Assembly (NCBI GenBank): GCA_015258715.1
Contig: JABZHR010000003.1
Span: forward strand, 48,872 to 112,871
Direction: 5' to 3'
From: Atopobium sp.
Lineage (GTDB): Bacteria > Actinomycetota > Coriobacteriia > Coriobacteriales > Atopobiaceae
DNA: 64,000 bases
Position numbers and translations under genes: made by a program. Below are positions 1 through 64,000 of this stretch, in pieces; within the stretch, counting starts at the first letter, position 1; the number at the start of each line of letters is the position of its first letter. The notes below the pieces were generated by a model. The model was not told where the DNA came from and searched no databases. It was given only the letters and a program-made list of their open reading frames with translations.

Positions 1-1
1 A

Positions 2-187
2 GCAGATGTCGAGAACGGTAACTTTAACTCGTTCTTCATCGGTTTTGCGCCTTACGACCACCCAACCCTTGTTGTTTCTGTTGTCATCGAAGGCAACGGC
101 GAGAACGTTTTGGGTTACGGTGCTCAGGTTGGCGGCCGTGTTCTTGCGCAGTGCCTGAATATCCAAGCTTTGGGCGCTGCTTCGTAG
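2..187 (+). CDS. pbpA: 3' end of a penicillin-binding protein (transpeptidase), partial at the window edge
   Basis: Frame-2 translation ...[37 protein letters not shown]... ends at TAG 185-187. This is a typical PBP transpeptidase C-terminus. Its position directly upstream of pknB matches the conserved actinobacterial pbpA-pknB arrangement. Confidence 0.5.
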
Positions 188-287
188 CACTCAAAACATC
201 GCACGGTCTTCTCCCCAAGTAGTTGGGTGTGTTCTAAGATAGTAAGTGACGTGGCGAGAAAATCGCACGCTTGATAGGAGTTGAGTT

Positions 288-2213
288 ATGCCAGGTAGAA
301 TGCTCGGTGGGCGTTACCAGGTTCAAGACAAAATTGGTACCGGTGGAATGGCCACCGTTTACCGCGGACAGGACCAGGTTCTTGGCCGTACTGTTGCCAT
401 CAAGATGATGCTGCCTCAGTACGCAAACGATCCGTCCTTTGCTGCTCGTTTTAAGCAGGAAGCTCAGGCTGCAGCAGCACTCTCCAGTCCATATATCGTC
501 TCGGTCTACGACTGGGGCAAGGACGGCGAGTCCTACTACATTGTCATGGAGTATCTGCGCGGTACAGACCTTAAGAGCGGCATCCGCAAGCATGGTGCCC
601 TTGATTCCCGTAAGGTGGCTCAGATTGGCTCTCAGATTGCTCAGGCGCTGTCTGTAGCACACCGTCACGACATCATTCACCGTGACATCAAACCACAAAA
701 CATCATGGTTCAGCCAGATGGCAACATCAAGGTCATGGACTTTGGTATTGCTCGCGCAAAGAACAGCAGTCTAACCACCGATAACTCTGTTCTTGGCACC
801 GCTCATTACGTTTCTCCAGAGCAAAGTACCGGCAAGCCTTTGGGACCAACCACCGATATCTATTCCCTGGGTATTGTCATGTACGAGGCTGCTACTGGTC
901 GCGTACCTTTTGCCGGCGACGACGCTATTAGCGTTGCTATGAAACAGGTCAACGAAGCTCCTCAGCCACCATCGCTGATCAACCCCAACGTTGACCCCGC
1001 TCTTGAGGCAATCATCCTTCGCTGCATGGAGAAAAACCCAGCCGACCGCTACCAAAGTGCTGACGAGCTTGCTCGCGCACTTCGCGATTTTATTGCCGGT
1101 CGTGCAACTATTCCAAGCAACACCACCGTGAGCCCTCGCATTGTGACGCCTCCTCAGCCAACTTCCAGGCTTGATCGTCGCGGTATCGATGGCTCCAACA
1201 CCTACATGACCCGCGGTGGCGACACTGGTCGCCTCAACCGCGTCCATTCTCGTGAAGAGGCCGATGAGCTGGATAGACGCGAGAATAAGCGTCACAAGCG
1301 CAACGTTATTCTCGGCGTCCTGGGCGCTCTGGTTGTCCTAGCTCTTGCGGGTTTTGCCATCGCGCACATCCTCGGCAACTCTTCTCAGCAGTATTTGGTT
1401 CCACAGTTTGTTGGACAGACAAAAGACCAGGCAACTCAGGCACTAAATGCTTCTGGCAGCCACTTTAAGCTGGGAACTGTTACAGAAAGCTATAGCGATT
1501 CTGCACCTGAAGGCCAGGTCATTGACCAGACTCCAAGCGCTAACAGGCAGGCCGCTGAAGGAACTGCTATCAATCTTGTTGTTTCTAAGGGTGCTAAACC
1601 TGCCGCGGCGGTTAAGGTACCTGACCTCACTAATAAGAGTCCATCAGAGGCTGAGTCCGCTCTTGCTGCTGTTGGCCTCAAGGCAAGAAATGGCGATTCA
1701 GTTGAGTCAGACGACGTGACCGTTGGTTACGTTGCAACTCAGGAACCAGCCGCAGGTAGCGATGCCAAAGCTGGTGATACCATCACCTATCATCTGTCTT
1801 CTGGCAAGGGTAAGGCAGATGTTCCAGACGTCACAGAGATGACCGCCGAACGTGCATCTGATGTCCTGAAAGATGCAGGATTCAAGGTAGATACTCAGCA
1901 GCAGCCTTCGTCGAGCGTGCCTGAGGGCCGCGTTATCTCCCAGTCTCCAGCTAACGGCAAGGCAGATAAGGGCTCTACCGTAACGATCGTTGTTTCGTCT
2001 GGCGCCCAAAGCGGATCTGTTCCAAGCGTTGTCGGTAAGGACTTTGAGACGGCTCAAACCACGCTTGAGAACGCCGGCTTCCAGGTCAATACCGTCTGGG
2101 TATACGACGACAACGTCGCAACCGGCAACGTAGTTGGACAGACGCCATCAAGCGCCGCACCTGGTGCTACGATCACCATTCGCGTCTCCAGCGGACCTCG
2201 CCCATCAGCGTAA
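288..2213 (+). CDS. pknB: Ser/Thr protein kinase with a transmembrane segment and four C-terminal PASTA repeats
   Basis: The kinase subdomains HRDIKPQNIMV and DFGIA are present, followed by one TM helix. Four ~65-aa PASTA-like repeats each end in ...VSSG or LSSG. Confidence 0.9.
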   Translation: MPGRMLGGRYQVQDKIGTGGMATVYRGQDQVLGRTVAIKMMLPQYANDPSFAARFKQEAQAAAALSSPYIVSVYDWGKDGESYYIVMEYLRGTDLKSGIRKHGALDSRKVAQIGSQIAQALSVAHRHDIIHRDIKPQNIMVQPDGNIKVMDFGIARAKNSSLTTDNSVLGTAHYVSPEQSTGKPLGPTTDIYSLGIVMYEAATGRVPFAGDDAISVAMKQVNEAPQPPSLINPNVDPALEAIILRCMEKNPADRYQSADELARALRDFIAGRATIPSNTTVSPRIVTPPQPTSRLDRRGIDGSNTYMTRGGDTGRLNRVHSREEADELDRRENKRHKRNVILGVLGALVVLALAGFAIAHILGNSSQQYLVPQFVGQTKDQATQALNASGSHFKLGTVTESYSDSAPEGQVIDQTPSANRQAAEGTAINLVVSKGAKPAAAVKVPDLTNKSPSEAESALAAVGLKARNGDSVESDDVTVGYVATQEPAAGSDAKAGDTITYHLSSGKGKADVPDVTEMTAERASDVLKDAGFKVDTQQQPSSSVPEGRVISQSPANGKADKGSTVTIVVSSGAQSGSVPSVVGKDFETAQTTLENAGFQVNTVWVYDDNVATGNVVGQTPSSAAPGATITIRVSSGPRPSA

Positions 2214-2250
2214 GCTGCGCGCGCAACCAATTGGCTCATCAAGTACGTTC

Positions 2251-2286
2251 AAGCCCTGTAACCGGGTTCGGTTGCAGGGCTTTTTG
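2251..2286 (+). terminator. Rho-independent terminator after pknB
   Basis: A 13-bp stem with one mismatch (aagccctgtaacc ... ggttgcagggctt) is followed by TTTTT. Confidence 0.6.
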
Positions 2287-2786
2287 CTGCCACAGAAAGA
2301 GTTCTGTGTCGGCATGTGTCGTTATCGGCTCCAACGCTGCGAGCGTTTCAACGCTTTTCGGGTCATAGACAACTGGTACAACCGACACGGCCTGTTTTGA
2401 TGGTGGCTGAACACACCTATGTCGGATAATCTGCCAAAAAGACGTATACATGACGCTGAAAATAGCTAAAGCATGCAGATTATCGTCATTAGGTGTGTAA
2501 TATGCCCGCGTTTGAGCAGAATATCCGACATAGGTGTGTTGCTTAGAAGTGGAATTTACCTATAGTTAGATTTTTTATATTTCTCTATTCATTTTCAAGC
2601 ATATTAGATGAAGTTTATACATAAATATGTATATCAGGCAGGGAGATCACTTGGCTATCAGACAGGATGCCTCTAGCTGTCCAGCTTTCTTGATTAAAAG
2701 CCAGACAATTCTTCAGCGAGGCGCGACTAGGCTGCGCTATTTCGACACGCCAAGCCTAAAACCCGACGCTAACACGCTGCAGAAAG

Positions 2787-2816
2787 AAAAAACCGACAGC
2801 GCTTAGCCGTCGGTTT
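2787..2816 (-). terminator. Terminator downstream of tRNA-Arg on the minus strand
   Basis: The aaaccgac ... gtcggttt hairpin is followed on the minus strand by a T6 run. Confidence 0.45.
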
Positions 2817-2824
2817 GAAATCAA

Positions 2825-2900
2825 TGGTGCCCCCGGGCCGATTCGAACGGCCGACACCCGCTTTAGGAGAGCGGTGCTCTATCCCCTGAGCTACGAAGGC
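2825..2900 (-). tRNA. tRNA-Arg (anticodon CCT)
   Basis: The reverse complement folds as a cloverleaf with acceptor gccttcg/cgggggc (two G-U pairs), the T-loop ggttcgaatcc, the anticodon loop cuCCUaa, and an encoded CCA end. Confidence 0.85.
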
Positions 2901-2979
2901 ATGTGGGATATTCTACTCACGTAGGCTCGCGTACGCAAATCTCGCCAACGCTTGCGGCGCCGTCAGCAGCACGAAGCTG

Positions 2980-3606
2980 CTACTTGCGACGAGCCTTGCG
3001 CTCGGCCCTCTTTCTGTCGTACTCAGCCTGACGCTCGAGGTAGAAATCGTTGAGCTTCTTATCAGTCATGCCAGCAACCTTAGCCTCAATCTTCTTGCGA
3101 AGAGGACGCATCTTAAAGAAGCTGTAGACGACCGAACCAAAGATGCAGAAGTAAGCAAAGACCAGCATGATGGCAGAAATCATACCAACGCCAGTGTTCA
3201 AATCTCTAGACTCAGGAACCATATAAGAAAGTACCAGCGTAATGATGGTTGCTACAAAGCCAAGACCCAGGAAGACCCACCAAACGCGCTCGGCACGATG
3301 GTAGTCTGGATCTGCGCGCAGCATTGCCTCAAATCCACGGCTGCGGATATCCTCGCGCTCGCGCTGACGAGCACGTGCAGCACGCTTCTCTTCTTTGCTC
3401 TTTGGTGCGCTGGAGCCGGAGCCAGAACCACTCACGCGTACAGATGCAGCTGCCTCTCGTACTGGTTTTGCAGTAGCAGCAGATTTGCGACCAAAAGCGG
3501 AATACGAAGGACGCTCAGTCTCCTCAGAGTTTTCTTTCTTTGAAAGGCTTGCGGTAGCCTCACGCGCTTCTTTGGTTGCGCCTGTAATGGTGTCACGCAG
3601 TGACAT
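2980..3606 (-). CDS. Small membrane protein with two TM helices and highly charged Lys/Arg/Glu-rich termini (DUF3043-like)
   Basis: The 208-aa ORF has a central pair of hydrophobic helices and charged, low-complexity ends. The family assignment is from memory of its architecture only. Confidence 0.4.
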   Translation of the reverse strand: MSLRDTITGATKEAREATASLSKKENSEETERPSYSAFGRKSAATAKPVREAAASVRVSGSGSGSSAPKSKEEKRAARARQREREDIRSRGFEAMLRADPDYHRAERVWWVFLGLGFVATIITLVLSYMVPESRDLNTGVGMISAIMLVFAYFCIFGSVVYSFFKMRPLRKKIEAKVAGMTDKKLNDFYLERQAEYDRKRAERKARRK

Positions 3607-4510
3607 TGGTCTCCTTCAGTGGTACAAACTCAGTTCCCGTAATAATCTGGAATGCCGTACGATAGCGCTCGGACGTGCCCTCAATGACCTCTTCTGGAAG
3701 ATGAGGTGGCTCTCCTTGCATGTCCCAGTGGGCTTTCAGCCAATCGCGTACATACTGCTTGTCGTAGCTTGGCTGAACGTGTCCCTCAGAATAACCCTCA
3801 GCAGGCCAGAAACGGCTTGAATCAGGTGTAAGGCACTCATCAATAAGTGTAAGTTTTCCGTCGATAAAACCAAACTCAAATTTGGTATCCGCAATAATAA
3901 TTCCACGAGTTGCAGCATATTCTGCAGCGGCCTTATAAATTGCAAGCGAAGCTTCCTTCAGCTGAGTAGCAACATCCTCGCCAACAATCTCACAGCAACG
4001 CTCAAACGAGATATTCTCGTCATGATCGCCAAGCTCAGCCTTAGTGGAAGGGGTAAAGATTGGCTCAGGAAGCTTTGAAGCCTCGGTCAAACCGTCAGGC
4101 AGCTTAATGCCGCAGACGGTGCCGTCCTGGTCGTAAGTCTTCTTACCAGAACCTGTGAGGTAACCGCGAACAATGCACTCAATAGGCACTGTTTGAGCCT
4201 TCTTGACCAGCATAGCGCGGCCAGCAAGGTACTCAGCGTAATCTGTAAACTGCTCAGGAGTCTGATCTGGCAGAACAGAAATCATGTGGTTAGGCAGAAG
4301 ATCCTTAAAGCGGTTGAACCAAAATGCGCTAATACGCGTCAGAATTTCTCCCTTAAAAGGAATCTCGTCTGGGAGGATAAAGTCAAAAGCACTAATGCGA
4401 TCGCTCGCAACCATCAAAAGTTTGTCGCCACAATCGTAGATATCGCGGACCTTACCGTGCGAATCGGGACGAAGCTCAGCTCCAGCCACAATGACCTCAC
4501 TTCTGCGCAA
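3593..4510 (-). CDS. purC: Phosphoribosylaminoimidazole-succinocarboxamide synthase (SAICAR synthetase)
   Basis: The 305-aa ORF contains the SDRISAFD motif and has the overall long-form PurC pattern. Confidence 0.9.
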   Translation of the reverse strand: MRRSEVIVAGAELRPDSHGKVRDIYDCGDKLLMVASDRISAFDFILPDEIPFKGEILTRISAFWFNRFKDLLPNHMISVLPDQTPEQFTDYAEYLAGRAMLVKKAQTVPIECIVRGYLTGSGKKTYDQDGTVCGIKLPDGLTEASKLPEPIFTPSTKAELGDHDENISFERCCEIVGEDVATQLKEASLAIYKAAAEYAATRGIIIADTKFEFGFIDGKLTLIDECLTPDSSRFWPAEGYSEGHVQPSYDKQYVRDWLKAHWDMQGEPPHLPEEVIEGTSERYRTAFQIITGTEFVPLKETNVTA

Positions 4511-4564
4511 AGCGCGTTGTATTGCAGGACTTTTGATTGTACGGCAAAATGCCCAAAAATCGGC

Positions 4565-6070
4565 CTACAACAACGTTTCTGTAACAGAGATATTATTTTG
4601 GGTAAGCACCGGAAGATGCAGCGAGAAGGTAGTGCCCTTTCCAAGCTCGGATTCAACCGAAATGGTGCCGTTGTGACGGTCCATAATCTCTTTTGTAATT
4701 GCCAGACCTACGCCAAGGCCGCCTGACGCGCGCTCACGGCTCTCTTCTGCGCGCCAGAATCGCGAGAAGGTCTGTGGAATGTCCTCAGGAGCAATTCCCA
4801 TTCCGTCATCAGACACGGAAATAACCGCGTCGGTATCGTCAATTGAAACGGTTATGACAACATGGCCACCATCATCGGTGTAGCGGATGGCGTTGCTCAG
4901 CAAATTAGTCAGAGCTTCTCGGATCATGTCCGAGTCAATATCAACAAAACAGTTGCCCTCGGGCGTCATATCCACAAAGGTTAGCGTGCGATTATTCTCC
5001 TTGAAAAGCGTCTCTTGCACAGCAACAATGCTTGCCACCATTGCTACCACATTAACACTTTCTGGGTTGAACTTTGTCTTGCCGTTCTCAAGTCTTGAAA
5101 GGTGGAGCATGGCATCTACCAGGCGAGAAAGACGTCTGCTCTCAGACACAATGTTTTCCAGGCGCTCTTCATCTGCAGGCAAGATGCCATCTTGAATTGC
5201 TTCAACGGTAGCCATAATTGCCATGAGCGGAGTTCTGAGTTCGTGTGCAACATCGCTGGTCAGGCGGCGTTCAAGCTTAATGTCTCTTTCGAGTGAAGAA
5301 GCCATGTCATCGAAGGTTTCTCCTAGGCGCCCCAGTTCATTCTCGCCACGGATACCTGAACGAGCAGCAAGATTACCGCTTCTAATCTGAACAGCCGTCT
5401 CGGTAATGCGACGCATAGGCTTGGTAAGCGAGCGCGAAGCCAAAATGCCAATCAATCCGGACAGAGAGATTGCAATAGCTGCAGCAAGACTGATTGCCTG
5501 GTAGGAGCCATTACGGAATGCAATGTCTCGCTGGGTCAAGAACGGCTCAGAGCCAAACGTCCAGATTCTGATGCTGCCTACAGCTTCTCCTTGCAAGTTT
5601 TGAACAACTGCATACACCACAGCGTCGCCTGTCTGAGGACCAGAGAGCGAACTGTTCACACCAGGTCGACGTGCGTTTGGCGCCGAATCGTCATACAGCA
5701 CCACGCCAGAAACGTCTAAAACCTGGATGCCAATATCAGGATTAGACGATGAGGCTTGGCGCGCAATAGACAGTACGTCAGCGTTCCAGCCGTCTGCACG
5801 CGCGTATGCTTGAGACATATTAAGCGCGGTGTTATCGACAGTATTCTGCAAGTTCTCCCTGGTATAAGCAGTAAAACGACTCTCCCACACAATACCCAAG
5901 ACAGAAATAAGCACCAAAACCGTCATGACCGCGGTCAGCGCAAAGAACGCCGCCATGCGGGTAGTAAAGCTCTGAGTACCAACGGGATCAGGCTTAATAG
6001 TTTTATAAGAACCCTCAGTTTCCGGAGGGTTCTCAAGAGAATTTGAATGATGTTTCTTGAAGAGCGCCAA
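4565..6070 (-). CDS. Two-component sensor histidine kinase (two TM segments, HAMP, HisKA, HATPase)
   Basis: The H-box HELRTPL and the C-terminal N/G boxes (GGLGVGLAI) are present. It sits immediately downstream of an OmpR-type response regulator. Confidence 0.85.
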   Translation of the reverse strand: MALFKKHHSNSLENPPETEGSYKTIKPDPVGTQSFTTRMAAFFALTAVMTVLVLISVLGIVWESRFTAYTRENLQNTVDNTALNMSQAYARADGWNADVLSIARQASSSNPDIGIQVLDVSGVVLYDDSAPNARRPGVNSSLSGPQTGDAVVYAVVQNLQGEAVGSIRIWTFGSEPFLTQRDIAFRNGSYQAISLAAAIAISLSGLIGILASRSLTKPMRRITETAVQIRSGNLAARSGIRGENELGRLGETFDDMASSLERDIKLERRLTSDVAHELRTPLMAIMATVEAIQDGILPADEERLENIVSESRRLSRLVDAMLHLSRLENGKTKFNPESVNVVAMVASIVAVQETLFKENNRTLTFVDMTPEGNCFVDIDSDMIREALTNLLSNAIRYTDDGGHVVITVSIDDTDAVISVSDDGMGIAPEDIPQTFSRFWRAEESRERASGGLGVGLAITKEIMDRHNGTISVESELGKGTTFSLHLPVLTQNNISVTETLL

Positions 6071-6081
6071 AACTCTAGAGC

Positions 6082-6822
6082 TTAGGACTCGTGGCTAGCG
6101 TTGCCGGCCTCAAAGCGATAGCCAACACCGTGAACAGTGAACAGCCAGCGAGGATTACGAGGATCATCACCAAGCTTTGCGCGCAAATTCTTGACGTGCG
6201 AATCAATAGTGCGCTCATAGCCCTCAAAGTCATAGCCCAGGACCTTCTCGACAAGCTCCATACGTGTGTACACGCGGCCAGGATAGCGAGCAAGGGTGGT
6301 GAGCAGCTTAAACTCTGAAGCGGTAAGGTCAACTTCCTCGTTGTTAATGAGAATCTTGTGACCAGAAATATCAATGGTAAGCGTACCGTAATCAAGCACA
6401 TCAACAGCAGTCTCTGGCTCAGAATACGTACGGCGGAACAGCGCGCGAACACGTGCTACCAGCTCACGAGGCGAGAAAGGCTTGACAAGGTAGTCATCAG
6501 CGCCAAGCTCAAGACCAATAATCCTGTCTTCTACCTCACCTTTTGCAGTAAGCATAATGATGGGCACATTGGAGGTATCCCTGATTGCACGGCAAACGCG
6601 CTCTCCAGAAAGCTTTGGAAGCATGAGGTCAAGGATAACCAGGTCAAATGCATGTTTCTCAAACTCTTCAACTGCACTCTGACCGTCGCCAACACCCTTA
6701 ACAACGTAATTTTCGCGCTCAAGATATGCTGAGACGGCGTCACGGATGACTTTCTCATCTTCGACAATCAGAATTTTCTTCTCGTCGGAAGCCATTGTCT
6801 CCCCTTTTCTTTTGCCCTGCAT
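6082..6822 (-). CDS. OmpR-family response regulator. The likely start is MASDEKK at 6795.
   Basis: A receiver domain (ILIVEDE...LDLMLP...K) is followed by a winged-helix output domain (...GYRF). Confidence 0.9.
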   Translation of the reverse strand: MQGKRKGETMASDEKKILIVEDEKVIRDAVSAYLERENYVVKGVGDGQSAVEEFEKHAFDLVILDLMLPKLSGERVCRAIRDTSNVPIIMLTAKGEVEDRIIGLELGADDYLVKPFSPRELVARVRALFRRTYSEPETAVDVLDYGTLTIDISGHKILINNEEVDLTASEFKLLTTLARYPGRVYTRMELVEKVLGYDFEGYERTIDSHVKNLRAKLGDDPRNPRWLFTVHGVGYRFEAGNASHES

Positions 6823-6895
6823 GTATGTGCTTATGGCACATTACGATTATTCATTAATTATTTGTATTCATTCTATCGCTATGCCTACAAATAAT

Positions 6896-8107
6896 CTACA
6901 AAGAAAAAACACGAACTGTCACGGAAGCAGGATATCCGCTGGTAGGGTCTTTAACAGTCGAGTAGGTTACAAAAGAATCACAGTTACCTTCTCGAGCGGG
7001 GAATTCTCCGTAATCAACGCTTCTATCCATTGAATAAAGCCAGTTTGCCGTTTGATTCTGTGTATCAACAAGCACGTAAGAAGCACGACTCTTAATAATA
7101 TAAAGGCTACCTTTACCTGCAGCTATTGCATAAGGCTCGCGTTCAATGATGTAAGGATTTTCTCCTGAAGCAGGCAAGATATACGTTCCCATCTTGCCCA
7201 AAAGGCCGCCCGAGTCATAACTTGCTTCAACAGACACAATGAACTTATCGTCTACGCGACTTGCTACAAAAGGCTTAACAGATTGGGGCATAACAAGCTG
7301 GTCAACCTTAGTTTTGAGGTTATCGCCCAGTAGGTATGCCGTAACGCCATAGTAGGTGCCCTCAGAGGCACGAACTCGAGGAGTAAGGGTGACTACTCCC
7401 TTAGAGATAGATGGCGCGGTAGCAAATCTGCCTGGAGATTCAACGGCATCCGTTCCTTCCGAATCGCCTACACGCCACACATAGCAGTGAGAAGACTCAC
7501 GGGTTTTCTCGCCCGAAGAAGAAGGCTGGACAAGCCAAACCACCTTATCGTCTCCGCAGGCAAATGGAGCCGGATCCCAGTTTTTATCGGCCTTGTACAG
7601 TACCTTTGCGTCACCTGTGAGCTTGCCGTCAGAAAATGGTGCGGCGAGAAGCTCCCAATCAAAGGTTGTGGTATCCACCTCGACCCATGCGTATACAGAG
7701 TCAGAGCAGCGGACGTCGTAAATAACGGCGGTAGTATTGTTCATCTGAGCTGTAGGAACAACGTCAACTACCTGGCCAGACGTCAGCGAGAGAGCAGAGC
7801 CCTTCACCATAGGCGTGGCAGATGCGCCGGCCGTGGTAACGGGAATCCAATTTCCATCAGCTGGGTGTAGCACGCTTCCTAAAGGAAGCGTCCATGTCTG
7901 ACTTGGCTGGGCAGAATATTCCGTTGAACTATAGGAGTCCAGCACGTTTGTGCCGGAAGACTCATCAAGTACCAGCGGCTTTCCTGCGTCACTCGAGCCC
8001 TCTTGATGGGAGCAGCCTGCTGCGATGCTAATTGCACCAGCAACTACTACGCCAGCTGCTCCCGTCTTGAAGAAGTTTCGACGAGAAATGTTCCCAAACA
8101 AAGCCAC
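6896..8107 (-). CDS. Tat-signal lipoprotein of unknown function
   Basis: The N-terminus RRNFFKTGAAGVVVAGAISIAAGC carries a twin-arginine motif and a lipobox Cys. No recognisable catalytic motifs were seen. Confidence 0.55.
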   Translation of the reverse strand: MALFGNISRRNFFKTGAAGVVVAGAISIAAGCSHQEGSSDAGKPLVLDESSGTNVLDSYSSTEYSAQPSQTWTLPLGSVLHPADGNWIPVTTAGASATPMVKGSALSLTSGQVVDVVPTAQMNNTTAVIYDVRCSDSVYAWVEVDTTTFDWELLAAPFSDGKLTGDAKVLYKADKNWDPAPFACGDDKVVWLVQPSSSGEKTRESSHCYVWRVGDSEGTDAVESPGRFATAPSISKGVVTLTPRVRASEGTYYGVTAYLLGDNLKTKVDQLVMPQSVKPFVASRVDDKFIVSVEASYDSGGLLGKMGTYILPASGENPYIIEREPYAIAAGKGSLYIIKSRASYVLVDTQNQTANWLYSMDRSVDYGEFPAREGNCDSFVTYSTVKDPTSGYPASVTVRVFSL

Positions 8108-8110
8108 GAT

Positions 8111-9457
8111 TTAGTCCAATTCAAGATGCTCAAGACGGTCAAACAGAACGTTTGAGCGGGTAAGGAATGCGCGAGGATCAAAAATCTTCTCAAGCTCCTC
8201 GTGGCTCAGCGTACAAGCTGGATCTGCCTCAAGAAGCTCCTGGTAGGATGGTCCTTCCTTGCACTGCTGAATGTCGCCCCACACCTTCATGGCGTTAGAC
8301 TGGACAATCTTGTATGCCTCTTCGCGAGTAATACCAGTGTTTACCAGGGCAAGAAGAACCTTTGACGAGAAGAGCATGCCACGGGTCTTATTGAGGTTTG
8401 CCATCATCTGCTCTGGATACAGAACCATGCCATCAAGCAAGAACTCAAGCTTTGACAGCATGTGGTCAAGAGCAATAAAGCTATCCGCCTGAGCAACACG
8501 CTCAGCAGAAGAGTGGCTGATGTCACGCTCGTGCCAAAGTGCAACGTTATCAAAGGCAACCTGTGCATTTGCCTTAACTACGCGGGACAAACCACAGATC
8601 TTCTCGGCAGTAATAGGGTTGCGCTTGTGAGGCATAGCAGAAGAGCCCTTCTGGCCCTTGCGGAATGGCTCCTCAGCCTCGAGGGTATCGGTCTTCTGCA
8701 GTGCTCGCATCTCAGTTGCAACGCGCTCGCAGGTAGCGGCAACGGTTGCCAGAACACCAGCAAGATACGCGTGGTGGTCGCGAGAAATTACCTGGGTTGA
8801 AAGTGGATCGTGGACAAGACCGAGTTTCTCGCAAACGTACTCCTCAACAAAAGGATCAATGGAAGAGTAAGTTCCAACAGCGCCAGAAATAGCACCATAG
8901 GCAACGTTTTTGCGAGCGTCCTTAAGGCGGTCAAGATCACGCTTAAACTCCCAGGCCCAGCTACCAAACTTCATGCCAAAGGTCATAGGCTCGGCATGAA
9001 TGCCGTGAGTGCGGCCGACGCACAGAGTGTCGCGCTCCTCAAAAGCACGACGCTTGCAGATAGCAGCGCAGCGACGAACTGCAGCAATGAGCAGGTCACA
9101 TGCCTGGGTGAGCTGGTAGCAAAGAGCGGTATCGCCCAAGTCTGTTGAGGTCATGCCATAGTGAACCCAGCGGCTTGGCTTGAGCTCACCCTCTGGAACC
9201 TCAGCATCAATATAGGAGCCCATGTTAGTCAGAAACGCGATAACATCGTGGTTGGTAACAGCCTCAATCTCATCTACCTCAGCACGGTTAAACGCTGCGT
9301 GCTCACGAATCCAAGCCGCCTCTTCGCGAGAAATGCCAATAACACCCAGCTCAGCCTGTGCTTCGCACGCAAGGACTTCAATCTCCTGCCAAACGGCGTA
9401 CTTGTTCTCCAAAGAAAAGATGTGGCCCATTTCTTTGCCGGTGTAGCGATCTACCAC
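8111..9457 (-). CDS. purB: Adenylosuccinate lyase
   Basis: The 448-aa ORF carries the fumarate-lyase signature GSSAMPHKRNP. Confidence 0.9.
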   Translation of the reverse strand: MVDRYTGKEMGHIFSLENKYAVWQEIEVLACEAQAELGVIGISREEAAWIREHAAFNRAEVDEIEAVTNHDVIAFLTNMGSYIDAEVPEGELKPSRWVHYGMTSTDLGDTALCYQLTQACDLLIAAVRRCAAICKRRAFEERDTLCVGRTHGIHAEPMTFGMKFGSWAWEFKRDLDRLKDARKNVAYGAISGAVGTYSSIDPFVEEYVCEKLGLVHDPLSTQVISRDHHAYLAGVLATVAATCERVATEMRALQKTDTLEAEEPFRKGQKGSSAMPHKRNPITAEKICGLSRVVKANAQVAFDNVALWHERDISHSSAERVAQADSFIALDHMLSKLEFLLDGMVLYPEQMMANLNKTRGMLFSSKVLLALVNTGITREEAYKIVQSNAMKVWGDIQQCKEGPSYQELLEADPACTLSHEELEKIFDPRAFLTRSNVLFDRLEHLELD

Positions 9458-9525
9458 GATGAGACTCCTTCTGCTCGTAAAAGAAAAGGTCGAGTACCAC
9501 TATGGTACCCGACCTTTGAATTACC

Positions 9526-9601
9526 TGGTGGGCCGTTAGGGGTTCGAACCCTAGACCTTGGGATTAAAAGTCCCCTGCTCTACCAACTGAGCTAACGGCC
9601 C
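9526..9601 (-). tRNA. tRNA-Lys (anticodon TTT)
   Basis: The reverse complement gggccgttagctcagttggtagagc...cuUUUaa...ggttcgaaccc...cacca folds as a cloverleaf. The CCA end is encoded. Confidence 0.85.
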
Positions 9602-9649
9602 ATTATCGGGCGTGGCAATTTTACCACGCAACTAGGATAGTGTAGCAGT

Positions 9650-10945
9650 TTACTCCCATGCCCATTGTCCATTTACGAAAATTGGTGTTTCTTTTCCATC
9701 GGCAGAAATTCCCCAAATGTTCAAATCGTCTGCACCAATCATAAAATCGACGTGTGTTGTGCTCTGATTGATGCCATGAGCCAAGAGTTCATCAGGGTTC
9801 ATCTCAAGACCGCCCTCCAGGCACTCTGGGAAGCCCATTCCAAGTGCTAAGTGGCAGCTAGCGTTCTCGTCATACAAGGTGTCGTAGAACAAAATACCGC
9901 TCTGGCGAATAGGGGTATTCTTGGAGATAAGAGCGCATTCTCCCAGGTACTTACCACCTTTTTGAGAAACAATAGAGGTCAGAACGTCCTTACCCTGTTC
10001 AGCGCCGTAGTCAACAACCTCGCCATCTTTGAAGGTAAACCAGAAGTTCTTAACAATCTGTCCAGCATGAATCAGCGGCAGCGCAGAGTGAACAGTGCCG
10101 TTTACCTTGCGATAATTTGGCGTGGTAAAGACTTCCTCAGTAGGAATGTTGGGGAAGAACAAGGTTCCGTCCTGAGTCTTGCCAGCGCCACCCTCCCAAA
10201 GATGTCCTGGATTCATGCCAATAGTCAGGTTAGTTCCATTTGAAGACTCATAACGAAGCTCTTCAAACTGATGAGAATTCATGAAGCGCTTGGTCTTCTC
10301 AAACGTTGCATTGTGGGTCTCCCAAGCACTCTGAGGATCTTCTCCACTTGCATGAGCAACGTCCAAAATAGCAACCCAAAGCCTGTAGATTGCCTCAGCC
10401 TTAGAAAGCTCTGGGAAAATTACCTTTGCCCATTCAGCTGCAGGAACACCAGCAATGCACCAAACGTTTTTACCAAAGTCCATGCCGTTTCTAAAGACGT
10501 CGCACTCCAGATTTCTTGCGCGAGAAACAGCAGCTGGCTTTTCTGGATCAATACCCTTCAGACCATTTGGATCATCAGACGAGAGGAACAAAAATGCTGC
10601 ACCCTGCTCTGCAAGAGAGTTAAGCTGCTCAATCTTCCAGCTTGGAGTTTTAGAAAGACGAGCCAGATCTACGTTTTCGTACATGATTCTTGAGGACTCT
10701 TGATCGCCCCAAATAACCGTGACAAATTCTGCACCAGCTGCATAGGCTGCGCGCTGAACTCTACGAGCAAAATCAGCAATCTCAATTGAAGCGTTAATTA
10801 CCAGCTGACTTCCCTCAGAAATTGCGCATCCCTTCTTCACAAGAAGCTCAGCGTATTTATCAATCTGATCAGACAGCGCATCGAGGGCAATCTTTACCTC
10901 TTGGTCTGTCATAGGAATTTGTGCCATCTTGTTCCCTTCAACCAT
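9650..10945 (-). CDS. M29-family aminopeptidase (AmpS/PepS-like). The probable start is the internal Met (MAQIP) at 10927, which has a GAAGGG ribosome-binding site.
   Basis: The length is ~425 aa. The overall sequence pattern is typical of thermophilic-type aminopeptidase T/II (M29). Confidence 0.75.
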   Translation of the reverse strand: MVEGNKMAQIPMTDQEVKIALDALSDQIDKYAELLVKKGCAISEGSQLVINASIEIADFARRVQRAAYAAGAEFVTVIWGDQESSRIMYENVDLARLSKTPSWKIEQLNSLAEQGAAFLFLSSDDPNGLKGIDPEKPAAVSRARNLECDVFRNGMDFGKNVWCIAGVPAAEWAKVIFPELSKAEAIYRLWVAILDVAHASGEDPQSAWETHNATFEKTKRFMNSHQFEELRYESSNGTNLTIGMNPGHLWEGGAGKTQDGTLFFPNIPTEEVFTTPNYRKVNGTVHSALPLIHAGQIVKNFWFTFKDGEVVDYGAEQGKDVLTSIVSQKGGKYLGECALISKNTPIRQSGILFYDTLYDENASCHLALGMGFPECLEGGLEMNPDELLAHGINQSTTHVDFMIGADDLNIWGISADGKETPIFVNGQWAWE

Positions 10946-11060
10946 CGATCTACTTAATTCAAGAAATTAAGAGCAAACGTTTTGGCGATAAATCCAAAGT
11001 ATTTCCGTTCCACTTCTACCCGAACAGCCTTCTTCACAACGCCAAATTTCAATCTTGTCC

Positions 11061-11085
11061 ATAAAAAGAGCCCCGAAGGGCTCTT
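11061..11085 (-). terminator. Terminator after tRNA-Gly
   Basis: The aagagcccc gaag gggctctt hairpin is followed by a T-run on the minus strand. Confidence 0.5.
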
Positions 11086-11094
11086 GTATGTCAT

Positions 11095-11169
11095 TGGAGC
11101 GGGCAACGGGATTCGAACCCGCGGATGATGGCTTGGGAAGCCATTGCCTTACCACTTGGCGATGCCCGC
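11095..11169 (-). tRNA. tRNA-Gly (anticodon CCC)
   Basis: The reverse complement gcgggcatcgccaagtggtaaggc...uuCCCaa...gggttcgaatccc...tcca folds as a cloverleaf. The discriminator is U and the CCA end is encoded. Confidence 0.85.
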
Positions 11170-11584
11170 AATTGTGTAGATTTTATCACAGTATTTTTTG
11201 CCTTTTAATTGCTCGCTTGGCAACTAGATAAAAGTTTGATGCGTTGTTTTCTGCCTAGCTGCTTGTATACAACAAAAATGCACCTACACAAATTTTCTTT
11301 GTCAGAAATTGGACAAGCGCTGGTCAGAGTAGGCGCAAAATCACTCTTTAGCATGCTCTCCAACGAAAGGAGCGCTATGCAAAAGTACTTTTGGCGAGAA
11401 ACCCCCGCACACCACTATCCCACCTCTTATAGACGCCTACTCTCCACCCGACAACTCCACCTTCCTCGGGCAAAGCTGCTTGGCGGAGACCCCGTCATGC
11501 CAAGCAGCTTTCCTTCCATAGGGCATGCAGGTCTACGGTCGCGTCTAGCAGATAGGTTTTCTCGCAAACCTGAGGCTCCCCCAT

Positions 11585-11613
11585 AAAGAAAAAGACCGGT
11601 GAACACCGGTCTT
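11585..11613 (-). terminator. Terminator after the Fur-family gene
   Basis: The gaccggtgttcaccggtc hairpin is followed by TTTTTCTTT on the minus strand. Confidence 0.5.
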
Positions 11614-11640
11614 AAAGAGAGCTGTTTTGTTGCAATGCAA

Positions 11641-12042
11641 TTAGTTTACGCTGTGATGAAGCGCTGGATTCTTAGCTAGGCACTCATTACAAATACCTGT
11701 AAAGCACAAGGCGTAAGAGTCAATCTCGCCACAAGAGTCCTTGGTGAGGCTGGTAAGATCCCTTAAAACTGGTCCATCAACATCAAAGACACGGCCGCAC
11801 TCATGACACTGGAAGTGGGCATGCTCAGTTGTAGTTGGATCAAAACGAGAGATGTTATCACCGGTATTAACAACCTGAAGCTCACCTGCGTCAACGAGCT
11901 GCATAAGGTTACGGTAAACGGTTCCAAGAGAGATGTTTGGTAGTTCCTCTCTTACTGCCGCATACACGCTATCTGCTGTTGGATGGTCGTGGCGACCTTC
12001 CATATACGTACGAATTGCCTCACGTTGCTTACTGTAACGCAC
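11641..12042 (-). CDS. Fur-family metal-responsive transcriptional regulator (Fur/Zur/PerR type)
   Basis: The 133-aa ORF has an N-terminal winged helix and C-terminal HxH, CxxC and CxxC metal-site motifs (HFQCHEC...CNEC). Confidence 0.8.
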   Translation of the reverse strand: MRYSKQREAIRTYMEGRHDHPTADSVYAAVREELPNISLGTVYRNLMQLVDAGELQVVNTGDNISRFDPTTTEHAHFQCHECGRVFDVDGPVLRDLTSLTKDSCGEIDSYALCFTGICNECLAKNPALHHSVN

Positions 12043-12187
12043 GATAACCTCATTAATTAGTAAGTGTTACTGATTACTGATACGTTAACACTAATTGTCT
12101 ATATGTTGCAACAAAAGCTCTTATTTATGCATTACAAAAATCTCATCATACGCAATCTACCTCTGATTTTTCAGTTTGGAGGCACGC

Positions 12188-14443
12188 ATGTTTATCACAA
12201 AATCCTCAAAACCTAAGAAGGAAGCAGTCACCCGGAAGCGCTCCTTTGCTTCTGCCTGTCACTTTTGGTTTATCCCTCTGTTGATTGGAGCTCTCTTACT
12301 AAGTCATTTTTTCCTAAAGCCTGCTCATAGACTTGCTTTTGCACAAGAGCCCTCTTTTACCGTTGCACAAAGAGAAGATTTTCCTGGTGGACAACAAATT
12401 CCTATGTGGACCGCTAGCGACGGTACGTATCTTTACTGTGGAGATGAGTTCAATCACTATGGCGCCTGGCCAGGAGCAACTGGAAGTGTAATTGATCCGC
12501 AGTCTTATACAAAACTCACCTCAGCTAACGGCGCTCGCGGTGGAACGTATACCGCCGAGCAGCTTCGAGCAATTGACTACATCATCTATCACGGAGCAAC
12601 TGCGTCCCAAGAAAAAGACGTATATGGCTATACAGGTTGGAAGGCGCGGGCCATCACGCAGTTTGCGCTTTGGGCGGTTATGCGCGGAGAAGCTCATGCT
12701 CTTGCGGTAAGTGTTCCTCAGGCAGAGCTTCATCAACCTATTGAACAGTTCTATTCCGATGCTCTGAACTATGCTCAAAACAACGGCGGCGGTCCTGAAA
12801 ACGGAGTTGCAAAGCTGTTCGTGCCCACAGGAGACAAGCAGGTTCTGTTTTTCTTTGGACAACAATCTGGCTCTCTCAAAATCACCAAAGGCTCGTTATT
12901 ACCCGATGTCACTTCAAATAACGAGCACTACTCCCTAGAAAGCGCTGTTTACGGAGTATATTCTGATGAGGGTTGCACCAATCTTCTTGGCAGCCTCACC
13001 CTTGATAAATCTGGGTCTGCAACACTCAACAATCTTCCTGTTGGAACGGTGTATGTAAAGGAAACCACTGCTCCAAAGGGCTTTCTTCTTGACCAATCGG
13101 TTCATACTGTAAAAATAACAAACCAGGAAGAGAACACTCTCACGGTTACCGATACTCCTATTGGAGAGTTTGATCTACGCATTTCAAAACAAGACTTTGA
13201 CCACAGCACGAGCCTCGACGAAGACGCTCGTTCTGAGCAGCAAAGCGCTTCTCCCCAAGGAAACGCAACGCTTCAAGGCGCGCTTTTTAAAGTGACCTAT
13301 AGAGGCTCTGCTGAAACAACACTAAGAACATGGGTTTTCTCGACCGACGAACAAGGTTTTGCCTCTTTTGATGCAGACCATAAGGTTTCTGGAGATGACC
13401 TTTTTACTCTTGGCGAGAAACCCTGGCTACCTTTGGGGTATTACCAAATCGAAGAAATTCAAGCTCCAGAGGGCTATAAACTCCCAGAACTTTCTCTTCA
13501 AACCTGGAAGCTATCAAGCCAAGACGGAAATCTATTCTGGACAAATATCTCTAGCGGAAAAGTAAATCCTTCCTCTGAACACCTCTTCACCTTTAAAGAC
13601 GAGGTAATAAAAGGAAGTCTTAAGATTAAGAAAATTGGACACACTTCTCTAAGTTCACCCGATGGTTATTCTGAGGCAGAAGAAATGCCAAGTTTAAAGG
13701 GTGCCAAAATTGAGCTAACTAATAGCTCTGCTCAACCCGTCTTCTATCAGGGAAAATGGATTGCCCCGCACGAAGTTGTCACCACAGTAGAAACAGACGA
13801 ATCTGGAGAGGCCGCCGTTAAAGACCTTCCCTTTGGCTCTTATTCGCTTAAAGAGGTGGTAGCTCCAGCAGGTTACTCTCTTAACAAAGAGTGGAATCCA
13901 ACGGTTACCCTAACTTCTGAAGAGACCGTAGAAGTGCCCGAGCTCATTGATGAAAGAATTTCTTTACAAACGATGCTTGTGGATGCTGCTGGATCAAAAA
14001 ATCCTGAATATGCCGAGAAACTCAATCTTGTTGATCACATTAAATACGAGGGTCTTATCCCAGGAGAAGAGTACGAAATTACCGGAGAGCTCTATGAAAC
14101 AAAACAGCTCCAAGAAGGTACAGCAGAGCCCATCGCTCGCGGAACTGTCCGCTTCAAAGCTCCTACCTCATCGGGAGAAGCTGCGGTTCCTTTTTCTGTA
14201 AGGACTGCTTCACTTGAAGGTAAAGAAGTTACTGCCTACGAAACAATCTCAAAAGATGGTGAGAAGGTTGCTTCGCACACCGACAGTCACTCTAAAGCAC
14301 AAACTATTCGTGTAACCCCTAAGCCTCATCTTCCTGGAACAGCAGATAATGCCTATGCAGTTCCCCTTTTACTAGCCCTGGCAGGATCAGTACTCATTGG
14401 ATGTGTCCACTTATTTGCAGCAAAAATAAGGCGCTCTTTTTAG
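12188..14443 (+). CDS. Cell-surface adhesin. It has a signal peptide, an N-terminal thioester (TQxA) domain, several CnaB/SpaA-type beta-sandwich repeats, and a C-terminal sorting-signal-like tail.
   Basis: GGAGG sits 5 nt upstream of the ATG at 12188. The thioester Cys is in LYCGDEF and the Gln is in AITQFALW (the TQxA[IV]W motif). Repeated Y.V.E...P.GY segments occur (YVKETTAPKGF, YYQIEEIQAPEGY, YSLKEVVAPAGY). The C-terminus reads LPGTA + hydrophobic helix + KIRRSF. Confidence 0.7.
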   Translation: MFITKSSKPKKEAVTRKRSFASACHFWFIPLLIGALLLSHFFLKPAHRLAFAQEPSFTVAQREDFPGGQQIPMWTASDGTYLYCGDEFNHYGAWPGATGSVIDPQSYTKLTSANGARGGTYTAEQLRAIDYIIYHGATASQEKDVYGYTGWKARAITQFALWAVMRGEAHALAVSVPQAELHQPIEQFYSDALNYAQNNGGGPENGVAKLFVPTGDKQVLFFFGQQSGSLKITKGSLLPDVTSNNEHYSLESAVYGVYSDEGCTNLLGSLTLDKSGSATLNNLPVGTVYVKETTAPKGFLLDQSVHTVKITNQEENTLTVTDTPIGEFDLRISKQDFDHSTSLDEDARSEQQSASPQGNATLQGALFKVTYRGSAETTLRTWVFSTDEQGFASFDADHKVSGDDLFTLGEKPWLPLGYYQIEEIQAPEGYKLPELSLQTWKLSSQDGNLFWTNISSGKVNPSSEHLFTFKDEVIKGSLKIKKIGHTSLSSPDGYSEAEEMPSLKGAKIELTNSSAQPVFYQGKWIAPHEVVTTVETDESGEAAVKDLPFGSYSLKEVVAPAGYSLNKEWNPTVTLTSEETVEVPELIDERISLQTMLVDAAGSKNPEYAEKLNLVDHIKYEGLIPGEEYEITGELYETKQLQEGTAEPIARGTVRFKAPTSSGEAAVPFSVRTASLEGKEVTAYETISKDGEKVASHTDSHSKAQTIRVTPKPHLPGTADNAYAVPLLLALAGSVLIGCVHLFAAKIRRSF

Positions 14444-14468
14444 TTATGCAATCCTGCCTTTACGCTAA

Positions 14469-14500
14469 AAAGAAAGGGCAGAAATCTCTGCCCTTTCTTG
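14469..14500. terminator. Bidirectional terminator between the convergent adhesin and M28-like genes
   Basis: The aagaaagggcagaaatctctgccctttctt hairpin is flanked by A and T runs. Confidence 0.5.
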
Positions 14501-14530
14501 AAAACTTGCTCTAGTTAGTAACTTGTTCGT

Positions 14531-16492
14531 TTATGAGCGTCTAATAAGCTCAGTAACAAGAGCTGCTGCGTCAGCGCACTGACCAGCGTTGACATTCTCG
14601 CGAACATCAGCGGCGGTACGGCTGAGTGCAGGAAGTCCATCCTCGTTTAAGCCCATTAAGGTAACGGAACGAACTGAATTCTGCATTGCAGGAGTTGCGT
14701 CAGTGGTGCCCCAGTCAAATGCGCTCTGCTCAACATCGATATGAAGATCAGTTGCAATAGTAGAAAGGAGTCGAGTCATTCTACGGTCAGCACGGCGAAC
14801 GTTGCCAATTCCCTCGTTCTTAAGAATGGAGAGTGAACCAGCACCAACGCAGTCAAGGTTAATCAGGAAAGCACCGCGAATATCAGTTCTGTGCTTTGAG
14901 AGGAACTCTCTCATGCCTGCGTGATCAAAGTCAGATGCTCCAAGCGCAACAAACCAAATGTCATGTGCAATGAGCTCATCATCAGAGAGAGACAGAACGG
15001 CGTTACGAAGATCATCCTCAGAAATAGCAGGTGCATCTTCAGAGTCGGTCTCTTCACGATTCTCAGCAGATAGAGCTGCGCCGCCCTTCCAATCATCCGA
15101 TGGACCGTCATTGCGACCGAAGAGTCTAAAGGAACGACGCTTTGCCTCAGGGGTCTTTGCGTCTTGCGCCTCAGTTAGGCCCTCATCGGCTGAAATGGTG
15201 TCAAATGGGCTCTCTGCATCTTCTGCATCAGGAGTTGGCGCAGGTGCCTGAGTTGGGACATAGTGAGGAGCTGGCTCGGAAGATGGAGCCAGAGGATCAA
15301 CAGCATCGCCAGAAGGATCAGGAAGATCAAAGAGAGACGCGCGACGAGCAAAATCGTTCTTTGCATGGAGCTCATGTGTTGCATCAGGCTGTACCTGCGT
15401 TGCATCTGCATCAGCGGACTCATGAACCTGCTTCATAGTTGCATTAAGCTCATCGTCAACAGAATCATAAGCAACGGTGTTGTCAGCAGCATCCTCAGCC
15501 TGCTCATCTTCTGTTGTTGCATTTACAGCCTCTGCAACATCCTCAAGAGATGCAGTCTGGCTTGCACCAGTAGTGTCATAAGCAACGTAGCTTACTTCGC
15601 AGTCCTCAGGAAGAATGCCCAGTGAATTGAGAACTTCCTCGCCGTGACGGACACCCTCTACCTCATCAGGCTCTGGGATAAGTGCAGCAGCATCTCCTGC
15701 AAAGTGATGAATGACCTCAGGACGATGGCCGGTAGGACGGACATTCTCGAGAATACCAAGAAGGGCTGCAACTGAAGACTTGTTATTGTTTGCGCCAATG
15801 GTACAAGGTGCAAAACGCTCTGCAATAGTTGCAACAGAAAGGGCGACAAGTGGAAGAGCTGCAAGAATACCAACAATCCAGAAAAGGACACGAACTGGAT
15901 CAGGAAGGAAGCGAAGAATCTGAACAAATGTAGCAACAAATACTGCAACTACACACCAACGCGAATACTTCTGTGCAAGAGGTACGTACTTTGCTACAGG
16001 AGACTCAACAAGGAAGTTTGTATGTGGGGAGTCATAGTGAGCAACGATGACGATTGGACGGTTGCCCTTTGCAACAAGCTCGCCAGTGGCCTCGTGCTTA
16101 GCAACAACGTTCTGGCTTCTGATGGAAGATCCAAATGAACCAAGAATGTCATTACCAAAGTACTTGAGGCAAGTAAGCACACCAAAGCCAGCAACAAGCA
16201 AAACGCCAAAAGCAATAAGTGCTGCATTGCCAGTGCCCGCAAAAATAACGCCAATGAAGAGGAGGATTAAATAGATTGAATAACCAAGACTCTTAATAGA
16301 CTTAGCATCAAATTCTTCAATGGTTGCCTCAAGCCCGTGAAGCTTCATTTCTTCAGCAATGGTTTGAGCAGCCTGAAGCTCCTCTTGGCTACCGGCAGGA
16401 GCAATATCAATCTGCTCGTCTAGATAGTCAACATAGTCATGTGTAATGGCCATACTACGTCCTTCGTTGGCATGTCTTCTGACAGGTTTCAT
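14531..16492 (-). CDS. M28-peptidase-like membrane protein. It has internal TM helices, degenerate metal-ligand motifs, and an acidic low-complexity region.
   Basis: M28-like blocks are present (VAHYDSPHT, GANNNKSSVAALLGILE, FLINLDCVGAG). The canonical Asp ligands are replaced in GANNN, and there is no clear EE motif. Several hydrophobic helices sit between the blocks. Confidence 0.5.
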   Translation of the reverse strand: MKPVRRHANEGRSMAITHDYVDYLDEQIDIAPAGSQEELQAAQTIAEEMKLHGLEATIEEFDAKSIKSLGYSIYLILLFIGVIFAGTGNAALIAFGVLLVAGFGVLTCLKYFGNDILGSFGSSIRSQNVVAKHEATGELVAKGNRPIVIVAHYDSPHTNFLVESPVAKYVPLAQKYSRWCVVAVFVATFVQILRFLPDPVRVLFWIVGILAALPLVALSVATIAERFAPCTIGANNNKSSVAALLGILENVRPTGHRPEVIHHFAGDAAALIPEPDEVEGVRHGEEVLNSLGILPEDCEVSYVAYDTTGASQTASLEDVAEAVNATTEDEQAEDAADNTVAYDSVDDELNATMKQVHESADADATQVQPDATHELHAKNDFARRASLFDLPDPSGDAVDPLAPSSEPAPHYVPTQAPAPTPDAEDAESPFDTISADEGLTEAQDAKTPEAKRRSFRLFGRNDGPSDDWKGGAALSAENREETDSEDAPAISEDDLRNAVLSLSDDELIAHDIWFVALGASDFDHAGMREFLSKHRTDIRGAFLINLDCVGAGSLSILKNEGIGNVRRADRRMTRLLSTIATDLHIDVEQSAFDWGTTDATPAMQNSVRSVTLMGLNEDGLPALSRTAADVRENVNAGQCADAAALVTELIRRS

Positions 16493-16642
16493 ACATACGT
16501 CATTAGTATACGTCTTATATCGAAATATAGCGGTTAAAGTGTATTTTTACGTCCAAATTTAGAAATTCTGCACTAAATATCAAAAACTTTCGTATATGTT
16601 TAGAGAGATTTGAGTTCAGGTAGCAAAAAGCGGGAGGTGGAT

Positions 16643-17623
16643 ATGGCTTCAAATAATCAAACTCTAGGCAACAACGAGCTAGGTGCCTGGAGGATTTTCT
16701 CGCTATTTATGCTGCTACTTCAAAAGGGGCCTTTACCTTCGGCAGAGATTTATACGACGATTTACTCGGATTTGTCTACTGATTCAGCTTCAAGAACGTT
16801 TTCAAGAGATCGCGCTGTTCTAAAATCACTCGGATTTGCAATTACTGAGGTAAAAACAGGAAAAGAGAAGTCGTTCTATCTTTCGGACTCAAATTTCTTT
16901 GATTCCTCGTACGACTTAAGCCCTGAAGATGCCAATCAACTGCTTGTTATCTGCAGCGCAGTTCTCACTGATACAACTTTTGTGTACCAGGAGGAACTAA
17001 GAAACGCGCTATCTAAAATTGTGGGTAATTTTTATTCCTCAGATTCAGACAAGCCAGGGAGCCAAAAACTCAGTGCTTCTTCTCAAAGCAAAGTCTTTCC
17101 TGTTCTCTATGAGTCCCTCAGCTCTAAACAACGGGTAAAGATCACGTATACAAACTCGCAAGAACAGGTCAAACAAAGGCATCTTGGTATTCTGGACTTC
17201 TTTGTTTCACAGGGACTTCTGTACTTTGTGGCTCAAGATTTTTCGTCCAACAGTAAGACTGCTTCTATCAAAACTTTTCGCATTAACCGTGTTTTAGATG
17301 CTGCAATTCTTAAAGATGAGCACTTCTCCATTCCGGAAGATTTTGATTCAAACGACTACAACCTGCTTGATTTCCAGCTCGGATCGCAGGCTGGCACTCT
17401 TGTTGCGTTTGTCCCCAAAAACATACTCGCTGCTTTTGAGCATTTCTCGCAGGGTCAAGGCGATATTGAGTCTCTCCCTAATGGAGCTTTATGGACTGTT
17501 GCCTACGCTCATGAAGACGCTGCTTTATCTTGGATTCTTGCTCATGGGTTGATTCCAAGATCTCCAGAGTCTCTTCTCGCAAAATGGAAAGAGTCTTTAA
17601 GCGAGGTGGCCGATGGCTGTTAA
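16643..17623 (+). CDS. WYL-domain transcriptional regulator, PafB-like. The ORF extends to 16610, but the ATG at 16643 has a GGGAGGTGG ribosome-binding site.
   Basis: The N-terminal winged HTH (IFSLFMLLLQKGPLPSAEIY...SRTFSRDRAVLKSLGFAI) is typical of PafBC/WYL regulators. A central WYL-like beta region follows (LYFVAQD). Confidence 0.55.
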   Translation: MASNNQTLGNNELGAWRIFSLFMLLLQKGPLPSAEIYTTIYSDLSTDSASRTFSRDRAVLKSLGFAITEVKTGKEKSFYLSDSNFFDSSYDLSPEDANQLLVICSAVLTDTTFVYQEELRNALSKIVGNFYSSDSDKPGSQKLSASSQSKVFPVLYESLSSKQRVKITYTNSQEQVKQRHLGILDFFVSQGLLYFVAQDFSSNSKTASIKTFRINRVLDAAILKDEHFSIPEDFDSNDYNLLDFQLGSQAGTLVAFVPKNILAAFEHFSQGQGDIESLPNGALWTVAYAHEDAALSWILAHGLIPRSPESLLAKWKESLSEVADGC

Positions 17624-18599
17624 GAACACCTCTTTTGGAAGAAAAAACATTTCTTCGGCCGTCTACAAACTCGTGTTGCTTGCCACTGCATTGAGAGATT
17701 CTTTTGACGCGGTTGAGTTAAGTGCGGTCCAGTCGCGCTTTGGCATCTCCTCAGAAGAAGCCGCTATTCTGATGGAGCTCTTGCAGCTCACGGACGAGAA
17801 TGGCTATCTTCCCCTCCCGCTTACTGGAGATCAAGATACTTTGACGCTCGTTGGAGAGTCTCCCTTTAAAACCCGTAGGTTTGTCTTAACGGACGAAGAA
17901 ACATTAGCGCTTAAAGAGGCGTTTACAACACTCGCTTTGCCCCAAGAAAGTGTATTTTGGAGTCTCTTAAAGCCTCCATATACAAAAAGCTCTTCACCGG
18001 ACGGGTCTTCAGCTTCGCTTGTCTCTAAAAGTCATACTAAAGAAGTAGACGCATTCCTTACCTGCTCAAATGCAATTGCGGAGTCACAAGTTATTTCATT
18101 TGTCTATCGTTCTGAGATGGCGTTTGTGGAAGCTCAAGGCAATAAAGAAGCTGTAGTTAGCCAAAGAGACGTTCTTCCCTATCAGTTGTCGTACGGAGAG
18201 AACGGCTGGCTTATAGAGGGAATTGATTTAGGCCTCGAGCAGCAAAGGGTCTTTAGAGTCAATCGCATGAGCCGTATTGAAGCGCAATCCGCTTCGTTTG
18301 ATCAGTTAAAGCTCGCAGAACACGTGAGAGATTCTGCTGAAGAAAAAAGATCACAGTTGGTAGAGCTTGTCTTCCTTGATAAAGGTGCTCTTACACACTA
18401 TTCGTGGCCGGGCCTCAAAACGATTGGCGGTCAGCGCAATGCAACGGAGATTAAAGCAACTATCCCCTATTACGGAGGAACATGGCTGCTACAACGCTTA
18501 CTTGCCCTTAAGGGAAAAGTAACAACCAAAGACCAAACCGTGACACAGGCAATGCGCACTTACGCTGCATCTCTGCTTGCTGCAGAAGAGCAACTTTAA
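17613..18599 (+). CDS. WYL-domain transcriptional regulator, PafC-like. It overlaps the upstream paralogue by 11 nt.
   Basis: At ~328 aa it is a paralogue of the preceding gene and is translationally coupled to it. It carries a GWLIEG WYL-like motif. Confidence 0.55.
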   Translation: MAVKNTSFGRKNISSAVYKLVLLATALRDSFDAVELSAVQSRFGISSEEAAILMELLQLTDENGYLPLPLTGDQDTLTLVGESPFKTRRFVLTDEETLALKEAFTTLALPQESVFWSLLKPPYTKSSSPDGSSASLVSKSHTKEVDAFLTCSNAIAESQVISFVYRSEMAFVEAQGNKEAVVSQRDVLPYQLSYGENGWLIEGIDLGLEQQRVFRVNRMSRIEAQSASFDQLKLAEHVRDSAEEKRSQLVELVFLDKGALTHYSWPGLKTIGGQRNATEIKATIPYYGGTWLLQRLLALKGKVTTKDQTVTQAMRTYAASLLAAEEQL

Positions 18600-18624
18600 G
18601 CCAATTTGGTAGCTGTTAGTGCTG

Positions 18625-21600
18625 CTACGCGTCGTGTTCTTCTCGCCAGTTGGCAATTTGCTCGGAGATATCTTTTGTCGAGACGCGCTGATGGTTCTTG
18701 TTGGGCAATGACTTCAAGAACGAGCTGCCATATCGCTTGGAAACTAGCCTGGAATCAGCAAGCACCAAAACGCCCTTATCCTCAGCGCTCCTGATAAGGC
18801 GGCCAGCAGCCTGTTTGGTTGCAATTACCGCCTCTGGCAGAGAATAGCGCCACCACGCACGGTCTTCTCGCGCCTCACGCTCTTTGACCAGGGGTTCATT
18901 AGGGCTTGCAAACGGAAGCTTAGGGATTACCACGCACCTCAGCGTATCTCCCGCAGCGTCAAAGCCTTCCCAGAACGATTTAAGAGCAAACAGCGAGAGG
19001 TTCTTCTCGGCTAGGAACTTTTCACGAACGCGTCGCGCGGAAGAAGATCGCTCCTGGCAGGCAAGGTTAAGACCATGCTCACTCAAACGAGGCTCTAGCG
19101 CTTCAAAGAGGCGCTCCATATCGCGTCTGTTAGTGAAGAGCGTCAGCACCGAGCCGCCCATCTGAACATGAACGTCGTACAGCAGCTTTTCCAGTGCGTC
19201 CAAGTAACCCGGATCAGTTGGCGCAGGCATATCCTCAGCCACAAAGACGCCCATATGGTTCTCGTAGTCAAAGCTTGACTCTAAGTGCAGGCTCTTGTGC
19301 TCAAAGGAGCCTCTATCCAGGCCAACAGCGTGTTCAAAATGCGAGAAATCATCTCCAACAGCAATAGTTGCTGAGGTAAACACAACAGAGTGCGTCTCCG
19401 GCAGCCACTTCTCTGCCAGCTCTGCTCCAATATCAAGCTTTTCGGCCATAAAGGCCTCAGAGCCAATGTCGCGTTTCAGTCGGGTCAGCTTGGCTGAATA
19501 GACGTAGCTCTTGTCCGTTCCCTCACAGATGAGCTTCAGTGAATCCAGAAGGGTACTCAAGAACACTCCAGCCTCGCTCAAGTTGCTTGCGAGGTTTGGT
19601 GCCGACGCGACAAGTGCATCGGTAGCTTTTCCTATTCGAAGCGCAGCTTCTTCAAGAGCGGAAAGGGCGATGGAAGCGGTCTCTAAGACTTCTTTCCATT
19701 CCTCTGTTTCTCTTACCTCGTCGTTAATCCAAAGTTGAAGGGAGTTATAACCACCATCACTTTTAGCCAACGGAGCCAGCTCATGCACAGTGGCCATAAG
19801 GTTGCCCATTGCTGCCATGGCTCGCTGAACTGCGGCAGCAGAGCGCGTGAGAAGCCCGGTGAGCAGCGTAGAGTCCTCAAGGTTGGCAGCGCCCACCATA
19901 GCGGCGTGAATAGCGCCAGACTTGATGCCTCCAAGCAGCTCAAAGCCATTTCGCATCTCTTTGGCAGAGATTTCTACTGCCCACTGACGGCGAGCTTCAG
20001 CTTCAAAACCATGAGCCTCGTCAATTACCCAATGCCTGATAGGAGGCAGAATTTTACCGTCAGCAGCAACGTTTCTAAGCAACAGAGAGTGGTTGGTCAC
20101 CACAACATCTGAAGATCCTGCACGTTTACGAGCTCCATGAACAAAGCACTCGTGAGGGTAATAGGGGCACTTGGAGCGCAGACACTCTGCGGCCTTGATA
20201 GTTACCATCTCGCGTGGAACTGAACGCCAACGAATACCCAGCGCATCCAAGTCGCCGTCGGCTGACTGGCATGCGTACGCATAAATCACAGCAATTGCAG
20301 TCAGCATATCTGAGGCAACACTGTTGCTCGAGCGACCTTCTTGGTCAATGAGCGTCAGTGGAAGCTCTTCAAGAGCAGCTCTATCAACACGATGCAAGCA
20401 CGGATAATGCTCGTACCCCTTTAAGCTGCAAAAACTCAACCCGTTAGGAAGCGCCTTCGCAAGCGCTGGAAGGTCGTGTGCAACAAGCTGATCGGTCAGC
20501 GCGTTTGTCTTTGTAGCAATACCTACGGTAACGTCGTTTTTCTGCGCAAAGAGCACCTCAGGCAGCAGGTATGCAATTGACTTGCCAATGCCAGTTCCGG
20601 CTTCAAGCTCTCTATGCGAAGAAGTGACCAGCGCGTTTCTTACCTCAACGGACATGCTTACTTGTTCGCTGCGCGTCTCAAATTTGTCATACATCTGTGA
20701 AACAACGCCTGGCTTGGCAAATGCCCGATGAATCTCGTCTTTAGAAATCGGCAGCATGGCAGGCGTCTCTGGGTCATCCGCATCCCTTCTCGCCTTTGCT
20801 TTTATGTCGGCAACAAGCTGACAGCGAATGTCCTTGAGCGAGAAGAACGTGCCCGAAATCTCCGCGTCTGCAAGTTCAGACCCTGTTGCATCTTTCTTTG
20901 CGACACCGCGCTGAACAGCCTCTTCTTCTTTCATCTTTGACAAATACGAGAAGATCGGCCTAAATGTCCACTCCACTCCATCGTGCATTGACGCCAATTT
21001 GGCGAGAAGCCCGCGGGGCAGATTCATAAGTCCCAAAAGCAAGATGCGCCACATGCCGCAAAGGGCATCTACGTCGTCGCTTGCGCGGTGAGTGACCTTC
21101 ATGGTGCCAAACGCTTCAGCCATGCTAGAAAGCTTGTGCGAAGAAAGTCGAGGTAGAGCTATGCGTGAAAGCGACAGCGTGTCAATCCAGGTATCAGAGA
21201 CCGAAGTTCCACCGGGCACCCGTTCAATAAACGTACGGTCAAAGGTAGCGTTATGTGCCAGAACTGGAAGTCCGCCAACAAATTCTGCAAGTGCAGCAAC
21301 GGCTTCCTTTGCGCTTGGCGCACCTTTAACGTCTTCGTCAGTAATTGAGGTCAGAGCTGTAATTTCTTCGGGAATTGAACACCCTGGATCAACAAACGTT
21401 TGGAAGCGCTCCACAATCTCTCTGCCGCTCAATTTAGCAGCAGAAATCTCAATAAGAGAGCACTTCTTAAAGGACAGACCTGTTGTCTCGGTATCCAAAA
21501 CAACAATGTCGTCCTCTAAGACGTCAAACGACTCATGCTCCGCCCTCTCTGCAAGCTCCAAATATTTTTTGCGAACTGCAGAGGGGGTACCGGGAAGAAT

Positions 21601-21642
21601 GAGTTCTTCTAGTTTTTGCGTAGCGCTTTTAGTGCTGGTCAT
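18625..21642 (-). CDS. dinG: DinG-family ATP-dependent helicase with an N-terminal DEDDh 3'-5' exonuclease domain
   Basis: The exonuclease motifs are VLDTETTGL and a later H...D. The helicase motifs are LEAGTGIGKS (Walker A) and VIDEAH. Cys-rich segments (CPYYPHEC) are consistent with a 4Fe-4S cluster. Confidence 0.8.
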   Translation of the reverse strand: MTSTKSATQKLEELILPGTPSAVRKKYLELAERAEHESFDVLEDDIVVLDTETTGLSFKKCSLIEISAAKLSGREIVERFQTFVDPGCSIPEEITALTSITDEDVKGAPSAKEAVAALAEFVGGLPVLAHNATFDRTFIERVPGGTSVSDTWIDTLSLSRIALPRLSSHKLSSMAEAFGTMKVTHRASDDVDALCGMWRILLLGLMNLPRGLLAKLASMHDGVEWTFRPIFSYLSKMKEEEAVQRGVAKKDATGSELADAEISGTFFSLKDIRCQLVADIKAKARRDADDPETPAMLPISKDEIHRAFAKPGVVSQMYDKFETRSEQVSMSVEVRNALVTSSHRELEAGTGIGKSIAYLLPEVLFAQKNDVTVGIATKTNALTDQLVAHDLPALAKALPNGLSFCSLKGYEHYPCLHRVDRAALEELPLTLIDQEGRSSNSVASDMLTAIAVIYAYACQSADGDLDALGIRWRSVPREMVTIKAAECLRSKCPYYPHECFVHGARKRAGSSDVVVTNHSLLLRNVAADGKILPPIRHWVIDEAHGFEAEARRQWAVEISAKEMRNGFELLGGIKSGAIHAAMVGAANLEDSTLLTGLLTRSAAAVQRAMAAMGNLMATVHELAPLAKSDGGYNSLQLWINDEVRETEEWKEVLETASIALSALEEAALRIGKATDALVASAPNLASNLSEAGVFLSTLLDSLKLICEGTDKSYVYSAKLTRLKRDIGSEAFMAEKLDIGAELAEKWLPETHSVVFTSATIAVGDDFSHFEHAVGLDRGSFEHKSLHLESSFDYENHMGVFVAEDMPAPTDPGYLDALEKLLYDVHVQMGGSVLTLFTNRRDMERLFEALEPRLSEHGLNLACQERSSSARRVREKFLAEKNLSLFALKSFWEGFDAAGDTLRCVVIPKLPFASPNEPLVKEREAREDRAWWRYSLPEAVIATKQAAGRLIRSAEDKGVLVLADSRLVSKRYGSSFLKSLPNKNHQRVSTKDISEQIANWREEHDA

Positions 21643-21653
21643 AACCTACAAAT

Positions 21654-22613
21654 CTACTGACGATCCTCAAGCGCAAACTCAATAAAGCGAGTGCAGAGTT
21701 CAGGGAAATCAATGCCACCGGTACGAGCAGAATCTGGCAGCAAAGAACGTGCGGTCATACCAGGAATGGTATTTGTCTCAAGCACCACTGGAACGCCGTC
21801 TTCCGTAACAATAAAGTCACTACGAGAAACGCCGCGGCAACCAAGCGCATTGTGAGCCTTAATTGCCAGCTCCTGAGCACGTGCGTACACTGCAGGCTCA
21901 AGGCGAGCAGGAATTACATGGTGCAGGGATGCGGGCTCGTATTTTGTCTTAATGCTGTAGAACTCATCGCCGGTAACAATCTCAACGATTGGTAGAGCGG
22001 TTGGGTTCTCATTACCAATAACAGGAACGGTAATCTCTGTTCCCGCTATGCTCTCTTCAATCAGAATGCGCTCGCCCTGTTCACCCGCGAGTTCCAGTGC
22101 AGCAGGAAGCTCTTCTCGCGAAGTGACGCGTGTGACGCCATAGCTGGAGCCGTTGCCAGAAGGCTTTACAAACATAGGGAGGCCGAGGTCCTCGATAAGC
22201 TTGTCTACCTGCTCATCTGTAAAGACGGTACCTGCAGGAACGTCAATTCCCTTAGGCGTTGGAACTCCCGCCTGCCTATACATAAGCTTTGACAGCTCTT
22301 TTTCAGTTCCCATAGCAGACGCAAGAACGCCAGAAAACGTGTAAGGAATGTGCAGAATCTCGAGAAGACCCTGGATGCAGCCATCCTCGCCAAAACGACC
22401 GTGCATAGCAACGTATACGACATCATAACCACCCTGAGCAAGGGTAACTACAAAGTCTTTTTCTGCAACATCAAGCAGGTCAACGCTGGTAAAGCCAGCC
22501 TCTTTGAGTGCTGCTGCACACTGCTTGCCAGACTCCATGGCAATCTCGTGCTCGTCTGACCAACCGCCTGAAACAACTGCTACATGAAGCTTTTTGAGCT
22601 CTTCACGTGTCAT
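21654..22613 (-). CDS. ddl: D-alanine--D-alanine ligase. The ORF extends to 22718, but the ATG at 22613 has a GAAGGAG ribosome-binding site.
   Basis: The Ddl-type motifs HGRFGEDGCIQGLLE...ENPTALPIVEIV and an ATP-grasp fold pattern are present. Confidence 0.9.
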   Translation of the reverse strand: MTREELKKLHVAVVSGGWSDEHEIAMESGKQCAAALKEAGFTSVDLLDVAEKDFVVTLAQGGYDVVYVAMHGRFGEDGCIQGLLEILHIPYTFSGVLASAMGTEKELSKLMYRQAGVPTPKGIDVPAGTVFTDEQVDKLIEDLGLPMFVKPSGNGSSYGVTRVTSREELPAALELAGEQGERILIEESIAGTEITVPVIGNENPTALPIVEIVTGDEFYSIKTKYEPASLHHVIPARLEPAVYARAQELAIKAHNALGCRGVSRSDFIVTEDGVPVVLETNTIPGMTARSLLPDSARTGGIDFPELCTRFIEFALEDRQ

Positions 22614-22712
22614 TTCCGCTCCTTCAGATAAGTCTCCCATAGGGTAAACTCTAGTAAACGTATTTCTTCTAAGATACCGCAGATGGCTTAGAAGAGTTGG
22701 AGAAGGACAAAA

Positions 22713-23831
22713 ATGCAATCAAATAATACTCTTGACGGCACAAACACCACGGTTGACGGTGCAACCACTTCAGCACCTGATTCTCGTCCACAGAAAGCTG
22801 CCGCTAAATCTGACCTCAGAAGCCTTTCATCAGAGCAAATTCTTGAGCTTGTTACCTCACTTGGTCAGCCAAAATTCCGCGCTAAACAGATTGAGGAGTG
22901 GATCTGGTCTAAAGGTGCTACCTCTTTTGATCAGATGAGCAATCTTCCAAAAACACTGCGAGAAGAACTGTCTCAGCAGGTAACTCTTGCTGGTGCTGAG
23001 CAGATTGTTCGTCAGGTTTCCGAAGACGGAAGCCGCAAATACCTGCTTCGCTACCCTGATGGCACATCTGTTGAGTGCGTTGGTATGCCAAACGGTAACA
23101 AGCTCTCGGTCTGCGCTTCAACGCAGGCGGGCTGTGCCATGGGCTGCGCTTTCTGCGCTACGGGCGCCGCTGGCCTCACTCGCTCCCTTTCTGCAAGCGA
23201 AATCTACGAGCAGGTTATGCATGTCCGTGACGACTTTGACGCGCGTGTAACCAGTGTTGTTCTTATGGGCCAGGGCGAGCCTTTTATGAACTACGACGCC
23301 ACTCTTGCAGCCATGAGACGCCTTAACTCCCCCGATGGAGCTGGCATTGGTGCTCGCCATATTACGGTATCTACCTGCGGTGTTATTCCAATGATTAAGC
23401 GTTTTGCCTCTGAGCCAGAGCAATTCACGCTTGCCGTTTCGCTTCACTCCGCAGTTCAAAAGACACGCGATTCTCTTATGCCGGGAGTTCGTAAGTACTC
23501 GCTTATTCACCTGTACGACATTATGGGAGAGTATGTCGATAAGACCGGTCGACGTCCAACGTATGAATATGCACTGATTAAGGGTGTTAACGATTCCGAC
23601 AATGAGCTTGGTGCCCTTAGAGACTTCTGTCGAGGAACACTCTGCCACGTCAACATCATCCAACTTAACGAGATTGAGGGCTCAAAATTCCATCCCACCT
23701 CCCCCGCTCGTGCTCAGGAGTTTGTAAATAGCCTTAACTCTGTTGGTGTTGAAGCAACTATTCGTCTTTCTCGCGGATCTGATATCGATGCAGCTTGCGG
23801 CCAGCTTTTCCAGAAAAGAAATGCACGTTAA
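22713..23831 (+). CDS. rlmN: 23S rRNA (adenine2503-C2)-methyltransferase, radical SAM
   Basis: The ORF contains CASTQAGCAMGCAFCATG (CxxxCxxC) and the overall RlmN pattern. Confidence 0.85.
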   Translation: MQSNNTLDGTNTTVDGATTSAPDSRPQKAAAKSDLRSLSSEQILELVTSLGQPKFRAKQIEEWIWSKGATSFDQMSNLPKTLREELSQQVTLAGAEQIVRQVSEDGSRKYLLRYPDGTSVECVGMPNGNKLSVCASTQAGCAMGCAFCATGAAGLTRSLSASEIYEQVMHVRDDFDARVTSVVLMGQGEPFMNYDATLAAMRRLNSPDGAGIGARHITVSTCGVIPMIKRFASEPEQFTLAVSLHSAVQKTRDSLMPGVRKYSLIHLYDIMGEYVDKTGRRPTYEYALIKGVNDSDNELGALRDFCRGTLCHVNIIQLNEIEGSKFHPTSPARAQEFVNSLNSVGVEATIRLSRGSDIDAACGQLFQKRNAR

Positions 23832-23885
23832 GCAGTGCGTATATAAACAGCGCTTATATAAGAACTATTCATGCTTTTAATGCAA

Positions 23886-23915
23886 AGAAGGGGTCCTCAA
23901 GGGCCCCTTCTTTTA
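23886..23915. terminator. Terminator hairpin after rlmN, probably bidirectional
   Basis: The gaaggggtcc tcaa gggccccttc hairpin is followed by TTTT. Confidence 0.5.
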
Positions 23916-23938
23916 AGTTAATATATAGAACGTATGTT

Positions 23939-24178
23939 CTATTGAATCGCATTTAACCAGTCTCTTTCCACCCTAGCTTGGTGAGAAAGAATGTTTTTCG
24001 CACTTTTCCTATTACCGCTACCTGAATAGTCATCAAGAATTGCATCAAGTGCTCTTCTCGATCTTCTCATTGCATGAAGAAAACTTCTCTGTGCTTCTTT
24101 AGTCAACAGCACATGTTTAGCGAGAAAAGCTATTCCTAGTAATGAGACACTGGATATAATTGCAAACTTTATCTTCAT
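23939..24178 (-). CDS. Small hypothetical membrane or secreted protein (79 aa), translationally coupled to parB
   Basis: The N-terminal hydrophobic helix is MKIKFAIISSVSLLGIAFLA. Its start overlaps the parB stop (ATGA). It is AT-rich relative to its neighbours. Confidence 0.3.
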   Translation of the reverse strand: MKIKFAIISSVSLLGIAFLAKHVLLTKEAQRSFLHAMRRSRRALDAILDDYSGSGNRKSAKNILSHQARVERDWLNAIQ

Positions 24179-25038
24179 TATGCTTCTTTAACGTTTGAGA
24201 GTTTTTCCACTAGAGCGGCAAGCTCATCCTCGTCATTGAATTCGATTTCAATCTTATTCTTGCCGCGGACGTTTCGTACTTTTACTGGAGTATCCAAAGC
24301 AATTCTTAGCTGCCTTGCTGCGCGCTTATATGCCTGTGGAGTTGGCTGCCTTTTTGGTTTCTCAACATTTGTGACAGAAAATAGTGGAGCAAGATTTTCT
24401 GTCTGACGGACCGACAAGTTCTCTTCAACTACTTTCTGAGCGAGCTTAATCCTTCCTTCTTTTCCGCTTACAGAAAGAATTGCACGAGCATGTCCAGCGC
24501 TAATACGTCCCTCCGCCATTAAAGTTTGAACTTCTGTTGGAAGGTCCAGTAGACGAAGAGTATTTGTAATTGCAGACCTAGACTTGGACAAAACCTTGGC
24601 TAAATCATCCTGGGTTAAGTTTTCTTGTTTAATTAACTGCTTATAACCTTGAGCCTCCTCAATTGGGCTTAAGTCAGATCTCTGTAGATTCTCAATTAGA
24701 GCTAATTTAAACACTTCCTCATCGGAAATTGCCTTAATTACTACAGGAACTTCCTCTAATTGTGCAAGTTTTGCAGCCTGGAAGCGTCTCTCGCCGGCAA
24801 CAATCTCATAGTGATCGCCCTTCTCGCGAACAAGAAGTGGCTGGAGAATTCCGTTTTGCTTAATAGAATCACTGAGTTCAGCAAGTTCAGCTTCATCAAA
24901 ACGCTTACGAGGCTGATCTTTATTTGGCATAATCTTCTTTAGTGGAAGTGTAGTAGCTTCTTTTTTATTACCGACCTCTGCGTCTACCTCACTGAAGAGA
25001 GAATTGAGACCCTTACCAAGTCCTGATTTTTTAACCAC
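24178..25038 (-). CDS. parB: Chromosome partitioning protein ParB
   Basis: The GERRFQAAKLA motif and an HTH are present. Confidence 0.9.
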   Translation of the reverse strand: MVKKSGLGKGLNSLFSEVDAEVGNKKEATTLPLKKIMPNKDQPRKRFDEAELAELSDSIKQNGILQPLLVREKGDHYEIVAGERRFQAAKLAQLEEVPVVIKAISDEEVFKLALIENLQRSDLSPIEEAQGYKQLIKQENLTQDDLAKVLSKSRSAITNTLRLLDLPTEVQTLMAEGRISAGHARAILSVSGKEGRIKLAQKVVEENLSVRQTENLAPLFSVTNVEKPKRQPTPQAYKRAARQLRIALDTPVKVRNVRGKNKIEIEFNDEDELAALVEKLSNVKEA

Positions 25039-25831
25039 GACGATTCACTTCCTTTGCAAGTTTGTTGTATGCAAGTGCGCCCATACTTATTCGGGCATAC
25101 ATGGTTACTGGCAAACCATGACTTGGTGCTTCTGCGATTTTGACATTTCTTGGAATAAGTGTCTTAAATACTTTGTTACCAAAGTAATTTGAAACCTCAG
25201 TTACAACCTGCTTAGATAGGGAAGTTCTGCTATCAAACATGGTCATTACTACACCAAAGATATCAAGATCCGGATTGAGCTGCTTTTGAACCATCTTCAT
25301 TGATTCAACAATCTTAGTTACGCCCTCTAGTGCATAATATTCGCACTGAATTGGGATAAGAATGCTATTTGCTGCAACTAAGGCATTAATTGTTAAAAGG
25401 CCTAGTGATGGTGGGCAGTCAATCAAAATGTAGTCAAAATAGTCTTTAACCTGGTCAATTGCCTGCTTTAATATGTTTTCTCTTGATTCCACGGAGACCA
25501 GTTCAATTTCTGCACCAGCAAGTTGAATGGTAGCGGGAGCAATAGTCACGTACTTTTGAACTGTTTGTTGTAATACGTCTTCAAGTGGCGTTTCGTTGAG
25601 GATTACATCATAGATATCAGCTTCTAGTTCCTCTTTATCAATTCCAAATCCACTTGTTGCATTACCTTGTGGGTCAAAATCGATAATGAGAACCTTCTTT
25701 TTTGTTTCTCCTAGCGCTGCTGCAAGATTAATTACGGTAGTTGATTTTCCTACTCCGCCTTTTTGATTAATTACAGCAAGTACTTTAGGATCTCTATCTT
25801 GAAATCCCCTCGAAAGGTCTTTGTAGCTCAT
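25031..25831 (-). CDS. parA: Chromosome partitioning ATPase ParA/Soj
   Basis: The deviant Walker A motif KGGVGKST is present. Confidence 0.9.
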   Translation of the reverse strand: MSYKDLSRGFQDRDPKVLAVINQKGGVGKSTTVINLAAALGETKKKVLIIDFDPQGNATSGFGIDKEELEADIYDVILNETPLEDVLQQTVQKYVTIAPATIQLAGAEIELVSVESRENILKQAIDQVKDYFDYILIDCPPSLGLLTINALVAANSILIPIQCEYYALEGVTKIVESMKMVQKQLNPDLDIFGVVMTMFDSRTSLSKQVVTEVSNYFGNKVFKTLIPRNVKIAEAPSHGLPVTMYARISMGALAYNKLAKEVNRRG

Positions 25832-25894
25832 TTATCCTCCGTTTGACCAAGTTTATTTAATAATACAGAATGTTTCACGTGAAACATTCCACAA

Positions 25895-26653
25895 TTAGTC
25901 TCTTCTTGCAACAAACGGATTTGATTTTGCCATTCCAGTTTTTCTTGGTAGTTTAATTTTGCTTTTTCCAACTTTTATATAAAGAAGAATTTCACGATGG
26001 CCAAGATCGTTTGGTAATTCAAATGTCTCACGTGAAACATTTTCGTACCCAAAAATTTTGGCTGCCTGAGAGGCGTCCTGAAGCTCTATCTCATCGACAT
26101 TGGCCTTCATTACTATGAGAGTACCTTGTGGGGCTAAGAAAGGCTCTGCGTACTCCAAAAGAATATTTGTCTTTGCAACGGCTCTGAAAGTAACAAAATC
26201 AAACTTCTGTTTATAGTCGTTTGGAATTTCTTCAGCACGAAGCTTTTCAGCTCTTACTCTCTCACCAAGACCAATCTCATCAATCATTGACTGTACGGCA
26301 TTGATCTTTTTTCCAATAGAATCAACCAGCAATGTTTTGTTATCGCTCATGATTGCAAGAGGCAGTCCAGGGAAGCCTCCACCGGTACCAATATCAATAT
26401 AGTTTTGAGCTCCAGATATAAACTCATTACATACTTTGAGTGGTAATAGAGAATCAAGTATATGAAGAACCAGAGCGTCATCAATTGAAGTGATTCTTGT
26501 GAGATTAAGGTTTTTATTAATCTCGATGAGCAATTCAATGTGCTTGAGGAGTTGTCTTCTTTGGGTTTCAGTTGAATCGATTCCATAGGTAAGGAGAAGT
26601 TCCTTAAGTACATTCTCTTTTGAATCGAATAACGACTTCTCTGATTCAGACAT
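25895..26653 (-). CDS. rsmG: 16S rRNA (guanine527-N7)-methyltransferase. The ORF extends to 26698, but the ATG at 26653 has an AGGAG ribosome-binding site.
   Basis: The SAM-binding motif IDIGTGGGFPGLPLAI and the GidB pattern are present. Confidence 0.85.
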   Translation of the reverse strand: MSESEKSLFDSKENVLKELLLTYGIDSTETQRRQLLKHIELLIEINKNLNLTRITSIDDALVLHILDSLLPLKVCNEFISGAQNYIDIGTGGGFPGLPLAIMSDNKTLLVDSIGKKINAVQSMIDEIGLGERVRAEKLRAEEIPNDYKQKFDFVTFRAVAKTNILLEYAEPFLAPQGTLIVMKANVDEIELQDASQAAKIFGYENVSRETFELPNDLGHREILLYIKVGKSKIKLPRKTGMAKSNPFVARRD

Positions 26654-26756
26654 TGCTTCTCCTGTGACAAAACTTCTTGTTACAAGAAGAATTGTCACAA
26701 AAAAAGAGGAAGGCGTAAACCTTCCTCATCAAATTAGTAAAGCTTGTTAAGAAATC

Positions 26757-27341
26757 TTAGCTGTTAATAGCTGTAACAACAACGCGACGATATGGATCAT
26801 CGCCCTCAGAGTGTGTTGTAACTTCAAGATTATCTCGAAGTGCAATGTGGATAATACGACGCTCATAGCCACTCATTGGAGCAAGAGAGACCTTACCAGT
26901 CTTCTTAGCACGAGCAGCAGCAGAGAGTGCCATCTCCTGAAGCTTATTACGGCGGCGGCTCTTGTAGCTTTCTACATCAACAGATACTGGATAGTGAAAG
27001 TGAAGCTTAGCGCTCATCAAAGAAGAAAGAACCATCTGAAGAGCCTCAAGCGTATTACCGTGACGACCAATAAGAATTGCAAGATCTCCACCGGTTACAT
27101 CAAGAATGAGCTCGCCGTCTTCGCCATCGTACTCATCAATTGCACAGCTATTCTCGCCAAAGAACGAGAGAAGCTCTCTTAGATAGAAGACAGCTGTATC
27201 AGCAATCTTATTCATCTCAGCATCAGTAAGCTGAATTCCAGCTTCAAAGTGCTCTCGAATTGAAGCAAACTCGTCTTGTGAATCAACGACAGGAGACTCA
27301 TTAAGAGCGTTTGGCTCAGAAACGAAAGTCTCATCCTCCAT
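26757..27341 (-). CDS. jag: Jag/KhpB-type RNA-binding protein with KH and R3H domains
   Basis: The C-terminal R3H segment is ERRIIHIALRDNLEVTTHSEGDDPYRRVVV. Its position downstream of yidC matches the conserved arrangement. Confidence 0.8.
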   Translation of the reverse strand: MEDETFVSEPNALNESPVVDSQDEFASIREHFEAGIQLTDAEMNKIADTAVFYLRELLSFFGENSCAIDEYDGEDGELILDVTGGDLAILIGRHGNTLEALQMVLSSLMSAKLHFHYPVSVDVESYKSRRRNKLQEMALSAAARAKKTGKVSLAPMSGYERRIIHIALRDNLEVTTHSEGDDPYRRVVVTAINS

Positions 27342-27429
27342 GTCGTCCTCCAGTCAATATAAAAAGTTTAACTAGTAATCTACTGTAACAAATTCTATAA
27401 ACAAAAGTTATTTTGTTTAACCCCAGCTC

Positions 27430-28188
27430 TTAGGCCTTTTTGTGAGGGCGTGGCTTCTTTTCTTTTCTCACCACGTCTACTTCGATTGGCTTATTAGCCA
27501 TCTGAGCCTGTGCCTTGAGCTTCTCTTTTTCCATAATGCGCTTGGTAATAAGCTGCTGCTGAGCAAGCTGCCAAATACCAGAAGTTACGTAGTAGAGAAG
27601 AACAGCTGCTGGCACAGTCCAACCAAACCAGAGCATCATGAGGGTCATCATGCCACCCATCATGTACTGCTGGGTACGCTGCTCACCGGAGCTTGTACGA
27701 GCGTTTACTGCCATGGAAAGGAAAGTAGTAAGGCCAAACAGAAGAACAAAAATCATGTAAGGGATAGCGGTAACAAAGCCATCAACAGCAAAAATGTCGG
27801 ATGTTGCACGCGCAATAGAAGGAAGAATGTTGTAGAAGCGGGAGTCTACTGGAACCATCTTTGCAACGGTAAAGAGTGCAATAAAGATAGGGGACTGTAA
27901 AAGCAGTGGTAGACAACCACCAAGAGGATTGAAGTTAATTTCTGCGTAAAGTTTACGCATCTCTTCATTCTGCCTTACAGGATCATCGGCATAGCGCTCC
28001 TGGATTTCCTTGAGCTTTGGCTGAACAACACTCATGCGAGCCATAGAGGCTGTCTGCTTGTTGGTCATTGGAACCAGGATAATACGGATGATGATGGTAA
28101 GCAGGATAACTGCCATACCCCAGTCTCCCGAGAATGATTGAAGTCCCGCTAAGACTGTGTATAGAAAGTTAACAATCCAATCCCACAT
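27430..28188 (-). CDS. yidC: YidC/Oxa1-family membrane protein insertase (short form)
   Basis: The ORF is a 252-aa polytopic membrane protein with the YidC pattern, located in the conserved rnpA-yidD-yidC-jag cluster. Confidence 0.85.
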   Translation of the reverse strand: MWDWIVNFLYTVLAGLQSFSGDWGMAVILLTIIIRIILVPMTNKQTASMARMSVVQPKLKEIQERYADDPVRQNEEMRKLYAEINFNPLGGCLPLLLQSPIFIALFTVAKMVPVDSRFYNILPSIARATSDIFAVDGFVTAIPYMIFVLLFGLTTFLSMAVNARTSSGEQRTQQYMMGGMMTLMMLWFGWTVPAAVLLYYVTSGIWQLAQQQLITKRIMEKEKLKAQAQMANKPIEVDVVRKEKKPRPHKKA

Positions 28189-28208
28189 ATTTCCTCCGGT
28201 GCGTTCCT

Positions 28209-28445
28209 TTACGGAACGGGATCGTATCCTCCCTTATGAAAAGGGTGGCAGCGAGCAATACGCTTAAGAGCAAGCCAACTTCCCTTTTTAACACCGTACT
28301 TTTGTATAGCTTGAACTGCATATTCAGAACAAGTAGGCCTGTAGATACAGTGCGGCTTAAAAAGGGGAGAGATGTTTCTTTGATAGAAACGAATAGCACC
28401 TAGGAACAAGTTTGCGAGAAAAGAGCCTTGTCTTTTCTCGCTCAT
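28209..28445 (-). CDS. yidD: Membrane protein insertion efficiency factor YidD
   Basis: The 78-aa ORF contains ...YQRNISPL...CRF.PTCSEYA... Confidence 0.8.
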
Positions 28446-28765
28446 TTGACCCCTGTCTTTCTTAACAGAGCATCCAAAGAAGCGCTTATATCAGCAGGAT
28501 TAGTGCTGTGTGTATCTTTAGTCGCAAAGAGAATAATGCCGTATCCCTCAACAGGTAAACCGCTCTTTCGAGCTGCTTCGCGTAAAACGCGTTTACACCT
28601 GTTTCTAAATACGGCGTTACCTAGTCTTTTTGGAGCTACAAAGGCTACCTCGGAAGGATGTGCCTCAGTGGATGGTGCTACTCGTATACGAAGAACAGAA
28701 CTTTGAGCCCTCTTCCCCGCAGAGAAGACCCTTTCAAACTCTGAACGAGATTTAATGGTCTTCAC
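28442..28765 (-). CDS. rnpA: Ribonuclease P protein component
   Basis: The ORF is a basic 107-aa protein immediately downstream of rpmH. Its true start may be a non-ATG codon upstream of the annotated Met. Confidence 0.7.
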
Positions 28766-28776
28766 AGAAACATTCC

Positions 28777-28911
28777 TTAGACAGTGAGGCGCTTACGGCC
28801 CTTAAGGCGACGACGAGCGAGAACGGCACGACCATTCTTAGTTGCCATACGTGCACGGAAACCGTGGGTAGTTGCGCGCTTGCGCTTATTTGGCTGGTAG
28901 GTACGCTTCAT
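28777..28911 (-). CDS. rpmH: 50S ribosomal protein L34. It falls below the ORF-track size cutoff.
   Basis: The reverse-strand translation is [44 protein letters not shown] (44 aa). Confidence 0.9.
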
Positions 28912-29273
28912 AGCTATTTCCTCCCGAACGGGTACAGTATCGATTAAAAAGCCTACAGATTGTACTCGCGTTTATGGGTACCTGTCAAATTTTCTACGCA
29001 AATACCTCAACTTTTTCTCTTTTTTATTCAAAAGCCTAGCGAGAAAACCTTTCATTTTGAAAATTTCACTTGTGATAAGTGAAGAAATTTGTTGAAAGGA
29101 ATATTTCTGCAAGCTGAAATATGTCCGTTAAATGCTACTATCATTCAGTACGTCTTTCACAAAGATATAAAGTTATCTACAGATGTTTAACACTTGTTGA
29201 AAACTTTCATTCATCGTGAAAGAAAACGAAAAGTTTTCTTCATTTGTTTAACAATTGTTGAAAAGGAGGTGTC
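28912..29273. promoter_or_regulatory. AT-rich rpmH-to-origin intergenic region with DnaA-box-like motifs. It is a candidate oriC segment and carries promoters.
   Basis: Genes run on the minus strand to the left of this region and on the plus strand to the right. TTATCTACA sits at 29173-29181 and CTTATCACA near 29070. Three direct TTGTTGAAA(A/G) copies lie at 29089, 29194 and 29255. Confidence 0.5.
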
Positions 29274-30152
29274 ATGGCAAGAGATTTCTTTCCTTTTGTT
29301 GAGGAAAATACCAACCAGGATGAAAAAGACGCTGGTTCTGAAAACTCTCTCACTGTCCGCTATGCTGCACGTATTGCAGTGTATGACGATAAAGCCGCAG
29401 CACCTCGCGTTGTTCTTGTAGAACCTAAAGATGTTCGTTCTTATCTTGACGAGATTGCAGCGACAGTTAACCAGCTTGCCCACGAGCAGGGTGGAAAAAT
29501 TCCTTTTATGGTTATGCGCGAGATCGTGGAGAACTTCATTCATGCTCGCTTTGTAGCACCCACAATCTCAATTATGGACAACGGAAATACCATTAGGTTT
29601 TCAGATCAAGGACCTGGAATTAAAGAGAAAAATCGAGCTCTTGAGTTTGGTACCTCTTCTGCAACAGAAGAAATGAAATCATTTATTAGAGGCGTTGGTT
29701 TTGGTCTTCCTTATGCTCAGCAATATATGGTTGAGAAGGGTGGAAGCCTTACCCTTGAAGACAACATCTCTGGCGGCACAATTGTTACTTTATCAACACG
29801 CCGCTCTAAAGATGCTCATATTCAGACACTTCCAACTCAAGAAGAAGCTGAAGAATTGCCTGTTAATCAGAATCAGCAGGCAATTTCACATGCCCCACAA
29901 GCAGTATCTCAGCAGGCATCTGCACAACCAGCTGCACAACTTCCTAATCTGGTGTTAACAGATCGAGCAAAACAAGTTCTTCAATATCTCTCTGAACATG
30001 AATGGGTTGGAGCAACAGAGCTCACTAGTACCTTTGGCCTTTCTACACCAACCTGGTCGCGAGAGTTAAAATCGCTGGTAAACATAGGAATAATTGGAAA
30101 AGTTGGGCAAAAATATAAGCTCACCACTATTGGAGAAACCCTCCTTTCATAG
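29274..30152 (+). CDS. GHKL (histidine-kinase-like) ATPase domain fused to a C-terminal winged-helix DNA-binding domain. The protein is uncharacterised.
   Basis: AAGGAGG sits 5 nt upstream of the ATG. An N-box-like REIVENFIHARF, a G1-like SDQGPGI and a G2-like GVGFGLPYAQQ are present. A Gln-rich linker follows. The C-terminal ~70 aa are an HTH/winged-helix pattern (LTDRAKQVLQYLSEHEWVGATELTS...LVNIGIIGKVGQKYKLT). Confidence 0.6.
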   Translation: MARDFFPFVEENTNQDEKDAGSENSLTVRYAARIAVYDDKAAAPRVVLVEPKDVRSYLDEIAATVNQLAHEQGGKIPFMVMREIVENFIHARFVAPTISIMDNGNTIRFSDQGPGIKEKNRALEFGTSSATEEMKSFIRGVGFGLPYAQQYMVEKGGSLTLEDNISGGTIVTLSTRRSKDAHIQTLPTQEEAEELPVNQNQQAISHAPQAVSQQASAQPAAQLPNLVLTDRAKQVLQYLSEHEWVGATELTSTFGLSTPTWSRELKSLVNIGIIGKVGQKYKLTTIGETLLS

Positions 30153-30235
30153 AGTTTCTCAACATTATTCGCTGAAAGTTATCAACATTCCTCTATACTA
30201 GGTGTCCCAATTTTCAACATTTTGATTGGACACGT

Positions 30236-31765
30236 ATGGATGCATCAATTGATTCAGACGCAGTAGCTCTGTGGCAAGACGCAATTGACCTTTTGGTTGA
30301 AGAGAATCAGCCAGAGGCTTTTATCGCCATGTTGAGAACCTGCACTCCAATTAAAGTTGAAGATAATGCTTTATGTGCTGAGACTTCAATGCGCTTGGCA
30401 TATAACCGTATCCTTAAAAACCTGCCAATTGTTGAGAGATGTCTCTCGGCTGCTGCTTTTGAAGACATCATTTTGAGTCTTACGCTTACAAAGTCTTCTA
30501 CTCCTGTTACCACTACTTCTACGATGACTCCTCAAGAGTTCAACGCTTGGAAGCAAAAAACTGCTCCTATACAAGCAGTTGTTCCAGAGCAGATTCAAGA
30601 TTTTGAATCCCAGGAACAAAGCCTTGAAGAATTAAAACAACAGACCTTAAAGCGCCGTAAGAGTAATCCTCTTTATGAGGAGACATCTTTCAATTCAAAC
30701 CTCACGTTTGATCGCTTTGTTGTTGGTGACGAGAATGAACTTGCTCATCAACATGCTCTAAATGTTGCAAACGACGCAAAAGGTAAGGCAAACCCGCTAT
30801 TTATTTACGGTGCAAGTGGTCTTGGAAAAACTCACCTTCTACGCGCGGTTCAAAACTATATCAACTCTGAAGATATCGAACGCGTTTGTGTTTACAAAGA
30901 TGCAGATGCCTTTGTTGATGACTACGTAAATGCAGTTCGCAAAAACGCCTCAGGAAATGCCGCAACAGAACTTAGTAATAACTACCAAAACATTGATGTT
31001 CTTATCATCGATGACGTCCAAAAACTTGCTGGTAAAGCAGGTACTATTAACTTCTTCTTCAATATTTTTAACTCTCTTATTGATAGAGGTAAGCAGATTA
31101 TTCTTGCCGCCGATAGAACACCTGCTCAGCTTGGTATGGGATCTGACGGCTTTGATGATCGTATTACTTCTCGTATGAGTGGTGGCATTGTTATTGGTAT
31201 TGAGTCTCCAAGCTACGAGATGAAACTCAATCTTATTCATGTCTTCTGCGACCGCGCATTTAAAGAAAGAAATTCTTCTCTTTCTGCAGACGATTTGCCA
31301 GAGGACATCCGTCGTTACATGGCTGACAAAGCCGGCCAAAGTATTAGAACCCTTGAAGGCTTCTGTAATCGTTGTGTCACCGGACAAATCAAAGCAAAAG
31401 AGTCCGGTAAAAACATTAAGCAAGAAGAGATTGATAAGATTGCAGACACACTTTGGCGTCGCGTTTCAAAAACCGTAAATATCGAGAAGGTCCAAGAAGT
31501 CGTAGAAAATATCTATGGCATTAGTCATCGCGATATTGTTGGTAACAAGAGAAATAAAGAGATTGCAGAACCTCGTCACGTTGCAATTTATCTTGCTCAC
31601 GACCTTTGCCAATACACACTGGTAAATATTGGTAAACATTTTGGCGGAAGAAAACACGCAACTATTTTGCACAGCATTGAGGTAATTGAAGAGAGAATCA
31701 AAGAAGACAAAAGCTTCTATGATCAAATTTCTCAACTCAAGAAGACTATTCTTGAACAAAGTTAG
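30236..31765 (+). CDS. dnaA: Chromosomal replication initiator protein DnaA
   Basis: The Walker A motif GASGLGKTHLL, an AAA+ core and a C-terminal DNA-binding domain are present. Confidence 0.95.
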   Translation: MDASIDSDAVALWQDAIDLLVEENQPEAFIAMLRTCTPIKVEDNALCAETSMRLAYNRILKNLPIVERCLSAAAFEDIILSLTLTKSSTPVTTTSTMTPQEFNAWKQKTAPIQAVVPEQIQDFESQEQSLEELKQQTLKRRKSNPLYEETSFNSNLTFDRFVVGDENELAHQHALNVANDAKGKANPLFIYGASGLGKTHLLRAVQNYINSEDIERVCVYKDADAFVDDYVNAVRKNASGNAATELSNNYQNIDVLIIDDVQKLAGKAGTINFFFNIFNSLIDRGKQIILAADRTPAQLGMGSDGFDDRITSRMSGGIVIGIESPSYEMKLNLIHVFCDRAFKERNSSLSADDLPEDIRRYMADKAGQSIRTLEGFCNRCVTGQIKAKESGKNIKQEEIDKIADTLWRRVSKTVNIEKVQEVVENIYGISHRDIVGNKRNKEIAEPRHVAIYLAHDLCQYTLVNIGKHFGGRKHATILHSIEVIEERIKEDKSFYDQISQLKKTILEQS

Positions 31766-31998
31766 TGTTTAAAACCTGTTAGTAAGATGTTAATTGGTGA
31801 AGAGAAGTAATGGTTTGTTGTTGAGAGTTTAAGAGGGGGAGTTTTACTTTGTTTATGAATGTCAAAAATAAGCAAACAAATCTGACCTCTAGAAACATAT
31901 TTCTACCTCTAGAAATGTAAAGCTTTCTTCTTTTCAACATAGCTTATTATTACTACGATATTTTTATTCTTATCTAAGAAATAATAGAAAGGGTCGTC
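31766..31998. promoter_or_regulatory. AT-rich dnaA-dnaN intergenic region. It is a candidate DNA-unwinding element and second origin segment.
   Basis: The 233-bp region is very AT-rich. A TTTTCAACA motif lies at 31931-31939. A direct repeat, acctctagaaa, occurs twice. Confidence 0.4.
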
Positions 31999-33099
31999 AT
32001 GAAATTTACCGTAAGTCAATCCGCTCTCCAGACGGCACTTGATATTGTTTCTAAAGGCATTGGTTCTAATACAACACTTCCTATTCTCTCTGGTATTTAT
32101 CTCAAAGCTTTTAATGGCATGCTTGAGCTACAGTCCAGTGACTTAACTATCTCTATTAAGCATCAGATTGCAGCAAACGTAGAAGAAGAAGGAGAGACAG
32201 TTGTTTCTGGAAAGGTTATCCAGAACATTGTTAAGAACCTTCCTGATGCAGCGATTACTTTTGAAGGTGGAGATCGTACGCTTTCTGTAACATGCCAGCG
32301 TTCGTCTTTTAGACTTAATACTCTTTCTGCCCACGATTGGGCTCAATTCCCAGAGTTTGATCTTGAGAAAACTTGTGAGCTCCCAAGCCAGCTTCTATCA
32401 ACTATGGTTGATAAAGTCTATCGTGTCACTTCAAAGGAAGCTTCTCGTCCCATTCTTCAAGGAATTTCTCTCACTGTTGAAGACAATACTATTCGCCTTG
32501 TTGCAACCGACTCATTCCGCCTTGCTGTTTGCGATTCCAATACAGATACGCCAGCAGGTGAATCTTTTAGTGCAATTATCTCTGGTGAAGTTTTCCATGA
32601 TGTTCTCTCAATGCGTAGCATGACTGAGAAGGTTTTAATTGGTACTACAGACAACCAGGTAGTTTTCCAGTTTGGAAACACCACTCACATTTCTCGTAAG
32701 ATTGAAGGTCATTTCCCAGATTATAAGCAGCTGCTTCCAACGTCTTGTACTGCATCTGTTGATATTAATGTTGAAGATTTCTCTGCAGCTCTCAAGCGTG
32801 TATCTGTTATTGCTCTGGCAAATCCATCAGTACGTTTTGATGTTGATGCTGATGGAAAAGAAGTTAAACTGTCTGCATCCTCACCAGATCAGGGTGAGTC
32901 TTCCGAGCACATCGAGGCCCAAATTGAAGGAGACTCTCTTTCAATCGCTTTGAACTACCACTACGTCTTTGATTGTGTAAATGCTGCTCCTTCTAAGGAC
33001 CTTTTGCGTCTTGAACTCCAAGGTCCTTCTCAGCCAGCAATCTTTAAATCAAATGGTAAGGTCAACTATTTGTATCTTCTGATGCCTGTTCGCCTCTAA
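31999..33099 (+). CDS. dnaN: DNA polymerase III beta sliding clamp
   Basis: The ORF is 366 aa with the beta-clamp pattern, located in the conserved dnaA-dnaN-recF order. Confidence 0.9.
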   Translation: MKFTVSQSALQTALDIVSKGIGSNTTLPILSGIYLKAFNGMLELQSSDLTISIKHQIAANVEEEGETVVSGKVIQNIVKNLPDAAITFEGGDRTLSVTCQRSSFRLNTLSAHDWAQFPEFDLEKTCELPSQLLSTMVDKVYRVTSKEASRPILQGISLTVEDNTIRLVATDSFRLAVCDSNTDTPAGESFSAIISGEVFHDVLSMRSMTEKVLIGTTDNQVVFQFGNTTHISRKIEGHFPDYKQLLPTSCTASVDINVEDFSAALKRVSVIALANPSVRFDVDADGKEVKLSASSPDQGESSEHIEAQIEGDSLSIALNYHYVFDCVNAAPSKDLLRLELQGPSQPAIFKSNGKVNYLYLLMPVRL

Positions 33100-33114
33100 T
33101 TTGATAGGGGTTGT

Positions 33115-34206
33115 GTGGGACTTAAAGTTGAACATGTTTCGCTGTATAACTTTCGTTGTTTTGCTTCGAAAGAAATAGATTTATCTGCGCAAACTACTAT
33201 CTTTGTAGGAAAAAACGCCGCAGGTAAGACAAATACTGTTGAGGCATTACAACTCCTTACTGCTGGGTATTCATTCAGAAAACCCACACCATCACAGCTC
33301 CTTCTTACAGGTACTTCTGAGGCAAAGATAGAGATTTCGCTTACAGGAGATGGAAGAAAGCTAGAAAATACCTGTACCATCACAGAACGCCGTCGCCAAT
33401 TTTCAAAGAACGGCAAGAAATGCCAGGCAGCAGATATTTCTGGTACGTTGATGTCGGTCCTTTTTAATCCTGATGATCTTTCAATGATTAAAGGTGGCGC
33501 ATCATATCGCCGAGAAGAATTCGATGACTTTGGTCGCCAGGCAAATAAAAGCTACTTCAAGGTTTTCTCGGCATATATCAAGACAGTTGAGCAAAGAAAT
33601 AAGCTGCTTAAATCTGATTGGCCAGATAATAATTTGCTTGATGCATGGGATCTTTCGCTTGCAAGGGGAGGAGCAACGCTTCTTCATGCGCGCATTCATT
33701 TGTTTGAGCGCCTGGCAAAGAAAACATGCGAGATTTACCAGGAACTTTCTGGCGGAGAGCACCTGGAGATGAACTATATTTCTTCAATTGGAGAGGTTTC
33801 TCTTGAAGCCTCTAGAGAAGAAATTACTGCTCAGTTTTTACAGGCTTTAAACGAAGCGCGCGCAGATGATATTCGTCGTCAGCAAAGTACTAAGGGTCCT
33901 CACCGAGATGATGTTGAGTTTTTGATTGAAGGTAAAGACGCTAGAAATTTTGGGTCGCAGGGTCAAATCAGAACGGTGGTCTTAGCACTTAAAATGGCAG
34001 AAGTTTTACTCTCAGAAGAAATACTTGGCGAGAAACCCCTGCTACTTTTAGATGATGTGATGAGTGAGTTGGATGAAGATCGCAGAAAAGCCATTATGGA
34101 GTTTGCATTCCATGACATCCAAACCATAATTACAACTACCAACCTTGGTTATTTCTCTGAAGAGATTTTAGAGAAAGCGCAGATAGTTAGGTTTAGCGAT
34201 GAATAA
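33115..34206 (+). CDS. recF: DNA replication/repair protein RecF
   Basis: The Walker A motif GKNAAGKTN is present, along with SMC-like signatures and a C-terminal LLLDDVMSELD. Confidence 0.9.
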   Translation: MGLKVEHVSLYNFRCFASKEIDLSAQTTIFVGKNAAGKTNTVEALQLLTAGYSFRKPTPSQLLLTGTSEAKIEISLTGDGRKLENTCTITERRRQFSKNGKKCQAADISGTLMSVLFNPDDLSMIKGGASYRREEFDDFGRQANKSYFKVFSAYIKTVEQRNKLLKSDWPDNNLLDAWDLSLARGGATLLHARIHLFERLAKKTCEIYQELSGGEHLEMNYISSIGEVSLEASREEITAQFLQALNEARADDIRRQQSTKGPHRDDVEFLIEGKDARNFGSQGQIRTVVLALKMAEVLLSEEILGEKPLLLLDDVMSELDEDRRKAIMEFAFHDIQTIITTTNLGYFSEEILEKAQIVRFSDE

Positions 34207-34732
34207 TCAACAAGAAATGCCTGCGCGTGGTGGTAATGAAAACGCAAAAGATTTAATGAGCGCTCTGCTTGGAACTTTCAGAGATTCTAAGAGTATGTCT
34301 AAAAATCGTCGCGCTTATCTTGCATGGGTTGAGTCAAATGGTGAAAGAGAAGTAGAACACACAACTGGCGTATTTGTTAGAGAAATTGCTGGTAGAGAAT
34401 ATCCTGTACTTACCGTTTATGTAGACAATCGTATGTGCATGATTGATTTTCTTGCACAAAGAGAAATCTATAGAGCAAGGTTGTCAGAGCATGGCCTGGA
34501 ATTTTCAGATCTTGAGTTTAAGCTGGATAAATACAATAGACATACTGGTAAAGAAGACGGTTCCTCAAAAGAACAACCTCAGAGTCAAAAAGTAGAGAAG
34601 AAAGTTCTTCCAGAACTCACTACAGAAGAAAAATCACAAATTTCTGAGTTAGTTTCTGGTCTTTCTGAGCCACTCAAGTCAACGGCTTATAAAGCGATTG
34701 AAGCAAGTTTTAGACAAAAAAAGAGTCTTTAG
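34199..34732 (+). CDS. DUF721-family protein (a DciA-like candidate helicase-loader) in the conserved recF-gyrB position
   Basis: The ORF is 177 aa and overlaps the recF stop. The call rests on position and size; no strong motif was seen. Confidence 0.45.
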   Translation: MNNQQEMPARGGNENAKDLMSALLGTFRDSKSMSKNRRAYLAWVESNGEREVEHTTGVFVREIAGREYPVLTVYVDNRMCMIDFLAQREIYRARLSEHGLEFSDLEFKLDKYNRHTGKEDGSSKEQPQSQKVEKKVLPELTTEEKSQISELVSGLSEPLKSTAYKAIEASFRQKKSL

Positions 34733-34850
34733 TCTAATCTGTCACTAATCTGTCCTTAAATCTCTTTACAGAGCCTCTCAGATATACAATATTACTGTTT
34801 AAACAATGAAATTTCTCTGTGCCGAGTTGATTTTGGCGATTTCATAGTAA

Positions 34851-36836
<1,986 letters not shown>

Positions 36837-36880
36837 TGGTTTCTCGCTAAATCATTAGACAGAAAATGAAAGGGTAACTT

Positions 36881-39661
36881 GTGGCAGACGATAAAAATAT
36901 GAATGATGATCTTTTTGGTGCAGATGAGGACCAAGACCTCGATGCACAAAATGATATGGATGAAGAATACGAAGATGACGAGGTAGAAGAAGACTCTGAC
37001 GAGTTTGATCCAGAGACTGGAGTAAATCTCATAACCGGAGAGACTTCACACATCATCTCTGATGAGGCTGGTACTCGTCTTGACCTCTCTGACATTCACG
37101 GTGGCACCCTTAAGCCAACCGACTTGTCCTCAGAGATGAAGACTTCCTTCCTTGAGTATTCCATGTCCGTTATTGTTGCTCGTGCACTTCCAGATGTTCG
37201 AGACGGTCTAAAGCCTGTTCACCGCCGTATTTTGTACGCAATGAGTGAGGCTGGCATTACGCCAAACCGTCCACATAAGAAGTCTGCATGGGCAGTCGGT
37301 GAAGTCATGGGTAAATACCACCCACACGGTGACTCCGCTATTTATGACTCTATGGTTCGTATGTCTCAGGACTTCTCGATGAGACTTCCTCTGATTGATG
37401 GTCACGGAAATTTTGGTTCTATCGATGGCGATCCACCAGCAGCAATGCGTTATACCGAGGCACGCCTTACCAGAAGTGCTATGGAGATGCTGGCAGAGCT
37501 TAACAAGAATACCGTTGACCTTCAGTCAAACTATGATGAATCATTGACAGAGCCAGCAGTTCTTCCTGCTCGTTTCCCAAATCTTTTGGTTAACGGTTCT
37601 TCAGGTATTGCAGTTGGTATGGCTACCAACATTCCTCCTCACAACCTTGGTGAGGTAACCAACGCTGTCTGCATGATGATTGAGAACCCTGACGTAACCA
37701 CAGAGGAACTCATGACCGTTCTACCTGGTCCTGACTTCCCAACAGGCGGCATCATCATGGGTACTCAGGGCATCAAGGACGCCTACGAGACTGGTCGCGG
37801 TTCTATTACGGTCCGCGCAAAAGTCCATGTTGAGCAGGTTAAGAGTGGTCGTCAGCGCCTTGTTGTTACCGAGATTCCTTACCAGGTTAACAAGGGTCTT
37901 CTTCAGGAGAAGATTGCTCAGGCAGTCAACGAGAAGAAAATTGAAGGCATCTCCGACATGCGCGATGAGTCCAACCGTAAGGGCATGCGCATTGTTTTGG
38001 ACCTTAAGCGTGATGCGGTACCACAGGTTGTTCTGAATAACCTGTATAAGAAGACTCAACTCCAGTCCAACTTTGGCATCATTGACCTGGCCTTGGTTGA
38101 CGGTGTTCCTCGTACGCTTTCTCTCCGCGAGATTCTGCGTCACTACATTGATCACCAGATTGATGTCGTACGCCGTCGTACTGAGTTTGACCTGGATAAG
38201 GCTCAGAAGCGCGTCCATATTTTGGAAGGCCTTCTGACCGCAGTTGATAACATCGACGAGATTGTCCACATCATCCGCAGCTCGCAAGATGATACCGAGG
38301 CAAAGAAGCGCATGAACGAGCGCTTTGGCCTGGATGAGATTCAGGGCGAAGCAATCCTTCAGATGCGTCTGCGTCGCCTTACCGGCCTGGCACGTCAAGA
38401 TCTTGTTGATGAGATTTCCCAACTCAGGCTTGATATTGCCTACTACGAGGATCTTCTCGCCCACGAGGAAAAGATTCTGGCTGTTATCGCTGATGAGCTC
38501 CGTGAGATTTCCAACCGCTACGCCGACAAGCGCCGCACACAAATCTCTGACCAGGACATTCAGAACCTGGACGTTGAGGATCTTATCGCTGAAGAGGATA
38601 TGGTTGTTACCGTCACTCACGCAGGCTATGTAAAGCGCGTTCCTGTTGAGATTTATCGCTCCCAGAAGCGTGGCGGCAAGGGTGTTCAGGGTGTCTCTCT
38701 TAAAGAGAACGACTTTGTCGAGAACCTCTTTGTTGCTTCCACCCACGATTACGTGCTGTTCTTTACTAACTTTGGTAAGGTGTATCGCCTTAAGGTCCAC
38801 GAGCTTCCTGTTGGTAACAGAACTACTAAGGGTAGCGCCATCATCAACGTTATCGAGACGCTTGCAGAGGGCGAGAAGGTCAAGGCGGTTATTACTACCC
38901 GCGACTTCCCAGAAGATAACTACCTGATGTTTGCTACCAAGCAGGGTATGGTCAAGAAGACAGCAATGTCTGAGTACGACCGTACACGCAAGGACGGCCT
39001 CATTGCAATCAACCTCAAGGATGGCGACGAGCTTGTTAACGTCCGCCGTGTCCACCCTGGTGACAAGGTTGTTCTATGCTCTTCTGACGGCAAGGCAATC
39101 CTGTTTGATGAGGCAGAGGCAAGAAGCATGGGCCGTGGCACCTCGGGTGTCCGTGGTATTACGCTCAAGGGCGATGCAACTATGCTTGGCATGGAGATTA
39201 CCAACGGCAATGGCGACCTCTTTGTTATTACCGAGAAGGGCTACGGAAAGCGCACCGCAATCTCTGAGTATCCAGTCCATAAGCGTGGTGGCCAGGGCGT
39301 CTTTACCATCACAATGACGGAGAAGAAGGGTAACCTGGTTGCCTGCCGCGTTGTTGGTCCTCAACACGAGATTATGATCATGTCCGAGGAGGGCGTTGTA
39401 ATCCGCGTTAAGGCTGGCGATATCTCCAAGCTGGGCCGCTCTACGCAGGGTGTCAAGGTTATGAATCTCTCTGGTAGCGACGTTGTTTCTGCTGTTGCTC
39501 GCATGGTTGCCAACAAGAAGAAGGCTCCTAAGCACGCAGAGAACCAAGGTATGCTTGACCTGATGGCCGCCGGCGCTCGTGATGCTGATGAGGCAGAGTC
39601 CGTTGACCTTGGGGATGAAGAGGAAGTACTGGACGATTCACTGCTGGATGATGACGAATAA
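36881..39661 (+). CDS. gyrA: DNA gyrase subunit A. The start codon is GTG. The protein has an ~80-aa acidic N-terminal extension and an acidic C-terminal tail.
   Basis: The ORF contains [26 protein letters not shown], the active-site Tyr region, and a C-terminal beta-pinwheel domain. Confidence 0.95.
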
Positions 39662-39683
39662 GCATTTCAGCTATACGTAATTT

Positions 39684-39720
39684 GAAGAGCTCAAGGGGTA
39701 ATTCCCTTGGGCTCTTTTCG
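39684..39720 (+). terminator. Terminator after gyrA
   Basis: An imperfect hairpin, gagctcaagggg ... cccttgggctc, is followed by TTTTCG. Confidence 0.5.
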
Positions 39721-39805
39721 TTTACCGAGAAAATCAGCGCGCTAACGGTAATGATTTTTATATAAAAGATGAGTCAATTGTTTAAAATCCGCCCTAGAGC
39801 AGGAC

Positions 39806-40297
39806 TTATGAGAAATCCTCAGGAGAGACATCCTCAATAAACTGACGGAATTCCTCAAGCTCTTGGGCCTGAACGTCCTTCTCGACATCAGTAAAGTCTG
39901 GAGCAGCAGCAATTTCTAGAACACTCTCGTCTGCAAAGATGGGAGCGTTTGTCCTTACTGCCAGCGCAATTGCGTCGGACGGACGAGCGTCCACGTAAAT
40001 ATGCTCTCCCTCTTTGGAGATGAGCTCAATTTGCGAGAAGAACGTGGTGCCGCGGACGCCTACAATGCGCACGCTTTTAATATCTGCATCTAGAGAATCA
40101 AGAACGGAGCGGAGAAGGTCATGTGTCAGAGGTCTCTCGGTAGATTCTTGATCAATACCTAGGCTGATAGCAGATGCCTCAATGTTGCCAATTTTGATAG
40201 GAAGACTTAAAGAAGAGACGCCACGCGGGTCATGAAGACGCAGAACAATTACGGAAGAGATAGGTCCTCCTCCAACAACAACTGTCTGTATGTCCAT
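39806..40297 (-). CDS. Bifunctional nuclease family protein (DUF151-like). The real start is MDIQTVVVGG at 40297.
   Basis: The ORF-track entry 39806..40555 reads through tRNA-Ile. The internal Met at 40297 gives a 163-aa protein with the BFN-family pattern. Confidence 0.5.
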   Translation of the reverse strand: MDIQTVVVGGGPISSVIVLRLHDPRGVSSLSLPIKIGNIEASAISLGIDQESTERPLTHDLLRSVLDSLDADIKSVRIVGVRGTTFFSQIELISKEGEHIYVDARPSDAIALAVRTNAPIFADESVLEIAAAPDFTDVEKDVQAQELEEFRQFIEDVSPEDFS

Positions 40298-40423
40298 ACG
40301 CTTCAGCGACACAAATACTCCAAATAGCACGTCTTTTATCAATCTTTGGGCAGATAGTCTACGACTCTCTGTTCTGCTTTCATACCCAGTTTCAAGAAAC
40401 TTTAAAACAAAACAAAAAAAGTG

Positions 40424-40452
40424 TTGACCTATGAGAATTATGGAGGTATTAT
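40424..40452 (+). promoter_or_regulatory. Sigma-70-type promoter for the tRNA-Ile/tRNA-Ala pair
   Basis: TTGACC sits at 40424-40429. A 17-bp spacer follows, then TATTAT at 40447-40452. The element ends ~13 nt upstream of the mature tRNA 5' end. Confidence 0.5.
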
Positions 40453-40465
40453 TTTTCCCTGCGTT

Positions 40466-40542
40466 GGGCCTGTAGCTCAGTTGGTCAGAGCGTCCGGCTG
40501 ATAACCGGGAGGTCACAAGTTCAAACCTTGTCAGGCCCACCA
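40466..40542 (+). tRNA. tRNA-Ile (anticodon GAT)
   Basis: gggcctgtagctcagttggtcagagc...cuGAUaa...ggttcaaaccttgtcaggcccacca folds as a cloverleaf. Confidence 0.9.
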
Positions 40543-40630
40543 CTTTATGTGACAATAGTCACCCCAACGTTAGCCGAGTCGCCGTTGGGGTGATTATTAA
40601 AACCTTCTGGGCCCAACCAGAAGCCAGTAC

Positions 40631-40706
40631 GGGGAATTAGCTCAGCTGGGAGAGCGCGGGCTTTGCAAGCCTGAGGTCAGGGGTTCGATCCCCCTATTCT
40701 CCACCA
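40631..40706 (+). tRNA. tRNA-Ala (anticodon TGC)
   Basis: ggggaattagctcagctgggagagc...uuUGCaa...ggttcgatcccctattctccacca folds as a cloverleaf. Confidence 0.9.
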
Positions 40707-40711
40707 AATGT

Positions 40712-40745
40712 TCAAGGCCGGGGATTTTCTCCCTGGCCTTTTTGC
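40712..40745 (+). terminator. Terminator after tRNA-Ala
   Basis: The ggccgggga...ccctggcc hairpin is followed by TTTTT. Confidence 0.45.
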
Positions 40746-40894
40746 TTAGACGTCAAAAACATACCGATAGCCGCCAATATCAGCCACTTATCGAATAGTT
40801 GAAATATTTTCGAAAAAATTTGAGTACGATTTACACAGGAGTATGTTCTTTTCATTGGAGCTGTGGATAACCACAAGGAGAGAAAAGAGTTCTT

Positions 40895-42034
40895 ATGTCA
40901 AACCTTACTCGTCGCAACTTTTTTGGTGTCAGCGCAGTTGTAGCAGGTTTGGGTATCACAGCCTGCAAAAAGTCCGATTCTGATACTAGCGAGAAAAAAG
41001 AATCTGACACCAACTCTACCGATGCTGTTGGTGCACCAGAAGAGCTGGTAAAGGCAGCAAAAGAAGAAGGTAAGCTAATTGTTTATGGCTCTTGCGAGGA
41101 AGAGTACATAAACGCAGTTTGTGCAAACTTCAAGAGCCTGTACGGCATTGATGTTCAGGCACAGCGTCTCTCAACTGGAGAAGTTGCTGCAAAGATTGAG
41201 GAAGAGAACGGTCATCCATCAGCTGACGTCTGGTTTGGCGGAACAACCGATCCTTACAATGTCACCTCTTCAAAGGGCCTTCTTGAGCAGTATGAGCCAA
41301 AGAATGCATCACATCTTATTTCCGATAAGTTCAAGAGTACCAATAAAGACTGGTACGGAATTTATAAGGGTATTCTGGGCATTCTGTACGATAAGGATGA
41401 GCTTCAGCGCCTTAAGCTTGATGTTCCTCAGGATTACAAAGACCTTATCGATCCTAAGTATAAGGGCCTTATTTGGTCTTCTAACTACAACACCGCAGGT
41501 ACTGCAAAGCTGATCATCAACACCGTTATTCAGAAGTACGGTCATGACCAGGGCATTCAGTATCTTGTTGATCTTGATAAGAATATTGCTCAGTACACCA
41601 AGAGTGGTTCTGGTCCTTCTAAGGCTATCGGAACAGGCGAGTGCACCATCGGAATTGGTATGCTCCATGACGGCATTTATCAGATTGTTGACCAAGAGCA
41701 TGAGAATGTTGGTCTTCAGATTCCAAGCTCTGGCGCATCATACGAGGTTGGCGCAACCGCAATCTTCAAGGGCGCTGCACATCCAAACGCAGCTAAGCTC
41801 TGGATTGAGTATGCACTCTCACCAGCATGCGTTGACCTTGCTCAGAAGAACGGCTCTTACCAGTTCCTGGTAATTGACAACGCAAAGCAGCCTGAGATTG
41901 CTACTGAGTACGGCCTTGATCCAAACAACGTCATGGACTACAACTTCGAGGATGCCAAGAAGCACACCGAGCAGTATGTCAAGGACGTTATGGAAGCTCT
42001 TGGTGGCGGAGACAGTCGCTTCAAGACGGAGTAA
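40895..42034 (+). CDS. ABC transporter substrate-binding lipoprotein, iron(III) or polyamine type (solute-binding family 1)
   Basis: The N-terminus has a Tat-like RRNFFGVSAVVAGLGITAC signal and a lipobox. It is the first gene of a binding-protein/permease/ATPase operon. Confidence 0.7.
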   Translation: MSNLTRRNFFGVSAVVAGLGITACKKSDSDTSEKKESDTNSTDAVGAPEELVKAAKEEGKLIVYGSCEEEYINAVCANFKSLYGIDVQAQRLSTGEVAAKIEEENGHPSADVWFGGTTDPYNVTSSKGLLEQYEPKNASHLISDKFKSTNKDWYGIYKGILGILYDKDELQRLKLDVPQDYKDLIDPKYKGLIWSSNYNTAGTAKLIINTVIQKYGHDQGIQYLVDLDKNIAQYTKSGSGPSKAIGTGECTIGIGMLHDGIYQIVDQEHENVGLQIPSSGASYEVGATAIFKGAAHPNAAKLWIEYALSPACVDLAQKNGSYQFLVIDNAKQPEIATEYGLDPNNVMDYNFEDAKKHTEQYVKDVMEALGGGDSRFKTE

Positions 42035-42173
42035 AACCAGCGCCGTCGAGCAAACAAACAATGTTGTTGCTCAAGCTTTGAGTGGCAGATTATACTGGGT
42101 AGGCAGAGATCTGCCTACCCAGTTCCACATAGAGCTTTGCGTATAGGTTTAGTGTTTCAGAGTTAGGACCAGC

Positions 42174-43883
42174 ATGGCAAAATCCCAGAGCGCTCGACTT
42201 GAGCGAAAAAAGCTCCTTGGCGATCCAATTTTGATAACGACCATTGTCGTTCTTATCGCCTTCTTAACCCTATTTATTTTGTATCCACTTGCCATTCTTA
42301 TGGTTGACTCTGTAGTCTCCGATAATGGGATTAGCTTTGATGTATTTACGCGCATCTTGGCTTTGCCTTCGTTTGATCGCGCAATTACCAATACGCTCAG
42401 AGTTGGTTTTGCGGTAGGCATCTTATCAGCGCTTATTGGTCTTCTTTTTGCGTATGTTGAAGTGTACGTAAAGCTTCGCACAAAGTTTATGACAGGACTT
42501 TTCCGCGTGGTTTCCATGCTTCCTGTTGTTTCTCCGCCATTTGTTCTCTCGCTTTCTATGATTATGATGTTTGGCAAGAAAGGCCTGATTACTCGAGGTC
42601 TTTTGGGAATTTTTGACAACAACATCTATGGTTTCTGGGGCATTTTTATTGTTCAGACCATGTCGTTCTTCCCTGTGTGCTACATGATGCTTAAGGGTCT
42701 GCTTAAAAACATTGACCCATCTCTAGAAGAAGCAGCCCGTGACATGGGAGCAAGCCGCTGGAAGGTATTTACTAGCGTCACGCTACCTCTTATTTTGCCT
42801 GGCTTGGGCAACGCTTTTCTCGTCTCATTTATTGAGTCAATCGCAGACTTTGCTAACCCAATGATTATTGGTGGTTCGTACGATACCCTAGCAACAACCA
42901 TTTACCTGCAAATTACAGGCGCGTATGACAAGCAGGGCGCAGCTGCTATGGCTGTTGTTCTTCTTTCCATCACGCTGCTTATGTTTGTTGTTCAGAAGTT
43001 TGTACTGGAAGCAAAGAGCACGTCCACGCTCTCAGGCAAAGCAACACGAGCTAGGATGCTCATTACAGACAACTCTGTTCGCATCCCGCTCACTATCCTT
43101 TGCGCGCTGGTAGCACTCTTTGTTATTGGCATGTACCTCTGCGTTCCTTATGGTTCGTTTGTCCGTTCCTGGGGTTCTAATTACGAACTAACTACCAAAT
43201 GGTTTGAACAGGTATTTACCAAGTATCACGGACTACAGGCATTTAGCGATTCGTTTACGCTCTCGCTTATTGCAGCACCAATTACCGCTCTGCTTTCGAT
43301 GATTATTTCTTATCTGGTAGTAAAGCGCCGCTTCCGTGGCCGTGGTTTTATCGAGGCGGTTTCCATGCTTGCCATGGCAGTTCCTGGTACGGTTTTGGGC
43401 GTTGGTTACATTCGCGGTTTCTCAAGTGGTGTCATGCACACAGGATTTTTGCAAGGCCTGTATGGCACGGGACTTATCTTGATTATTGTCTTTGTCGTAC
43501 GTTCGCTTCCTACAGGAACGCGCTCTGGTATCTCGGCGCTTCGTCAGATTGATAAATCAATTGAAGAGTCCGCATATGACATGGGTGCCGACAGCTTTAC
43601 GGTGTTTATGACCGTTACGCTACCGCTGATTAAAGACTCGTTCTTGTCGGGCCTGGTAACGGCGTTTGTTCGTTCCATCACCGCAATTTCCGCAGTTATT
43701 CTCTTGGTCACACCAGAGTTCCTGCTCATTACTGTTCAGATCAATGAGTTTGCGGGCAAGGGTTCATATGGTATGGCCTGCGCCTTTGCAACAATTCTGA
43801 TTGTTATTACCTATGGCTCGGTATTGCTTATGAATTGGGCCATCAAACACTTTGGCACCAGCCGAGCACTCAAGGAGGAGTAA
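42174..43883 (+). CDS. ABC transporter permease, fused two-domain type (FbpB/ThiP-like, ~12 TM)
   Basis: Two EAA-loop motifs are present (EEAARDMGASRWKVF and EESAYDMGADSFTVF). Confidence 0.8.
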   Translation: MAKSQSARLERKKLLGDPILITTIVVLIAFLTLFILYPLAILMVDSVVSDNGISFDVFTRILALPSFDRAITNTLRVGFAVGILSALIGLLFAYVEVYVKLRTKFMTGLFRVVSMLPVVSPPFVLSLSMIMMFGKKGLITRGLLGIFDNNIYGFWGIFIVQTMSFFPVCYMMLKGLLKNIDPSLEEAARDMGASRWKVFTSVTLPLILPGLGNAFLVSFIESIADFANPMIIGGSYDTLATTIYLQITGAYDKQGAAAMAVVLLSITLLMFVVQKFVLEAKSTSTLSGKATRARMLITDNSVRIPLTILCALVALFVIGMYLCVPYGSFVRSWGSNYELTTKWFEQVFTKYHGLQAFSDSFTLSLIAAPITALLSMIISYLVVKRRFRGRGFIEAVSMLAMAVPGTVLGVGYIRGFSSGVMHTGFLQGLYGTGLILIIVFVVRSLPTGTRSGISALRQIDKSIEESAYDMGADSFTVFMTVTLPLIKDSFLSGLVTAFVRSITAISAVILLVTPEFLLITVQINEFAGKGSYGMACAFATILIVITYGSVLLMNWAIKHFGTSRALKEE

Positions 43884-43886
43884 CAC

Positions 43887-44966
43887 ATGGCTACAGAGAA
43901 AAAAGGCGTTCGCCTTGAGCACATTTCCAAGATTTATCAGGATCAGAAGACTGGCAAAGACTTCTACGCAGTTCAAGACGCTAACATCACTATTGCTCCT
44001 GGCGAGTTTGTAACACTGCTTGGCCCTTCTGGCTGCGGAAAGACCACTATCTTGCGCATGATTGCTGGTTTTGAAAGCCCTGATGAGGGAAAGATTTTCC
44101 TCGGCGACGAGCAGATTGATGAGCTCACTCCAAACAAGCGCGATACGGCAATGGTGTTCCAGAGCTATGCGCTGCTTCCTCACTACAACATCTTTGACAA
44201 TGTTGCGTATGGCCTCAAGCTCCGCAAAATGGATAAGGCAGTAATTCGCGAGAAGGTCCTTCATATCCTGGGTCTTGTTGGACTTGAGGGCATGGAAGAG
44301 CGTATGACCAACCAGCTTTCTGGCGGTCAGCAGCAGCGTGTTGCTTTGGCGCGTGCTCTGGTTATTGAGCCAAGCGTTCTTCTTTTTGACGAGCCTCTTT
44401 CAAACCTGGATGCAAAGCTCCGCGTTGACATGCGTAACGAGATTCGTCGCATTCAGCAGGAGGCTGGCATTACCGCCATCTACGTCACACATGACCAGTC
44501 AGAGGCAATGGCACTTTCAGACAACATCATCATTATGAAAAAGGGTGTTGTGGATCAGGTTGGCGATCCTCAGACGGTTTACTATCACCCAGCAGATGAG
44601 TTTGTTGCAGACTTTATTGGTGAGTCAAACTTCTTGCACGCAACCATTGCAGATAAGCTTGACTCTGAGACTGCACTTTGCCGCTTTGAAGGCCATGAGT
44701 TTGAGGCCAGTGGATGTTCTCACTTGGACAAGGGTAAGGAATGCTGCATTGTTCTTCGCCCAGAGTCCGCACGCCTTGCTGATGAGGGAACGCTTGCCTG
44801 CGAGGTAGTGCTTTCTCGCTTCATGGGCCACTATCAGAACTACCACGTTATGGTTGGAGATACGCTCATTAAGATTACGGACTTCAACCCTCGTACCCAC
44901 AAGATTTACAACGTTGGCGACCACGCCTTTGTTGACTTTACCAAGGACGAGGTCCACGTTCTGTAA
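43887..44966 (+). CDS. ABC transporter ATP-binding protein with a C-terminal TOBE-like domain (FbpC/PotA-like)
   Basis: Walker A (GPSGCGKTT), the signature motif LSGGQQQRVALARAL, and Walker B (LLFDEPLS) are present. Confidence 0.85.
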   Translation: MATEKKGVRLEHISKIYQDQKTGKDFYAVQDANITIAPGEFVTLLGPSGCGKTTILRMIAGFESPDEGKIFLGDEQIDELTPNKRDTAMVFQSYALLPHYNIFDNVAYGLKLRKMDKAVIREKVLHILGLVGLEGMEERMTNQLSGGQQQRVALARALVIEPSVLLFDEPLSNLDAKLRVDMRNEIRRIQQEAGITAIYVTHDQSEAMALSDNIIIMKKGVVDQVGDPQTVYYHPADEFVADFIGESNFLHATIADKLDSETALCRFEGHEFEASGCSHLDKGKECCIVLRPESARLADEGTLACEVVLSRFMGHYQNYHVMVGDTLIKITDFNPRTHKIYNVGDHAFVDFTKDEVHVL

Positions 44967-44990
44967 GTGTTTGAGTTAAAGCAGTAACGT

Positions 44991-45027
44991 ATGGCGAGAA
45001 GATCAGTTGGTCTTCTCGCCATTTTTG
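44991..45027 (+). terminator. Terminator after the ABC operon
   Basis: The 12-bp stem atggcgagaaga ... tcttctcgccat is followed by TTTTTG. Confidence 0.55.
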
Positions 45028-45072
45028 TTTCGAGGCTTTAGCCTGTTGAGCGCGTGTAACGCGCGAAACACA

Positions 45073-45780
45073 AAACCACCCGCTATGCGGGTGGAGAATA
45101 CTTTTTGCTTTGCAAATTAAAATCCTTCCTTCTAGCATAGCGATTGTTCAGGTCACTAATAGCCAAGAAGGAAGGAGTAGCTATGGCACATAAGGCCAAT
45201 AGCCTTGCGCACACAAAATGGTTATGTAAATACCACATTGTGTTTACACCAAAGTATAGAAGGAAAGTCATTTATAACAAATACAGAGAAGACCTTCGAG
45301 AAATACTCAAGATGCTTTGTGACTGGAAAGGGGTGGAAATTCTAGAAGGTCACCTCATGCCAGATCATATACACATGCTTGTGAGTATCCCACCTAAGAT
45401 AAGCGTTTCAAGTTTTATGGGTTACTTAAAAGGTAAAAGCTCACTGCTCATGTTCGACAGACATGCAAACCTTAAATATAAGTATGGTAATAGAAAGTTT
45501 TGGGCTGAAGGCTACTATGTATCAACCGTAGGTCTTAATGAGGCGACAATAAGAAAATATATTCGCGAACAAGAAAACGCCGATATAGCTCAGGATAAAT
45601 TAAGTTTGAAGGAATATGAAAATCCCTTCGATAAATAATCTAGCTAGACAGCCAGTTTAACTGGCTGCCGGTGTTACATTGCTATTGTGACCTGAACGAA
45701 GTGAAGGGCAAAGGACTTGAGTCCTGGGCAAGTATAATTAGGGTTATACCCTAAGAGCAAACCACCCGCTATGCGGGTGG
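45073..45780 (+). mobile_element. IS200/IS605-family insertion sequence (~708 bp)
   Basis: Identical 22-bp end sequences, aaaccacccgctatgcgggtgg, sit at 45073-45094 and 45759-45780. Each forms an 8-bp-stem hairpin. They enclose a single HUH Y1 transposase gene. Further sub-terminal hairpins lie at 45650-45750. Confidence 0.75.
45183..45638 (+). CDS. tnpA: IS200/IS605-family transposase TnpA (HUH, Y1)
   Basis: The ~151-aa ORF carries the HUH motif HIHMLVSIP and a catalytic Tyr region. AAGGAG sits upstream of the ATG at 45183. Confidence 0.85.
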   Translation: MAHKANSLAHTKWLCKYHIVFTPKYRRKVIYNKYREDLREILKMLCDWKGVEILEGHLMPDHIHMLVSIPPKISVSSFMGYLKGKSSLLMFDRHANLKYKYGNRKFWAEGYYVSTVGLNEATIRKYIREQENADIAQDKLSLKEYENPFDK

Positions 45781-45786
45781 TTATGA

Positions 45787-46785
45787 TTAGATGGTTGATT
45801 TGAGCCAATTAAGCTTGCACGTGAGCAGTTTGTGGTCGGGCTCAAGCGAGGGGTCTTTGATTCTTTTAAGGAGCATTTTGCAAGCGGCATAACCCTCTTC
45901 ATAGACGGGTTCAACAATAGTTGAGATGCTTTTAGCAGGTAAATCGGTCCAATCAGTGTTATTGAATCCCAACAGACCAACTTGCTCTGGAATTACCTTT
46001 TCATAGGCATGCAGCGCGCTATAGACACTCTTGAGCGCCCACTGATTTGGCACAAACACCAGCGTTTTCTTTGATGGAAGAATGTGGTTGTTAAGCCATT
46101 GCGTGATTTCAGGGATAGATAACGTGCTTTGCTCTATAGTGAGACGCTCATAAGGTTTACTTGAGGCCTCTAAAGCATCGGTGAAGCCAGATTCTCGTTC
46201 AATCCTGGTGCGACCTTTTGGCTCTCCACCAATGATTAAAAAGTTTTCGTACCCACGCTCGACGCAGTGTGTTGCGGCTGAATAAACTCCGTCGTAGAGG
46301 TTACTTTTTATCCAGGAAGTATTAAGGGTGATTAGGTCGCAGTCAAAATAGACAACCGGTTTTCCAACTTTAGCAATGCGCCTGTCTACCGCTCTGAACT
46401 GATTGGTGGGCTGAATGAGCATACCATCTGCTCCAATTGAGAGCATTTTCTCAACCCAGTCGGCTTCAAGCGTGGGGTCAAAGCGAGAATTACAAATAAT
46501 TGTCTGATATCCGGCCTCAAGAGCAGCGTCTTCAATACCGTTGGTCATTTGGGCAGCCCAGGCATTAGTGTTGTCCAATATGAGAACAGCAATAATTCCA
46601 GAGCTCTTTTTAACCATTGCTTGAGCCTGGGCACTTGGGATATATCCCGTATTTTCAATTGCTTTTTTGATACGTTGCTTAGTTGCTTCGGACATCTTCT
46701 CAAAGTGTCCATTAAGGTAATTTGAGACGGTGGCAATGGAAACATTTGCTAATTTTGCAAGGTCAATGATAGTGGTCTTAGACAT
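45787..46785 (-). CDS. LacI-family transcriptional regulator
   Basis: The N-terminal HTH is MSKTTIIDLAKLANVSIATVSNYLNG. A periplasmic-binding-like sugar-sensor domain follows. Confidence 0.85.
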   Translation of the reverse strand: MSKTTIIDLAKLANVSIATVSNYLNGHFEKMSEATKQRIKKAIENTGYIPSAQAQAMVKKSSGIIAVLILDNTNAWAAQMTNGIEDAALEAGYQTIICNSRFDPTLEADWVEKMLSIGADGMLIQPTNQFRAVDRRIAKVGKPVVYFDCDLITLNTSWIKSNLYDGVYSAATHCVERGYENFLIIGGEPKGRTRIERESGFTDALEASSKPYERLTIEQSTLSIPEITQWLNNHILPSKKTLVFVPNQWALKSVYSALHAYEKVIPEQVGLLGFNNTDWTDLPAKSISTIVEPVYEEGYAACKMLLKRIKDPSLEPDHKLLTCKLNWLKSTI

Positions 46786-47037
46786 TGGCGCTCATTTCAC
46801 CGAAATTTTTACAATGTACTTGCAAAATACCAACGTTAGTGAGTGTGCTGGATTCTACGTTGGTTAAACGTTTAACAAAATTCATCATAACACAAGGTAG
46901 ATTAGACGTTTACCGAAATCTTCTTTCAAAAAAGATTGAAACAATGCAAAGTATGAGTTGGAAACGTACGTCGTCAAAAGACGTGCTCGTGCGCCCCGCT
47001 TAGGGGCTCACAACTTACTTTGCGAGAGGACATAACC

Positions 47038-47358
47038 ATGAACGTCGTTGCTGTATGCGCTTGCACGGTTGGAATTGCTCACACCTGGATGGCAAAAGAG
47101 GCTATCGAGAAAGAATGTGAGCGTCGCGGCTATGAATTCAAGGTAGAGGCTCAGGGTGGTTACGGTATTGAGAACGAGCTTGAGCAGGACGAAGTTGACG
47201 CTGCCGACGTTGTTCTTCTCGCCATTGCAATTGGCATCGAAGGCGACGAGCGTTTTGACGAGAAACGCGACGAGGGTCGCGTTCTAACGTTGGATCCTTC
47301 GCTTGCTATTGCGAATCCAGCAAAGGTTATTGATCAGGTAGTTGCGCTGGCTGAGTAG
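47038..47358 (+). CDS. PTS EIIB component, fructose-subfamily type
   Basis: The phospho-Cys motif VCACTVGIAHTWMAKEAIE is present. GAGAGGA sits upstream of the ATG at 47038. Confidence 0.75.
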   Translation: MNVVAVCACTVGIAHTWMAKEAIEKECERRGYEFKVEAQGGYGIENELEQDEVDAADVVLLAIAIGIEGDERFDEKRDEGRVLTLDPSLAIANPAKVIDQVVALAE

Positions 47359-47402
47359 CAAGCGCGTAAGTGATAACGCAAGGAAGAAGAGAGGAGAAAC
47401 CC

Positions 47403-48473
47403 ATGGCAGAGGAAAAGAGTCCCTCAGTTTTGGGCAAGGTCGGAAAAGACCTTCTAAAGGCGTTTAACACTGGTGTTTCGTACTTTATTCCTATTGTCGT
47501 AGTTGGCGGAGTCTTCTTGGCTTTCTCGCTAGCTACCGGAACTGCAGGAAAAGACGGTATTGAAGTCACCAATCCTTTGATGCAGAGCCTTAACCTTATT
47601 GGTATGGCCGGCATCAAGATGATGATTCCTGTCCTTGCTGCTTACATTGCCTATTCTTTGGGCGGAAAGCCTGCTCTGGCACCTGGCTTTGTCCTTGGTT
47701 ACCTGGCAAGCAATCCTGTTCCTGTAGGTGAGGTTCAGGTTTCTACTGGCTTCTTGGGCGCAATGGTTCTTGGCGTTGCTGCTGGTTACCTTGTCCAGTG
47801 GATGAAGAGCTGGAAGGTCAATAACACCATTCGTACCATCATGCCAATTCTGATCATCCCAAGCTTGTCTTCGCTTGCTCTTGGCATGCTTTACATCTAT
47901 GTTTTGGCAGCTCCACTTGGCGCCTTCATGGACTGGCTGACAAGCCTGCTTTCAAGCCTTCAGGGTGGCTCTGCAGTTGTGCTTGGCATTGTAATTGGCC
48001 TGATGACCGCATTTGATATGGGTGGCCCAGTTAACAAGACTGCTTCTACCTTCACCATGGCTCTTATGACCGCAGGTGTTTATGGTCCTAACGGTGCATT
48101 CCGTGTTGCAGTTGCTATTCCTCCACTGGTCTGCGGTGTTGCATCTCTTATTGCTCGCAGTAAGTTTGACGACACTGATAGACAGATGGGCATCTCCGCA
48201 GTCTTTATGGGACTCATCGGTATTACCGAGGGCGCAATTCCATTTGCTGTTAAGGATCTTGCACACACCCTGCCTGCAATCATGATTGGTTCTGCAGTTG
48301 GTGCTGGCCTTGCTGCTTGGCATGGTATTGAGTGCTTTGTTCCTCACGGTGGCATGATTGTTGCTGCAGCTACAAACAACATTGCCCTCTACACCCTTGA
48401 TATGGCAATTGGCGTTGCAGTAGGTGTTGCAATTCTTGTTCTTACCAAGCCAAAGCTTGAGGACAACAAGTAA
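47403..48473 (+). CDS. PTS EIIC component, fructose-family permease
   Basis: The ~356-aa polytopic membrane protein directly follows the EIIB gene. A ribosome-binding site GAGAGGAGAAAC precedes the ATG at 47403. Confidence 0.7.
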   Translation: MAEEKSPSVLGKVGKDLLKAFNTGVSYFIPIVVVGGVFLAFSLATGTAGKDGIEVTNPLMQSLNLIGMAGIKMMIPVLAAYIAYSLGGKPALAPGFVLGYLASNPVPVGEVQVSTGFLGAMVLGVAAGYLVQWMKSWKVNNTIRTIMPILIIPSLSSLALGMLYIYVLAAPLGAFMDWLTSLLSSLQGGSAVVLGIVIGLMTAFDMGGPVNKTASTFTMALMTAGVYGPNGAFRVAVAIPPLVCGVASLIARSKFDDTDRQMGISAVFMGLIGITEGAIPFAVKDLAHTLPAIMIGSAVGAGLAAWHGIECFVPHGGMIVAAATNNIALYTLDMAIGVAVGVAILVLTKPKLEDNK

Positions 48474-48602
48474 TACATAGCGAGAAACGCATGTATCTTT
48501 TGGTCTTAGACCTTAAAAATTGAAGTTAAAAGGAGAGGGGCGTAGGGATTCAACCCCCACGCCCTTCTTATTACCAAGAAACACTCTTGGGAAGGGGTAA
48601 AT

Positions 48603-49883
48603 ATGGAAAAACTACCAATCAAAAAAGCTGTTGAAGGGTTGCTTAAGCTTCAGGACACAGGAAAGTCCGCCACGCTGTTAGGAATTGGACCAATGTCGCC
48701 CAACCTGCTCCAGGCAGCTTTTGAACTTGGTAGAGACTGCGATTTTCCTCTGATGTTTATTGCATCTCGAAACCAGGTAGACCTTGATGAACTTGGTGGA
48801 GGATACGTAAATTCTTGGGATCAGAAGCGTTTCTCGGAAGATATTGCTGAAGCAGCTCAGAAGGTTGGCTTTGACGGTCTATATTATCTCTGCCGCGACC
48901 ACGGTGGCCCTTGGCAGCGCGACGAGGAGCGTAACGCTCACCTTCCAGAAGATGAGGCCATGGAGCTTGCCAAGAAGTCTTATCTTGCCGACATGCTTAA
49001 CGGTTTTGACCTGCTGATGATTGACCCAACTAAGGATCCTTTTGAGATTGGCAAGGTTATTCCGCTTGATGTGGTTCTTCGCCGTACAGTTGATTTGATT
49101 GAGTGGTGCGAGAAAGAACGTGTTTCTCGCGGTCTTCCTGAGATTGGCTATGAGGTTGGTACCGAGGAAACAAACGGCGGCTTAACCTCTACTGATAAGT
49201 ACCACACCTTTATTGAACAGCTTAAGAGCGAGCTCACCGCTAAGGGCCTGCCTATGCCAACCTTTATTGTTGGACAGACAGGAACGCTTACGCGTCTTAC
49301 CGAGCAGGTTGGACATTACGATTTTGAGGCCGCTATTAGCCTTGCTGAGATGGCTAAGAGCTACGGTGTTGGTCTCAAGGAACACAACGCAGATTACCTT
49401 GATGACGTGACGCTGCTTGAGCACACTCCTGCAAATGTCACCGCATCAAACGTAGCTCCACAGTACGGAACAGAGGAGACTCGCGCATATCTGAAGCTTT
49501 GCGATGTCGAAGATCTTCTGGTCAAAGAAGGCCTCCTGAAAGCGGATGAGGTTTCTGGCTTGAGGAATACCCTGCTGGTCAAGGCAATTGAGACCGAGCG
49601 TTGGCGTAAGTGGATGGTTGGCGATCAGGTTAATCTGACTGTTGAGCAGATTCTTGCTGATCACAAACTGTCGCTGGATATTCTTGATATTTCTGGTCAT
49701 TATGCGTTCAATGACGACGAGGTCAAGGCTGCAACTGAGCACCTCTACAAGAACCTTGCTCAGTTCAATATTGATGGCCAGCGCTTTGTTGTCGATCACA
49801 TCAAGCGTCCTCTTCGTCAGTACGTTGAGTGCTACAGGCTTGAGGGAGTTACCACGCGTATTCGTGAGGTACTGGCAGAGTAA
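48603..49883 (+). CDS. GatZ/KbaZ/AgaZ-family protein (tagatose-bisphosphate aldolase accessory subunit or tagatose-6-phosphate epimerase-like)
   Basis: Blocks IASRNQVD..GGY, LCRDHGGPWQ and IGYEVGTEET match the GatZ/KbaZ pattern. Confidence 0.65.
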   Translation: MEKLPIKKAVEGLLKLQDTGKSATLLGIGPMSPNLLQAAFELGRDCDFPLMFIASRNQVDLDELGGGYVNSWDQKRFSEDIAEAAQKVGFDGLYYLCRDHGGPWQRDEERNAHLPEDEAMELAKKSYLADMLNGFDLLMIDPTKDPFEIGKVIPLDVVLRRTVDLIEWCEKERVSRGLPEIGYEVGTEETNGGLTSTDKYHTFIEQLKSELTAKGLPMPTFIVGQTGTLTRLTEQVGHYDFEAAISLAEMAKSYGVGLKEHNADYLDDVTLLEHTPANVTASNVAPQYGTEETRAYLKLCDVEDLLVKEGLLKADEVSGLRNTLLVKAIETERWRKWMVGDQVNLTVEQILADHKLSLDILDISGHYAFNDDEVKAATEHLYKNLAQFNIDGQRFVVDHIKRPLRQYVECYRLEGVTTRIREVLAE

Positions 49884-49960
49884 ACACGCGCTTTCAGGCG
49901 CGGCGTTTTACCGTTGCAGCTTCCTTGCTGTCCAATTTTGGACAGATAGCTGACAAACCT

Positions 49961-49998
49961 AAGAGGTCGAAGGCTTTTTGCTTTCGACCTCTTTTCTT
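49961..49998 (+). terminator. Terminator after the GatZ-like gene
   Basis: The gaggtcgaa...ttcgacctc hairpin is followed by TTTTCTTG. Confidence 0.45.
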
Positions 49999-50051
49999 GT
50001 GCGATGTATCATAGAGAACAATAATTACAAAAAACGACGCTAAGGAGCGGC

Positions 50052-50510
50052 ATGGCCGAAAACAACGAGCGCAAAGATGGAGTTTCTCCCCAGCTTGATA
50101 TGCTCTCAACTGAGCTGCTTGGAGATGCGTTTGACCTGCTTGCAGATGGTCAATCACTCAACGTTTTGCTTGTAGTTGAGGACGCGTCAGGCACCGTTGC
50201 AAGTTATGAGTTCTCTGACGACGGTCCAGAAGAGCTGCTTGAGGGTGCCCATAAGCGCGTGCTTGACCTGGTCAAACAGAAGGGCGATAAAGAAGCAGGA
50301 CTTGAAGAGCCTGTCCGCTATGCGCTTGTATACGAAGGAGCCATCCAGCTGCTCAAAGAGGGCGGTTATGAGGATGCCGTACTTCTTGAGTTTGGCGAGA
50401 AGGGCTATAAGAGTTTCTCGGCATATTCTTTAGTTCACGGAAAAGGCCAAGGCGACCAGTTTGTGTGGTCTGATCCAGCGCCGGCAGGAGAGCTTGAGCC
50501 GCTTCTGTAA
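50052..50510 (+). CDS. Acidic hypothetical protein (152 aa)
   Basis: An ORF with good coding appearance upstream of typA. No recognisable motifs were found. Confidence 0.4.
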   Translation: MAENNERKDGVSPQLDMLSTELLGDAFDLLADGQSLNVLLVVEDASGTVASYEFSDDGPEELLEGAHKRVLDLVKQKGDKEAGLEEPVRYALVYEGAIQLLKEGGYEDAVLLEFGEKGYKSFSAYSLVHGKGQGDQFVWSDPAPAGELEPLL

Positions 50511-50638
50511 TGAAAAAGCTGCGTTCATTGAAATTTCTGGGCACTCTAGGCACGTAATTGCACTAAAGTTCTAAAGCTGATAAAAATTGGACCTGAATTA
50601 TTCAAGTCTAAGCACATACCTTCGAGAGATAGAGACTT

Positions 50639-52477
50639 ATGCGTCAAGACAACATCAGAAATATTGCTATCATCGCCCACGTTGACCACGGTAAAACCAC
50701 CATGGTTGACCAGATGCTCAAGGCAACCGATGCATTCCGCGAGAACCAGCAGGTTCAAGAAAGAATTCTGGACTCCAATGATCAGGAGCGTGAGCGCGGA
50801 ATTACCATTCTGGCAAAGAACATCTCTATTGAGTACAAGGGCGTCAAGATTAACGTCATTGATACCCCTGGCCACGCTGACTTTGGTGGCGAGGTAGAGC
50901 GCGTTCTTAAGATGGCCGACGGCGCACTTCTTCTGGTTGACGCAGCTGAGGGCCCTATGCCACAGACGCGCTTTGTTCTGCGCCACGCCATTGACGCAGG
51001 CCTTTCTATCATGATGGTTGTCAACAAGATTGACCGCGATGGCGCTCGCCCAGAGGCTGTTGTCAACGATTCTCTTGATCTTATGATGGACCTTGGCGCA
51101 ACCGATGAGCAGCTTGAGTTCACCATGGAGCACGTCATCTTTGCTTCTGGCGTTAATGGTTACGCTCGCCTTGATCCAAATGATGACAACGACAATATGT
51201 TCCCTCTTCTTGACATGATTATCGACGGCCTTCCAGCTCCAGACGTTGATATCGACGGGCCTCTTGCTATGCAGTGCGTCACCATCGATCACTCCGATTA
51301 CCTGGGCCGCATTGGTATTGGCCGTGTGTATTCCGGAACCGTTCATACCGGTGACAAGATTCTTGTTGTCAAAAACGATGGCTCCCGCGCTATGAGCCAG
51401 GTCAAGCAGCTGTTCACCTTTGACTACCTGGGTCGTAAGGAGTGCGATGAGGTTGACGCAGGCGATATTGCGGCAATCGTTGGCGTTGATAAAACTGATA
51501 TTGGTGATGTTTACACCGATCCAGAAAATCCCGTTGAGCTTGATCCAATCGAGATTGACCCACCAACTCTTTCTATTATTTTTGAGCCTTCTACCTCGCC
51601 ACTTGTTGGCCGTGAGGGAGACATTGTTGGTGGCCGTCAGCTCAAAGAGCGTCTGATGACAGAACGCGAGAATAACGTCACCATGCGCATTGAGGAGCTT
51701 CCTGATAAGACCGGTATTGAGGTTTCTGGCCGTGGTATTCTTCACCTTTCCGTTCTTATGGAGAGCATGCGTCGTGAGGGCTTTGAATTCCAGGTTGGTC
51801 GTCCTCGCGTTCTGTTCAAGAAGGATGCCCAGGGTCACACGCTTGAGCCTATTGAGCAGGCCGTTGTTGAGTGCAACCCAGAGTATGCCGGCAAGGTCAT
51901 TGAGGTCTTTGGTAACGTTGGCGGTACCATGTCCATCATGGACACTGGCGAGACTCAGACGCACCTTGAGTTCAAGATTCCAACCCGCGGCATCATGGGT
52001 CTTAAGACCCGCGTCATGAACGTTACTCACGGTGACGCCGTCTTCTACCACACCTTCCTTGAGTACGGTCCTTTTGCAGGTGATATTGGTAGCCGCCAGA
52101 ACGGCGCCATGATCTCTATGTCTACCGAGAAGGCCGTTGCGTACGCACTTGGTACGCTTCAGGAGCGCGGCCAGCTCTTTGTTGCTCCAGGCGTTGAGTG
52201 CTACGAAGGCATGCTGGTTGGTGAGCGTTCAAGGCCAGGCGACATGGTTGTTAACATTGCGCGCACCAAGTCTTTGGGCAACCAGAGGTCTTCAACTGCA
52301 GACATTTCAGTTCAGCTGACTCCTCCACGCCTGTTTACGCTGGAAGAGGCTCTGGAGTACATCATGGACGACGAGCTTGTCGAGATCACGCCACAAAACA
52401 TCCGCATGCGTAAGCGTATTCTTTCCGAGACTGAGCGCCGTAAGTGGGCAGTCCGCAACGGCATGGTTAAGAAGTAA
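50639..52477 (+). CDS. typA: Translational GTPase TypA/BipA
   Basis: The motifs AHVDHGKTT and DTPGHADF are present. The 612-aa size is typical of TypA. Confidence 0.9.
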   Translation: MRQDNIRNIAIIAHVDHGKTTMVDQMLKATDAFRENQQVQERILDSNDQERERGITILAKNISIEYKGVKINVIDTPGHADFGGEVERVLKMADGALLLVDAAEGPMPQTRFVLRHAIDAGLSIMMVVNKIDRDGARPEAVVNDSLDLMMDLGATDEQLEFTMEHVIFASGVNGYARLDPNDDNDNMFPLLDMIIDGLPAPDVDIDGPLAMQCVTIDHSDYLGRIGIGRVYSGTVHTGDKILVVKNDGSRAMSQVKQLFTFDYLGRKECDEVDAGDIAAIVGVDKTDIGDVYTDPENPVELDPIEIDPPTLSIIFEPSTSPLVGREGDIVGGRQLKERLMTERENNVTMRIEELPDKTGIEVSGRGILHLSVLMESMRREGFEFQVGRPRVLFKKDAQGHTLEPIEQAVVECNPEYAGKVIEVFGNVGGTMSIMDTGETQTHLEFKIPTRGIMGLKTRVMNVTHGDAVFYHTFLEYGPFAGDIGSRQNGAMISMSTEKAVAYALGTLQERGQLFVAPGVECYEGMLVGERSRPGDMVVNIARTKSLGNQRSSTADISVQLTPPRLFTLEEALEYIMDDELVEITPQNIRMRKRILSETERRKWAVRNGMVKK

Positions 52478-52501
52478 CAGCGTCGTTTACAGACAATCAA
52501 T

Positions 52502-52550
52502 CTGGCGAGAAAAACTTGCAGCCGCAAGGGTTTCTCGCCAGTTTTGTTTT
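52502..52550 (+). terminator. Terminator after typA
   Basis: The ctggcgagaaa ... tttctcgccag hairpin is followed by TTTTGTTTT. Confidence 0.55.
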
Positions 52551-52644
52551 AGGTGAGTTTTAAATAAAGCGCAGTTAAACGATGTGTACGGGCGATGCAA
52601 AACCGCCCAAAACCGTTCAAAGACCGTCCGATTGCGGCTAGGCG

Positions 52645-53388
52645 CTACTTTGAGGGACCGTTCTGCTCAGGCTGCTTGCCTGGCTTTTGTGTCTTGTGAC
52701 GCAGTTTGTTGACGCTGCGCATGACATGCGGCGTAAGGTCAACATCTGCAGGTGAAAGCACGTTGTATTTAAGCGACCAGCGTCTGAGGCCAACGGTAAC
52801 TACAACGCAGACAACTGCCGCCCAAATTTTTGTGACGCCTACATAAGAGACAAGCGCCCAGTAGGAGGTAGCGCCAGCAACTGCGCAAAACGCGTAGAGA
52901 TTGCTTCGCTGGAAAATACGAGGGATGTTGCCAAGAAATACGTCGCGAAGCATACCGCCACCAACGCCCGTAATGCTTCCCATCAGAATGACCGAGAAGG
53001 GAAGCAGGTGATATACCAGGGCTTTATCGGTACCAACAACAGCAAAGAGGCCAACGGAGATAATGTCGGTCCACTCAAGCATGCGAGGGAATCTGTCAAG
53101 CGGCTCAGGGAACATAAACAGCAAGACAGCGGTAAAAACGGCAGCCGGAATGGCGTAGGGCGAGTTGAGCATGTAGACGCCACCTTCTTGCATCATGACG
53201 TCCCTGATAAGCCCGCCACCCAGACCACCCAAAAGACCAAGACCCACAAAGCCCACAAGGTCTAAGTGACGATCTCTTGCAACCAAGATTCCCGAGATTG
53301 CACCAATAATTACCGTTAGAAGGTCTAGCCAGTAGGGGATGCTCACAGAAATTGCATCTGTGCCATATGGCGAGAAAAACGGTGGCAT
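52645..53388 (-). CDS. TRIC-family cation channel / UPF0126 (tandem glycine-transporter-like domains)
   Basis: Two internal repeats each contain GGG.(L/M)(I/L)RDV. The protein has ~7 TM helices. Confidence 0.6.
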   Translation of the reverse strand: MPPFFSPYGTDAISVSIPYWLDLLTVIIGAISGILVARDRHLDLVGFVGLGLLGGLGGGLIRDVMMQEGGVYMLNSPYAIPAAVFTAVLLFMFPEPLDRFPRMLEWTDIISVGLFAVVGTDKALVYHLLPFSVILMGSITGVGGGMLRDVFLGNIPRIFQRSNLYAFCAVAGATSYWALVSYVGVTKIWAAVVCVVVTVGLRRWSLKYNVLSPADVDLTPHVMRSVNKLRHKTQKPGKQPEQNGPSK

Positions 53389-53514
53389 CCATACCTCCTA
53401 CTGGTGTTTTTGTTTTTATGAGTATGACAATACTACACAAGTATTAAAAATACACAGAACTTCTCGTTCTATATTGGTGAGAAATCCGCTATACTGTCCC
53501 GTGCGGTTTTATAT

Positions 53515-53605
53515 GGAGAGTTGTCCGAGTGGCCGAAGGAGCACGATTGGAAATCGTGTAGGCGTCTAAAGCGTCTCCAGGGTTCAAATCCCTGACTCTC
53601 CGCCA
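53515..53605 (+). tRNA. tRNA-Ser (anticodon GGA), class II with a long variable arm
   Basis: ggagagttgtccgagtggccgaagga...uuGGAaa...long variable arm...ggttcaaatccctgactctccgcca folds as a class II cloverleaf. Confidence 0.85.
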
Positions 53606-53643
53606 GAATTTTCACGGCGCCTACGGGCGCCGTTTCACCCTTC

Positions 53644-53734
53644 GGAGGGGTGGCAGAGTGGTTGAATGCGGCGGTCTCGAAAACCGTTTACCCCTTCTAG
53701 GGGTACGAGGGTTCGAATCCCTCCTCCTCCGCCA
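53644..53734 (+). tRNA. tRNA-Ser (anticodon CGA), class II
   Basis: ggaggggtggcagagtggttgaatgc...cuCGAaa...ggttcgaatccctcctcctccgcca folds as a class II cloverleaf. A gc-rich hairpin sits in the 38-nt spacer. Confidence 0.85.
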
Positions 53735-53853
53735 TTTAACATTTTTATTTGATTAATTGTTACCAATAAAGATATATTTATTTTTCGATTTTATATAGAA
53801 TGTTTAGGCTTTGTAATTCGATGTCATCTTTTTTGACACGAGGGGAGAGTTAA

Positions 53854-55281
53854 ATGGCTGTTTCAGCAGATGAGTTGAATGGCTACAGGCGCGATCGCTA
53901 CTTTGCACGCTCCTGGGCACTTCTGACTCTGGAAAAGGGTTGGTGGAAGCCTGTCCTTATTATGGCTCTGTTTGGTCTTATTCCAGTTGTCGGAATTCTT
54001 GCACTTGTTGGCTATGCACTTGAGACTGCACGCGTAACTGCATGGGGCATCAATGCTGGTCCAAAGCAGAAAGACCTTAAGTTTGGTACCTATATTGTTA
54101 CCGGCTTCAAGGCAGTTGTTATTGCACTTGCATTTGGTCTGGCATACAGCATTGCTACTGGAATTCTTTCTTTCATTCCAGTTATCAATCTGATTCTTAT
54201 TCCAGTCTTCATTGTTGCAGCATTTGTGTATCCACTGTGCATCAATGTTGTTCAGGTCCGCGCATCAGTTTATGGTCGCATCTCTGCAGGTTTTGCTTTT
54301 AAGAACATCTTTGAGATGATCAAGCACGACATGGGCGGTCTGTTCCGTATCTTTGGTATGGGCATTGTACTTGGCATTGTTACCTCTATCATTATGGGAA
54401 TCATTGGTGGTAGCGCTGCAATTAGTATGTTCGTTAACATTGGTGCTCAGGCTATGGCCATTGCAAGAACTCAGAATATTTCCAGCCAGCAGCAGCTTGG
54501 TCTTGTCGTGCTTGCTCTTCTTGCACGCGGCTTCATTCAGATGGGACCAATCTTCCTGGTTATTGGCTATATTGGTCACGTTGTTGGTCTTATCGTTATG
54601 CTTCTTATGCAGAACGCAATCGCTCTTTGGATGCGTCAGTTCAACGTTCCTGCATGGGGACAGAGCAATGATCCACTGCCACCATTCATTAACGATCCAC
54701 GTGATGGCGCAGCCGCTACTTATGCAGCTCCAGCACCAGTTGCTCCAACTGCTCCAGCAGCAACCGCTGCTCCTGCAGTAGCACCTGTTGCTGTTCCTGT
54801 TGCAGCACCGGCACCAGTAGCAACCCCAGCTCCAGCAGCTCCTGCAGCGCCTGTTGCTCCTGCGGCACCAGTGGCTCCTGCAGCGCCTGTTGCTGCTCCA
54901 GCTGAGCCTGTTGCGGCTCCAGTAGCACCTGCTGCACCAGTGGCTCCTGCTGCACCTGTTGCGCCAGCAGCACCTGTTGCTCCTGCTGCTCCAGCAGCGC
55001 CTGCAGCACCTGTTGCTCCTGCGGCACCTGTAGCTCCTGCTGCACCTGCAGCACCTGTTGCTCCTGCTGCTCCAGCAGCGCCTGCAGCACCTGTTGCTCC
55101 TGCGGCACCAGTCGCACCTGTAGCTCCAGAGGTTCCTGTTGCTCCCGCAGCTCCAGAGCCTGCACCTGCTTCAACTGTTGTTGTTGAGCCAATTATCCCA
55201 ACAACTCCAGAGGCTCCTGAGGCACCAGCTGCTCCAACAGACGCACCAACTCAGAATCCTGAGGGACCTGCAGCTCAGTAA
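53854..55281 (+). CDS. Polytopic membrane protein with a ~150-aa C-terminal Pro/Ala-rich (PAAPVA-type) repeat tail
   Basis: The N-terminal ~280 aa contain 6-7 TM helices. The C-terminal low-complexity tail is encoded by tandem DNA repeats. Confidence 0.6.
54720..55180 (+). repeat. Tandem in-frame nucleotide repeats (18-bp units, with a ~60-bp duplicated block) encoding APAAPV repeats
   Basis: gcacctgttgctcctgc(g/t)gc... recurs many times. A ~60-bp block at ~54970-55030 is duplicated at ~55050-55110. Confidence 0.6.
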
Positions 55282-55588
55282 AGTAGAGCACCTATAAAAG
55301 AGACGGCCATCATGCAGATTGTGTGATGGCCGTTTTTCTTTTTCAATACCATGTTTTTAAAATTGAGCGAGTGACCATGCCTTAGAAAGATTCGCGTCAG
55401 ATAGTTGCAAGATTAGAGGCAAATAAGCAACAAATTGCCAATTTAAGCTTTATATGTGGACTGCATGTGAGAAAGTTTGTGGGCTAGTTTCGTATTTGAG
55501 CATTTATGTGGTATGATGCTTGGTCGAACTTTCCTGCTTCGGGTGCACCTTCACTTCCCGAAGCCATTAGCCCAGAGGAGGTGACAAT

Positions 55589-55882
55589 ATGAAGGCCTAT
55601 GAACTGCTGTTTTTTGTTGACCCAGCTTCCACCGAGGAAGTCCGTGCTGGTGTAATGAAGCGTATTGACGTTGCTATCACCACTGACGGCGGAGTAGTCG
55701 ACAGCGTCGAGGATTGGGGTAAGCGTAAGCTTGCTTTTGAGATCGACGATCTTACCGAGGGTGACTATACCCTCATCAATTTCCATGCAGATCCAACGCA
55801 GATTGCAGAGCTCGATCGAGTCCTGCGAATCAATGATGCTGTTAAGCGTCACATGATCGTGCGTCGAGTCGATAAGGACTAA
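55589..55882 (+). CDS. rpsF: 30S ribosomal protein S6
   Basis: The ORF begins MKAYELLFFVDP... and is 97 aa. Confidence 0.9.
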   Translation: MKAYELLFFVDPASTEEVRAGVMKRIDVAITTDGGVVDSVEDWGKRKLAFEIDDLTEGDYTLINFHADPTQIAELDRVLRINDAVKRHMIVRRVDKD

Positions 55883-55925
55883 GTCCTTGTAATGGAAAAG
55901 TGGAATTATTCCACGATGAGAGGTA

Positions 55926-56387
55926 GTGAGATTTATGAGTATTAACAGGGTTAACATTTCGGGCAACCTGACCCGTGACCCGGAGCTTCGCTCCACAGCA
56001 GGCGGTACCCAGATTCTATCCTTCGGCGTTGCGGTTAACGATCGTCGCAGGAATCAGCAGACTGGTGAGTGGGAAGATGTTCCTAACTTCGTAGACTGCG
56101 TAGTATTTGGTCAGCGTGCTGAAGCACTTTCCCGCTTCCTCTCCAAGGGTTCGAAGGTTGCTATTGAAGGCAAGCTTCGTTTCAGCTCCTGGGAGACGAA
56201 GGAAGGACAGCGTCGCAGCAAGCTTGAGGTTGTTGTCGATGAGGTCGAGTTCCTTTCTAGGAACCAGCAGGGTGGAGCCCCTATGTCACAGGGCGCACCA
56301 TCTTATGCAGCTCCAACTCCACAGGCACCCGCTCCCGTTCCGGCTCCGCCAGACGAGGAGTTCTACGATGCTGATATTCCGTTTTAA
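55926..56387 (+). CDS. ssb: Single-stranded DNA-binding protein. The start is GTG at 55926 or ATG at 55935.
   Basis: An OB-fold is followed by a Gly/Pro-rich tail and the C-terminal acidic tip DADIPF. Confidence 0.9.
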   Translation: MRFMSINRVNISGNLTRDPELRSTAGGTQILSFGVAVNDRRRNQQTGEWEDVPNFVDCVVFGQRAEALSRFLSKGSKVAIEGKLRFSSWETKEGQRRSKLEVVVDEVEFLSRNQQGGAPMSQGAPSYAAPTPQAPAPVPAPPDEEFYDADIPF

Positions 56388-56435
56388 ACGTCAGACAGCA
56401 ACACAGACGTTACTGTCATCTGAAAGGTAAAAGAC

Positions 56436-56708
56436 ATGGCTCAGCAGAAACAAGATTTCCAGCGCCAGCCGCGTCGCAAGTATTGCCAGTTCTGCAAGGA
56501 GGAGACTGAGTTCATCGATTACAAAGACACTCAGCTTCTTCGTAAGTACATGACCGACCGTGGCAAGATTAAGCCTCGTCGCGTCACTGGCACCTGCACG
56601 CAGCACCAGCACGACATTGCACTTGCTATCAAGCGCGCACGCGAGATGGCACTTCTGCCCTACACTGTCCCTGTGGTTTCCAGCCGCGGTGGCCGTAGTC
56701 GCGGATAA
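56436..56708 (+). CDS. rpsR: 30S ribosomal protein S18
   Basis: The ORF contains [38 protein letters not shown]. Confidence 0.9.
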
Positions 56709-56740
56709 CCTATCTGTTCTTTAGGTAGAGTTGGTTAGCA

Positions 56741-57799
56741 ATGGATAGACCGGATTCAAATATTCCACAGGCACCTGAAGGGTATTCTCGCCCAGAGAGT
56801 AGCTCGCAGAATGTTGCCGGTCCAAGCAACCAAAACGGAGGCAAACCGCGTCCGTTTGAGGCTCCAACATACAAGCAAGGATTTGTACTTTGCGTTGTTG
56901 GTGGAGTAATTACCGGGCTCCTTTCTTTTATTGGAGCCGCTTTGGTTGCGTATGGCATGGTAATTGCTGTCTATTGCAAAAAAGGGCACGGATGGTTTGG
57001 TCCCGCTATTACTTCTGTACTTGTTACAGGTGTAGCAGCTTATTTGCTTTCGGGACCAACGGAAGCAGCAACTTCAGTTACCGCTTGCGCACTTGCTCTT
57101 GGAGTTGGCTACGCTTTTGCAACAGAGAAACTCACTGTTGGTGTTGGATCTCTTCTTGTAGGGGCAACGGCTTTAGCACTTCTGGGATACGATGCATTCT
57201 TTGCCGCGATGGCAGGAACAAGTCTTCCCGAGCTTGCTCAGAGCGTGTTTAATCAATACGCTTCGCAGGTCTCAGGTGCTTCTCCAGAGATCCAAGAGGG
57301 TCTTTCAACTGCAAAGGCACTCTTTATGCTCTTTTGGCCAACCAGCTATACCGGCATGGCGCTTTTATATTTTGTAATTGCGCGTTTTGGAGCTCGAACA
57401 GTGTATAAAGCACTGACAAGAGACCCACAGAAATTGCCACAGTTCCAGCTGATGGACGTTCCATTTTGGATGTGTGCTCTTACCGTGGCCAACTTGTTTG
57501 TGTATGCACTTTCAAGCACCGTTTTGCCTGCTCAAGACTTACTTCAGCTAATTACGCTGAACGTATTTATGGCTCTTAGAGTTGTTTTTGCTCTTCAGGG
57601 TCTTGCAGTGCTCACATGGTTTGTGCGCGAGAAGCACTTCTCGCCAGCACTTTCTCTGTCACTGTTTGTATTGGCAGGCATGCTAGAAGTTCAGTTAGGC
57701 GTTATGGCTCTCGTAGGACTAATTGATGCCTGGGCAAACTTCCGAAAGCTTAATCGCTCAGGAAGCCAGGATTCAGAGCCTACGATAAACAACAACTAG
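56741..57799 (+). CDS. Integral membrane protein of unknown function in the rpsF-ssb-rpsR-rplI cluster (YybS/DUF2232-like by position)
   Basis: The ORF is 352 aa with ~8 TM helices. No motif was recognised. The family call rests on position only. Confidence 0.4.
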   Translation: MDRPDSNIPQAPEGYSRPESSSQNVAGPSNQNGGKPRPFEAPTYKQGFVLCVVGGVITGLLSFIGAALVAYGMVIAVYCKKGHGWFGPAITSVLVTGVAAYLLSGPTEAATSVTACALALGVGYAFATEKLTVGVGSLLVGATALALLGYDAFFAAMAGTSLPELAQSVFNQYASQVSGASPEIQEGLSTAKALFMLFWPTSYTGMALLYFVIARFGARTVYKALTRDPQKLPQFQLMDVPFWMCALTVANLFVYALSSTVLPAQDLLQLITLNVFMALRVVFALQGLAVLTWFVREKHFSPALSLSLFVLAGMLEVQLGVMALVGLIDAWANFRKLNRSGSQDSEPTINNN

Positions 57800-57831
57800 T
57801 CGATACTATCGACTCATCAAAGGAGTTTCCC

Positions 57832-58356
57832 ATGAAAGTTATTCTCTTGGGCGAGCTTCGCGGTAAGGGCGGCGAAGGCGACATCGTAGAGGTCGCACAG
57901 GGTTATGCGGAGAACTTCCTGTTCCCCAACAAGATTGCCCAGCCTGCTACACCGGGTAACATCAAGCAGCTTGAGGAGCGTCGTCACAATATCGCTAAGC
58001 GCGAAGAGCAGCGTATTGCTGACGCAAATGCTACCAAGGCAGCTCTTGATGGCAAGCTCGTAACTGTTGACGCTCGCATCGGCGAGGAGGGCCAGCTCTT
58101 TGGCTCCGTCACCACCGCTCAGATTGCTGATGCAATCGAGGCACAGCTCAACGTCACCGTTGATCGTAAGCGCATTGCTCGTAGCGCTGCTATCAAGACC
58201 GCTGGTCGCCACAATGTCACCATTGAGCTTTATCGTGACATTACCGCTACCGTCGTTGTTCTTGTTGGCGAGGACGATGCTGCTCCTGCAGAGGAGGAGA
58301 CCGAGGAGGTTGTCGCTGAGGCAACCGTCGAGGTTGAGGTTGAGTCCGCAGAGTAG
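57832..58356 (+). CDS. rplI: 50S ribosomal protein L9 with an acidic C-terminal extension
   Basis: The ORF begins MKVILLGELRGKGGEGDIVEVAQGYAENFLFP... Confidence 0.9.
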   Translation: MKVILLGELRGKGGEGDIVEVAQGYAENFLFPNKIAQPATPGNIKQLEERRHNIAKREEQRIADANATKAALDGKLVTVDARIGEEGQLFGSVTTAQIADAIEAQLNVTVDRKRIARSAAIKTAGRHNVTIELYRDITATVVVLVGEDDAAPAEEETEEVVAEATVEVEVESAE

Positions 58357-58486
58357 TTTTATGCATGCATAAAACACAGTTCTCCTGCATTTTTTGGTGG
58401 TTTATACAATTTCTGCAGTTTTCTACAGATTTGTAAGCTTTTATAAAAAGCGCAGCCATCTGAAAAGAATGGAATGTTTGTTCGAA

Positions 58487-58525
58487 CCACCCCTTTGTGA
58501 AACATAACAAAGGGGTGGTCTTTTT
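58487..58525 (+). terminator. Terminator after the ribosomal-protein cluster
   Basis: The 12-bp stem ccacccctttgt ... acaaaggggtgg is followed by TCTTTTT. Confidence 0.55.
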
Positions 58526-58856
58526 ATGTGTAGACGAAACGGTATAATTTCTTATACTCTACCTGCGGTTATTCAAAATGTTATGTAAAACATATTCACT
58601 TAACCTGCGGAATTGTAATTTGATTTGTATAACCGCAGATAAGCAATTGTGTAGAAAATACCACGTGTCGAAAAAAGTCTAAAAATTGTTGAAAACGTTG
58701 AAAACTCAAGGAAATCCCGCTCAGGGTATACGAGTTTTGGAAAATCGTGTTGAAGACTTATATTTTCGAGTTTTGCAAGCCAAAATGACTCTTTATTTTT
58801 TTGAAAAGTACACTACTATTCAGATTCATTCCCAAAAAATATGATTGGAAAAGACG

Positions 58857-60296
58857 ATGGCACAAGACTCGTTTGAGATGAATCCTACGCAATTAACGGC
58901 CCTAGAGAACGCCTCTATGCCACAAGATTCTGATGCCGAGTTTTCCATTCTTTCCGCAATGATTCTCTCGGAAGAGATTAGAGGAGAATGCCTCATTAGG
59001 CTTTCTTCCGAGGATTTTTATATTCCTTCTAATCAAATCATTTTCGAGGCAATTAAGTCGCTGTTTGACAACAACAAGCCAGTTGACGTCATTTCCCTTG
59101 CTGACCACCTGAAGAGTAACGGTAAGTTTGAACGTGCTGGAGGAGCTGTCCGTTTAGCAGAGCTTGGAAATAACCCACTTGCTATGGTTGGTTGGGAAAA
59201 TCATGCCAACATGCTGCATCGTGATACTACGCTCAGAAAGATGATTAGCGCTTCTGCAAAGATTTCTGCCCTTGCTTACAATGCTCCAGAAGATACAAAG
59301 CAAGTTGTTGACCAGGCAGAAAAGCTTATTTTTGATGTAACTAACAGGGACGTTCAGCAGTCTGAGCAGGGCATTGAAGACATCATGACTGATCTCTTTG
59401 ATGAGCTTCAGCAAAACGCTGGAAAAGATGCGGCAGAGCTGGGTGTCCAAACTGGATTTGCAACCCTTGATAACCTCTTCCAGGGTCTTCGTCCAGGTCA
59501 GATGGTTGTTATTGGTGCTCGTCCTGGTGTAGGTAAGACTTCTTTTGCGCTTAGCATGGCTTATAACGCCGCAGTATCTGGTGCAACTGTTGCGCTCTTC
59601 TCGCTTGAGATGAGCAAGATTGAGATTGCTCAGAGGCTTTTGGCTTCTGAGTCAAAGGTTGATTTGCAGACCATCCGCTCTTCCAACATCAGAAATGAGC
59701 AGTGGCCTACCCTTCTGGAGGCAGCAGAGCGCATTTCTCGCCTTAAAATAATCGTTGACGATACTCCGGGCACAACAGTCACAGAAATCCGCGCAAAAGC
59801 CCGCAGAATGCTTAATAAGGCTGAGAAGGGCGTCATTATCATCGACTACCTTCAGCTGCTTTCTCCACCAGCCGAGAAGGGCCGTGCAGACAGTCGTGCA
59901 ACTGAGGTTTCTGAGATGTCTCGTGGCATTAAGATCATGGCCAAAGACCTTAAAGCGCCTGTTATTGCACTTTCTCAGCTTAACCGTACGCTTGAGAACA
60001 GAAACGGTAAGCGCCCACAGCTCTCTGACCTGCGTGAGTCCGGCGCTATCGAGCAGGATGCAGATATTGTTTTGCTGCTTGACCGCTCACTGAGCGATGA
60101 AGAAGCCGCACGTGAAGATCGTCCTGATAAAGATGTTACTAACATCATTGTTGCAAAGAACCGTGCAGGTGCTTTGCGGGATGTTCCTGTCATGTTTATG
60201 CCAACGTCTACTAAGTTTGTTGAGCTTTACCAGGGAAATAATTACTCAGAAAGTGAAGCCGCTCAGTATGCCGCAATGGCAAACCCCGCACACTAA
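58857..60296 (+). CDS. dnaB: Replicative DNA helicase DnaB. The ATG is at 58857; the ORF extends to a TTG at 58845.
   Basis: Walker A (GARPGVGKTSFAL), Walker B (IIIDYLQLL) and the DnaB N-terminal domain are present. Confidence 0.9.
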   Translation: MAQDSFEMNPTQLTALENASMPQDSDAEFSILSAMILSEEIRGECLIRLSSEDFYIPSNQIIFEAIKSLFDNNKPVDVISLADHLKSNGKFERAGGAVRLAELGNNPLAMVGWENHANMLHRDTTLRKMISASAKISALAYNAPEDTKQVVDQAEKLIFDVTNRDVQQSEQGIEDIMTDLFDELQQNAGKDAAELGVQTGFATLDNLFQGLRPGQMVVIGARPGVGKTSFALSMAYNAAVSGATVALFSLEMSKIEIAQRLLASESKVDLQTIRSSNIRNEQWPTLLEAAERISRLKIIVDDTPGTTVTEIRAKARRMLNKAEKGVIIIDYLQLLSPPAEKGRADSRATEVSEMSRGIKIMAKDLKAPVIALSQLNRTLENRNGKRPQLSDLRESGAIEQDADIVLLLDRSLSDEEAAREDRPDKDVTNIIVAKNRAGALRDVPVMFMPTSTKFVELYQGNNYSESEAAQYAAMANPAH

Positions 60297-60437
60297 TCGT
60301 TTCTTATGTGTGACAAAACCTTCGCGCTTCTGTGCTTTTGCCAGCGGTATTAGATATACTTATGAAGCAACCCCTAAAGAGGTTGCAACCGTCATGTAAT
60401 GGTCGTGTTTGTAGATAGCTGCGATAGGGGAGAACTT

Positions 60438-61718
60438 ATGCCAGCTTCCGTACTTGTTGGTGCTCAGTGGGGAGACGAGGGTAAGGGTAAAGTTACCGAC
60501 CTCATTTCCGGAGATTTTGACGTTGTTTGCCGTTACGCAGGTGGTGCAAATGCAGGCCACACGGTAATTGCTGGAGACACAAAGCTTGCACTTCACCAGG
60601 TTCCATCTGGCGTTATGTATGAGAATACCTATCCAGTTATTGGCAATGGCTGCATTGTCGATCCAGAGGTTCTTCTCGGCGAGATTGACATGCTGGAGAG
60701 CAAGGGTATTTCCTGCGATCTTCTTAAGATTTCCGGCAACGCTCATATTGTCATGCCCTATCACAAAGATCTTGATGGCGTACACGAAAAAAAGCTGGGC
60801 AAAAACCTTATTGGCACTACCAAGCGCGGTGTCGGTCCAACCTATATGGACAAGATGAACCGTACCGGTCTTCGTATTCAGGACATGCTTGACGAGAAGA
60901 TCTTCCGCAAGAAGCTTGAGGCTGCACTTGAGTACACCAATCCAATCTTGAGCCTTGTATACGGTCTTCCAACCTATACCGTTGACCAGATTTGTGAGAC
61001 CTACCTGCCTTATGCAGACCGTATTCGTCCTTACATTGTCGAGTCTTCTCTCTTCCTCAACGAAGAGCTTGAGGCTGGCAAGAATATTCTCTTTGAGGGC
61101 GCCCAGGCAACCATGCTTGATATTGACCACGGCACCTATCCATTTGTCACCTCTTCTAACTGCACCGCTGGTGGCGCTGTAACTGGTTCCGGCGTTGGTC
61201 CAACCAACATTGACCGCGTTTTGGGCATTGCAAAGGCTTACCTCACACGCGTTGGTTCTGGTCCATTCCCAACAGAGCTCTTTGACGAGACGGGCGATCT
61301 TCTCGGCGAAGTTGGTCATGAGTACGGCGTAACCACCGGTCGTAAGCGTCGCTGTGGTTGGTATGACGCTGTAGTTGTTAACTACGCAGCTCGTATCAAC
61401 GGTCTTACCGACCTTGCAATCACTAAGCTTGATGTTCTTGGTTGCCTGGACGAGATTAAGGTCTGCGTTGCTTATGAGTGCGACGGCAAGATTTATAAGA
61501 CCGTTCCAGAGCACCAGAGCGTCTTCTATCACGCAAAGCCTGTGTACGAGACTCTTCCTGGTTGGAAGTGCGATATTTCTAACGTTCGCAACTTCTATCA
61601 GCTGCCTCGTGAGGCTAAGGACTACATTGACTTCCTGGAGCAGCTTGCTGGTGTACGCGTTTCTATCATCACCGTTGGTCCAGATCGCGAGCAGACAATC
61701 GACCGCTACTGGAGGTAA
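60438..61718 (+). CDS. purA: Adenylosuccinate synthetase. The ATG at 60438 has an AGGGGAG ribosome-binding site. The ORF-track start at 60399 is probably too long.
   Basis: The P-loop QWGDEGKGK and GNAHIVMPYH are present. Confidence 0.9.
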   Translation: MPASVLVGAQWGDEGKGKVTDLISGDFDVVCRYAGGANAGHTVIAGDTKLALHQVPSGVMYENTYPVIGNGCIVDPEVLLGEIDMLESKGISCDLLKISGNAHIVMPYHKDLDGVHEKKLGKNLIGTTKRGVGPTYMDKMNRTGLRIQDMLDEKIFRKKLEAALEYTNPILSLVYGLPTYTVDQICETYLPYADRIRPYIVESSLFLNEELEAGKNILFEGAQATMLDIDHGTYPFVTSSNCTAGGAVTGSGVGPTNIDRVLGIAKAYLTRVGSGPFPTELFDETGDLLGEVGHEYGVTTGRKRRCGWYDAVVVNYAARINGLTDLAITKLDVLGCLDEIKVCVAYECDGKIYKTVPEHQSVFYHAKPVYETLPGWKCDISNVRNFYQLPREAKDYIDFLEQLAGVRVSIITVGPDREQTIDRYWR

Positions 61719-61721
61719 CCC

Positions 61722-62543
61722 GTGGCGTCTTCGGACTGCTCGACTTTTGCAATAGTTTGCGATAACCCCTGTGGGCTTGAAGCTTCCCAGCTTGAAGCCC
61801 TGGGGGTTTCTGTAATACCTGGAGCTCTGAGCTCAGATGCTGACCAGGTAGGCGAGTTCTATCGAAGCATTTTTGAGTCTGGAGCACAAAAGATTCTCTC
61901 GCTCCATGTGTGGGCAGATTTCTCTGATTCGCTTCCTACGGCAAAAAAGGCTTGTCAGAACAATCCTGATATCTCGGGTTCAATTTGCCTGGTAGATAGC
62001 GGAAATATGCCTACCGCCATGGGAATCATGCTTGAGCGCTTAAGCGTGGCAAGAGCATCCGGGGCTTCTTTTGAGGCAACCTGTGCATATGCACACGAAC
62101 TTGCCGAGGTAGTTGCCACAATGTATATCGCAATGAATAAGGTTGCGCTGCATAAAAGCAAGGACAAACGCCCCAGGCTTTCGTTGCGACTTCGACTTGA
62201 GCGTTTGCATAGGCGCATCTCAAACGATATGTATTTGTATCGTTTGGTTGGCGGAAAATGTACAGAGGTGGCTCGCTCATCAGATTTTACCGATCTAGCA
62301 GCAAGAATTTCTCGCCTTATGAGCGCGTGTTTTGTAAAGCGCGGCGAGCTCAAATATGTAGTAATTTCAAGTGGCGAGAAACGCATACAAAAGCATCTCA
62401 AAAAGCCACTTAAAACTAATGAATATGATGCAGAATGTATTGCAGAAAGACTTGTTTCTCCCGAGTTTAAGAAGAGCCTGGGAGAAGGTTCTGTTGGCGT
62501 TGCTTGTATCCCAAAGGCGTTGTATCAGAAGGCTGGAGTACTT
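61722..62543 (+). CDS. DegV-family (fatty-acid-binding, EDD fold) domain protein. The start is GTG. The reading frame runs on without a stop into purD.
   Basis: The ~274-aa segment has a DegV-like pattern (FAIVCDNPCGL.., LVDSGNMPTAMGIMLERL.., VISSGE). It is in frame with the downstream PurD. Confidence 0.45.
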
Positions 62544-63836
62544 ATGAATGACACCGTTGATATTTTGTTGCTTGGCGCAGGTGGTCGCGAGCATGCGCTC
62601 CTGACAAAGCTGCAGGAGTCTCCGCGCGCAGGAAAAATTTACGTTGCTCCAGGCAATGGTGGCATGGCTGCCCAGGCAGAGGTTGCTCCCATTGATCAAA
62701 ACAATCCTGATGAGGTTGTCGCGTTTGCCAAGGAAAAGGGCATCGGCCTAGTAGTTATTGGCCCTGAGGCACCTCTTGTTGTGGGTGTTGCAGACGCTGT
62801 TCGCCAGGCTGGTATTGCATGCTTTGGCCCTAACCAGAATGCAGCTCAGATGGAGGGTTCAAAGGCGTTTGCTAAGGGTGTTATGGAGCGAGCAAACGTT
62901 CCAACAGCTGCATGGAAGTCTTTTACCGATCAGGCGTCTTGTGAGGCGTATGTTAACCAGATTGGCGCTCCTGTAGTTGTTAAGGCAGACGGTCTTGCCG
63001 CAGGTAAGGGCGTTATCGTTGCAACTGAGCTTGAACAGGCCCTCGAAGGTGTTCGCGAGTGTTTCTCGGGTCATTTTGGCGATGCAGGAGCAACCGTTGT
63101 TGTTGAGGAGTTCCTTGAAGGCCCAGAGTGCTCGCTGCTTGCGTTGACTGACGGAACGTACGTTGTTCCGCTGGCAACAGCCCAGGATCACAAGCGCGCT
63201 TACGACGACGATAAGGGACCTAACACCGGCGGCATGGGCGTCTATTCTCCTGTTCCGTTTGTGACTGATGAAGAACTTTCCCAGATGATTGCCATTGAGC
63301 AGCGCGTTGTTGATCAGCTCAAAAAAGAGGGTATCAACTATTCTGGCTGCCTTTACGGCGGATTTATGCTGACCAAAGACGGCCCTAAGGTTCTTGAATT
63401 TAACGCTCGCTTTGGTGATCCAGAGACTCAGGTTGTACTGCCTCGCCTCCAGGGCGATTTGGTTTCAATTTTGATGGCTTGCGATAACGGCACCCTCCGT
63501 CATCAGCAGGTTTCCTGGTCTGATACAGTGGCTGTTTCTGTTGTTCTGGCAAGTGCCGGATATCCTGGTTCTTACGAGAAGGGCAAGGAGATTACCGGTA
63601 TTGAGGCTGCTCAGCAGCTTGAGGGCGTTTCTGTGTATCACGCCGGAACTGCTCAGACCGAGGACGGAAAGATTGTCACAGCAGGCGGCCGCGTGCTCAA
63701 CGTCACTGCGCTTGCACCAACCTTTGAGGAAGCTCGCGCTCGTGCATATGAGGCTTGCGACCTTATCAACTTTGAAGGCAAGCAGCTCAGGCACGATATT
63801 GGACTCAAGGCTCTTCAAGGCCGTCCAGAAAAATAG
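62544..63836 (+). CDS. purD: Phosphoribosylamine--glycine ligase
   Basis: The ORF begins MNDTVDILLLGAGGREHAL... and has an ATP-grasp pattern. An internal ATG at 62544 has a GGCTGGAG ribosome-binding site. Confidence 0.85.
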   Translation: MNDTVDILLLGAGGREHALLTKLQESPRAGKIYVAPGNGGMAAQAEVAPIDQNNPDEVVAFAKEKGIGLVVIGPEAPLVVGVADAVRQAGIACFGPNQNAAQMEGSKAFAKGVMERANVPTAAWKSFTDQASCEAYVNQIGAPVVVKADGLAAGKGVIVATELEQALEGVRECFSGHFGDAGATVVVEEFLEGPECSLLALTDGTYVVPLATAQDHKRAYDDDKGPNTGGMGVYSPVPFVTDEELSQMIAIEQRVVDQLKKEGINYSGCLYGGFMLTKDGPKVLEFNARFGDPETQVVLPRLQGDLVSILMACDNGTLRHQQVSWSDTVAVSVVLASAGYPGSYEKGKEITGIEAAQQLEGVSVYHAGTAQTEDGKIVTAGGRVLNVTALAPTFEEARARAYEACDLINFEGKQLRHDIGLKALQGRPEK

Positions 63837-63850
63837 TTAGGTTAGCGCTT

Positions 63851-64000
63851 ATGGCAAATCAAAATGACGAGAAAACCAACGTACAGGATGGAGCTTGGAC
63901 CAGCAATCAAGGCAGTTCTCAGTTTAGTGATGTGTTTGATGATATGCAGTCTACTGAGCCAGAAATTCTTGATGCTGACATGCAGGTAACTCCAGAGGTG
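63851..64000 (+). CDS. 5' end of a hypothetical protein, partial at the window edge
   Basis: An ATG at 63851 opens MANQNDEKTNVQDGAW..., and the open frame continues to the window end. Confidence 0.3.
   Translation, partial: MANQNDEKTNVQDGAWTSNQGSSQFSDVFDDMQSTEPEILDADMQVTPEV

Follow-up and report, generated by a model that had tools for sequence, protein, structure and literature searches.

We identify TTTTCAACA (read as TGTTGAAAA on the other strand) as very probably the DnaA box of the Atopobiaceae, where, judging from sequence comparison, it would define a bipartite-type origin at dnaA and also form a conserved cluster in the leader of dnaB. The window analysed here is a 64-kb stretch of a Lancefieldella (Atopobium) parvula-like genome with its GC-skew minimum at about 30-32 kb, which is the dnaA region; the genes flanking the motif clusters are rpmH/rnpA, a GHKL-wHTH gene, dnaA, dnaN, recF and gyrB, and a relaxed Pfam scan of the open reading frame intervening between recF and gyrB gave no meaningful match. 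The canonical DnaA box of Escherichia coli and Bacillus subtilis is TTATCCACA (consensus TTWTNCACA), its recognition is usually regarded as nearly universal, and origin-prediction tools rate boxes by their mismatches to TTATCCACA. The first-pass annotation had likened the motif to the DnaA box, with 7-8 of 9 positions in agreement, and this holds: the motif departs from TTWTNCACA in having A, G or T instead of C at position 6, for which reason we file it as a variant and not as a canonical box. Since this C is invariant in the characterised consensus, the claim of a variant box demands that specificity has truly changed. The general idea of a bipartite origin with a lineage-specific DnaA box is of a kind already known, and one of the sites has been tabulated previously.

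All copies reported in the first-pass annotation are present, namely TTGTTGAAAG at 29089, TTGTTGAAAA at 29194 and 29255, the opposite-orientation copies TTCTCAACA at 30156, TTATCAACA at 30179 and TTTTCAACA at 30211, the dnaN-side TTTTCAACA at 31931, and the tandem pair TTGTTGAAAACGTTGAAAAC at 58686-58705; the 20-bp direct repeat tgtttaacaNttgttgaaaa (29184-29203 and 29245-29264) is likewise there, with 19 of 20 bases identical. To these we add, in the rpmH-GHKL spacer, TTATCTACA (29173) and a degenerate TTTTCTTCA (29234) and, in the dnaB leader, TTTTCTACA (58419 and 58650) and TTTTCGACA (58666). The 64 kb contain five exact copies of the 9-mer TGTTGAAAA/TTTTCAACA, every one of them non-coding (four around dnaA, one in the rplI-dnaB leader). 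Related words are similarly enriched in the window: TTGTTGAAAA has 3 copies versus 0.35 expected, TTNTCAACA has 11 versus 3.8, and the family pattern TTWTCDACA has 14 versus 4.0, with none of 100 shuffles reaching either 11 or 14 for the last two. Ten of the 14 TTWTCDACA copies fall in the roughly 0.7 kb of dnaA-flanking spacers, at the skew minimum, or in the 0.5-kb dnaB leader. Canonical TTWTCCACA is found twice in the window (1.2 expected) and never in the origin spacers, so that the origin has no DnaA boxes unless the variant copies count.

We find the same motif by an unbiased ranking of k-mers in the three dnaA-flanking spacers of 66 non-redundant Atopobiaceae/Coriobacteriaceae loci, where TGTTGAAAA/TTTTCAACA is the top 9-mer, with 131 copies versus 0.4 expected from the flanking DNA. 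The tally of variants in these spacers runs from TTTTCAACA (131) through TTTTCGACA (50), TTTTCTACA (38) and TTATCAACA (30) to TTTTCCACA (13) and TTATCCACA (9), and the family consensus is 5'-(A)(G/C)TTTTC[A>G>T]ACA-3', with the canonical C as the rarest base at position 6. Alignment of orthologous spacers, a check proposed with the original observation, reveals that box positions and orientations are conserved between genera. Importantly, canonical TTTTCCACA and TGTGGATAA fill in Collinsella and Enorma the architectural slots that TTTTCAACA holds in Atopobiaceae, and canonical-type boxes are found in deep Coriobacteriia. Deep Coriobacteriia, Eggerthellaceae and Collinsella show the TTTTCCACA type, apparently the ancestral state.

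The boxes around dnaA, predicted targets of DnaA domain IV, fall into three clusters, two upstream of the gene (29090-29264 and 30156-30219) and one downstream (31931), which would constitute a Bacillus-type bipartite origin split into three pieces by the GHKL-wHTH gene; the split oriC suggested earlier fits this arrangement, dnaA being flanked by box clusters on either side in the manner of Bacillus. The outermost box, CTTTCAACA (29090-29098, minus strand; the 29089 copy noted earlier), is weak, with a family matrix score of 13.7, and is substituted in one close relative. It is followed in the rpmH-GHKL spacer by two modules, each consisting of a box and an inverted box 13 bp apart, a spacing kept in 53 of 61 inverted pairs across loci. 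The first module, conserved across genera, has TTATCTACA (29173-29181, plus strand) as its left arm and TTTTCAACA (29195-29203, minus strand) as its right arm, the latter with the top matrix score (16.7) and invariant in close relatives; within the 13-bp spacer, TGTTTAACA (29184-29192, plus strand), which matches TTTTCAACA at 7 of 9 positions and is the first half of the 20-bp repeat, may be a weak middle box, and one locus (L039) has TTTTTAACA there. In the second module the left arm is the degenerate TTTTCTTCA (29234-29242, plus strand), with TTTTCNACA at the homologous position in other genera, and the right arm, TTTTCAACA (29256-29264, minus strand), abuts the ribosome-binding site of the GHKL ATPase-winged HTH gene (29274-30152, plus strand). 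This spacer is 97% identical among close relatives, too alike for footprinting of sites. The two modules probably serve both as operator of the GHKL-dnaA transcription unit and as a platform for loading DnaA.

Between the GHKL gene and dnaA (30236-31765, plus strand), three direct boxes, all on the plus strand, lie across a dnaA promoter-like site, CTGAAA-16-TATACT (30172-30199, plus strand; 9 of 12 matches): TTCTCAACA (30156-30164) just 5' of the -35 element, TTATCAACA (30179-30187) inside the promoter spacer, and TTTTCAACA (30211-30219) just 3' of the predicted -10 element. The words CTATACT and TATAATG recur in this spacer in relatives, and TTTCAACA is found on its plus strand in 32 of 61 loci. 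Such an arrangement would be expected to let DnaA repress its own gene.

The dnaA-dnaN spacer contains a trio-proximal TTTTCAACA (31931-31939, plus strand) whose upstream tandem partner is degenerate, then a 4-bp spacer, TAGC (31940-31943), four DnaA-trios, TTA TTA TTA CTA (31944-31955; 3'-AAT AAT AAT GAT-5' on the bottom strand), and an AT-rich stretch upstream of dnaN (31956-31990), presumably the unwinding element, in which a ATATATAAA-type tract is conserved in the alignment. The basal unwinding system has been defined as three or more trios on one strand, each with A in the middle, no more than 16 bp from a DnaA box (PMC8287927), and the layout in the window conforms to it. Table S2 of the same paper gives 3'-AAAAGTTGT ACCG AATAATAATGAT-5' for A. 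parvulum DSM 20469, so the homologous dnaN-proximal site has already been tabulated, as a two-mismatch DnaA box, and the module predicted for that species. We detected the module, scored as a box and a spacer with three or more CTA/TTA trios, in 45 of 61 loci; its spacer is 4 bp long in 31 of these 45, and it usually lies 54-84 nt, most often about 60 nt, before dnaN. The module is a candidate site for opening of the origin by a DnaA-ATP filament.

A fourth cluster, of five boxes (58419-58704), occupies the leader between rplI and dnaB, the latter encoding the replicative helicase (58845-60296, plus strand; TIGR00665, 447.5 bits versus a cut-off of 385). It comprises TTTTCTACA just after rplI (58419-58427, plus strand), which is conserved in diverged leaders, TTTTCTACA at 58650-58658 and TTTTCGACA at 58666-58674 (both minus strand; all three recovered by the family matrix and the TTWTCDACA scan), and the abutting tandem boxes TTTTCAACG and TTTTCAACA (58687-58704, minus strand), which are the tandem pair of the first-pass annotation. 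The tandem TGTNGAAAACGTNGAAA is present in 19 of 19 non-redundant diverged dnaB leaders, from genomes whose DnaB is 60-81% identical to that of the window, so that several boxes in one non-coding region are conserved between species. A weak promoter-like site at 58737-58764 is the sole such site downstream of the cluster, and an Rfam scan of the window gave no match in the dnaB leader. The cluster would tie helicase expression, or DnaA titration, to DnaA; we know of no described DnaA-box cluster at dnaB.

The DnaA protein changes along with the box. According to secondary sources rather than structure coordinates, the base-contact residues of E. coli DnaA are given as R399, P423, D433, H434, T435 and H439 (PMC2533591, PMC7561715), with the helix from residue 434 described as reading TnCACA and R399 as reading TTA (PMC5742627). 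The corresponding residues of the DnaA in the window are R, V, K, H, A and H, i.e., R399, H434 and H439 are kept and V423, K433 and A435 are substitutions (E. coli numbering). The share of boxes with C at position 6 is 41% in D433 lineages, 10% in N433 lineages and 4% in lineages with S/T/K433 and A435; the contrast, which comes from few clades, has a Fisher p of about 1e-10 that, since the test is blind to shared ancestry, is no true probability. Lineages with the E. coli-type D433/T435 have C or A at this position, Atopobiaceae (S/T/K433, A435) have A, G or T, and an R-K-H-T-T lineage has A or G; the rows for Eggerthellaceae, a family for which the contrast comes from the published table only, have C (PMC8287927). 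Departure from the canonical C at position 6 thus accompanies, in the sequences compared, loss of D433 and T435. Among three deep Coriobacteriia with K-D-H-T, two use TTTTCCACA or TTTTTCACA. The third deep lineage (L162) mixes TTTTTCACA with TGTTGAAAA, the latter in its dnaA-dnaN spacer; having kept K-D-H-T, it counts against a strict coupling of residue and box. The lineage-specific DnaA-box variant put forward in the first-pass annotation draws support from this co-variation together with the top-ranked enrichment, the position in the trio module and the canonical replacement in Collinsella-type relatives.

The motif is AT-rich and includes TTGAAA, the spacers are AT-rich too, and the region is no richer than shuffles in promoter-like matches, all of which would suit copies that arose by chance or composition, as AT-rich spacer words or -35-like hexamers with no common binding protein. 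We consider this extremely improbable: the 131 copies versus 0.4 expected over 66 loci include GC-rich Olsenella-type genomes, in which the boxes are conspicuous, fixed positions and orientations are kept between genera, and one copy abuts a ribosome-binding site, a senseless place for a promoter. On position and conservation we reject the promoter hexamer. Selection on DNA cruciforms or RNA hairpins formed by inverted copies, with the structure and not a bound protein under selection, could account for the inverted repeats with 13-nt loops in the rpmH-GHKL spacer, but the two arms agree at position 6 in 22 of 61 pairs versus 23.0 expected by chance, which means that the inverted pairs undergo no compensatory change. 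Most other copies are moreover direct repeats, and the only Rfam matches in the window are tRNAs. Given the absence of compensatory variation we reject a hairpin or cruciform and give this explanation next to no weight.

A further candidate binder is the adjacent GHKL-wHTH protein, for which the motif could be the operator, alone or in common with DnaA, so that it would control the origin and dnaB. The protein contains a Pfam HATPase_c domain and a confidently assigned winged-HTH domain (structure model pLDDT 84.7); an NCBIfam search assigned it to no specific family, a Foldseek search of the model returned nothing beyond histidine-kinase ATPase domains of a generic kind and 3LMM, which is uncharacterised, and a literature search found no paper on the gene. 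Its gene is directly upstream of dnaA wherever dnaA was captured, in 76 of 80 Atopobiaceae/Coriobacteriaceae loci (the other four end before dnaA), and likewise in three deep Coriobacteriia and in L164, where the flanks are rearranged and the GHKL-dnaA linkage is retained. As the gene accompanies the motif in every locus examined, co-occurrence fails to tell this protein from DnaA as the binder; the upstream boxes, inverted pairs with a constant 13-bp spacing, could also suit a dimer. Against such an operator, the motif is an asymmetric 9-mer that shares 7-8 of 9 positions with the DnaA box, direct or tandem copies lie across the dnaA promoter, beside the trios and in the dnaB leader, and placement next to the trios is set by the mechanics of DnaA. 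Relatives that carry the GHKL gene have canonical DnaA boxes in the same slots, and the variable base follows DnaA residues 433 and 435. We therefore regard an operator role, which the first-pass annotation had offered as its other option and for which we found no positive support, as unlikely, and favour the DnaA box.

Relatives have a second co-conserved element, (T)CTACCTGCGG, in the dnaA-dnaN spacer, and it recurs in the dnaB leader; ACCTGCGG or CTACCTGCGG is too short for specificity within the window. More speculatively, the GHKL-wHTH protein might be an unrecognised ATP-dependent initiation regulator acting on DnaA or the origin, possibly through (T)CTACCTGCGG, and in parallel the Atopobiaceae DnaA might be the first natural initiator re-specified at position 6, by replacement of D433/T435; we hold this combined proposal to be conceivable, with the balance clearly against it.

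If the motif is the DnaA box, then in a whole human-associated family of Actinomycetota the box is TTTTC[A/G/T]ACA, with the canonical C disfavoured at position 6 and the base-reading residues of DnaA shifting in step, and Atopobiaceae would offer a natural experiment in the reading of the 3' half of the box by DnaA. The variant would also sharpen the prediction of origins and DnaA regulons in Coriobacteriia. Two candidate links are raised in addition: the conserved DnaA boxes before dnaB, and the GHKL-HTH gene directly upstream of dnaA.

Like the canonical DnaA box, the Atopobiaceae motif is a 9-mer without symmetry, and the two agree at positions 1, 2, 4, 5, 7, 8 and 9; the motif also clusters to either side of dnaA at the skew minimum, in both orientations and beside DnaA-trios. 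It differs in having A, G or T at position 6 (C in only 4%), mostly T at position 3 and a 5' flank preference for A-(G/C), and the DnaA differs in having S/T/K433 and A435 in place of D433 and T435. Literature searches found no description of this position-6 change in Atopobiaceae and, Table S2 in PMC8287927 apart, no paper tying DnaA boxes to Coriobacteriia; a search with the motif strings returned unrelated primer and sequence matches only. Other lineage-specific boxes are the cyanobacterial TTTTCCACA, the Thermotoga maritima AAACCTACCACC and the epsilonproteobacterial box with T at position 5 (PMC10225481, PMC7561715, PMC5043019), and these also combine a lineage-wide shift of the consensus with residue differences in DnaA domain IV; the Atopobiaceae change, in contrast, falls at position 6, regarded as fixed in the cited literature. 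The basal unwinding system of B. subtilis oriC (boxes 6 and 7, GC spacer, DnaA-trios and AT-rich element) has its parallel here in single or tandem boxes, a spacer of 4 bp, at least four 3'-[G/A]AT-5' trios on the bottom strand and AT-rich DNA, all within the dnaA-dnaN spacer, with a different box sequence and, in the window, a degenerate tandem partner upstream. Finally, the dnaB-leader cluster resembles clusters outside oriC, such as the DnaA-binding clusters and DnaA regulon of B. subtilis and datA and DARS of E. coli, in consisting of several non-coding boxes away from oriC that are conserved across genera, and is unlike them in sitting in the leader of the replicative helicase gene, where its role is putative.

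The segment of the window around dnaA is the chromosomal origin region: rsmG, khpB/jag, yidC, rnpA, and rpmH are annotated on the minus strand, a GHKL-winged-HTH gene, dnaA, dnaN, recF, an unannotated ORF, and gyrB follow rpmH on the plus strand, and the cumulative GC skew has its minimum at ~30-32 kb. The first-pass annotation had described a motif, TGTTGAAAA (TTTTCAACA on the other strand), repeated around dnaA and upstream of dnaB; every copy reported is in place, as is its 20-bp direct repeat (29184-29203 and 29245-29264), while further boxes had been overlooked at 29173 (TTATCTACA), at 29234 (TTTTCTTCA, degenerate), and, in the dnaB leader (the non-coding DNA between rplI and dnaB), at 58419, 58650, and 58666. 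We count five exact copies of TGTTGAAAA in the window, all of them non-coding, three of TTGTTGAAAA (0.35 expected), and 11 of TTNTCAACA (3.8 expected, with 11 reached in 0/100 shuffles). The family pattern TTWTCDACA occurs 14 times against 4.0 expected, with 10 copies in the dnaB leader or the origin spacers (rpmH-GHKL, GHKL-dnaA, and dnaA-dnaN); canonical TTWTCCACA occurs twice (1.2 expected), neither time in the origin spacers. The ORF between recF and gyrB (34199-34732, 177 aa) has no match in Pfam and NCBIfam searches, and similar unannotated ORFs hold this position in three deep Coriobacteriia loci (L161-L163). In other Actinomycetota, the helicase-loading factor DciA is encoded there.

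Relatives of the GHKL-HTH protein number 565 among 50%-identity cluster representatives, and an alignment of 46 of them led us to 80 genome loci, which belong to Atopobiaceae and to Coriobacteriaceae (Collinsella and Enorma among the latter). The order rnpA/rpmH, GHKL-HTH, dnaA, dnaN, recF is identical in 76 of these loci, and the other four end before dnaA. In 66 non-redundant loci, with the flanking DNA of each locus as background, TGTTGAAAA/TTTTCAACA is the most strongly enriched 9-mer of the three spacers (131 seen, 0.4 expected); counts of the variants are TTTTCAACA 131, TTTTCGACA 50, TTTTCTACA 38, TTATCAACA 30, TTTTCCACA 13, and TTATCCACA 9. Aligned sites read A-(G/C)-T-TTTC-[A 55%, G 26%, T 19%]-ACA, the canonical C being the rarest base at the varying position. 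The motif is thus shared throughout the family, and a single position in it varies freely.

Alignment of the dnaA-dnaN spacers of 37 loci reveals a conserved layout of box, spacer, and trios, with the consensus AGTTnTCnACATTTCnACA-nnnC-CTATTACTACTACT followed by AT-rich DNA. Requiring a box with up to two mismatches (position 6, C in the canonical DnaA box, being unconstrained), no more than 16 bp of spacer, and three or more [CT]T[AG] triplets, we find this unwinding layout in 45/61 loci; 31 of the 45 have a 4-bp box-to-trio spacer, and the usual distance of the module from dnaN is 54-84 nt upstream, most commonly ~60 nt. In the window, it consists of TTTTCAACA (31931-31939), TAGC, TTA TTA TTA CTA, and an AT-rich tract. 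This arrangement is the one by which PMC8287927 defines the DnaA-box/DnaA-trio basal unwinding system. Table S2 of that paper already contains the counterpart of this site in A. parvulum DSM 20469 (box 3'-AAAAGTTGT-5', spacer ACCG, trios AAT AAT AAT GAT), scored at two mismatches from TTATCCACA, together with TCAAC-type boxes in Coriobacterium glomerans and canonical TCCAC boxes in Eggerthella, Slackia, and Cryptobacterium. The window's spacer also holds a direct repeat, ACCTCTAGAAA (31885-31895 and 31905-31915), at the place where relatives have the CTACCTGCG element; it precedes the trio-proximal box by ~20-45 nt.

Upstream of dnaA, the rpmH-GHKL spacer contains two modules of a box, 13 bp, and an inverted box that are kept across genera, the 13-bp spacing recurring in 53/61 pairs; each copy of the 20-bp repeat makes up the right half of one module, comprising a weak TGTTTAACA in the spacer and the inverted box. 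Collinsella and Enorma carry canonical TTTTCCACA and TGTGGATAA beside TTTTCAACA in equivalent slots, so that variant and canonical boxes are interchangeable in position. Three direct boxes in the GHKL-dnaA spacer surround a promoter-like CTGAAA-16-TATACT, the first ahead of the -35, the second within the promoter spacer, and the third right after the -10, a layout suggestive of DnaA autorepression. Other features of the rpmH-GHKL spacer are a strong rpmH promoter-like site on the minus strand (TTGACA-18-TACAAT, 28959-28988, 11/12 positions matched), whose -10 region accounts for the conserved word AGATTGTA in 43/64 spacers, and an imperfect palindrome of the type TTCAcatcGAATTCtcagTGAA, conserved between the two modules in many genera. 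Short TTTCA(C/T) and CTTTCA words, strongly over-represented around the full boxes (28990-29230 in the window and the rpmH-GHKL spacers of most loci; CTTTCA/TGAAAG, 147 seen against 9.7 expected), are possible DnaA half-sites of low affinity.

Scanning metagenomes with DnaB yielded loci down to 60% DnaB identity, all of which keep the arrangement of rplI, a ~500-bp leader, and dnaB. Among non-redundant leaders, 19/19 carry tandem TGTNGAAAACGTNGAAA at a distance of 135-273 nt from dnaB, the 9-mer shared most widely is TGTTGAAAA (17/19), and a single box right after rplI is likewise conserved. Four of the five boxes in the window's leader (58419, 58650, 58666, 58687, and 58696) share one orientation within 55 bp, and this cluster may control dnaB transcription or titrate DnaA. 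A strong intrinsic terminator-like hairpin after rplI (58486-58519; 13 pairs, then a T run) places the cluster outside the rplI transcription unit. Besides the boxes, we observe another conserved element, (T)CTACCTGCGG(TTTT), common to dnaB leaders (58559-58568, 58601-58610, and 58633-58642 in the window; relatives L131-L160) and the dnaA-dnaN spacers of relatives (L026, L029, L042, L055, L057, L064, L070, L077, and others). TACCTGCG occurs in 12/19 dnaB leaders and TACCTGC in 13/61 dnaA-dnaN spacers, without exception 88-112 nt before dnaN, and inverted copies of the element, ACCTGCGG...CCGCAGGT, lie on either side of the rplI-proximal DnaA box (e.g., L158). The element may represent an extended, weak DnaA box of the TCTACC type or a site for some other factor.

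Base-specific contacts in the E. coli complex are made by R399, P423, D433, H434, T435, and H439 of DnaA (PMC2533591, PMC7561715), with the helix from residue 434 reading the 3' part TnCACA and R399 the 5' TTA (PMC5742627). Aligned to the 1J1V chain, the window's DnaA retains R399, H434, and H439, and its residues 423, 433, and 435 are V, K, and A, respectively. Conservation of the 5' half of the box accompanies that of R399, and the altered position 6 accompanies altered residues where the recognition helix begins. Eight Collinsella-type loci with D433 and T/S435 have C (41%) or A (57%) at position 6 and almost no G/T; four loci with N433 have A 62%, G 24%, and C 10%; and 52 Atopobiaceae loci with S/T/K/V433 and A435 have A 47%, G 29%, T 19%, and C 4%. 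Among deep Coriobacteriia whose DnaA reads K-D-H-T, two loci (L161, L163) carry TTTTCCACA or TTTTTCACA, and one (L162) mixes TTTTTCACA with TGTTGAAAA. One AT-rich lineage with R-K-H-T-T has tandem TTTTCAACA TTTCGACA. The position-6 base differs between D433 lineages and Atopobiaceae (Fisher p ~1e-10) by statistics that ignore shared ancestry; for this reason, and because the residue-to-base assignment was taken from published accounts, we infer rather than assert a causal link between the DnaA changes and the position-6 shift.

Two readings had been offered in the first-pass annotation, a lineage-specific DnaA-box variant and an operator of another replication regulator, possibly the GHKL-HTH protein, and the former is supported by the enrichment, the trio-adjacent position, the slots shared with canonical boxes, and the co-variation with DnaA. 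The GHKL-HTH protein (29274-30152) is 90-97% identical to Lancefieldella (formerly Atopobium) parvula proteins, which marks the window as part of an L. parvula-like genome. Its structure model is confident (mean pLDDT 84.7) and shows a Bergerat-fold ATPase (residues ~30-175) joined through a disordered linker to a winged HTH at the C-terminus. The motifs for nucleotide binding do not vary within the family, the closest structures are the uncharacterised DIP2311 (3LMM) and catalytic domains of histidine kinases, and no curated family name was found. Its gene adjoins dnaA upstream wherever dnaA was captured (L001-L080, L161-L164), only ~7-19 nt away in Collinsella, and the two remain paired in L164 despite a swap of the rpmH and dnaN sides; we hypothesize a role in initiation control. 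An operator would suit the confident winged HTH, the presence of the gene everywhere the motif occurs, and the inverted pairing of upstream boxes, but we do not favor it, as the motif is asymmetric, looks like a DnaA box, and also forms direct and tandem repeats, canonical boxes replace it in genomes with the same GHKL-HTH gene, and its variable base follows DnaA residues. The inverted copies might instead pair as a hairpin or cruciform; we reject this, since the variable base is equal in both arms in 22/61 pairs against 23.0 by chance, indicating no compensatory change. That the copies reflect chance or promoter hexamers is strongly disfavored, given how large the enrichment is and how their positions are fixed in GC-rich relatives.

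These comparisons support a DnaA-box variant that would work like the DnaA box of a Bacillus-type bipartite origin. The motif departs from the strict sequence definition of the canonical DnaA box at position 6, and we therefore class it as a lineage-specific variant. It is already known in part, one site having been tabulated as a mismatched box (PMC8287927 Table S2). The literature searched contained no box variant that disfavors C at position 6 with D433/T435 replacement, and both the conservation of the cluster in the dnaB leader and the linkage of GHKL-HTH to dnaA across Coriobacteriia appear undescribed. Known lineage variants include the cyanobacterial box TTTTCCACA and the Thermotoga 12-mer (PMC10225481), and in Epsilonproteobacteria position 5 of the box is invariably T (PMC5043019).
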